64,000 bases of DNA from Gekko japonicus (lineage: Eukaryota): contig NW_015163194.1 of NCBI RefSeq assembly GCF_001447785.1, positions 62,001 through 126,000 of the forward strand, read 5' to 3'. Under the pieces are notes generated by a model. The model saw only the letters and a list, made by a program, of their open reading frames with translations, searched no databases and was not told the origin of the DNA. Shown here one piece after another: positions 1 to 64,000 of this stretch (position 1 is its first letter; each line of letters begins with the position of its first letter). The position numbers were made by a program, and so were the translations under genes.

Positions 1-13417: not shown

Positions 13418-13649
13418 CAAAGCCTTCCTGGGAGAAAATGTTGCTTTGGACCTTGGTCTTGCTGTGTTGTTTTAACATGGTTTGTTGCCCTTCTTATCGG
13501 CAAAGACCGTGGGACGAACTGAATGAGTTCAAACAAAGCCTTCCTGGGAGAAAACATTGCTTTGGACCTTGGTCTTGCTGTGTCATTTTAACATGGTTTG
13601 TTGCCCTTCTTATCTGCAAAGACCGTGGGACGAACTGAATGAGTTCAAA
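13418..13649. repeat. Tandem duplication of a ~116-bp unit
   Basis: caaagccttcctgggag...gaatgagttcaaa occurs twice. Confidence 0.9.
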
Positions 13650-13784
13650 CGAGACATCTAACCCAGACTAAGATCAGCCTCTAGCAAAGAACCCTGGGAA
13701 CTGTAGTATTTGGAAGATTTTCATTGCTGTCATTATTGCTGATAATGAGCCATTCTCTTTTTACAGAGCTGAAATCCCCAGAGT

Positions 13785-15028
13785 TCTTTGCTTGAGGGAC
13801 CGGGTAAAATAACAAGTTTGAACGTGGTTTGCAGCCTTGACCCCATTGCTTCCCATCATCCAAATCTGTCCTGCCGTCTATGCAAGAAAGTAAACTTTCT
13901 TTCTCTGGTCCCTTGAGGACAATTATGTGAGATGTGAGTTTTCACTCCCACTTCCAGGCTATAAAAGAGCAGCTGATAGTCACATTTTGATAATTCCCTT
14001 CTTAGCAAAGCCTCCGAACATCACGTCACCATCTCCTCTTGAACATCCAATCCGTCTGCTGGACATTGCTTCTCGTGCCTGCTCTTTCTCTGCCTCAGAA
14101 CCAGTTTGGTGTGAGTTTGGTGTAGTGGTTAAGTGTGCGGACTCTAATCTGGGAGAATTGGGTTGGATTCCTCACTCCTTCGCTCACAGCTGCTGGATGG
14201 CCTTGGGCAAGCCATAGTCCTGTCAGAGCTCTCTCAGCCCCACCTACCTCACAGGGTGTCTGTTGTGGGGAGGGGAAGGGAAAGGAGTTTGTAAGCCACT
14301 CTGAGTGAAGGGTGGGGTATATATCCAATCTCCTCCTCCTCCTCCTCTTCTTCTTCTTCTCTGATGGTCTACAGCGGAACATACACTTGGTGGATTCTGT
14401 TTGTGCTGGACTGGATGAAACCGTGGGAGATCCGATGGCTTTGTGATTGTGTGTTAGGCTGTGCAGGTTAGACTGAAACCCACTAGAGCTGTGGAAGCTA
14501 GGAGGCAGAAAGTCTCGTAATGAAAGTCTCTTTGCTTGAGGGACCGGGTAAAATAACAAGTTTGAACGTGGTTTGCAGCCTTGACCCCATTGCTTCCCAT
14601 CATCCAAATCTGTCCTGCCGTCTATGCAAGAAAGTAAACTTTCTTTCTCTGGTCCCTTGAGGACAATTATGTGAGATGTGAGTTTTCACTCCCACTTCCA
14701 GGCTATAAAAGAGCAGCTGATAGTCACATTTTGATAATTCCCTTCTTAGCAAAGCCTCCGAACATCACGTCACCATCTCCTCTTGAACATCCAATCCGTC
14801 TGCTGGACATTGCTTCTCGTGCCTGCTCTTTCTCTGCCTCAGAACCAGTTTGGTGTGAGTTTGGTGTAGTGGTTAAGTGTGCGGACTCTAATCTGGGAGA
14901 ATTGGGTTGGATTCCTCACTCCTTCGCTCACAGCTGCTGGATGGCCTTGGGCAAGCCATAGTCCTGTCAGAGCTCTCTCAGCCCCACCTACCTCACAGGG
15001 TGTCTGTTGTGGGGAGGGGAAGGGAAAG
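13785..15028. repeat. Direct duplication 13785-14284 / 14529-15028 (500 bp)
   Basis: Offset 744; identical ORF translations at 13927 and 14671; each copy includes a Squam3-like SINE 5' part. Confidence 0.92.
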
Positions 15029-15045
15029 TATAATATAATATAATA

Positions 15046-15447
15046 TGGAAAGCCGAGCACCGAAGAATAGATTCTTTTGAACTATGGTGTTGGAGAAGAC
15101 TCTTGAGAGTCCCTTGGACTGCAAGGAGATCAAATCAGTCAATCCTAAAAGAAATCAACCCTGACTGTTCCCTGGAAGGCCAGATAATGAAACTGAAGCT
15201 CAAATACTTTGGCCACCAAATGAGAAGGGAGCACTCACTGGAGAAGACCCTGATGCTGGGAAAGATCGAAGGTCAAAGAAGAAGGGGACGGCAAAGGATG
15301 AGATGGTTAGACAGTGTCATAGATGCAACGAACATGAAGTTGAGCCAACTTCAGAGGACGGTGGAAGACCGGAGGGCCTGGCGTGATCTGGTCCATGGGG
15401 TCGCGAAGAGTCGGACTCGACTGTGCGACTGAACAACAACAACAAAA
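15046..15447 (+). mobile_element. RTE-BovB LINE 3' fragment
   Basis: RVPWTARRSNQSILKEINPDCSLEGQ...LKYFGH...RRRGRQRMRWLD; (CAA)n tail. Confidence 0.92.
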
Positions 15448-17369
15448 TAATATCATGGCTAAGAAAAGGGTCTGGGAGGACCCCAGTCCACATCTTTCCT
15501 GAAGTTGATGCTAGGCAGGCCTCCTTATCTCATTCTCAACCATCTGCAATATAGGGGTGATAATACTGGCCTACCTTGCAGAACTGTTGTAAAGGTTACA
15601 ACAAAATGATGTTCTAAGCAGAGAAATCCCCCCACACACACACACACGCAGAGCACCATGTAAAGTTATGTGATTTGCATGTCTTGTCTATCTGTCTAGG
15701 CAGTAATCAGATGAAAGACTGGTTGTCAGAGGGAGAAATCCTAAACCCTTGATGTTCATGCATCATTGATACTGTAATGGCGCTGGCATATCTTTATGTG
15801 ACTTTGGTGTATGGGCATTATGGAAGCGTAAGGCTTGCAGTGCAATCCTAAGAATACTTTCCTGGGAGTAAACCCCATTGACTAGACTGTAGTCTGATCC
15901 TGAGTTGGCCTGCTTAGGGTTGCTCTCTTACAGTTCAATCCTGAACAGTCATCCCCTCCTAAAGCCACTGACTTCAGCAGATTTAGAACTCTGTTTAGGG
16001 TTCTCTCTTAGTTGCTACCTGAAGCAATTTACAGATTGGCTTTAGGATTCTGTGGTCAGAATCTGCCTTTCAATAGATTAACTAGTTAAATAGCATGAGA
16101 TTAAGTTTGGATGTGACCAGAACCTTAACAGGAGTCCCTTTCACAAATAAAAACCGCCAGTCATAGTTAGAAAGTAAAGTTATTATTCATACACATACAC
16201 AATTGTTCTTTGTTATACAGTTGTTTTTTTATAAGTGTGCCAGTGATCCACTTGAGCAGAAAGACAATACATTTTTCCCTTCTGCGTTTTTGAAATGTGG
16301 TCTATCTTGTTGAAATGCGTAAAGGCTATGGGAAAATGTGGAGAGGCCACATTACTTTAGCGTCCCTGATTTCTTTTTCTTTTAACTTTTATTTCAGTTC
16401 ACAGAAATACAGACGTAAAATATATGTTAAAAATAATACATTTACTTACATTACATTGAACTTGCTTACATTTACTTTTTAATATGTAACATTTCACTTC
16501 TATTTAAATACCTCTATCGTTTTTTCTGTATTTTCACATAATATCATTTTCATAAAGCATCTTACCTAAATCTTTCTTTGTATCATTCCCTATTTTGATT
16601 TATCATAGAAATAAGGGGAAATCCCTAGTGAAAATCCACCCTCCACAAGCGTTACTCTTAAAATCTTCAGGCATTTGCCAAGACAGTACTGGCAACTTTG
16701 CTCTTGTACATTTCTAAAAACAGTGGGTATCACAAAATGCAGGGGACTGGGCCCCCCAATAATTTGAACATCTCTTTTTGCCTTCTACCTGTCCTTCCTT
16801 TCTTCCCTCCCTCCCTCCCTCCCAACAACCAAATATAATCTAAACAAATCTGAGATTTCTCTCCTCCAAAAAAAAACCCTAGGTGATTTATGTTGGAAGT
16901 TCCAGGTGCAATGTCCCTGTGGCGCAGGCCTCCAGACTTTGTGGCAAGAGTGACTAGATAGCTAGTTAGGCACACACTGACCTTTCTTCCTGTGTTTACT
17001 CTTCTGCCACTGTCCCCTTTGAAATGTAGATTGTGTTTTCAGGGACAATTTTCCTTCCTTCCGTTCTCTCTCAGATGAAGACGAACTCTCTCTCTCTGTG
17101 TACGACATGCTGTCCTCTCTTGGAACCATTGGAGCCCTCTTGCCATCTGCTTCCATCCTTTAGCTGGTAAGTTTGTACTCTGTCCTGTCTCTGCTCTTTC
17201 CTATCCAAAGTGTGCTTCTCAAATAAAGAGAGAGGTATTTCTCTTCTAAACTTGCAATGTGGCTTTGTGTCGCTTTGTCAGCTGGGCGAGTTGGTAAAGT
17301 AATGCTTCTGCATTTGTAGCTTTATTTAAGCACTCTGCTAACTAGGGGTAACTACACTAACCGCAGCAG

Positions 17370-17790
17370 TTAATGCAACCCAGAGATGCTCCATCAGATG
17401 TGCCTGAGCTGCAAGGGAGACCCAGAGAGACCGGACAATCTCTGGTTGTCCAATCTGTCTGGGTTTCCTTTGCAGTTCAGGCACATCTGATGGAGCATCT
17501 CTGGGTTGCATCTGTAATTCAGGTACGGCTGGTGCGTCTCTGGGTTACCTCTGTGGTTCAGGTACAGCTACTGGGGCATCTCATCTGCTGGGATCACCTT
17601 AGGAATCTCCTCTTCCCTGGTGTTTCCCACATCAAGGGACACCATCTGGTTGCTCACTTCAGTGTTAGCCCCCTCTGAACCTTGAGGCCTGGCATTTTCA
17701 TCAAAATGAACAGATTTGCTTATAGCAATCTCATTAGTCTTTGAATCCAAGATTCTGTAGCCTTTTGCACCTAGCTGCATATCCAACAAC
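17370..17790 (-). mobile_element. Ty1/Copia LTR-retrotransposon pol fragment (post-integrase SH3-like region)
   Basis: GAKGYRILD...ISKSVHFDE motif followed by degenerate ~33-bp tandem repeats. Confidence 0.65.
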
Positions 17791-18314
17791 TTTAAAATAC
17801 ATTCGCTTATGCTAATTTTAACATCAGTTAGGATAAGTATCGCGTTAGGGCTGGAGGACTGTGTGTTTTCCCCATTTCTTTACATCTTTGCTCAGTCCGA
17901 TGCTTGAACAGACAGTGTGTACTCTCCTTAAATGTTTGTTAAACCTTCACATATTCTGAATGCCCAAAGCCTGATCTCTGAACTCACACTATGCCTATTC
18001 AGTCCCACTTTCCAAAGATCAGTAGAGGGTATGGGCAAAGGTTGAGCTTGCCACCCCTAAAGTGCATATGCACAAGAGTGCAAAAGTGCAATAGATCATC
18101 TAGCTAGTACAAGTGAAGTGGGAGACACAGCAACTAGGCAGAGCCTTAAAAAAACACAGTGTGGTATAAAATGCTAGAAGTACAAATCCTTCCAGCAGGA
18201 GATACTCTTTTAGATGTGTTGGTGACAGTGCTTGCTACCCAGAGAGAAGCTGATAACTCCCAGGATTAAAGGAAAGGGTTGCCTTGGCAAGTGGAGACTT
18301 TCTTGGCAGGTGAA

Positions 18315-18888
18315 CATAAGAACATAAGAGATGCCAATGTTGGATCAGGCCAAAGGCCCATCCAGTCCAACACTCTGTATCACACAGTGGCCAAAAATAC
18401 CAGGTGCCATCAGGAGGTCCACCAGTGGGGTTTTGAAGCCGTCCATGCTTGTAGCCGCCACCACTTCCTGTGGCAGTGAATTCCAAGTGTTAATCACTCT
18501 TTGGGTGAAGAAGTACTTCCTTTTATCCGTTCTAACCCGACCGCTCAGCAATTTCATGGAGTGCCCACGAGTTCTTGTATTGTGAGAAAGGGAGATAAGT
18601 ACCTCTTTCTCAACCTGCTCTATCCCATGCATAATCTTATAAACCTCAATCATGTCACCCCTCAGTCGTCGTTTCTCCAAGCTAAAGAGCCCCAAGCGCT
18701 TTAACCTTTCCTCATAGGGAAAGTGTTCCAACCCTTTTATCATTTGAGTTGCCCATTTCTGCACTTTTTCCAAAGCTACAATATCCTTTCTAAGGTGTGG
18801 TGACCAGAACTGCACACAGTATTCCAAATGAGGTCGCACCATTGATTTATATAGGGGCATTATGATATTGGGTGATCTGTTCTCAATA
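18315..18888 (-). mobile_element. CR1 LINE 3' fragment
   Basis: LYKSMVRPHLEYCVQFWSP, LFSLEKRRLRGD, FFTQRVINTWNSLP; octamer tail. Confidence 0.92.
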
Positions 18889-19083
18889 CTTGAGACTTGA
18901 GACAACAGTGGGGCTTTACTGATCCTGGACCAAAGAAGGAATGGGGCTGGTGAGACTGTTCTGTAACATGATTTTTTAAAATTGCCCACTTTATCACTCA
19001 AAGGCACAGGGCAATGCATTTCCCCTTAATCTTCATTCTTCCTCCCCCCCCTAGTGTCCATCAATAAGGCTTGAGCTGACCTG

Positions 19084-20067
19084 ATGGAAGGGGAGAACCA
19101 TACCACAGTGACTGAGTTTATCCTTCTGGGGCTGGCCACCGATCCGGAGACGAAGCTTCTACTGTTTGCTTTCTTCTTAGCAGTGTATGCCATCACCGTG
19201 ACAGGCAATCTTTTGATTGTAAGCCTAGTGGTCTTCGAACCTAGCCTGCACACTCCGATGTACTTCCTGTTGGGAAACCTCTCTTTCCTGGATTTCTGCT
19301 ATTCCACCATCACCGGTCCCAAGATGCTGGTAGGCTTCCTAACGAGGACTAACACCATCACCTATGGAGGCTGTGTTTCCCAGATCTTCTTCTTCCACTT
19401 CATTGGAGGCATCAAGATCTTTCTCCTGACCATCATGGCCTACGATCGCTACGTGGCCATCTTCTACCCATTGCGCTACATGGCCATCATGAACGGGGTC
19501 ATCTTTGACGGGCTGATATGGGCCTCCTGGGTTGGTGGCTTTGTCCACTCCATCGTTCAGGTGGCCATTATTGTCCAACTGCCCTTTTGTGGCCCCAACA
19601 TTTTGGATAATTTCTACTGTGATGTGCCACAGGTGGTCAAACTGGCTTGTACCGATACCTTTGTGGTGGAGCTGCTCATGGTGTCCAACAATGGCCTGGT
19701 GACCTCGATGTGCTTTGTGGTGTTACTGGTATCGTACTCCATTCTACTGGCCAAGCTGAGGGCAGGTTCTGCACCAGGGCAGAGCAAGGCTGCTTCTACT
19801 TGTGCTTCCCACATCACCGTGGTGACCCTGATCTTTGGGCCGTGCATCTATATTTATGCCCGTCCCTTCCGCAGCTTCCCAATGGATAAAGCTGTTGCCG
19901 TCCTCTACACTCTCATCACGCCTGTCCTGAACCCTTTCATTTACACACTGAGGAACAAAGATTTCAAAAGTGCCCTGGAAAAGCTCAAAGGAAAGAAGCA
20001 GAAATTAAGTCCCTTCTCCCAGCCTACAAGCCGGTTTGATGTAGTGGTTAAGAGCAGTGGACTCTAA
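19084..20067 (+). CDS. Olfactory receptor, family 4, OR4D5-like (327 aa)
   Basis: LHTPMYFLLGNLSFLDFCYS, FFFHFIGGIKIFLLT (OR4D5-type TM3), MAYDRY, MVSNNGLVT, FPMDKAV, NPFIYTLRN. The last ~12 codons lie inside a SINE. Confidence 0.93.
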   Translation: MEGENHTTVTEFILLGLATDPETKLLLFAFFLAVYAITVTGNLLIVSLVVFEPSLHTPMYFLLGNLSFLDFCYSTITGPKMLVGFLTRTNTITYGGCVSQIFFFHFIGGIKIFLLTIMAYDRYVAIFYPLRYMAIMNGVIFDGLIWASWVGGFVHSIVQVAIIVQLPFCGPNILDNFYCDVPQVVKLACTDTFVVELLMVSNNGLVTSMCFVVLLVSYSILLAKLRAGSAPGQSKAASTCASHITVVTLIFGPCIYIYARPFRSFPMDKAVAVLYTLITPVLNPFIYTLRNKDFKSALEKLKGKKQKLSPFSQPTSRFDVVVKSSGL

Positions 20068-20535
20068 TCTGGGAGAACCGGGTTTGATTCCCCACTCCTC
20101 CACATGCAGCTGCTGGTGTGACCTCGGGCAAGCCACAGTTCCCTCAGAGCTATTCTCTCGAGAGCAGTTCACAGTCAGCTCTCTCTCAGCCCCCACCTAC
20201 CTCACAGGCAGTGTTCCCTCTAAGCTGAGTTAGTGTGAGCCAGCTCACAGTTTTTTAGCCTCCAGCTCACAGATTTTTGTCTTAGCTCAGGAAGGATGGC
20301 TCCAGAGCAAACTAATATATGCAGGCCCCTACCACACGGCCGCAGTAGCCAAATCGCTGGCTCACAACTTTAATGCCGGCAGCTCACAGAGTAGAATTTC
20401 TGCTCACAAGACTCCACAGCTTAAAGCAAACATTGCTCACAGGGTGTCTGTTGTGAGGAGAGGAAGGGAAGGAGATTGTAAGGTGAAACTCTGAGTGAAG
20501 GGCGCGGTATCAATCCAATCTCTTCTTCTCTTCTT
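20029..20535 (+). mobile_element. Squam3-like SINE overlapping the OR4D5-like stop codon, interrupted by a MITE
   Basis: agccggtttgatgtagtggttaag head matches the other copies. Confidence 0.88.
20209..20435. mobile_element. hAT-type MITE (CAGTGTTCCCTCTAAG TIR)
   Basis: 8-bp TSD CTCACAGG; related copies at 25299-25505, 44377-44583 and 55021-55140. Confidence 0.85.
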
Positions 20536-20865
20536 GGTTCTTGTTAAAGTTCATGATGAGAGCCAGTGTGGTGGTGTGGCTTGAGTGTTGGAATGTGACT
20601 GGGGAGACTCAAGTACGAAATCCCCACCAGGGAAGCTTGGCGGGTGCCCTTGGGCAAGTCACTCTTCCGCTCGGCCTAATTATCTCACAAGATTCCTGTG
20701 AGGATAAAATGGTGGAGGGAAGAATGATGGTGAAGGCAGCTTTTGATCCCCTCTAAGGAATGGGCAGGTTTAAATACCGAAATAAATAAGTAAAATTCAG
20801 ACCTTTCTCCAGAATAAAACAGAAAACCTCTACAGAGTTGGTCCCCTTCACAATTGCACTGAGTT

Positions 20866-21156
20866 GCCAGTTTGGTGTTGTGGTTAAGTGTGCGGACTCT
20901 AATCTGGGAGAACCGGGTTTGATTCCCCACTCCTCCACTTGCACCTGGGTGGATGACCTTGGGCAAGCCATAGTTCTGATAAGGGCTGTTCTTGAAAAAG
21001 AGCAGTTTCTGTCAGAGCTCTCTCAGCCCCACCCTACCTCACAGGGTGTCTGTTGTGGGGAGGGGAAGGGAGAGGAGTTTGTAAGCCGCTCTGAGACTCC
21101 CTTGGGTAGTGAAGGGCGGGGTATAAATCCAATCTCTTCTTCTCTTCTTCTTCTTC
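20866..21156 (+). mobile_element. Squam3-like SINE
   Basis: Full-length copy with TTC tail. Confidence 0.88.
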
Positions 21157-22632
21157 ATAACAATTTAGATCTCATCAAAAAAGTACTGCTATGTAATATC
21201 ATATAGGATGTTTTCACTTCTTAAAGAGAATAAGGCTGCGGTCACACCTGCAGTTTGCAGCGGCATTGTTGCGGTGCCTTTGCAGATTTAAAGAGCACAA
21301 TCAGACAATGACATCTGCCTTCCATGCCTCAGTTGTGGCCACCCCATTTTGCCCCACTCCGGAAGCAGAGTAACCAGACACCAGGGAAATTTGGTATTTA
21401 CTGATGCCAACACTTCCATTCCACTTTTTTTGGCCATCTGAGCTCCCCTGTCCCAAACTGAAGCCAGATGGGAAGTCTGAACTGGCAGATCCATTTCGGC
21501 TGGGTTATGCAAACAAACAAACAAATAATCTATCATGCTGTACAAATCACACTTGAGACTGTCTTCTCAGACAGTTCTACTTACAACCAAAATTAAAACA
21601 CATAACAAATAGTTTTGCCACCATGCGTAAATGACAACTGCACTGGTTGAATAGGTCACCAGGCTACACCTGCACTAGTTGAAGAGGAGGAGGAGGAGGA
21701 GGAGGAGAAGGAGGAGACTGGATTTATACCCTNNNNNNNNNNNNNNNNNNNNNNNNNNNNNNNNNNNNNNNNNNNNNNNNNNNNNNNNNNNNNNNNNNNN
21801 NNNNNNNNNNNNNNNNNNNNNNNNNNNNNNNNNNNNNNNNNNNNNNNNNNNNNNNNNNNNNNNNNNNNNNNNNNNNNNNNNNNNNNNNNNNNNNNNNNNN
21901 NNNNNNNNNNNNNNNNNNNNNNNNNNNNNNNNNNNNNNNNNNNNNNNNNNNNNNNNNNNNNNNNNNNNNNNNNNNNNNNNNNNNNNNNNNNNNNNNNNNN
22001 NNNNNNNNNNNNNNNNNNNNNNNNNNNNNNNNNNNNNNNNNNNNNNNNNNNNNNNNNNNNNNNNNNNNNNNNNNNNNNNNNNNNNNNNNNNNNNNNNNNN
22101 NNNNNNNNNNNNNNNNNNNNNNNNNNNNNNNNNNNNNNNNNNNNNNNNNNNNNNNNNNNNNNNNNNNNNNNNNNNNNNNNNNNNNNNNNNNNNNNNNNNN
22201 NNNNNNNNNNNNNNNNNNNNNNNNNNNNNNNNNNNNNNNNNNNNNNNNNNNNNNNNNNNNNNNNNNNNNNNNNNNNNNNNNNNNNNNNNNNNNNNNNNNN
22301 NNNNNNNNNNNNNNNNNNNNNNNNNNNNNNNNNNNNNNNNNNNNNNNNNNNNNNNNNNNNNNNNNNNNNNNNNNNNNNNNNNNNNNNNNNNNNNNNNNNN
22401 NNNNNNNNNNNNNNNNNNNNNNNNNNNNNNNNNNNNNNNNNNNNNNNNNNNNNNNNNNNNNNNNNNNNNNNNNNNNNNNNNNNNNNNNNNNNNNNNNNNN
22501 NNNNNNNNNNNNNNNNNNNNNNNNNNNNNNNNNNNNNNNNNNNNNNNNNNNNNNNNNNNNNNNNNNNNNNNNNNNNNNNNNNNNNNNNNNNNNNNNNNNN
22601 NNNNNNNNNNNNNNNNNNNNNNNNNNNNNNNN

Positions 22633-22965
22633 AGGAACGGAGTTCCGGATGGCTCCCAAGTTGGCCACGCCCAGCAGGAACTCATTAGCATAATAAGTCA
22701 CACCCAACAGCAGAAACTCATTCGGATTGGCTACATTAGGGGTGTGTGGCCTAACTTGCAAAGGGGTTCCTGCTACAAAAAAAGCCCTGGGTTTTGACCA
22801 CAAACAAGGTAAACAGAATAAGAAGCAAAAGGTGGGTGTGGCTGGATAACCACACTTCTGGTAACATGGGGGTGCAGCCTAATATGCTAATGAGTTTCTG
22901 CTGTTGGGTGTGGCCTATTATGCTAATGAGTTCCTGCTGGGCTTTTTCTACAAAAAAGAGCCCTG
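22633..22965. mobile_element. hAT-type MITE (family of 53486-53847), one end in gap
   Basis: Reverse copy of 53486-53847, ending ...agccctg. Confidence 0.75.
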
Positions 22966-23529
22966 CCAATCAGGATTGCAGTGGGCTAGAGCAGGGCCAG
23001 TTCCAGGGTTCTGGGGGCCCCTGGGCAGAGGGTTTCCCCATCCTCTGCCCATCACCAGCCCCCTGCCTCCCACCTGCTTGTGTGTTTTCCCCTTGTCTGC
23101 TTACCGGCTGTCACCCTGCCCATGCTCACAGTTGCCTGCAGCCCTTTCCCCAGTGTCACTGGGCCGTGCTTGCTGCGGGGCACATGTGTGGTGGAGTGCT
23201 AACAAGTGAGCATGCAGGGGACATCAGCAACAGTGGGTCCTGCCAGAGACTCTGAGCCCTGGCAGCTGCACCACCTCCTAGTATGCCAACTCTGGTCCTC
23301 AGCTAGACAAAAGAGAGACTTCTATCCACTGGGGACCACTGTACACCCCCCCAATCTTCGGCCTGAAGGAGGCCCCATCACCCAATTGAAAGGCAGGCCT
23401 GGGTAAGAATGGCATTTCCTTCCTCAACCTTCTTGCTCTAGAGCACCCCCTAGTGGTAAACAAAGAGCCATGTTTTTCTCTTGGCAGGGGTGCGGCCATT
23501 CATTTCACAAAGCCCTCATGGTCATTATC

Positions 23530-23949
23530 CAGGGGTCATTTCCTGCAGGAGCGCACAGGAGCGGAGCTCCGGCAGTAAAGATCCCAGGGGGCGGGCACAT
23601 GCAACAAGCCCCACCCCCTGCTCTCAGCAGCCATCAGTCAGAGCAAGAAGCAGCCAGGTAAGTTGCAGAACCCCCTCCCAGCACCCCCCCGGTCCAAAAC
23701 AGTCCAGTGGCACCTTTAAGACCAAGTTTTATTCAGGTACAAGCTCTCCCTCCTCTGCGAGGACAGATCTGTGCGTCCCCCCCCCCCCAATAGCTAGCAA
23801 TCCAAAACAGTCCAATGGAGCCTGAGCGGTAGGTTTTGCCTTCTGACACACTTCCGGTGATGTCAGGGGGTGTGGCATATGCTCATAAGTTATGCTAATG
23901 AGTTATGCTAATGAGCTCCTGCACCTCTCTTTCTACAAAATGACCCCTG
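23530..23949. mobile_element. hAT-type MITE (CAGGGGTCATTT TIR)
   Basis: TIRs; same family as 52132-52634 and 62601-63001. Confidence 0.8.
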
Positions 23950-23997
23950 ATATAACTGTAGCTAGATGAAACAGGCAAAAAGTTCTCTGTTTTGCAT

Positions 23998-24045
23998 TCT
24001 CATGGGAAATCCCGAGTTGCACTTTTAATAACGTCCCTCGTGGCA
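23998..24045 (+). promoter_or_regulatory. Putative OR4M-like promoter (O/E + homeodomain + O/E-like sites)
   Basis: TCTCATGGGA (23998-24007) and ACTTTTAATAACGTCCCTCGTGG (24021-24043); GTGAGT donors near 24520-24545. Confidence 0.45.
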
Positions 24046-24619
24046 GGTGTGTGCCGCCTGGCTGTCTCTGAACCTCTCCTGGGCCTGCCTGCTCCAGAAC
24101 TTCCAAGCCCCTTAAGATGCTTTGCTCTTGCAGACCGAGTTATATGTTCCCGAGAAGATGTTCTGCCGGGCAGAGGGAACCCTTTGGAGGAGGAAGGAGG
24201 TCCCTTCCTCTACACAAGCCCCCTGTAGCTGGTAGGTGTTAGCGCAAGCTTTGCTAGTCCACAGTCAGTCATATAAGCTCCAAGACAGAATTGTTCTAGA
24301 AAGACTTGCAAGATGTTTGCTTCTTCAAGGTGTCCCTTTCACTGCAGCCCATAATATTTCTCTTTTGCTTTCAGCACTGTCTCTTTCTACAGCACAATCT
24401 ATATTGTGCTTCGATAGTCTCTTTCTAGGACAATTTTTATGATTCATAATTTAGTGCATTTCCTTCAGTAGCAGAAACTTTTCCTGAGGAAGAACAAGAA
24501 AATTGCTTGGCTAAAGAGTGAGTATTGTAAAAGTAAATTGTGAGTAAGGTCTGGGAGTATAGCAATCATTCTGACTGAAGTATATCTTTAGAAAAAATGA
24601 TGTCATACAGTGTCTTTAC

Positions 24620-24901
24620 AAGAAGAAGAAGAAGAGATTGGATTTATACCCCACCCTTCACAACCCAAAGGTGTCTCAGAGCGGCTTACAAACTCCTTTC
24701 CCTTCCCCTCCCCACAACAGACACCCTGTGAGGTAGGCGGGGCTGAGAGAACTCTTGACAGAAACTGCCCTTTTTCAAGAATAGCTCTTATCAGAACTGT
24801 GGCTTGCCCAAGGTCATCCAGCCAGGTGCAAGTGGAGGAGCGGGGAATCAAACCCGGTTCTCCCAGATTAGAGTCCACACACTTAACCACTACACCAAAC
24901 T
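24620..24901 (-). mobile_element. Squam3-like SINE
   Basis: Full reverse copy. Confidence 0.88.
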
Positions 24902-25298
24902 GCCTGTATGTATGTGTTTCCAGATGGACAGCTAGAGACATGATTTGTTTATACAAGATAAATACATTAATTTTGATGGAAATATATCACCAGAATAATA
25001 TTATCAGGTAAAAAACAAACAAAAAAATGAATAGTTAATAAAGGGAGAACAACACTCTAGGGAAATCTGGAAAGATTTTGTGGTAATGCCATTTCAGCCG
25101 TTTTCCAAAATAGTTTTGCCACTATGTCAAAGAAGGTATCTTCATGTTTCAGCATATTTAGAGATAGTAAGTCAGTCTTAGGTAATGAGCATGAAAGATG
25201 TAAGCAGGTTGTTTCTATATAGGCAGGCAATACTTATAAATAGAAAGCTTTTCAGGAGGAAAAACCAGAGAATTGTATGAATTAATTAAGCTCTGAAC

Positions 25299-25505
25299 CA
25301 ATGCTCCCTCTAAGCTGTGGAGTCCTGTGAGAAAAAATTCTATGTTGTGAGCTACTGGCATTACACTTGTGAGCAGGTGATTTGGCTACTGCATAAATTA
25401 GTTTGCTCTGGAGCCATCCTTCCTGAGCTAAGGCAAAAATGTGTGAGCTGGAGGCTAAACAAACTGTGAGCTAGCTTACACTCACTCAGCTTAGAAGGAA
25501 CACTG
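25299..25505. mobile_element. hAT-type MITE
   Basis: TSD CTCTGAAC on both sides. Confidence 0.85.
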
Positions 25506-25559
25506 CTCTGAACCATTATTGTGTGTGTAAAGTGCCATCAAGTTGCAGCTGTCTGATGA

Positions 25560-26012
25560 TCTTCTACCTAAAATACACAAATCAGGCAACCCAGGACGCC
25601 CCATTGTCTCAGGCATAGGCACTATCACGTGGGGATGTCTGGATACATGGACTCAAGCATGGACGGCTTCAAAAGGGAATTAGATAAGCATATGGAGCAG
25701 AGGTCCATCAGTGGCTATTAGCCACAAGGTATAGATAGGGACTCTGGGGCAAGTGATGCTCTGTCTTCTTGGTGCTTGGGGGGGGGGTCAACAGTGGGAG
25801 GGCTTCTAATGTCCTGGCCCCACTGGTGGACCTCCTAATGGCACCTGGTATTTCTGGCCACTGTGTGATACAGTGTGTTGGACTGGATGGGCCTTTGGCC
25901 TGATCCAACATTGGCATCTCTTATGTTCTTATGTTCTTATGACTCTGTTCCAAGACCCTGTGCCGTCAATGCTCCTAGTTATGTTCGTGACACCACAGAC
26001 TTTCTGAGGAAT
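25560..26012 (+). mobile_element. Penelope RT fragment interrupted by a CR1 3' end (25654-25942)
   Basis: LLPKIHKSGNPGRPIVSGIGT before the CR1; SYVRDTTDFLR after it. Confidence 0.8.
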
Positions 26013-26427
26013 GCCATATTTAGTGCTTTACAACTGTTGACCTCATAACCTTAGCTCTTTATTTAGTTTGTCTTTGCACATCTTCGTCATGTTGCATGTT
26101 AATTTGCTGTCCAGTCCCGGTCTATAAATTTGAACCTTACCTACCATTCCAATGTATTTGAAAAAGTGTGCATACACACGAATGAAACTGTTGGTCTTAA
26201 AGGGGCCACTGGAACTCTACATTTGTTCCACTGCTTCAGACCAACACGGATGACCACCTGGACAACCCCAGAGGGCTTCCAAGAAGTGGTTAAGCAGAGG
26301 TGGTTTGCCATTGCTAACTTCTATGAAATTGCCCAGCCCAGTCTGGTATAACTCGCAGAGCATCGGATTAGGATTCTCTGGTCTGAACCCCCATTTTGCC
26401 ATGAATGCTTGTGGGGTGACCTTGAAC

Positions 26428-26484
<57 letters not shown>

Positions 26485-27801
26485 TCTCTGCCTCTCTCTG
26501 ACAGCATAACCTACTTTAGAGAGTTGTTGTAAGGATAAAATGGAGGTGGAGGGAATGGTATTGTAAACTGCTTTGGCTTCCTGCTGGGAAGAACAGGGGG
26601 ATATAAGCGTTTCAGCAAACTGAAGCAAAAGAAAAGCCATCTAAGGTGAAGGCAATTCCCACATCTTGCAGCAGTGAATTCCATAAGGTAACTGTGCCTT
26701 CCCAAAGGCTTTGTGCATACATTGATTTTTCTGTTTGCCCCACACCTGCCACCAGAAAAGCTCATTGGGTTCAACCCCCTGGCTTATTTTTCATCTATCC
26801 TCAAAATGTTTTCAACTGCTGCACCGTGAATACATGTATGATGCTCTTTCTGCTTCTCTGTTTGTGCCTTGTCATCTTCATCTCATGCTTTACCAACGAT
26901 GCCATATCTCTCCCTTATATATAATTGAGTAAGATGCAGGGTCACGCAGCGGAGAGAAAATGCACACCAACAGTGTTTGGAGGCTTGCGCTGTCTGTCAG
27001 AAGCTTCCCCAGCTTCCATTGGCAGTGTTGCCTACGTCCCACCTCAGAACACTCCCCCCTCCCCCCCCCCAAGTAGCCAGGGCTGGAGGGAATCAGTGGA
27101 AGGTTGCCTGTGGCAGCTCATCACCGCTCGAAGCAGCTGGATTCCCCCCCTTTATCGCACACCTGTTTTCCCACCTCCCCCGCTACCCACCTACCCCCGG
27201 CTTCAGAGACCCTTCGGAGTCCTACAGGCTTCCGGGGACAGCAGGCGAGGGGCAGTGGCACTCAGACAACCCCTGCTGCCCTCTTTTTGCCGCTGCACCC
27301 CACCTTCGCCAGCTTTCGAGGGGGCAGGCCAGAGGTGGAGACGGTGAGCCAACCCCCGTTTTCGCCACTCCCCCCCACCTTCACCAGCTTCCGGGGCAGC
27401 AGGCGCGGGGTGGCGGCGGCACTCTGCCAACCCCCGCCACCCCGTTGATTTTCGCTGCTCAACTAACCCACCATGTTCAGCTTTTGCTGCCTTGGAGAAG
27501 CGGCGATGGAAAATACTGCACCCAAGTCTAACAGTATCCATAAATGAGAACGTTTCGATATGGACAATATTATGAAATGAAGATTTGGGGGGAATCAAAA
27601 TCGAGTTAGAAGATGCCTCTTTCACTTTCTCTCTCTCCTGCTTTCTTCTCTGTTTTGCCCTCTCGTCTTCATGGCTCTCTCTTGTTCTTCTGGAACAGCT
27701 AGAATCAAGTCCTTAAGAGAACAACAACATTTTCAGAGTCCGAGCATTTCAGAGTCAAAAACTTCCTTAACTGGATACAATTAAAGGAGCTGTGACTCTC
27801 A

Positions 27802-28085
27802 GACCGAGTTCCCACAGCCACGACTCTGCACTCGCTCTTCTCTTTGCCCCGATGGTACGTGTCAATTTCCCACTCGAAGCCGCTTGGCCACATTTTGACC
27901 CGCGGCTTTGCCTGATTTCGCCCGCGGTTTCGTAATCCTAAAAAAACAGGATCACGAAACTGCGGGGGAAACCAGGTGAAGCCGCGGGTCAAAATGCGGC
28001 TGCATGGCTTCGAGTGGGAAATTGACACGTACCATCGGGGCAAAGAGAGGAGCGAGCGCAGAGCAGCGGCTGTGGGAAATCGGTC
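27802..28085. mobile_element. Fold-back PIF/Harbinger-type MITE
   Basis: Imperfect palindrome over its whole length; 3-bp TSD TCA. Confidence 0.8.
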
Positions 28086-28771
28086 TCAGAAACTCATACC
28101 TCAAAAACCTTGTTTGTATATCTAAGGTGCTACTGAACTCTAGCTGTTCCACTTGGAGACCAAGCCCTAAGAGGAAAAGCAGAGGGACTTGGTAATGTTC
28201 AGTCTGGACAAGAGGAGGTTGAGGGGGGACATGGCGGCTCTCTTAAAGTATTTGAGGGGCTGTCACTTAGAGGAGGGCAAAGAGCTTGGCAACTGGATTT
28301 TACGGTGTGTAATGGCAAAAACCCACCTGCCAAGGGTCGCTAAAGTGGATTGAAATGGCATTACTGAGCATGTGTGAAAGTGCCCATATGATTCTATGAT
28401 TCTATTGCAAATCAACATGGCTGTCCCCTGAAATGATCTTGTTTTCCTGTTACTGGATGGATGAGCAAGTCTAGATGAGTAAATGGATGAATAGCTCAGA
28501 GTCACTATTCCCACTGTTATTTTATTTATAAATGTATTTATAAATTTTATTTTTATTTGATTTATATCCCACCCTCCCTGCAAGCAGGCTCAGGGCGGGT
28601 TACACAAGTCAACTCAGCAAACGTAGTCACTGTAATATACAATAAAATGACGTGATATACAATAATCTGACGGCAAAGAGAGTTCCTGATCTCCTCTTTC
28701 GCACCGTTCCTCTCTTCTTTCTCTCAGCCTTCCTTTCCCATCCAGGTGCCCCCTGCTCAGATCTCCAAAGG

Positions 28772-29767
28772 ATGGAGAATGGCAGTCGAGGGACCGAACT
28801 TGTGGTGGCAGAGTCACCTCCCAACCACCCTGAAGGCGTGAGAAACAGCAGCGAAGTGACAGAGTTCATCCTGACAGGACTGTCCCATCAGCGTGGAGTC
28901 CAGCTCTTCCTCTTTGTCCTATTCCTCACTTTCTACCTAATCGTCCTGCCCAGCAATGTCCTAATCATTGTCACCATCCGAGGTGACCCCCATCTCAGCT
29001 CACCCATGTACTTCCTGTTGGCCAACCTTGCTTTCTTGGACATCTGGTACTCCTCTATCACTGCTCCCAAGATGCTGGTTGACTTCTTTGCTGAACGCAA
29101 GCTCATTTCCTTCTGGGGATGCATCGCTCAGCTCTTCTTCCTCCATTTTGTGGGTGCTGCCGAGATGTTCCTGCTCACCGCCATGGCTTATGATCGCTAT
29201 GCCGCCATATGCCGACCCCTGCACTATACGAACATGATGAGCCGTCGTCTGTGTATCGTTCTGGTACTGTTTTCTTGGTTGGGGGGCTTCGTCCACTCCA
29301 CCATCCAAGTCGTGTTGATTGTTCGCCTCCCATTCTGTGGGCCTAATGAGCTGGACAACTACTTCTGTGACATCACCCAAGTGTTGAGGATCACCTGTGC
29401 CAACACTTTTGCTGAGGAGATGGTGATGATCTTTAGCAGTGGCCTCATTTCTGTGGTCTGCTTTGTGGCCCTCTTGGTTTCTTATGCCTTTTTGCTCTCT
29501 GTGCTGAAGAAGAACTCTGGCGAATCAGCCAGCAAGGCTTTGTCCACTTGCTATTCTCACATCACCATTGTCATTTTCATGTTTGGCCCCGCCATCTACA
29601 TCTATGCCCGGCCCTTCGACGAATATGCCCCTGACAAGATAGTCTCTGTCTTCCACACAATCATCTTTCCCCTCCTGAACCCTATTATTTACACTCTCAG
29701 GAACAAGGAGATCACCACTGCCATGAAGAAGGTGGTCCGTAGATGCTTCCTCTGTAAGAAAAAGTGA
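28772..29767 (+). CDS. Olfactory receptor, family 4, OR4M-like (331 aa from first ATG)
   Basis: SPMYFLLANLAFLDIWYSSITAPKML, MAYDRYAAICRPLHY, SSGLISVVCF, STCYSHITIV and FPLLNPIIYTLRN closely match recalled OR4M1. Acceptor ...ttcctttcccatccag ends at 28745; ATG at 28772. Confidence 0.93.
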   Translation: MENGSRGTELVVAESPPNHPEGVRNSSEVTEFILTGLSHQRGVQLFLFVLFLTFYLIVLPSNVLIIVTIRGDPHLSSPMYFLLANLAFLDIWYSSITAPKMLVDFFAERKLISFWGCIAQLFFLHFVGAAEMFLLTAMAYDRYAAICRPLHYTNMMSRRLCIVLVLFSWLGGFVHSTIQVVLIVRLPFCGPNELDNYFCDITQVLRITCANTFAEEMVMIFSSGLISVVCFVALLVSYAFLLSVLKKNSGESASKALSTCYSHITIVIFMFGPAIYIYARPFDEYAPDKIVSVFHTIIFPLLNPIIYTLRNKEITTAMKKVVRRCFLCKKK

Positions 29768-30411
29768 GGATGAAGGAATGACGGCCATCTTGGGTTCTTC
29801 AGTGTATGACCAAATTGGCAGTGACGTCCAATGGCCAAGAGTTAAGAAACACAATTGGTTTTGGTGACATAATGTCACTAGGAGATATTGTTCCTCCATA
29901 ATTCTTCAATAGTTACCTGTTCTTATCCATGCTGTGAAACTGAGATCCAACTATTTTGGGTGTGGTACTCAGTTTGTATTGGTTCAATTATCTATGGCAG
30001 CATTTTGACTGCATCAGCTGGATGCCCATTTGTAAAAATAGGTGATGACAAAAGAATTATGAAGAAATGTCAATTTTCTGTGGGTTTTTTCATGATAAAA
30101 GAGCTTATATAAACCCATACTTACTTCTTGTGTACTCTGTCACACTCTTAGTTTCTTTCATGGTAAGATAAAGGGCTTGTAATGAAGAAATCATGGAGAT
30201 ATCCTTCACTAATAACCATATTTATTTATTACTTCCTTTGTAGAATTCAAGGGCATCTAAATAAGATTTCCAGATGATCTCTCATCCAGGGACTGATTAA
30301 ATCCAGATCTGATTATCTTCAGCAGAGTTGCTGTATCATGTGCCTTCCAACCATATCTTGCAATTGAAATGTGAAAATATTAAATATATGTAAATATAAA
30401 GTCAATATGAA

Positions 30412-30923
30412 GATTAGGGAAGATCTAGTCTCACTAAACTTTTAGAGTTCTTTGAGGGGGGTGAATAAACATGTGGTCAAGGGTGACCCAGTAGATGTTG
30501 TTTACCTAGACTTCCAGAAAGCTTTTGATAAAGTTCCTCATCAAAGGCTCCAGTCCTATGTAAACTCAGCAGTCATGGGATAAGAGGACAAGTCATCTTG
30601 TGGATTAAAAACTGGTTAACTAACAGGAAACACAGAGTGAGTATAAATGGGCAGTTTTCACAGTGGAAGGTGGTAAGCAGTGGGGTACTGCAGGAATCGG
30701 TTGTAGGTCTGTGCTTTTTAATGTTCATTAATAATTTAGAGTTGGGAGTAAGGAGTGAAGTGGCTAAGTTTGTGAATGACATTAATTTGTTCAAGGTGGT
30801 GAGAACCAGGGAGAGCTGTGAGGCACTCAAAAGGGACCTGTCGAGGCTGGATAAGTGGGTGTCAATGTGGCAAATGAGGTTCAGTGAGGGCAAGTGCAAA
30901 GCAATGCACATTGGAGCCAAAAA
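30412..30923 (+). mobile_element. CR1 LINE RT-domain fragment
   Basis: YLDFQKAFDKVPH, WIKNWLTNRK.RV.ING; frameshifted. Confidence 0.85.
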
Positions 30924-30934
30924 TCCTCTCTCTT

Positions 30935-31442
30935 TATTTATTTTATTTATAAATTCAATTTATACCCCGCCCTCCCCACTACGCGGGCTCAGGGCAGCTT
31001 ACAAGGAGGCATAAGCCAATATAAAACATATTTAAAACCATTTAAAATCACTACAGTACAGTAACATTATTATTAACAAAAGTGCTCTGGATGTTCTAAC
31101 ATGATATTCCACAAGATGGCGGATTACAACTGCTCTATTACAACTGCTCTACCTACTCAGGGTCCTCTGTTCTGGAAAATGCTGATGTTCCTTCTTCCAG
31201 GGCCAGGTTATGATGGAACAGTAGTGATGGTAGTGGCGGCTCCTACTCATACGCCTGGCGGAAGAGCTCCGTCTTACAGGCCCTGCGGAACTGTGCAAGG
31301 TCCCGCAGGGCCCGGATCTCCTCCGGGAGCTTGTTCCACCAGGTAGGAGCCGCCACCGAGAAAGCCCTGGCCCTGGTAGTGGCCAGCCTGGCCTCTTTGG
31401 GACCTGGCATTGCCAGGAGGTGTTTCGTCCCAGACCGTAGTG
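30935..31442 (-). mobile_element. L2-like LINE 3' fragment
   Basis: Tail and 3'UTR resemble 61285-61800. Confidence 0.55.
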
Positions 31443-32516
31443 NNNNNNNNNNNNNNNNNNNNNNNNNNNNNNNNNNNNNNNNNNNNNNNNNNNNNNNNNN
31501 NNNNNNNNNNNNNNNNNNNNNNNNNNNNNNNNNNNNNNNNNNNNNNNNNNNNNNNNNNNNNNNNNNNNNNNNNNNNNNNNNNNNNNNNNNNNNNNNNNNN
31601 NNNNNNNNNNNNNNNNNNNNNNNNNNNTAGATGGGCCACTGGCCTGATCCAACATGGCTTCTCTTATGTTCTTAAGACATATATGTAAGGTAATACCTGT
31701 CATATTTTTATAGCCTCAGCTTTGGTATGGTGTAAATGTTCAGTAGTATGAAGTCCAAACTCTTTATGTTTTTTCAATGTCCAAAAATAAAACCTGAATC
31801 AAATTGTCCAGGGCTTGTTGAAGTATTATGGAAATCTCTTCTTGCCTGTCAGCAACCAACCTCAGAAAAACTGCCCCTTCCAGTTGTTTACCGCAGAATG
31901 GAGAAGAACAGAATTAACCAGGTGGACAGAATTTTGGCTGGTCCGAACAATATTTATTTCTGAATTAAAGGCATTCACCAAAAAAAGGACTGCATGTATT
32001 GAATGTGTGAGAGAATAATTGGGGAGGAAAAGCTCACGAGAACAAACATCGAGCTCAGGAAACAACATTTCTTATCAAACCAGAGCCAGAGGTTGCATTT
32101 GGGTGGGAGAATTAAAGATGGCGGCGAAGGAGGTTATACGTGCTCACCCTCCTTCCTGAGTTTGTAGAACAAGCCAGCCTGCAACGGGAATAACAAAAAA
32201 AAACCGAGGTGATGTGGGAGATCCTCACTAGAGACCCTGGATGAGGTCAGGCTAGCCTGGGCTCTCCAGGTCAAATTCATGACCATGATTACACATATGT
32301 AGTGTCTTTTTTTACCATTTTTATCAGTTTTTTAAAACGAAAAAGAAAATATTCGTTACATTCCGAATGTTTGCATCTTTTACATATTTGCGTCTACATT
32401 TTCCACGTTTATCCGTTGATATCAATTAGCCCGTCTTCCCCAAAAAACACTGTCATCTTTTCCTTGTAAAGTCAAACTTAGTTTCTCCATCTCTGATATC
32501 GCAAATATTTTATTGA

Positions 32517-32517
<1 letters not shown>

Positions 32518-32547
<30 letters not shown>

Positions 32548-32816
32548 AAGAAGAAGAAGAAGAAGAAGAAGAAGAAGAAGAGATTGGATATATACCCCGC
32601 CCTTCACTTGGAGTCTCAGAGCGGCTTACAAACTCCTTCCCCTTCCCCTCCCCACAACAGACACCCTGTGAGGTGGGTGGGGCTGAGAGAACTCTGACAC
32701 AAACTGCTCTTTTTCAAGGACAGCTGTGCCAGAGCTTGTGACTGACCCAAGGTCACATCAGCAGGTGCAAGTGGAGGAGTGGGGAATCAAACCCGGTTCT
32801 CCCAGATTAGAGTCCG
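32518..32816 (-). mobile_element. Squam3-like SINE with long (AAG)n tail
   Basis: Reverse copy. Confidence 0.85.
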
Positions 32817-32834
32817 CTAATCTCCCAGATTAGT

Positions 32835-33190
32835 GGGAAATTCACTTTGTTTCCAATATTTGGCTAACACTATCCTGGCAGATGTTAGACTATAGATTGT
32901 CAGATATTTGTCATTTAGTTTAAGACCTTCCGATAGCATATTTAATAAGACTGTTTCTGGGGTCAGTTCCACCTTCAAATTTAATATTTCAGATATTATT
33001 TTCTGTAGCATTTTCCAATATTCCTGTACTCTGCTACATCGCCACCACATATGAAAGTATGTTCCAACATTTGATTTACATTTTCAACAGTCCTTATAGA
33101 AGGGTTACATTTCGCTATTCTATCTGGCGACCAATACCAACGGTGGAAAACCTTATAGATATTTTCTTTGTAACTTGTAGCTCTCATGTA
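32835..33190 (-). mobile_element. L1/Tx1 ORF2 C-terminal (zinc-knuckle) remnant
   Basis: KENIYKVFHRWYWSP...HMWWRC...YW...ARIVLAKYWK. Confidence 0.75.
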
Positions 33191-34137
33191 TGATCACACA
33201 TATGTTAAATAATGGGGAGACTGAGCCACTTGCTCTGAGCCTATGCAGATTTCCTTTTGCTCACCACTGAGGAGTGCCACAAATCTTGAAATAAGGCTAT
33301 GGGGACTCTAGACTTGCAGCTCTACTTGTACCTCAGCTCCTTTTGTTTTTAAAATTAAGCTACTAGGAAATAGGGGGCTGAATTCAGGACAACCCAGAGG
33401 TGGGCCCTAGGGCAACACAACCCCAGGGTCCATGGACACCTCAGGTGTCCCCAGAGTTGGGCAAGGCATGTGTTTTTTTGAATCTGTTTTGGATTGGATT
33501 TGGCTGGTGTGAGGCGTGGGGCCTTTGTGTGGAAGACCATCGTGATGGGTGTGTCAACTGCCCTGGCTGAACCCATACCCTTCATTCTTTCTTAACAGGT
33601 GGTCAATGCCCTCCTTAGGATTGTGAGCCCCCCACCCTCTCAATTCTGTTCAGACCTTGCTTGAATTTTTGTCAAAAGGCATGAAGCAAGTAACTGTGAC
33701 AAATCATCCCGCCCTTTCTTGTTCACCCTTTCCAGTTCTACAGGAAAACATAACTGTAGTTCTTTCAGGGGAAGAGGGTGCTTTGATTAAGTTTTGAAAC
33801 TTAGTTCTCTGAGTGTTCTGTCTTTACAACCTGGGTGACGTCAAAGCAACAACTGTGGAGGGGGGGGGAAATAACTCCCTCTGGGCCACCAAGTTTTCTA
33901 TCCCCTTGATGCCATCAGCTCCGGTTTGCCTTATCAACATCCAGAGCAGCTCTCACTTGCCTGCTTGATTTTATTTTGGGAGTCCAAGTCCTGGACACCA
34001 GAATACTTCTGGCTTCACAATGTGATCGGATGGGGAGTCATTCGTGGAGGCAACGTCAGACCCAATGAGTGAGTAGAGCAAGAGAGATGGTTAGACCTTA
34101 AACTGCCTAATGCAAAACCACTTGTAAGAATTTGAAC

Positions 34138-34683
34138 TAGGGATGGGCACAAACCTGAAAATTCTGGTTTGGTTCATTTGGGGTAAATTCCTGAACTGAA
34201 CCAAGCCAAAAAATGGCCAGGAGAAGGAGGGGGGATCACCTGGGGAGGGTTAAATGGCTGGCAAGGGTTAAATGGCTGTTTGTCTAGTACAGAGAGTTTC
34301 AGTGGTCATGCTAAATTTCAGATGGTCAAAGTGGGAGGGGAGTGAAACTGATGGGTTTAATGGCTTGTAGCCATTTAAGCCTAACATCTGATGAGCAAAC
34401 TCAACACACTGTTAGGTTTTAATGGGTGACAGTGACTTCAGCAGTTTGTTTCTCCCCCCCCCCGAAGCAGGGGGAAGCAAAACTGACTGGTGAAATGGCT
34501 CACAGCCATTTAAACCTAACTGTCTGAGCTGTGGACATGTGGCCCAAACAGCCTAACCTAACTGGACAAAAATCCAGTAAAATTTTGGGGAAGGCATCTT
34601 CCCCAATCATCGGTTCAGGGGCTCCAAACCGGGCCACGTTCGTGCCGAAGCTTGGCTCATAAACCGGTTTGTGCCCATCCCTA
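34138..34683. mobile_element. hAT-type MITE (TAGGGATGGGCACAAACC TIR)
   Basis: 18-bp perfect TIR; TSD at(t/c)tgaac. Confidence 0.85.
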
Positions 34684-36150
34684 ATCTGAACTTGTATCCT
34701 CATTCAATAGTGTTTATTGATGTTAATTTTTCGTCAATAGTGATGTATTGGGTGGGGGGGAGGTGAGGAAAAAATAGGCTGTGAAGGGGCTCCTCCACAG
34801 TTTTGTGAATCATCTAGTGATTCCTTTTAAAGTCAACTAGATTTGAATCCAGTAGTACCTTAGAGATCAATGAGATTTTGGGGATGTAAGCTTCTGAGAG
34901 TCAAAGCTCCCTTCGACTTGTGTCTGACAAAGGGAGATTTCATTCTCAAAGGTTTATACTCCGAAAAACGTCTTGGTCTCTGAGGTGCTACTGGACTCAA
35001 GTCTAGCTGTTCTTTAACAGACCGACATGGCTACCCCCTAAAACTTTCAAAATCAGAAGAATGAAAAACTGTTAGCTAAAAACAAAACAAAAAATCCATC
35101 TGGCGGGCTTCTGTTTCCATCAGTGGCTAAGCAGATAGTGCTAAGAAGAACACAAAAATGAAGGCCCAGCCCGTTGTTTGTCCCCAGCATTCTGAAGCAC
35201 ATTGCTCCTGAACATGGAGGTTCGATTTAGAATTATAGCTGACCGAGTAGGTACTTATCCTGCAAAAATGAATTCCTTTCTCTCTCTCCTGGATGTTTTC
35301 AGTGCACTGCATACAATTTATCAGATTGTGTATGCAATTGCACACATTCATCTTCTTCTAATATTTTTTTAAAAATCCTTGATGTGAGAACACAGTGTGG
35401 TTTAGTGGCTTGAGTGCTGGGCACAAATCCCCACTTAGCCCCGGAGCTCACTAGGTGTCCCTGAGCCAGTCACCTTCTCTCTGCCTGAGCTAGCTTACAG
35501 GGCTATGGTGAGGGCAAAATGAAAAGAAATGCCTGACACGCTCTCTTTGTTAGACAAACCATCAGATAACAAAGTAGAGCTAGGAAATCAAATGGGGCTG
35601 GAATGTTAGTGCAAGATCCAGGCTGGATAAGGATGGCTGTTCTTTCAGGAAACTGGAGGCAGTTCGGACTAAGCAATTGTTACCTGTGGTCTGTGTATTG
35701 GTCTGCCAACAACCTGGAGAGAGAAAAATGTTCTGCCCCTTTAACAGAAGCTTAACATGTGGAAACAGCCAGTTGAAACTTGTCAGAGCAGAGAGGTGAA
35801 TAAATCACTCAGGTTCAGCAATTTCACATTGTAATCTCCCCTTGAAGCTTCTCTGATTAAGGACTGCCACTCTTAGGTCAGCAGTGAAATGTCCTGGAAG
35901 TTTAAATTGTCCTCCCACTGGCCTTTGAATGTTGTAGATTTTAATGCCAGATTTATACCCATTTATTCTTTTGCATAAGGACCGACTGGTTTGCTCAGTG
36001 CAGAGAGTTTCAGATGGTCATGCTAAATTTCAGATGGTCATTCTTGAAGTTAATGTGATGACTGGTACACAGATATAAAAGCAAAGGGTTCTGNNNNNNN
36101 NNNNNNNNNNNNNNNNNNNNNNNNNNNNNNNNNNNNNNNNNNNNNNNNNN

Positions 36151-36635
36151 ACGGCTGAGGGGTGACATGATCGAGGTTTATAAGATTATGCATGGGATAG
36201 AGCAGGTTGAGAAAGAAGTACTTTTCTCCCTTTCTCACAATACAAGAACTCGTGGGCACTCAATGAAATTGCTGAGCAGTCGGGTTTGAACGGATAAAAG
36301 GAAGTACTTCTTCACCCAAAGAGTGATTAACACATGGAATTCACTGCCACAGGAAGTAGTGGCAGCTACAAGCATGGACGGCTTCAAGAGGGAATTGGAT
36401 AAACATATGGAGCAGAGGTCCATCAGTGACTCTTAGCCACAAGGTATAGATAGGAACTCTCAGTCTGAGACAAGTGATCCTCTGTATTCTTGGTGCTTGG
36501 GGGAGGGCTTCTAATGTCCTGGCCCCACTGCTGGACCTCCTGGTGGCACTTGATATTTTTGGCCATCGTGTGGCAGAGTGTTGGACTGGATGGGCCATTG
36601 GCCTGATCCAACATTGTCTTCTCTTATGTTCTTAT
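36151..36635 (+). mobile_element. CR1 LINE 3' end
   Basis: ORF2 C-terminus, 3'UTR and GTTCTTAT tail. Confidence 0.88.
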
Positions 36636-36659
36636 GAAATGTGGAATTATGGTTTTATG

Positions 36660-36828
36660 CAGGGCTTTTTCCCCTGGGGGAACATGCTGAAATGGAGTTC
36701 CAGAACCTCTTTGACAAAATTCTTTTTTAAAATGCTTAAAAGCTCATGAGTTTTCAGTATACAGATTGAAAACTTCATTTCTGTCTTGAGAGTTCCAGCA
36801 TCCCTTTCTTTTTTTAAATACAGCCCTG
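36660..36828. mobile_element. Short hAT-type MITE (CAGGGCT TIR)
   Basis: TSD (g/t)ttttatg. Confidence 0.7.
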
Positions 36829-37394
36829 TTTTTATGCATTGCCCACTAAAAGTTCACAGCCGCCACATTCATTTAGGTACTTCACACAGATAACAATGGA
36901 TGGCTCCCACATAGAAAACATGAGCATTGACCAGCTGGTACATATATTGTGGCTGACATCGCCTGCTTATGTGCATTATCCAGGGTCCCTTACAGGCTCT
37001 ACCTGCTGACTGAGCAATGTGCAAAATCGGTTGTTGACGCTGCCTGTCTGTGAACATTCTTCTCACTCTTATGTGCTTAGCCATGTTGGGCTGAATTCAC
37101 TTGAACTGCAGCATAGATACATGCATCTGTGTCTTAGTGGGATCCATCCATCCATCCATCCGTCTGTCTGTCCGTCCGTCTGTCTCTCTGTCTAATTTCT
37201 CCCCTTTCTATTTTCACTTGTTTTCTTGTTTCGCCATCTTCCATTCCCTCTCCAAATGTTTGGGATTCTCTCCATTCTCAATATGCCTTCTATCTTGTGT
37301 CTTAGACTTCATAGTAGAGAACTATGACTGCAGTTCTTTGACACCTACCTGGGAGTAAGATCGACTGAATAAATTCGGACTCAGTGCTGAGCAA

Positions 37395-37762
37395 GGCTCC
37401 GGTCACACAGGCCGGATATCGCGGGGGGGGGGAGGCGTGGCTAATTGCCCCGGCGCAGTTTGATCCGCAATTACGCAATCAGATGCGCCGGCGGCACACC
37501 ACGGGTCCTTCCCTCAGTGCGGCGGGTAAACGAGGGACCGGAGGGGAATGCCGCACGCCGGTGCGATCACACCACAGGCGTCTGGAGGCAGCCCGTGGCA
37601 AACGTTTACTAGTACCTTGGAGGTACTAGTTTTTAAACGCGCGTTGTCGGCGGTAAGCCACGGGTGCACTCCACTTCCCAGATGTTGGGGTGTGATCGTG
37701 CCCAGATAATCCGCCCACCATCCGTGCCTCTCCAACGGCAACTTTGCCATGTGACCGGGGCC
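37395..37762. mobile_element. PIF/Harbinger-type MITE
   Basis: TIR GG(C/T)CCGGTCACA-type, TSD CAA, CpG-rich. Confidence 0.75.
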
Positions 37763-38299
37763 CAAATCTACTTTCCCAGGACAGGGAGAGTATGTATTAC
37801 TATCACGTTTTTTTTAAAAAAATCTTGCTTTCACTCTGAAATGCTCAGGGCATCATATGTGGCTCTCTTGGTGTTAGGGTTGCCAGCTCAGGGTTGGGGA
37901 ATTCCTGGAGATTTGGGAGAGAAGGTTTTGGAGGGTGAGGTTTGGGGAGGGGAGGAACCTCAGTGGGTTATAATTCCATAGAGTCTGCCCCCAAACCGGA
38001 CATTTCCTCCAAGAGATCAGCGGTAATTCAGGGAGTTCGCCAGGCTCCATGTGGAGGTTGGCAACCCAACATCCCTCTGAGGCAGGTTAGTCTGAGAGTG
38101 ACTGACCCCAAGTTACCCACTGAGCTTCATGACCAGGTTAGGTTTTGAACCTGTATTTCCCCAGTCCTAGCCCCAAACTGGAACCATTGCACTACCCGGG
38201 TACTTACAATCGACTAGCTCTACACAATCCTGTATTTGGCTCAAGTACAGTAAATGATACTAAAGTCTAAAGTATACTAAATCCTGTGTACAGTTTGGT

Positions 38300-38760
38300 G
38301 CCGGTTTGGTGCAGTGGTTAGGAGTGCAGACTAATCTGGGAGAACCAGGTTCGATTTCCCATGCCTCCACATGCAGCTGCTGGTGTGACCTTGGGTCAGT
38401 CACAAGTTCTCTCAGAGCTGTTCTCTCAAGGGCAGTTCTCGAAAGAGCTCTCTCAGCCCCACCTACCTCACAGGGTGTTTGTTGTGGGAAGGGGAAGGGA
38501 AAAGATTGCTCCTCCTCCTCCTCCTCTTGTTTGGTGTAGTGGTTAAGTGCACAGACTCTAATCTGGGACAACCGAGTTTGATTCCCCTCTCCTCCACTTG
38601 CACCTGCTGGATGACCTTGGGCAAGCCATAGTTCTGGCACAGCTGTTCTTGAAAAAGAGTAGTTTCTGTCAAGAGCTCTCTCAGCCCCCCCTGCCTCACA
38701 GGGTGTCTGTTGTGGGGAGGGGAAGGGAAAAGATTGCTCCTCCTCCTCCTCTCCTTCTTC
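38300..38760 (+). mobile_element. Two head-to-tail Squam3-like SINEs
   Basis: Copies at 38300-38527 and 38529-38760, just upstream of the OR4Q2-like exon. Confidence 0.85.
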
Positions 38761-38932
38761 AAAAAAAAACCTCATCTGGACAGCCTATTCTGGCAGAAAA
38801 AGGGTTCACATATTTGCCTCTCTGGGAAAGGAATTTATTCGAAATAACTACCTTTCCTTGGAAAGAAAAGAGAATATTGGATACCATTACATTTCTTCGA
38901 CTGTATCTTTTTGTTTCACACCTGCAGGCAAA

Positions 38933-39877
38933 ATGGAAGCTCTGAATGACAACCAGACAAGGGTCACTGAGTTTCTCCTGGCTGCCATTTCCCCAACATG
39001 GCAGTCCCAAGCCACCCTCTTTGCTATCTTCCTCCTGGTCTATGCTGCCACCCTAATTGGGAACACCCTGATCATCTTGACAGTGGGGTCTGACCCTCGG
39101 CTACGTACGCCCATGTACTTCCTGCTGGGTAATCTTTCTTTCCTGGATCTCTGCTATTCCACCGTCACTGCCCCCAAGATGTTGATGGACTTCTTGGCCA
39201 CAAAAAGGAGCATCTCTTTCGATGGCTGTATGACCCAGCTCTTTTTCCTCCATTTTGTGGGTGCTGCCGAGATGTTTCTCCTCACTGTCATGGCCTATGA
39301 CAGGTATGTGGCCATTTGTAAGCCTCTGCATTACCCCAGTATCATGAACCGGACACTCTGTAGCTGGTTGGTGGCAGCTTCTTGGACAGGAGGCTTCATC
39401 CACTCCACAGTCCAGACGATCCTCACCATGAGGTTGCCCTTCTGTGGGCCCAACGAAGTGGACAACTTCTTCTGTGATGTCCCACCGGTCATCAAGTTGG
39501 CCTGCACTGACACATACGTCATTGAGCTCCTAATGGTCTCCAACAGTGGCCTTATCTCCACCAGTTCCTTCATCATTTTGGTGATCTCCTATGCTACCAT
39601 CCTGGTGAGGATCCGTTCCCCTGAGGGGAGACGCAAAGCCCTCAATGTCTGCGCCTCCCACCTCACAGTGGTGACCTTGTTCTTTGGGCCCTGCATCTTC
39701 ATCTACGCTCGGCCTTTCTCCACTTTCTCAGTGGACAAACTGGTGTCCCTCCTGTACAACATCATCACACCGATGCTGAACCCCTTAATCTACACCTTGC
39801 GGAACAAAGATGTGAAGTCAGCCATGGCTAAGCTGAGACGCAAGGAAGTGCGTTCTGACAGGAAGTTGTCAATGTGA
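38933..39877 (+). CDS. Olfactory receptor, family 4, OR4Q2-like (314 aa)
   Basis: QLFFLHFVGAAEMFLLTVMAYDRY, HSTVQTILT, CDVPPVIKLAC, IRSPEGRRKAL and IYARPFSTFSVDK are OR4Q2-type. Acceptor ...ttgtttcacacctgcag lies immediately before the ATG at 38933. Confidence 0.93.
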   Translation: MEALNDNQTRVTEFLLAAISPTWQSQATLFAIFLLVYAATLIGNTLIILTVGSDPRLRTPMYFLLGNLSFLDLCYSTVTAPKMLMDFLATKRSISFDGCMTQLFFLHFVGAAEMFLLTVMAYDRYVAICKPLHYPSIMNRTLCSWLVAASWTGGFIHSTVQTILTMRLPFCGPNEVDNFFCDVPPVIKLACTDTYVIELLMVSNSGLISTSSFIILVISYATILVRIRSPEGRRKALNVCASHLTVVTLFFGPCIFIYARPFSTFSVDKLVSLLYNIITPMLNPLIYTLRNKDVKSAMAKLRRKEVRSDRKLSM

Positions 39878-41734
39878 GGTGGATAGAAAACTAGGAGCTG
39901 CTCCTGAGAGAACTGTAGCTTTAGTGGAAAGATATTGACTGAAAGTATTTCATAGGTGGGGGTGGCAGGAGAAAAGGTCCTCCCTCAGGTGCCAGCCAAT
40001 TGAACTTTGGTTAAGGCTGGTTTCCTAAGGAAGGGCCTACAAGCGGATCTGTAGACCTTCATCTGACAGCACAACAGCTTAGTGCGCAACTACTATGTGA
40101 CGGTTACCATTGCTTCTCGATTCCCTCTGCACAATTAAACATGCAATAGGCTTTGCAAACCATTTCTCAGTCTCTCCTCCTCAGCTATCTCATTTAACAA
40201 CAGTGGCTCATCCCCACCTTTCTTCTTCACCTTTCCTGTCAAACTGCAGTTTGGGAACTTCCAGGAAGTTCTGGGGTGGAGCCTCGGGAGGGCAGACTTT
40301 GGGGAGGGGAATGACCTCAGTGGCGACGTGATGATATTCAGTCCACTCTCCTCTCCTCAAACCCCGCCCTCTCAGTCTCCACCCCCAAAGTCCCCAGGTT
40401 ATTTCCCAACTGGACCTGGCAACCCTGTGTGTCCCATCTGCCTTCTGAGACGTGTGCCAGCCTTGTCGGGCCCTGAGGCTGCTGGTGATGCATTTCCAGG
40501 CCCAGTCCTGGCTTTGTTCTCCACAGCTTCTTGTCAGACTGCCTGCCTCAGTGGTGTCTGGGCAAAGCAGGTGAGTGTGGGGGGTGGAGCCTCCACCCTC
40601 AGACAAGAAACTTCAATGGATCAAACCTACCTAGTCCCACACCCAGCTTCCCTCAGAAGCCAACCAGAATAGGTTGTCAGACCACCCCCACCCCCGGTGG
40701 AGGTGGGGGTCCCCTGCTGACAGGCCCCACCTCCCCGTTGCTGATCAGCTAGCCAGTGGTGGGGAACGTACCCTGATAAAGAGGGCGATCCATACGACGT
40801 GCAGTGATGTATCTACGACACTGGCCACGTGACCTGGAAGGGACGTCATCACACCCAGGATGCCAGGGCGATGCTCTGGTATTTGGACAAACTCTATGGT
40901 AGAAGCCAAATTTACCGAGGAGTTTTTGCCCAAGAACCAGAATGTCTCCCCAATGTCTCGGATGTGATGATGTCACTTCCGGGTCACATGGGCAGTGACG
41001 TAGACATGTCACTGTATGTTGGATGGGCCTCCCTGCTGCTCCTGGTAAGCCTTTTCACTCCCCTGCTAGACCTGGCAACCCTAAGCCAGATGCCCCCAAA
41101 ATTTGTACAAGCAAGGCATGGGTGCTGAATATGTCCCTTGTTGTTGCCTCTGATATTCAACAATAGACTGCCTCCGAACATGGAGGTTCTATTTAGCTAT
41201 CCTGGCTCATAGCCAATTAAGAACACCCAGGTTGTGGTAACAGATGAAACAATTATGAAAAGTCGGCCTGCCGTAAAAGAGCTGGATTCAAGTCCAGTAG
41301 CACCTTGGAGATCAACAAGTTGTTCAAGGCAGGGGTCATCTCCTGCAGGAGCGCACAGGAGTGGAGCTCCGGCAGTAAAAAGCCCAGGGGGCGGGCACAT
41401 GCAACAAGCCCTCAGTCGGAGCAAGAAGCAGCCAGGTAAGTTGCAAAGCTCCCCCCGCCCCACCCGCCCAACACGACCCACAGACACCTCGCCANNNNNN
41501 NNNNNNNNNNNNNNNNNNNNNNNNNNNNNNNNNNNNNNNNNNNNNNNNNNNNNNNNNNNNNNNNNNNNNNNNNNNNNNNNNNNNNNNNNNNNNNNNNNNN
41601 NNNNNNNNNNNNNNNNNNNNNNNNNNNNNNNNNNNNNNNNNNNNNNNNNNNNNNNNNNNNNNNNNNNNNNNNNNNNNNNNNNNNNNNNNNNNNNNNNNNN
41701 NNNNNNNNTATGTCTAGAATATATAGATAATAGT

Positions 41735-41776
41735 GACCACTGAGGAAGGCCCTTAGGGGCCGAAACGCATTTGGTC
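41735..41776 (+). ncRNA. Minimal type I hammerhead ribozyme motif in a Penelope-like pLTR
   Basis: GACCA-CTGAGGA-A-GGCCC(TTAG)GGGCC-GAAA-CGCA-TT-TGGTC: both core boxes with perfect stems I and II. Confidence 0.7.
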
Positions 41777-42383
41777 TTCAGTTGTAAATTATTTACCCAT
41801 CATATGTATGTATAATCTTTTATAGACAATAATTTTTAATCAGGAGAGTTTTAACATGTGTACACCTTAATAAATATTTGTACTTTTTTATATATATGGT
41901 TTAGCTTAGCCCTTTTGGTTCGTTGTCATAGCCTGGGTTGAGTTCCCCCCCCTTTCCCCCCCCCAGTTTTTTGAAGGGAGTTTTGACCCTCGAAAGCTTA
42001 TACCCAGAAAAATCTTGTTGGTCTTTAAGTTGCTATTGTACTGAAATCTAACTCAGTTATGAGACTATGTGGGACAAAGTGCTGGGTCTGAACGTGGGTG
42101 GCCCCTCTCTGTTTTAACCAGCCTCACTCTGTTTGTAACTTGTCCTAAACCTTTAAGAACATAAGATTTGCCTTGCTGAATTAAGTCTGATTGATCTGAT
42201 CTGATTGGGTTTTTTTCCTTCCAAAGCACCTTACAATAATAAAGTCAAACTAAAATAAAACCACATTTTTGCTTAAGTGGCACTGGTCAAAAGAATAAAG
42301 GAAAACAGATCTGGGGGTAGGACAGTCCTTAGTCTCCAGCAGTGACCCTGGGCAGAAAATTGCCTTCCAGTTATGTCACAAAA

Positions 42384-42735
42384 GGAGCTGCGGTGGCTCA
42401 AGTGGTTAAGACGCTGAACTGCAGGCTGTGGAAGTTCGGTAGTTCAGCAGTTCGAGACCCGAGTGTGCCGCATGACGGGTGAGCTCCCGTCTCTAGTTCC
42501 AGCTCCTGCCAACCTTGCAGCTCAAAAGCAAGAAATCGCAAGTAGATAAATAGGTACCACTTTGGTGGGTAGGGAACAGCGTTCCATGCGCCTTGGTGTT
42601 CAGTCATGCCAGCCACATGACCACGGAGACGTCTTCGGACAGTGCTGGCTCTTCGGCTTTGAAACGGAGATGAGCACCGCAACCCTAGAGTCGGATTCAA
42701 CTGGCTTTCGAGCAAGGGAAACCTTTACCTTTACC
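42384..42735 (+). mobile_element. Sauria SINE
   Basis: TSD TATGTCACAAAA. Confidence 0.92.
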
Positions 42736-43095
42736 TATGTCACAAAAAGGCATGATAGAGAGAGCCATGCAAACCGTTTTCTGCTCGAGGGATGCTGGAC
42801 ACGACCCAAAGGGATTCTGCAATGCAAAACGGGTCCAGCTACTGTGGCTTGCTCATAGGCTTGCCAGTCTCCAGGTGGGGGCTGGCGATCTCCTGGGATT
42901 ATGACCAATCTCCAGAGGACAAATATCAGTTCCCCTGGAGAAGATTGGCTGCTCTGGAGGGTGGACTCTGTGGCACTATGACCTGCAGGGGTCCTTCCCC
43001 TCCCCAAACGCCACCCTTCTCAGGCTCCATCCCAAATCTCCAGAAATCCCCCACCCTAGAATTGCCAACCCTAGTTGCTCATCAATAGCCTAGAA

Positions 43096-43375
43096 GCAGA
43101 AACAGGATGGAGAGTCAGTTTGGTGCTAATAAGGTGCTTGGGGACCAACGGAAGGAATAGCAGGCAAGAGCTCTTTGTGCCTTCAGATATACCTCGTCAC
43201 TCCAGGCTGCTGTCGGGCCCGGAGCAGTCCGGCAATGGTGCTTGGGGAACCTTCTTCTACCTGAAGGACTGCCAGCCATTTGAAGGGAACAAGTGGTGAG
43301 TAGTTCTCTTCTCTCTGTTTCTCCAGTAGGTGCTCTGGGCTGTCTCTCACTTCCTTCCTAGCAGACCCTTCTTAC
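43096..43375 (+). promoter_or_regulatory. Putative OR4N-a promoter and non-coding first exon
   Basis: Non-repeat-looking block alignable to 56520-56810, including the donor GTGAGT at 43296. Confidence 0.55.
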
Positions 43376-43488
43376 CAGGGACACTCGAATAAGTGCCTAG
43401 ACCATGTGGCCAGAATTTATTTATTTATTCAATTTCTATTCAATTTATCTATTCAATTTCTGAGCGGTTTACATGGGTATTTAAACTT

Positions 43489-44060
43489 CCTAGCTAGGGC
43501 CACACAATGTAGGGGGAGGTGATTGCCTACTAGGCACCCCACCGGCTTAGATGTTCCTGTGGCTTCCTCGTGGTGGTTCGGCACAGCTCCGCAGCAGCTC
43601 CTTCAGGGGGAGTTCCCATAGTCCACGACTGTGCAATGACTTGCTGCACCGGCCTCTGTCCGATTGGCTCTGGCCATGCTGCGTCGCCGCGTCCTTGGAC
43701 CAGACCCCTGCCCGGAACGCCAGCTGCTTGATGTCGACTCGCCACCATGTTCTTTTTTCGCCGGATCGCTCCACCGCTCCACCGCCATTGCCTGCCGCCA
43801 GCACCACAGTTCTTCTTTTTTGTTGCCACTTTGCACCAGAGTTCTTTTTTGTTGCCACTTTGCACTTTGCACCGGAGGCAGGTGCCCCCCTGCACCTAAG
43901 GCAGGTACCCATTTATCTTCTTGCAAGGCTTTCAAACCGCTGGGTAGGCGGGAGCTAGGACAAGGGCCAGGAGCTCACCCCGGCCGCGGTGGGACTCGAA
44001 CTGCCTAAGGCAGTTGATGGATTATCTTGCAGGCTGTTTTACTGCCTGCGCCACCGCTCC
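43489..44060 (-). mobile_element. Chimeric tRNA-headed SINE (Sauria-like 5' part, unrelated 3' part)
   Basis: Head alignable to Sauria SINE; TSD tatttaa(a/g)ctt. Confidence 0.6.
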
Positions 44061-44099
44061 TTATTTAAGCTTTGCCCAAACGTTTGTGCCAGCCGAGCA

Positions 44100-45255
44100 A
44101 AAGGAACGGTCCGTTTGAGTGGATGACGGTGTGACAAATGAAGGTCAATGTCAGTAAGTGTGAGGTGATGCACACTGGGACAAGAAAAAAATCCAACTTC
44201 AAGTATAGGCTAATGGGGTCTGAACTTGCTGGGACTGAGAGGGGGAAAAAAGATCTTGGGGTCGTAGTGGGTAGCTCAATCGAAAAAAGTCAACCCAGTG
44301 TGCGGCAGTTGTGAAAAAGGCAAACTCTTTGTTAGGGATGATTTGGAAAGGGACTGAGAATAAAGTGGCCGGTATGCAATGCTCCCTCTAAACTGTGGAG
44401 TCTTGCGAGCAAAAAATTCTACTTTGTGAGCTCCTGGCGCTAAAGTTGTGAGGGAACGATTTGGCTACTGTGTAAATGAGTTTGCTCTGGAGCCCTCCTT
44501 CCTGAGCTGAGACAAAAATGTGTGAGCCGGAAGCTAAAAAACTGTGAGCTAGCTCACACTAACTCAGCTTAGAGGGAACACTGCTGAGATGGTAATGTCC
44601 CTGTATAGATCTAGGGTTCAACCTCATTTGGAATACAGTGTACAGTTCCGGTCACCAGCTGGAAAAAGTACAGAGGTGGGCAACCAAGATGATTAGGGGA
44701 TTGCAGCACCTTCCCTAGGAGGAAAGGCTGAAGAATCTGGGACTTTTCGGTTTAGAAAAGAGATGACTGGGGGTGGGGGGGGGATGACAGAGGTTTGCAT
44801 TGGATTATGGATTGCATTGGATGGAGAGAGTTAACAAAGAGAAAATTTCCCCCCTCTCCCAAAATACTAGAACACAAGGGCATCCTGTGAAGCTAATGGG
44901 CACTAGGTTCAGGATGGGCAGAAGGAAATACTACTTTACACAAAGGGTGATTAAAATGTGGGATTCACTGCCAGAGGATGTAGTGAAGAGGACCACAGAA
45001 CTAAACAGCTCTGAAAGGGGATTAGATAAATTCATGGAGAATAGGTCTATCAATGGCTACTAGTCAGGGTGGCAGAGGGGCACCTCCACGAAGCCTCTGA
45101 ATCCCAGAGCCAGGAGGCAACTTCGGGGGAGGCCTCGGCCTCTCTGCCCTGTGGTTGGCCCTCCAGAAGAACTGTTTGGCCACTGTGTGAGACAGGAAGG
45201 TGGACTAGAGGGACCCTCACTGGTCTGATCCAGCAGGGCTTTTCTTATGTTCTTA
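44100..45255 (+). mobile_element. Older CR1 LINE fragment with nested MITE (44377-44583)
   Basis: RKYYFTQRVIKMWDSLP; GTTCTTA tail. Confidence 0.8.
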
Positions 45256-45819
45256 GACTGGCTATAAGAATTGTTCTCGGGACATTTCACAGAGGTCAGC
45301 CCTCCCACACATTTCCTTTCTGCTCCTTAATGAACCACCGGGATCCCGACTACCACCTGTCAGTTTCTTCCTTATAGTTGGAGTGAGGGAATCACAATTG
45401 AGAGCACTTTGTGCAGAAATGAACATTTGGGTCAGACCTAAAGGTCAATTCTATTGTACAAGACAGCTGGAGGCACCTGTGGAGCATTTTGGGTGGTCTA
45501 GCATATCCCAGGATGCAAGGTCCTAATTCCCCCCCTCATATGTGATGGCCTGAGAACCACATGCATTTGAAAGTTCCCTCTGTAAAATGACGATAAGGCA
45601 TCTAAAATCAGAGCCTTCTTCTGCCAGAGTTGTACGATTAGGGGTAGCCCAAAGCATACCTTGGAGAGCAACGCTACAGTGCTATGCAAAAGTATGATCA
45701 TCGTCACCATTATTACTATTGATAGTATTAGTATTAATGTTTCCTATGACTTGCTTCTTCTAAGTGTGGAGGCTTCTTCTGTCAAAGTAGGGCTTTCCAA
45801 TTAGTGAAGTGGAGTCATG

Positions 45820-46037
45820 AGGGGAAAGGCCATGGCTCAGTGGTAGAGCATCTGCTTGGCATGCAGAAGGTCCCAGGTTCAATCCCCAGCATCTCCAATT
45901 GAAAGGATCTGGCATTAGGTGATATGAAATATCTCTGCCTGAGGCCCTGGAGACCCATGGCCAGTCTGTGTGGACAGTACTGACTTTGATGGACCAAAGG
46001 TCTGATTCAGTATAAGGGAGCTTCCTGTGTTCATGTT
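45820..46037 (+). mobile_element. tRNA-derived SINE
   Basis: Family of 7595-7811. Confidence 0.75.
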
Positions 46038-46495
46038 TGTCCAACTCAAAAACAATGGATACTTTTCAGTATTCAAAATGCTTCCCACCTGTGATCAAGG
46101 AACCAGTTCCTTATTCAGCCCATTGAATAATGAGCCGGGAGAAAAGAACGAACTTCACCCCCATTCATCCTTGATTTCTGTTAGCTGTACCATTAAGGAG
46201 CAGCATGGGCCCACACTCAAAAGATCCTACAGTCTCAATTCTCCTTTTGAGAGCCCGCCTGTGGGTTTTGAGCCTGTCTGGTGGTGGAGAGCAGATGCCT
46301 AGGAATGTATGGAAGTTTTGCTGGAGGAAAAGTTTCTTGGTCTTTGAAGGCGCCACAGGACACATGGAGCTGCCTTATACTGGATTGGACCCTGGGTCCA
46401 CCAAGGCCAGTCTTGTCTGCTCAGACTGGTAGTGGCTCTCCAGGGTCTCAGAGGGAGGTCTTTCCCATCACCTACTGCCTGCTCCTTTAACTGTG

Positions 46496-46905
46496 GATTC
46501 ACAATACAAGAACTCGTGGGCACTCCATGAAATTGCTGAGCGGTCGGGTTAGAACGGATAAAAGGAAGTACTTCTTCACCCAAAGAGTGACCAACACATG
46601 GAATTCACTGCCACAGGAGGTGGTGGCGGCTACAAGCATGGACGGCTTCAAAAGGGAATTAGATAAGCATATGGAGCAGAGGTCCATCAATGGCTATTAG
46701 CCACAAGGTATAGATAGGGACTCTGGGGCAAGTGATGCTCTGTCTTCTTGGTGCTTGGGGGGGCCAACAGTGGGAGGGCTTCTAGTGTCCTGGCCCCACT
46801 GGTGGACCTCCTGATGGCACTGGTATTTCTGGCCACTGTGTGATACAGAGTGTTGGACTGGATGGGTCTTTGGCCTGATCCAACATTGGCATCTCTTATG
46901 TTCTT
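46496..46905 (+). mobile_element. CR1 3' end inserted into a minus-strand tRNA-SINE (46360-46960)
   Basis: CR1 3'UTR flanked by the two SINE halves. Confidence 0.8.
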
Positions 46906-47220
46906 AGGGTTGAAGCTGGGACCTTCTGTATGCCCAGCAGATACTCTACCACGGGGTCATGCCATCTGTAACAGCCACGATGGTGTTTGAGTCCCGGTTA
47001 ATGCAATCCAGTCTACAGTTCAATCCCAATTCAGCCGTTCTTTATTCAGCAGTTCTCTATGCCACAAGATATCTGTTTTTGTGGTTCCACAAAACTGTTT
47101 TTTTGTTTTGTTTGTTTGCAAGGAAGGGGAGCGGCTTTAACACCGGCTAAAACGCATTCCGCAACGGAGCCCTTGCCATGACTCGATCAGTACTAAACAT
47201 TTCATTTTTTTTTAAACGGA

Positions 47221-47585
47221 GAGCCAGTTTGGTGTCATGGTGAAGTGCGTGGACTCTAATCTGGGAGAACCGGGTTTGATTCCCCACTCCTCCACTTGCA
47301 CCTGGCTGGATGACCCTTGGACAAGCCGTAGTTCTGATAACAGCTGTCCTTGAAAAAGATCAGTTTCTGTCAAGAGCTCTCTCAGCCCCACCTACCCCAC
47401 AGGGTGTCTGTTGTGGGGAGGGGAAGGGAAAGGAGTGTGTGAGCCGCTCCTTTACTTTGTGCTGTTATGGCCAATGGCTAAGACAATAAACGAAACTTGA
47501 AACTTGAAACTTGAAACTTGGGTAGTGAAGGACGGGGTATAAATCCAACCTCCTCCTCCTCCTCCTCCTCCTCCTCTTCTTCTTC
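47221..47585 (+). mobile_element. Squam3-like SINE
   Basis: Head, core and tail present, with a small internal insertion. Confidence 0.8.
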
Positions 47586-48318
47586 TAAAAAACCACCCAT
47601 GTGAGGGAAATGAAGACAAAAGGCTTGGTCAGGATCAGGCAAAGGACCATACACGCCTGTGCCCTTTGACATGCTGGGCTTCGCCCTTCGAGCTGATCCC
47701 AGACGTGCCTGGGATTCATCTGGTACATTTCCCCCAGGATCTTTTTAAAAAAAACTTCCCATCCCATCTCTGCGCTTAGCTGTTGGTAGGGTTGCCAGCT
47801 TCGTGTTGAGAAATTCCCGGAGACTTGGGGGTGGAGCCTGGGGAGGGCAGGGCGTGGGGAGTGGGAGGACATTCAGCAGGGGGGGGTGTCCACGAGACCA
47901 CCCTCCAAAGCAGCCATTTTCTCCAGCGGAAGAACTGAGCTCTGTAGTCTGGAGAACCCAGGAGATCTCCAGGCCGTACCCGGAGGCTGACACCCATAGA
48001 AGAAAGGGGGTCCCCCCTCTTTGAGATCTTTTCCATTTCAGAAGCTGGGTCCAGTCTCTTACGTTTGATGGATCTGACCCCACAAATGGTTGTCTAAGTA
48101 GCCTGACAGGTAACTCTCTAGGGGAGGGTATGGAAAACCCGTCTATATGGGTTATTTTCCCATCTGGAGCACAAGTCCAACAGACCTTTGCAGCCCATGC
48201 ACCACTTCCGCACCCTGCTCCTCTGTCTATGCACAGTCCCCAAAGCGCTGGGTGAGAAACTTGCATGACCCTGGGAACATAGTGCATTGGGCTGGATCTT
48301 TGGGAGGGGGGCATTTGC

Positions 48319-48663
48319 ATAAGAACATAAGAACATAGGAGATGCCAATGTTGGGTCAGGCCAAAGGCCCATCCAGTCTAACACTCTGTGTCACACAGTG
48401 GCCAGAAATACCAGTGCCATCAGGAGGTCCACCAGTGAGGCCAGGACACTAGAAGCCCTCCCACTGTTGCCCCCCCAAAGCACCAAGAAGACAGAGCATC
48501 ACTTGCCCCAGAGCCCCTATCTATACCTTGTGGCTAAGAGCCACTGATGGACCTCTGCTCCATATGCTTATCTAGTTCCCTTTTGAAGCCATCCATGCTT
48601 GTAGCCACCACCACTTCCTGTGGCAGTGAATTCCATGTGTTAATCACTCTTTGGGTGAAGAAG
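48319..48663 (-). mobile_element. CR1 3' end
   Basis: ATAAGAAC tail; runs into a gap. Confidence 0.85.
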
Positions 48664-49329
48664 NNNNNNNNNNNNNNNNNNNNNNNNNNNNNNNNNNNNN
48701 NNNNNNNNNNNNNNNNNNNNNNNNNNNNNNNNNNNNNNNNNNNNNNNNNNNNNNNNNNNNNNNNNNNNNNNNNNNNNNNNNNNNNNNNNNNNNNNNNNNN
48801 NNNNNNNNNNNNNNNNNNNNNNNNNNNNNNNNNNNNNNNNNNNNNNNNNNNNNNNNNNNNNNNNNNNNNNNNNNNNNNNNNNNNNNNNNNNNNNNNNNNN
48901 NNNNNNNNNNNNNNNNNNNNNNNNNNNNNNNNNNNNNNNNNNNNNNNNNNNNNNNNNNNNNNNNNNNNNNNNNNNNNNNNNNNNNNNNNNNNNNNNNNNN
49001 NNNNNNNNNNNNNNNNNNNNNNNNNNNNNNNNNNNNNNNNNNNNNNNNNNNNNNNTTCTTCTTCTTCTTCTTCTTCTTCTTCTTCTTCTTCTTCTTCTTC
49101 TTCTTCTTCTTCTTCTTCTTCTTCTTCTTCTTCTTCTTCTTCTTGTCTGGAGATGAGTTATTATTCAAGGAGATCTCTGGGACGCCCTGGCTGTTCTAGA
49201 CAATGAGGAAGGCTGAAAGCAAATGCTTGCAAATTCTGGAATAAAAGTCTGTGAGGCTTTAAGGTGCCAAGTACCTGACAGTAAAGGGCGAGTTACAGTC
49301 ATAAGTCCTTGCAGAGGTGTTCTCTCATG

Positions 49330-49649
49330 TAAAGGTAAAGGTTCCCTTGCTCGAAAGCCAGTCGAGTCCGACTCTAGGGTTGCGGTGCCCATCTCCATTT
49401 CAAAGCCGAAGAGCCAGCGCTGTCCAAAGACGTTTCCATCGTCATGTGGCCAGCATGACTAGACTCTGAGGCGCATGGTACCTATTTATCTACTTGCAAT
49501 TTCTTGCTTTTGAACTGCTCGGTTGGCAGGAGCTGGGGCCAGAGATGGGAGCTCACTCCGCCACGTGGCACTCGGGTCTCGAACTGCTGAACTACCGACC
49601 TTCCAGTCTGCAGTTCAGCGTCTTAACCACTTGAGCCACCGCAGCCCGC
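49330..49649 (-). mobile_element. Sauria SINE
   Basis: TSD TTCTCTCATG. Confidence 0.88.
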
Positions 49650-50597
49650 TTCTCTCATGAGCAGTCCTCAAAAAAGCTCTCTCAGCCCCACCTACCTCAC
49701 AGGGTGTCTGTTGTGGGGAGGGGAAGGGAAAGGAGATTGTAAACTACTCTGAGACTCCTTTGGGTAGTGAAGGGATGGGTATAAATCCAATCTCCTCTTC
49801 CTCCTCCTCTTCTTCTTCTCGTTCCTCTTCTTCTTCTTACTATAATTATAACTTTATTATCAAAAATACAAATCTAACTAAGTAAATAAATGTGTTTATT
49901 ATCAATTAGCAAAAAACAATTATGGGACCAATTGTAGCCTCAATACAGATTAAAAGTGTACAACATACACAAGTGGGACCTACTGTGACCAAAATGGACT
50001 TCTTCAGTGGTCAAGGAATAGTTGTACACATAGGCTCAATGATACAATAATTAGACAATAAGTTAATCAATGTAGGACCAAGCAAGGAGTTCCGTTGAAA
50101 AACAGGGAGAGGAAAATTGTTTTTGATTATCAAACTACTACTCATAGCAAACATAAATTATGCAATTAGATAACAGATTTTACTTACTTACAGTTACAAT
50201 CTATTGATGCAAGGCCTGAGAATATTAATAACAGTAAATTAAATGACATCAAAAAAGGTAGCATATAGTTACACTTTTTCTGTTCTGAAATATATCCTAT
50301 TGTTGTTGTCGTTGTGAGAATACTGAAGTTTAGTGACAGTTTTATTTAGGGCAGTGTTGGATCTATTCTGTACTGTGAAATGTAACCACTTTGTGTGACT
50401 CATGTTTTCTATTCCATTCCATATATATCTAGGTTTAATTCTGGATTCATAGTTGGGCCTATGATCTGGGACCACCTTTAAAAAGCCTCAGCAGAAACTG
50501 GTGGGATATCAGAAATAGTTTAGACAAAGAGGGCCAAACTTCAGCTACTAGGCACGAAACATTTAGTAAATGATAAAGCTAAACCCACCCTGATCTT

Positions 50598-50803
50598 GAT
50601 GGCCCAGGCTGCCCAATCTTGTCAGATCTCAGAAGCTAAGCCGGGTTGGTCCTGGTTAGTACTTGAATGGGAGATACCCCAAAGAAGTCCAGGGTTGCAA
50701 GGCAGAGGCAGGCAATGGCAAACCACCTACGTTTGTCTCATGCCTTGAAAAACCTATGGGGTTGCCATAATCTGCTATGACCTGACGGACTTTTCTACCA
50801 CCA
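50598..50803 (+). mobile_element. 5S rRNA-derived SINE
   Basis: agatctcagaagctaag...cctggttagtacttgaatgggaga 5S-like head with non-5S tail. Confidence 0.75.
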
Positions 50804-51032
50804 AAGATAAGCTTAGCTTGTCCAGACATGATGGACTTTTCCACTACCAAAGATAAGCTTAGCTTGTCCAGACATATCTTAACCCAGCAATCTATCTGAT
50901 TCTGTTCAGTCACTCTTTTTCTGGGCCATTTATCCTTTCATTGGATATAGCAATGTGTCAACATAGAAGAAAAGGTTTTGGTAGTACTTTACAGCCCTGG
51001 TATTATTTAGTTGCAGGACTGCTCAGTCCAAG

Positions 51033-51968
51033 ATGGAACACGAGAATTACACTGTCGTAAATGAGTTCGTTCTCCGGGCATTAGCATGGAATTGGGAACT
51101 GCAGCTGTTCCTCTCTGCCCTCCTCCTCATATTATATGTCATCATCTTACCTGGGAATATCCTTATCATTGTAACGATTAAGACTGATGTCCACTTAGAG
51201 TCCCCCATGTTTTTCTTCTTGGCCAATCTGGCCATCATGGATATTTGCTATAGCACTGTCACCCCTCCAAACATGATGGCCAACCTCTTCAATGAACAAA
51301 AGACCATCTCCTATCAAGGCTGCATGGCTCAGATGTTTTTCATCCATTTCCTGGGTGGGGCTGAGTTTTTCCTACTCATAGCCATGGCCATTGACCGGTA
51401 TGTGGCCATCTGCCACCCCTTACACTATGCTACCATAGTGACCAAAGTGGTTTGCTGGGTGTTGGTCTTATGTGCATGGGGCGGAGGCTTCATACACTCT
51501 ATGACCCAGATGGTTCTCATCATCCCACTCCCATTCTGTGGTCCGAATGAATTGGACAACTTCTTCTGTGACGTTACCCAGATCATCCGGCTGGCCTGCG
51601 CCAACACCTACTCCTTGGAGTACGCCATGTTTATCAACAGTGGCCTGGTCACCACTGCGTGCTTCATCCTCCTCCTCATCTCCTACGGTGCCCTGCTCAT
51701 CAAGGTGAAGATGGGCTCCGGCCAAGGGAAGAGCAAAGCCGCCTCCACTTGTGTCACCCACATCATCATCGTCTTCATCATGTTCTGTCCGGCCATTTAC
51801 ATTTACTGCCATCCTTTCCGGGACTTCCCCTTCGACAAGTTGGTGGGTTTATTCCACACCGTGGTCTTTCCCTTGATGAATCCCATGATCTACACTTTGA
51901 GGAACAAAGAGGTGAAGGTTGCTATGCTCCGAATGCTCAGGAAATATAAGCCTAAGAGGGACAAGTGA
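51033..51968 (+). CDS. Olfactory receptor, family 4, OR4N-like paralog a (311 aa)
   Basis: NYT sequon, IILPGN, SPMFFFL, MAIDRYVAICHPLHY, STCVTHIII, FHTVVFPLMNPMIYTLRN; acceptor ttagttgcag ends at 51016. Confidence 0.92.
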   Translation: MEHENYTVVNEFVLRALAWNWELQLFLSALLLILYVIILPGNILIIVTIKTDVHLESPMFFFLANLAIMDICYSTVTPPNMMANLFNEQKTISYQGCMAQMFFIHFLGGAEFFLLIAMAIDRYVAICHPLHYATIVTKVVCWVLVLCAWGGGFIHSMTQMVLIIPLPFCGPNELDNFFCDVTQIIRLACANTYSLEYAMFINSGLVTTACFILLLISYGALLIKVKMGSGQGKSKAASTCVTHIIIVFIMFCPAIYIYCHPFRDFPFDKLVGLFHTVVFPLMNPMIYTLRNKEVKVAMLRMLRKYKPKRDK

Positions 51969-52131
51969 AAACAAAATCAGATACAGTAACATAAAAGTTG
52001 ATTGTTCAGTTTGTTGTTTAATGTAAATCTATTCTTATAGACTGTTTAATACTGAATTAATTGACAAATGATTCTGTAGTAACTTTAGGGCTAGATAGGT
52101 TAATCATGTGTCTTCTACTCATAGGTACTTG

Positions 52132-52634
52132 CAGGGGTCATTTCGTAGAAAAAGAGGTTCAGGAGATCATTAGCATAACTCATTAGCATAACTTATTTGC
52201 CTATGCCACACCCTCTGACATCACTGGAAGTGTGTCAGAAGGCAACACCCACCGCTCAGGCTCAACTGGACTGTTTTGGATTGCTTTGGATTGCTAGCTA
52301 TTGGGAGGGGGGGGGGAAACGTGCAGATCTGCCCTCATAGAGGAGGGAGAGCTTGTACCTGAATAAAACTTGGTCTTAAAGGTGCCACTGGACTATTTTG
52401 GATTACTAGCTATGCAGGGGGAACGTGCAGATCTGCCCTCACAGAGGAGGGAGAGCTTGTACATGAGGGTGGGCTGGGGGGGGGCTCTGCAACTTACCTG
52501 GCTGCTTCTTGCTCCTCATGGCCCGACTGAGGGCTGCTGGGAGCAGGGGGCAGGGCTTGTTGCATGTGCCCGCCCCCTGGCCTCCTTACTGCCAGAGCTC
52601 CGCTCCTGTGCGTTCCCGCAGGAAATGACCTCTG
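52132..52634. mobile_element. hAT-type MITE (CAGGGGTCATTT family)
   Basis: TSD (g/a)gtacttg. Confidence 0.82.
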
Positions 52635-52915
52635 AGTACTTGAAAGAATTTAACCTATACAATGGGGGAAATAAATCCAAATGATCCAGTCATATGTTAG
52701 ACTGATGATTTAGCAAAGCTTTAGTATCTCTATAGTAACTGGCTAACATCATCCATGATCAAGGATGGGAAATTCTTAAATCACCTGTACGTAACCGCTC
52801 CTTATTCACACAACTTGCCTTAAATCTTTATGAATCTTTACGAATGTAAGCGGAGATACAGAATATATACCACATGCTCCTAACAATGAAGAGTATTTGT
52901 AATAAACTCACACAT

Positions 52916-53241
52916 GCCTGGTCACCACTGCATGCTTCAACCTCCTCCTCATCTCCTATGGTGCCCTGCTCATCAAGGTGAAGGTGGGCTCCGGCCAAGG
53001 GAAGAGCAAAGCGGCCTCCACTTGCATCACCCACATCCTCATCATCTTCGTCATGCTAGGTCCGGCCATTTACATTTACTGTCATCCTTTCCGGGACTTC
53101 CCCTTCGACAAGTTGGTGGGTTTCTTCCACACTGTGGTCTTTCCCTTGATGAATCCAATGATCTACACGCTGAGGAACAAGGAGGTCAAAGTTGCTGTGA
53201 TGAGACTGCTGAACAAGTATAATATCATGAGGGTTAAGTGA
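52916..53241 (+). pseudogene. 5'-truncated OR4N-like pseudogene (TM5 to C-terminus only)
   Basis: In-frame LVTTACFNLLLISY...KAASTCITH...NPMIYTLRNKEVK from 52918 to the stop, nearly identical to the 3' third of the 51033 gene. No TM1-4 sequence upstream. Confidence 0.9.
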
Positions 53242-53446
53242 AAACAAGGCAAGCCTTGGCTTATTGGTTTATTCCCTTTTTAAAATTGTGTAGTAGTAGC
53301 TGTAGGATCTCTGAAGTAACTGTATAGTAAATTCAGGTGGGTAGCTGTGTTGTTTTGAAACAATAGAACAAAGTTTGGGTCCAGCGGCACCTTTAAGACC
53401 AACAAAGTTTTATTCAAAGTATAAGCTTTTGTGTGCATGCACACTT

Positions 53447-53484
53447 GTATCTGAAGAAGAGTGCATGCACATGAAAGCTTATAC
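53447..53484 (+). ncRNA. Degenerate minimal hammerhead motif in a Penelope-derived palindromic repeat
   Basis: GTAT-CTGAAGA-A-GAGTG(CATG)CACAT-GAAA-GC-TT-ATAC; stem II is imperfect. Confidence 0.45.
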
Positions 53485-53485
53485 C

Positions 53486-53847
53486 CAGGGCTTTTTTTTT
53501 TTAGAAAAAGCCCAGCAGGAACCCATTAGCATATTAGGCCACACCCATGACAGCACAGCTCATTAGCATATTAGGCCACACCCCGTGTTACCAGAAGTGT
53601 GGTCATCCAGCCACACCCACCTTTTGCTTCTTATTCTGTTTACCTTGTTTGTTGTCAAAACCCAGGGCCTTTTTTTGTAGCAGGAACTCCTTTGCATGTT
53701 AGGCCACACACCCCTGATGTAGCCAATCCTAATGAGTTCCTGCCACGGGGTGTGGCCTATTATGCTAATGGGTTCCTGCTGGGTGTGGCCAACTTGGGAG
53801 CCAGCTGGAACTCCGTTCCTGTGCTTTCCTGCCCAAAAATAGCCCTG
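53486..53847. mobile_element. hAT-type MITE inserted in a Penelope-derived palindrome (53335-53900)
   Basis: CAGGGCT TIR; perfect TSD CTTATACC. Confidence 0.88.
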
Positions 53848-54569
53848 CTTATACCCAGAATCAAACCTTGTTGGTCTTAACGGTGCCACTGGACTCCAAC
53901 TTTGTGTAGTAAATTGACAGTTACGTAATGTTTAGGGCAAGGTAGGCTTTTCCTCCACACTCTGAAGGAATGAAGCTATACAAGAGGATAAAGCAAACTC
54001 CAACAGATATCTAGATTGCACAACAGTATGGTGGAATATCCCTGTAGCAATAGCATATTTAGCGGTTTGTCAAAAATAATCTATCCTTAAGACTGGGAAA
54101 AAAAACTAGAGGCATATGGACTTTAATAATGCTATTCTTATTAAATCCTCCACCCACCGGAAATGTGGAGAATATTCCTAGCACTCCTCATAAGAAATCA
54201 AGTCACACAGCAAAGCCATATAATGTATATGCCTCCAATCAATCCCAGAAGCTGTTTTGTTAGGAATATTCTGGGTGTGATTGTGGACATACCCCACAGT
54301 ATTACCTACAGAGGTGATCGTAAGAGGATTCCAGAGGAGTAGTTGTGTTAGTGTATAGTAAGAAATAGCTACGTTGCACCTGAAATGCTAACCGGCTGTT
54401 CTTCTTGTAGAAGCTTTTTGGGTACTAGAGCCAGCTGCCTGATGAGAAGCCCATGACATGCAGGATGAGACATTACTACTTAAATAATTGGCATAATCAA
54501 GACAAATACTGAGACCATTCACAACACCCATGAATTGGCTCCCTGGTTTTGCGGCTTCATCCCTGTAAT

Positions 54570-54872
54570 CAGGGGTCGTTTCGTAGAAAAAGAGCTAGGG
54601 AGAACTCATTAGCATAACTCATTAGCATATGCCACACCCCCTGACATCACCAGAAGTGTGTCATAAGGCCACACNNNNNNNNNNNNNNNNNNNNNNNNNN
54701 NNNNNNNNNNNNNNNNNNNNNNNNNNNNNNNNNNNNNNNNNNNNNNNNNNNNNNNNNNNNNNNNNNNNNNNNNNNNNNNNNNNNNNNNNNNNNNNNNNNN
54801 NNNNNNNNNNNNNNNNNNNNNNNNACTCTGGGGAACTGCGTTCCCCCACGTTCCCCCCCGAAATGACCTCTA
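54570..54872. mobile_element. hAT-type MITE (gapped)
   Basis: TSD CCTGTAAT. Confidence 0.8.
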
Positions 54873-55512
54873 CCTGTAATGATGGAGGAATCCAAAGCCC
54901 TTGTTCATAAGGAGACAGACTTCCTTTACTGACAAGACAGATGCTTCTTCAAGGGTGTGGTCACTGCTGGTGCACATGTCTTCCTTACACCTTTGTAGCG
55001 AAGTCAAAGCAGACTCAGGACAACGCTCCCTCTAAGCTGTGGAGTCTTGTGAGCAAAAATTCTACTTCGTGAGCGACTGGCATTAAAGTTGTGAGCAGGC
55101 AATCTGGCTACTGCGTAAATTAGTTTGCTCTGGAGCCATTCTCTCTACTTTTCTCATCTTTGAGATCAGAGTTCCACAGTATCCATCCAAAGATGGGGAG
55201 ACAATCAGGACCACATGCAAAAGGGCCACAGAATGTGACTAGTCCTGTGCGGTATTTTGTGTGATAATGTGGGATACACATTAGTCCATCAAGGCAGAGA
55301 AAGGGTGTGCAGGTCTTGATTTTGTGTAATGTTGCATTTATTTATTTATTTATTTGTTTATTTGTTTGTTTATAATTTCCTGCCTTCTACCGCCTTTCCC
55401 AGAATTCACAGAGCTCAGGGCGGTCGACAACAAAAAAGATACAATATAAAATCCAACAATAAATAGTTAAAAGTTGAAAATAATATAAGATGGTGTCAGA
55501 ATAAATACAAAA

Positions 55513-56335
55513 TGTATCACTGACTTCTGGCAGCGAGAGTGAAAAGTACTGAGACTGACTAGTGACTTCAGCTCTCATTCTTTATTTCCAGTGTAGAACA
55601 AGACAAAGTTACCGGCTCGCAGGCCGGTTTATAAAGGCACACACCCCACACCCCAAACACACCCCTACACCAGTGATAGGTTATTTACAGTGGTCAAGAG
55701 TTCCATAGGCTCTCGGCCGGGACCTAGCCCACCGATTGGTGCAAACTAGGATCCGCTTGGCCCATTGTTCCTGGGAGCACATCTTGGTCGCTTTGCATTA
55801 CCGCGTGGAGACCAAGCCTCGCATGCAGTCGGAGATGAATACATTACAGAGAGAAAGCAGGGGGGGGAAGGGGGAGGGAGTGCCGGATAAGGTGGGAATC
55901 CGTGGCTGTCACCAACCAAAAGCCTGGTGGGACATCTCTGCCTTACACGCCCTAACTCCACTTGCCCCAAAGATAGGTCTCAAAACAGGCATGATAAAGA
56001 GAGTCATCCATATTCAATGATTGGTCAACAGATGTATATATTGAGAAAGGTTCTTGACCAAGTACCCTGTCTAATGATTGGATATTCAGTGAAGCACTTA
56101 GTCAGTCCTGTGAACTGCTGCAAGGCTGTATATACTCTTCCACAAGTATTCCGCTACTTCTGACTTTAAACTACCGTCAGGGAAGGGGGAGGGAGTGCCG
56201 GATAAGGTGGAATCCGTGGCTTTCCTCAACCAAAAGCCTGGTGGAACATCTCTGCCTTACACGCCCTAACTCCACTTGCCCCAAAGATAGGTCTCAAAAC
56301 AGGCATGATAAAGAGAGTCATCCATATTGCTCGTT
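55513..56335 (-). mobile_element. Probable solo LTR with internal ~150-bp duplication
   Basis: Minus-strand TATAAA (~55630) and AATAAA (~55582); repeat 55865-56013 / 56179-56328. Boundaries uncertain. Confidence 0.5.
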
Positions 56336-56519
56336 ATCCCCAGAGACCTGGGCATGGCCATTTCGGGCATGGCCAAAAAGTGAAAAGTCCAGTTGCATCT
56401 TTAAGACTAACAAACTTTATTGTAGCATAAGCTTTCAAGAAACACAGCTCTCTTCATCAGATGCACAGCTAACTCCCCTGGATCTACGCCCAAAAAGGAC
56501 TCAGCATATCTTCTGCTTG

Positions 56520-56810
56520 CAGAAATGGTCTGAAACATTAGTTTGGTGCTAACTTTTTAATAAGGTCCTTGGGGACTGACAGAAGGAGCAATGCACCAGG
56601 AGTCTGTGTGTCCTTAGATACACCTGCTCACTCCAGGCTCTCCTAGAGCCAGGAGCAATACAGCTGTGGTGATCTGGAAGCCTTCTTTCTGCCTGAGGCA
56701 CTGCCAGTCACTTGGAAGGAAACAGTGGTGAGTGACTCTCTTCTCCTTTCCTCTCCTCCAACTGATCTTCTGGGCCATCCTTCAACTCTTTGCTAGAAGA
56801 ACCTTCTCAA
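56520..56810 (+). promoter_or_regulatory. Putative OR4N-b promoter and non-coding first exon
   Basis: AACTTTTTAATAA (56551-56563) next to O/E-like TCCTTGGGGA (56566-56575); donor GTGAGT at 56728; block is homologous to 43096-43375. Confidence 0.6.
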
Positions 56811-57099
56811 CGGATCCACTCAGGGCTCTTCCATCCTGCTGGCCAGAGCTTTGCATAAATGTTTGCTCCAGAGTAGTCGAATGGATCTATCAGACTGTCT
56901 ACTAGAATAATTTTTGGGACCTTTCACAAAGATCAGCCTTCCCGAGCAACTCATTTCTGCTCCCTGATGAACCCACAGGTACAGAAAGGCAGAGAACAGT
57001 AGGACACAGAAACCTCTTCTTCTTCTTCTTCTTCTCCTTCTCCTTCTCCTTCTCCTTCTCCTTCTTCTCCTCCTCCTCCTCCGCCCAGTGTTCATGTTC

Positions 57100-57480
57100 A
57101 ATTAGATGTTGCATTATTCTGGGTGAGGAGTTGTTTGAGACAGGGGGCTGTCTGTACACAAGAAAAGGTTTGCCTCCCAGTACTTGTGAAAGAGAGCTGT
57201 CATTATCCAGTAGAGGTTGTAAGTCACTGATGATGCATTGAACTGTTTTGAGCTGGGAGCTCTATGTGACCACTAGTGGTGTCCTATTATTCCTCTTTTG
57301 GGCCTGTCTTCCAACACCACTAGTGGTGTCCTATTATTCCCTCTTTTGGGCCTGTCTTCTAACACCACTAGTGGTGTTCTATTATTCCCTCTTTTGGGCC
57401 TGTTCCCTGACTTCATCAGGTGGATACTTTGGTTCCAAAAGGGTATATTGTAGATCATTCAGGCCAGAGTCTTCATAAGT
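57100..57480 (-). mobile_element. Penelope-like element fragment with 3x ~48-bp internal tandem repeat
   Basis: RTPLVVT...LQPLLDNDSSLSQVLGGKPFLVYRQPP motif. Confidence 0.75.
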
Positions 57481-58354
57481 CGAAAGCGCCTTGATGGCAT
57501 TTAACTGATCCACCTCTGTGAGCTCCTGTGTCTGATAGCTTGGATTCACTGGAGCTATTCCACAGATGGAAGGACTTGGCTCCCTTGCCTTCCCACTCTT
57601 GCTGCGGTCCAAAATGCACCCGGAATATTGCTCCTGGGGGGACAAGGTGCTGTAGGTGGGAAGCCTGCCATTTCTGGAGATGGTCTGACAGTTCCAAGTC
57701 CTCATGTCTTGGCTACTCCATTGCATGGCAAGGAGATCCACACACAAGGGCATTCGGGGGAAAACACCTGGGTGAATATAAAATGAAAATGGAAGCCTCT
57801 ATGAAATTTAATAAGGAAAACAAATAATAAGAATAAAATTACATGGGTTTTTGTGGACTTGAGTTCAGTCCATCAAATGCATGCCGTGGGGCTTCACCAG
57901 ACAGATCAAAGGCAGTATTCGCCTTAAGAAAGGCCAATCGATAAGAGAAGAATGCCAGCAACAGTTTGATGACTGGCAACAAGGGAGGCCATTAGGGACA
58001 GATTTGCATGAGTGACCCAGGATGTATGTAGTGGCAGCTTGCAATGACAACCAGCCAGTTCACATATGTCTTCTTCTTGCCACCTAGAGGGACCACAGAA
58101 CGCGCAGCCTTCCATCATCTCCCGGATCAGAAACGTTTGGTGCGACGAAAGACTCAGAGCCAGCCTTGGGATTGGTTCCCATTTGGAAAACCGGACCAGG
58201 TAATTCGGAACTGCAGAAATCTGGGGAGAAAGATCATTTCAGGACCATTTGTAGCTAACCTACTCAATGGCAACAGTATAACAAGATATATATGCAAAGA
58301 GGAGATGTACACTTCTTAGTTGTGCCTTGATACACATCCCAACCACCATTTCTG

Positions 58355-58430
58355 TTTTTGTTGTTGCTGTTCAGTCGCACAGTCGAGTCCGACTCTTCGC
58401 GACCCCATGGACCAGATCACGCCAGGCCTT
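58355..58430 (-). mobile_element. BovB 3' terminal stub
   Basis: Reverse complement of about 15375-15445. Confidence 0.8.
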
Positions 58431-58515
58431 CTGTTTCTGTATTCCCTCCCTAATATATGTTTCTGTGAATAATATTAACAATAGCAACCCCACTACAGTG
58501 CTATGCATTTTAAGG

Positions 58516-59451
58516 ATGGAACATGGGAATCACACAATGGTGACCGAGTTTCTTCTCCAAGGATTAGCAAAGAATTGGGAGTTACAGCTGTTCCTCTCTG
58601 CCCTCCTGCTCCTCTTCTATGTCATCATTCTACCAGGGAATATCCTTATCATTGTGACAATCCGGACTGACCCCCGCCTAGGGTCCCCCATGTTTTTCTT
58701 CTTGTCCAGTCTGGCCTTGATGGACATCTGCTATAGCACCGTCACCCCTCCAAAGATGATGGCCAACCTCTTCACTCGCCAGAAAACCATCTCCTATCAA
58801 GGCTGCTTGGCTCAAATCTTTTTCATCCACTTCCTAGGTGGGGCTGAGATCTGCCTGCTCATTGCCATGGCTGTTGACCGGTATGTGGCCATTTGCCACC
58901 CACTGCATTATGCCACGATGGTGACCAGAGCCGTTTGCTGGGCGCTAGTAGTAGGCTCTTGGGCCGGAGGCTTCATGCACTCTATGATCCAGATGCTTCT
59001 CATCATCCCGCTCCCCTTTTGCGGTCCGAACGAACTGGACAACTTCTTCTGTGACATCACCCAGATCATCAAGTTGGCCTGCACCAACACCTACGCCTTG
59101 GAGTTTGCCATGTTCATCAATAGCGGCCTGGTCACCACCACGTGCTTTATCATCCTCCTCGTCTCCTACGGGGTCTTGCTGGTCAAAGTGAGGACAGGTT
59201 CGGCCCTGGGGAAGAACAAAGCCGCGTCCACGTGCATCACCCACATCCTCATCGTCTTCATTATGTTTGGCCCGGCCATCTATATCTACTGCCACCCTTT
59301 CCAGGACTTCTCATTTGACAAGGTGGTGGCATTTTTCCACACTGTGGTCTTTCCCTTGATGAACCCCATGATCTACACCTTGAGGAACAAGGAAATCAAA
59401 GCTGCAATGCTCAGACTGCTGAAGAAAAGTAAACCTAGAAGGGACAAGTAA
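58516..59451 (+). CDS. Olfactory receptor, family 4, OR4N-like paralog b (311 aa)
   Basis: Close paralog of 51033-51968 (MEHGNHTMVTEF, MAVDRYVAICHPLHY, NPMIYTLRN); ATG at 58516. Confidence 0.92.
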   Translation: MEHGNHTMVTEFLLQGLAKNWELQLFLSALLLLFYVIILPGNILIIVTIRTDPRLGSPMFFFLSSLALMDICYSTVTPPKMMANLFTRQKTISYQGCLAQIFFIHFLGGAEICLLIAMAVDRYVAICHPLHYATMVTRAVCWALVVGSWAGGFMHSMIQMLLIIPLPFCGPNELDNFFCDITQIIKLACTNTYALEFAMFINSGLVTTTCFIILLVSYGVLLVKVRTGSALGKNKAASTCITHILIVFIMFGPAIYIYCHPFQDFSFDKVVAFFHTVVFPLMNPMIYTLRNKEIKAAMLRLLKKSKPRRDK

Positions 59452-59569
59452 ATTAAAAAAAAAATACAATAATGTAACATTTGTTGTATTTATTTTTATT
59501 TATTTTTATTTTATTTTTCTTGTATACCACCCTCCCTGCAAGTTTTCCGTTTCTTGGGGTGTGTGCTAA

Positions 59570-60235
59570 CAGTAGAAAAGAGCAAGAGTCCAATAGCACC
59601 TGAAAGACTAACAAAATATGTGACAGGGTGTGAGCTTTTGTGAATCACTGCTCACTTCTTCAGATACAACTAGAATGGGAGTCCATCTGTTCTATTTATT
59701 GGGTAATGGAGTGGTTTCAGATGCTGAATAAGGACAAAGAAGAAAAAAAGGGGGGGGGGAACTGAACCTAAACCTAGAATTCAGAACCTAAAAAGGTTAG
59801 TCAGGAATAGAAAAGGGCCAACTCTAAAAATCTAATTATAAAATATACAAAAATAGTAAAGAAGGGGGCGGGGCTTCACCACGTGACCGCCCCGCCCCCT
59901 AGAGGTTCTCTTCCGGAGCTCCGTACCTGAGAGCTCCCCCCCGACTAGAGCCCTGAATAAAAGTGTATGAGTTTGGATAGATTTTTAGAGTTGGCCCTTT
60001 TCTATTCCTGACTAACCTTTTTAGGTTCTGAATTCAGATGCTGAATGACATTAGAAGGCAAATGACAATAGCAGGCATGATGATTTAGGGGAGATATGCA
60101 GAGGGGTAATAGGCGTGGAGTGAGCAGTGACTCGCACTCATCCCCTGCCACGTATTTTGTAGTCTTTAAGGTGCTACTGGACTCCTGCTCTTTTCTACTG
60201 CTACAGACACACTAACATGGCTGCCCATCTTGATC
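59570..60235. mobile_element. Penelope-derived palindromic repeat containing a second inverted-repeat insertion (59730-60032)
   Basis: gagtcca.tagcacct arms; 14-bp direct repeat TTCAGATGCTGAAT around the insertion. Confidence 0.65.
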
Positions 60236-60237
60236 GG

Positions 60238-60884
60238 GGTGCTAACAATGAAGTATCTGAAAAGTAATTCTGTAGTGACCTAATTGATAGCATATTAGAG
60301 CTAGATATGATGTCAACCATCTCTCCTCAAGTACTTGGAGGAAATTAATATATGCACCAGGGAAAAGACACCTAGTTCATCTAGACTGGTGTATTAGATT
60401 CATCATATAGCAATGCTGTAGCATTTCTATAGTCATGTGCCAAAAACATCGTCTCTTGAGTCACGTCCTCTGTACTCACACAACTCTCTGCATTCCAGAA
60501 CTCACATGCTTATAATGATGAAGAGTATTGGTAATAACCAGGGGTCATTTCCTAGAAAAACCTCTTCTAATCAGTCCTATGGTGCTAACAATGAAGTATC
60601 TGAAAAGTTATTCTGTAGTGACCTAATTGATAACATATTAGGGCTAGAGATGATGTCAACCACCTCTCCTCAAGTACTTGGAGGAAATTAATATATGCAC
60701 CAGGGAAATGACACCTAGTTCATCTAGACTGGTGTATTAGATTCATCATATAGCAATGCTGTAGCATTTCTATAGTCATGTGCCAAAAACATCAGGTCTC
60801 TTGAGTCATGTCCTCTGTACTCACCCAACTCTCTACATTCCAGAACTCACATGCTTGTAATGATGAAGAGTATTGGTAATAACC
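60238..60884. repeat. Tandem duplication of ~300 bp (offset ~343)
   Basis: ggtgctaacaatgaag...gagtattggtaataacc occurs twice. Confidence 0.9.
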
Positions 60885-61284
60885 TGCCATGAGAGGGAGG
60901 TCTGTCCTCTTCTAATCAGTCCTATGAGCCGTATGTAAATAAATGTTGTAGTATTAAATACAGACCCAAGAAGGGTTGATGTTGTACTATTTATGTCCAA
61001 ACGAGCCATTGCAGGAAAGGCATGGTCACCTGTGATCCATGCAAACTTCGCCCATATCACCTTGTTAAACTGAAGCACACACCTGATGTAAAGTCATCAT
61101 ACTAAGCATGTCCGTCATCTCCCACATGTGGCAACCAAAGGAGCTGGACAGGTGGGCTGAATCTGTCTTCAAAATGGCTGGTCCGTCCATTTCCACATGT
61201 GTACGCTATTGGACTTGCAAAAGACATCTGCAGAGCTGTTCTCCTGATCTGCATGGTAATATTCAGTTGGGTAACTGACATTTT

Positions 61285-61800
61285 TATTATTTATTTATTT
61301 ATTCATTCATTCATCACATTTATATCCCGTCCATCCCGTGGGCAGGCTCAGGGCGGGTGACATCACTTCAATAAATACAATAAGATTTAAAACACAGTAT
61401 AAACATATAAAATCAGTAGTCATCACTTCCCACTGGGAGATTCCGACCCAGTTAATGCCAATAAATATGGCCGATTATCAGTGAGTTGGTGACAGCAATG
61501 TGTAAGATCCCACAGGACCCTGATCTCAATAGGGAGCATGTCCCACCAGGTAGGGGCCAGGGCAGAAAAAAAACCTGGCCCTGGTCAAGGGTAAGCAGAC
61601 ATCTTTTGGGCCAGGGACCACCAGGAGATGTTGATTGTCAGAGCATAAAACTCTTTGGGTCATATATGGGAAGAGGCGGTCCCTTAGGTATGTTAGTCCC
61701 AGGCAGTATAAGGCATTAAAGGTTATTACCAACACCTTGACGTGAATCCAGTACTCTGGTAACCAATGCAGTTGGTGAAGCACATAGAGAGCTTGTGGGA
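61285..61800 (-). mobile_element. L2 LINE 3' fragment
   Basis: LHQLHWLP...FNALY.LG..YLRDRL motif. Confidence 0.75.
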
Positions 61801-61846
61801 GACCCAAGCTTGGATTGAACTACAAGTGCAATTCCATGACTGGAAG

Positions 61847-62271
61847 CAGAGGTCAGTTGGGGGGGGATCGCGGGGGAACGCAGTTCCCCCGGGTGAGGTA
61901 TGGGGGCGGGGCACATGATGAAGCCCCNNNNNNNNNNNNNNNNNNNNNNNNNNNNNNNNNNNNNNNNNNNNNNNNNNNNNNNNNNNNNNNNNNNNNNNNN
62001 NNNNNNNNNNNNNNNNNNNNNNNNNNNNNNNNNNNNNNNNNNNNNNNNNNNNNNNNNNNNNNNNNNNNNNNNNNNNNNNNNNNNNNNNNNNNNNNNNNNN
62101 NNNNNNNNNNNNNACCGTTGGGGGCGGGGTGTGTGGCCTTATGACACACTTCCGGTGATGTCAGGGGGTGCGGCCTTATGACACACTTCCGGTGATGTCA
62201 GGGAGTGTGGCATATGCTAATGAGTTATGCTAATGAGTTCCCCTAGCTTTTTTTCTACGAAACGACCCCTG
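61847..62271. mobile_element. hAT-type MITE (gapped)
   Basis: TSD ACTGGAAG. Confidence 0.82.
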
Positions 62272-62600
62272 ACTGGAAGACATAGTTCACATGTGGAAGG
62301 CAGCCCTTTGTAGATGGAAGGGCATGTCTGGAGCCAGCCCAGTTTGGAACCATCCCAGGTACCCAAGCCTAGAAAGTTTCAGAGAGTGGCCATGTTGGTT
62401 TGGAGTAGCACAGTCAGATTTGAGTCCAGTAGCACCTTAGAGACCAATCAGATTTCCAGGGCTGAAGCTTTCGAGAGTTAATGCTCCCTTTGTCAGATCT
62501 GTACGCTTAGAAAGAAAAGCATTGGGTGAGTGTTTATTTGTGTAGCATATTCTTAGAATGTCTTCCCACCCAAAAGCTCCCAAGAAGTTAGTGTGCTGTC

Positions 62601-63001
62601 CAGGGGTCATTTCCTGCAGGAGCACACAGGAGCGGAGCTCCGGCAGTAAAGAGCCCAGGGGGCGGGCACATGCACCAAGCCCCACCCCCTGCTCCCAGCA
62701 GCCCTGAGTCAGAGCAAGAAGCAGCCAGGTAAGCTGCAGAGCTCCCCCCGCTCCCCCCCCGGTCCAAAACAGTCCAGTGGCACCTTTAAGACCAAGTTTT
62801 ATTCAGGTACAAGCTCTCCCTCCTCTGCGAGGACAGATCTGCATGTTCACCCCGCAATAGCTAGCAATCCAAAACAGTCCAGTGGAGCCTGAGCAGTGGG
62901 TGTTGCCTTCTGACATACTTCCAGTGATGTCAGGTGTGTGGCATATGCAAAAAAGTTATGCTGATGAGTTATGCACCTCTTTTTCTACGAAATGACCCCT
63001 G
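62601..63001. mobile_element. hAT-type MITE (CAGGGGTCATTT family)
   Basis: Perfect TSD GTGCTGTC. Confidence 0.88.
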
Positions 63002-63656
63002 GTGCTGTCCCACTTGGACTGTATGAATTTACAGTGTTGGGTGGGATGGGGGAGAGTAGAGGAAGCTGTGACTGGAAATTATTCTATACATGGGTTGTAG
63101 GGTTGCTATCTTCCAGGTGGGGACTGGAGATCTTCCACTTTTACAACTGATCTGCAGCTGACAGAGATCAGCTTCCCTGGAGAAAATGGCTGCTTTGAAG
63201 GATGGACTCTACGGCCTTGTACCATGCTGAGGCCCCTCCACTCCCCAACGCCCCACCCTCTCCCAGACCCACCCCCAAAGTCTCCAGGTATTTTCCAACC
63301 CAGACCTTGGGTCAGCTGGCTCAGAATCCAAGGATCCTCAGAATGCTATCTGAATACCTGAAGAAGCGAGCAGTGACTCACAAAAGCTCCGCCCCTGATG
63401 CACATTTTGTTAGTCTTTAAGGTGCTACTGGACTCCCGCTCTTCTCTACTGCCACAGAATGCTAGTTGGTCACTTACTCAGACACAACTTGTGTCTACAA
63501 AAACTGTGTTAATACACTTTTAAGCCTGACGCATGAAAGGTTTTTCAGGTCAACTTGAGTTATGCTTTATACACATGCTTCACAAGCCCACAAGCAACAA
63601 ACCCCACCATGGTTTCCCATTTTACAGAAGGATAATTGAGGCTGAGAAACCACCAG

Positions 63657-64000
63657 GAATGATTGAGGTTTATAAGATTATGCATGGGAAAGAGCAGGTA
63701 GAGAAAGAGGTACTTTTCTCCCTTTCTCACAATACAAGAACTCGTGGGCACTCCATGAAATTGCTGAGCGGTCGGGTTAGAACGAATAAGAGGAAGTCCT
63801 TCTTCACCCAAAGAGTGATTAACACTTGGAATTCACTGCCACAGGAGGTGGTGGTGGCTACAAGCGTGGACGGCTTCAAAAGGGAACTAGATAAGCATAT
63901 GGAGCAGAGGTCCATCATTGGCTATTAGCCACAAGGTATAGATAGGGACTCTGGAGCAAGTGATGCTCTGTCATCTTGGTGCTTGGGGGGGGGGTCAACA
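63657..64000 (+). mobile_element. CR1 LINE 3' fragment
   Basis: MIEVYKIMHG...FFTQRVINTWNSLP. Confidence 0.88.

What the first reader, a model, noticed from the sequence alone, without database searches (positions are those of the whole stretch)
56551..56575. Composite homeodomain + O/E site nearly identical to the mouse H/P-element 13-mer, upstream of a reptile OR
Seen: AACTTTTTAATAA-GG-TCCTTGGGGA lies ~1.95 kb upstream of the OR4N-b ATG and ~150 bp before a GTGAGT donor. Known: AACTTTTTAATGA is the extended homeodomain (Lhx2/Emx2) motif of the mouse H and P elements, and adjacent Lhx2+Ebf (O/E) sites drive OR gene choice. The match is 12/13. Inference: the mammalian OR-choice cis-code is conserved in this squamate cluster.
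Basis: partly seen in the sequence, partly recalled or inferred. Interest (0 to 1): 0.7.

Follow-up and report, generated by a model that had tools for sequence, protein, structure and literature searches.

The report
Mouse-like switch before gecko smell gene
A short DNA motif resembling the control sites of mouse smell-receptor genes sits 2 kb before a gecko smell-receptor gene and is kept in a sister gene and two related species, so it is likely part of that gene's promoter, although protein binding and the start of transcription are untested.

Summary
The motif is there: 12/13 to the mouse 13-mer at 56551-56563, an O/E-like site at 56566-56575, a GTGAGT donor 153 bp on, and an OR4N-like ATG 1,965 bp on. 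The 12/13 match alone is unremarkable (17 of 100 shuffles), and its mismatch turns the core TAATGA into TAATAA. With the abutting O/E site it is rare (0 of 150 simulated windows). A sister block before the paralogous OR keeps core, O/E and donor (28/29 motif bases against 103/150 exon bases) but lacks 8 bp, including the AACTTT extension. Two related species keep the 13-mer. A perfect 13-mer plus O/E-like site lies 16 kb on, outside the window. Similar sites precede some other gecko ORs (11 of 13 hits upstream on the same strand; 8 of 10 after merging paralogs), but 0 hits in a held-out 200 kb. No RNA or binding data. Spacing may be one base longer than in the mouse composite. Verdict: likely a homeodomain plus O/E promoter element of a known kind, not an H/P-type enhancer. 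I found no reptile report. The scan noted similar composites on shark receptor promoters.

The parts
56540..56549 (+). Conserved 10-bp block just 5' of the motif; factor unknown
   Evidence: 10/10 identical in the sister block; no difference listed in organisms C, D for 56546-56549, the rest lies near the alignment end
56551..56563 (+). Extended homeodomain-like site, 12/13 to the mouse H/P/P3 13-mer; core TAATAA at 56558-56563
   Evidence: no difference listed in organisms C and D
56566..56575 (+). O/E (Ebf)-like site, one base from the O/E site in the mouse OMP promoter probe; starts 4 nt after TAAT
   Evidence: G>A at 56572 in organism C, none in D
56576..56727 (+). Inferred promoter-to-first-exon stretch (start site not mapped); 56668-56703 resembles a repeat fragment
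   Evidence: 103/150 identical to the sister block; repeat-like piece
56728..56733 (+). Candidate splice donor GTGAGT of a non-coding first exon, 170 bp after the TAAT
   Evidence: 9/9 identical at 56725-56733 in the sister block, where it lies 169 bp after TAAT; no difference listed in the hexamer in C, D
56380..56470 (.). High-copy interspersed repeat fragment upstream of the motif; not part of the element
   Evidence: 58-61 overlapping hits in 1.47 Mb of fetched DNA; over 1,000 contigs per run laid, nearly all here
58496..58498 (+). Candidate splice acceptor CAG before the coding exon (alternative AAG ends at 58514)
   Evidence: aligns with a CAG at like distance in the sister gene; inferred
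58516..59451 (+). Intact OR4N-like odorant receptor CDS, 311 aa (gene B), the likely target
43117..43144 (+). Sister motif of gene A: same 5' block, TAATAA core (43127) and weaker O/E (43135-43144), lacking 8 bp including the AACTTT extension
43296..43301 (+). Sister candidate donor GTGAGT
51033..51968 (+). Paralogous OR CDS (gene A), 79% identical to B, 7.9 kb after its motif
24019..24043 (+). Third related site in the window (T-run, TAATAA, O/E-like half at the same spacing), about 4.8 kb before the OR at 28772
   Evidence: flanks not significantly homologous to B

Best explanation
The 25-bp motif lies at the head of a duplicated block that ends in a conserved splice donor before an intact OR4N-like gene, and it is likely the homeodomain (Lhx2/Emx2-type) plus O/E (Ebf) site of that gene's proximal promoter. 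Shown: the motif, its sister copy, the donor at +169/170, retention in two related species, and related sites before other ORs of the cluster. Inferred: transcription starts between 56576 and 56727; a non-coding first exon splices at 56728 to the coding exon near 58500; a homeodomain protein and an Ebf dimer bind side by side and raise the chance that an olfactory neuron chooses this gene. The TAAT core and O/E half are the kept parts. The 5' T-rich extension is likely a modifier, since the sister promoter lacks it.
For: Sister block: 28/29 identity in the motif flanks and 9/9 at the donor, against 103/150 between them (Fisher p 0.0007, alignment-dependent). Other species: 1 difference in 66 positions over 56546-56578 against 31 in 334 over 56579-56745 (p 0.019, interval chosen afterwards). 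A perfect 13-mer with an O/E-like half at the same spacing lies at C3484:134476; 2 of 48 genome-wide pattern hits fall on this 148-kb contig, where a second hit is expected 0.003 times. In 822 kb of other OR clusters, 11 of 13 TTTAATKR plus O/E sites at +4 lie 0.3-8 kb upstream of an OR on the same strand, against 67 of 180 other TTTAATKR sites (p 0.001; 8 of 10 after merging paralogs, p 0.009). Mouse OR promoters need both site types (review PMC12547500 section 3.1). Most mouse OR enhancers work in zebrafish neurons (PMC8213717 passage), so shared factors are expected.
Against: The 12/13 match alone occurs in 17 of 100 shuffles. The core TAATAA fails TAATKR (PMC5638857). Held-out 200 kb with 19 OR matches: 0 hits at +4. 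The raw +4 excess for the short composite (50 against 9-23) was mostly one repeat (21 of 50); after merging it is 19 against 7-18. The strict composite gave 52 hits against 80 reversed, none on the OR contigs listed (lists incomplete). None of the 8 other hits of a trained pattern that were checked over 20 kb had an OR nearby. Five pattern variants and several spacings were tried, and +4 came from the site itself. Organisms C and D are close (about 94% and 90%), so an unchanged 13-mer is expected with probability about 0.35 and 0.23. The block is 42-53% GC, not very AT-rich like mouse promoters.
Confidence: 0.6

Rival explanations
1. The block is a real promoter or first exon, but the 13-mer likeness is incidental: only the TAAT and O/E half (or another factor's site) matter, and the T-rich extension is neutral or a recent 8-bp insertion in gene B.
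For: The sister promoter lacks the extension. 12/13 matches are common. A repeat family with 2,172 exact 22-mer hits supplies many 12/13 look-alikes without TAAT. Perfect 13-mers occur in a protocadherin cluster.
Against: The extension recurs in the perfect site at C3484:134476, is kept in organisms C and D and is also in the mouse Sfaktiria probe. The indel lies between two TAA triplets, which suits a deletion in gene A (inference). The two outgroup OR4N-like genes have AACTTTTTAA 3.4-3.8 kb upstream, but their homology to B is not significant.
Confidence: 0.2
2. The site is a small intergenic enhancer of Greek Island or P-element type that acts on several ORs of the cluster, rather than the promoter of one gene.
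For: In mouse the abutting composite is enriched in enhancers and depleted from promoters. Two mutually homologous blocks at C3484:127123 and 134476 carry such sites with only one OR downstream.
Against: The block was duplicated one-to-one with the OR genes and keeps a donor at a fixed distance. It has only two TAAT cores within -250/+200, whereas mouse enhancers hold several conserved ones.
Confidence: 0.12
3. The motif is a chance or repeat-derived sequence with no role in olfactory neurons.
For: No expression or binding data. A common repeat carries a 12/13 look-alike followed by a C-run. 56668-56703 is repeat-like.
Against: No blast hit between the motif block and the three repeat copies tested. 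Flank scores to them are not significant upstream (p 0.5-0.7), and one of three is marginal downstream (p 0.03). The block has 2 matches genome-wide (lower bound). The motif is better kept than its surroundings.
Confidence: 0.08

Closest known systems
Extended homeodomain 13-mer of the mouse H and P elements and P3 promoter (Vassalli 2011, not held; seen through PMC7804114, PMC5638857, PMC8213819 passages)
   Same: 12 of 13 bases here, 13 of 13 at C3484:134476; lies upstream of a class II OR
   Different: Core is TAATAA, not TAATGA; 14/21 to the 21-mer; a single copy; absent from the sister promoter; no function shown
Lhx2/Ebf composite motif of mouse Greek Islands (Monahan 2017, PMC5608512; J element HD2, PMC7804114)
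   Same: Homeodomain core abutting a pyrimidine-purine O/E half in the same order; 15/25 identical to the Sfaktiria probe, which has the same T-rich extension (counted by eye)
   Different: Best O/E register here is 4 nt after TAAT (7.5/8; 6/8 at 3 nt), whereas Sfaktiria reads best at 3 nt (my reading: 7 against 6.5). In mouse the composite is depleted from promoters; here it sits in promoter-like blocks
Mouse OR proximal promoters with homeodomain and O/E sites (M71, MOR23; review PMC12547500 section 3.1)
   Same: Both site types within about 150 bp of a candidate non-coding first exon, kilobases upstream of the coding exon
   Different: Sites abut; region is not strongly AT-rich; start site unmapped; reptile rather than mammal

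Membership tests
H/P extended homeodomain 13-mer | Exact AACTTTTTAATGA | tested here: not met
   12/13 at 56551; met at C3484:134476 outside the window
H/P extended homeodomain 13-mer | Homeodomain core TAATKR (definition in PMC5638857) | tested here: not met
   core reads TAATAA; PMC8213819 counts other TAATNN variants as conserved sites
H/P extended homeodomain 13-mer | Raises OR choice frequency in transgenes | not testable with these tools
   needs a reporter assay
Lhx2/Ebf composite motif | O/E-like half abutting the homeodomain core | tested here: met
   7 of 8 informative bases; one base from the OMP O/E probe
Lhx2/Ebf composite motif | Stereotyped spacing and matrix score over 10 | tested here: inconclusive
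   matrix is a figure and was not visible; site fits +4 best, Sfaktiria +3 best, J HD2 ties as read from a mutagenesis primer
Lhx2/Ebf composite motif | Co-binding by Lhx2 and Ebf in olfactory neurons | not testable with these tools
   no ChIP, ATAC or EMSA data
Greek Island / H / P enhancer | Cluster of several conserved homeodomain sites | tested here: not met
   2 TAAT cores within -250/+200, only 1 shared with the sister block
Greek Island / H / P enhancer | Intergenic, accessible in most neurons, acts on several genes | not testable with these tools
   one-to-one duplication with genes argues against it
OR proximal promoter | Homeodomain and O/E sites upstream of an intact OR, same strand, before a donor | tested here: met
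OR proximal promoter | Mapped start site within a few hundred bases | not testable with these tools
   no olfactory RNA could be identified among the listed runs
OR proximal promoter | Conservation in orthologs | tested here: inconclusive
Interspersed repeat | Many genomic copies covering the motif | tested here: not met
   0 hits over 56540-56659 in 1.47 Mb of fetched DNA; 2 matches genome-wide

The most novel reading that the evidence does not exclude
In gecko family-4 OR clusters the enhancer-type Lhx2/Ebf composite, with the H/P T-rich extension, is built into individual gene promoters. This would be an ancestral amniote layout from which stand-alone enhancers such as P arose as orphaned promoter copies; the two homologous blocks at C3484:127123 and 134476 would be such orphans. 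Genes A and B, which differ by an 8-bp loss of the extension, would then be a natural test of how the extension sets choice frequency.
Probability: 0.2. Interest if true: 0.7.

Novelty: new member of a known kind. Interest (0 to 1): 0.4.

Why it matters
OR promoter and enhancer motifs have been mapped almost only in mammals. A conserved homeodomain plus O/E site in a gecko gives a predicted start site and first exon for reptile OR genes and suggests that the choice code predates the mammal-reptile split. That is expected rather than surprising, since mouse OR enhancers already work in zebrafish neurons. The sharper value lies in testable pairs: sister promoters with and without the T-rich extension, and a perfect 13-mer composite nearby.

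Tried and rejected
RNA: no RNA holder listed. Runs X11 and X12 (3% and 12% read, tissue not on record) had no reads on 56478-56780; uninformative. Organism E (X8) covered only the 36-bp repeat-like piece and organism B (X3) only 56752-56905; no evidence on the motif. Strict genome-wide composite: 52 against 80 reversed, no OR link seen. Generic +4 excess: mostly one repeat, reduced to marginal. Held-out replication: 0 hits; it covers 200 kb only, half of what was planned. Trained 18-mer pattern: 11 hits against 3 reversed; 2 are the C3484 sites, 8 checked over 20 kb had no OR, 1 is on an 811-bp piece. C5643 perfect 13-mers turned out to lie in a protocadherin cluster. Origin of the motif from the common tandem-unit repeat: no alignment support. 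Outgroup OR4N-like sites on C26467 as proof of ancestry: unresolved, neither B nor the repeat is significantly similar. My first reading that the spacing equals Sfaktiria's was withdrawn after rescoring. Vassalli 2011, Plessy 2012 and Nishizumi 2007 are not held. Literature searches for a reptile report found none; subscription journals are mostly missing.

Full report
Observation. A GTGAGT lies at 56728 and the ATG of an intact 311-aa OR at 58516. The closest named proteins are gecko OR4N2/4N5-like receptors at 88-92% identity. The 13-mer is reported for H, P and the P3 promoter (PMC7804114, passages). The 12/13 match by itself is ordinary: 0.19 expected per window, 17 of 100 shuffles. The mismatch changes the core from TAATGA to TAATAA, which fails the TAATKR definition (PMC5638857, passages). 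The O/E half differs by one base from the O/E site in the OMP promoter probe (PMC5608512, supplementary file 7). The combination is rare: 0 of 150 simulated windows, about 0.001 analytically, with the criterion set after seeing the site.

Sister promoter. A search of the whole genome with 56470-56760 gave 2 matches: the site itself and window 43127-43313 at 74% (a lower bound). That copy lies 7.9 kb before the paralogous OR at 51033 (79% identical). It keeps the 10 bases before the motif (10/10), the core and O/E half (18/19) and the donor (9/9), against 103/150 in between (28/29 against 103/150, p 0.0007). It lacks 8 bp, including the AACTTT extension. The donor lies 170 bp after TAAT in B and 169 bp in A. 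This is the main reason to read the block as promoter plus non-coding first exon. It also shows that the 13-mer extension is dispensable in one gene.

Other species. Contigs of organisms C (X5) and D (X6) hold the ortholog over 56513-56990 with 28 and 45 other letters. Over 56513-56775 the table shows all 14 and 18 listed differences: none in the 13-mer, one purine-for-purine change in the O/E half of C (56572), none in the donor hexamer; 1 and 2 further differences near the ends are not placed. Over 56546-56578 that is 1 of 66 positions against 31 of 334 downstream (p 0.019, interval chosen afterwards). These species are close, so an unchanged 13-mer is not decisive (chance about 0.35 and 0.23). 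Distant squamates could not be reached.

Related sites. Sixteen kb further along the contig, outside the window, C3484:134476 has the perfect 13-mer and an O/E-like half at the same spacing, 7.4 kb before another OR on the same strand. It is homologous by local alignment to a second block at C3484:127123, with no OR between them. Window 24026 has a third such site 4.8 kb before the OR at 28772. A relaxed pattern has 48 genome-wide hits (32 reversed), 2 of them on this contig. In 822 kb of other OR clusters (82 OR matches), 11 of 13 TTTAATKR plus O/E sites at +4 lie 0.3-8 kb upstream of an OR on the same strand, against 67 of 180 other TTTAATKR sites; merging paralogs by hand gives 8 of 10 (p 0.009). 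In 198 kb of control DNA there was 1 hit. Against this: five pattern variants were tried; +4 came from the site itself; at +3 it is 5 of 9; the short composite's raw excess was 21 of 50 from one repeat and falls to 19 against 7-18 clusters; a held-out 200 kb of distant OR families gave 0 hits. Split afterwards by identity to gene B, 6 of 15 genes at 44% or more carry a site (0 of 15 antisense), against 5 of 45 and 0 of 16 below 44%. The motif thus marks a subset of ORs, not the repertoire.

Repeat check. The motif and 56540-56659 had no hits in 1.47 Mb of fetched DNA, whereas 56380-56470 is a high-copy repeat and 56668-56703 is repeat-like. A tandem-unit repeat with 2,172 exact 22-mer hits carries a 12/13 look-alike without TAAT; at most 19 places carry the perfect form in that context. 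It does not align to the site. It does show that 12/13 is a cheap criterion in this genome.

Spacing. Monahan 2017 (passages and supplementary files 2, 6 and 7; the logo is a figure and file 6 is cut at 400 characters per cell) defines the composite by rigid spacing; a 2-bp insertion impairs binding of their fusion protein. The Sfaktiria probe has the same T-rich extension as the gecko site, but its O/E half reads best 3 nt after TAAT, while the gecko site reads best at 4 nt (7.5 against 6). The J HD2 site, read from a mutagenesis primer, ties. Membership in the composite class is therefore open. In mouse the composite is depleted from promoters, which differs from the layout here.

Mechanism. 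Most likely (0.6) the site is the homeodomain plus O/E element of gene B's proximal promoter. Binding by Lhx2 or Emx2 and an Ebf dimer, a start between 56576 and 56727, splicing from 56728 to an acceptor near 58498 and an effect on choice probability are all inferred from mouse work (review PMC12547500, section 3.1). Rivals: a real promoter with an incidental extension (0.2), a small enhancer (0.12), chance or repeat origin (0.08).

Novelty. Eight literature searches found no report of these motifs in a reptile; most subscription journals are not searched, and three key papers were not held. Conservation of the factors is already implied by mouse enhancers working in zebrafish (PMC8213717, passages). 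Other papers seen as passages only: PMC8213819, PMC11643329 (no supplements held), PMC11166570, PMC13223739, bioRxiv 10.1101/142489. Earlier notes of this scan describe similar composites on shark GPR139-like promoters (unchecked here); none overlapped this DNA. Verdict: a new member of a known kind, interest 0.4.

Noticed in passing
L008:8476-8500 (G000:C3484:134476-134500) and L008:1123 (C3484:127123): Perfect mouse 13-mer plus O/E-like half, and a homologous block 7.4 kb earlier; both have a second O/E-like site about 50 bp upstream and only one OR downstream. Better enhancer candidates than the reported site.
   Followed up: partly
window 43127 against 56551: 8-bp indel between two TAA triplets removes the extension but keeps the core-to-O/E spacing in the sister promoter.
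   Followed up: yes
L018, L039, L066, L078 and genome-wide: A repeat of about 180-200-bp tandem units (2,172 exact 22-mer hits) carries a one-off version of the 13-mer followed by a C-run and purines; up to 19 places match 17 contiguous bases of the mouse 21-mer. It could seed composite-like sites.
   Followed up: partly
G000:C5643:21878, 64401, 74534 (L036, L037): Perfect and near-perfect 13-mers with an O/E-like half at +3 in duplicated blocks of a clustered protocadherin locus, another gene family with stochastic choice (recalled).
   Followed up: no
G000:C5044 (three sites) and C2868 (three sites): Paralogous upstream blocks with T-run, TAATGA and O/E-like half, 1.5-7.2 kb before ORs on the same strand.
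   Followed up: partly
G000:C26467:21838 and 12105 (minus strand): Outgroup OR4N-like genes have the extension but TAAA in place of TAAT, 3.4-3.8 kb upstream; promoter homolog or old repeat copy unresolved.
   Followed up: partly
window 52918-53238: OR fragment (residues 205-311, 74% to gene B) between genes A and B.
   Followed up: no
window 58503: Out-of-frame ATG 13 bases before the OR start; it would lie in the mRNA if the acceptor at 58498 is used.
   Followed up: no
window 55865-56014 and 56180-56328: 150-bp direct repeat (97% identical) about 220 bp upstream of the motif, followed by a strong O/E-like site at 56337.
   Followed up: no
window 56577-56581 and C3484:134505: TGACAG, a TALE-homeodomain-type word (recalled), follows the O/E half in both sites, but is changed in organism D and absent from the sister copy.
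   Followed up: no
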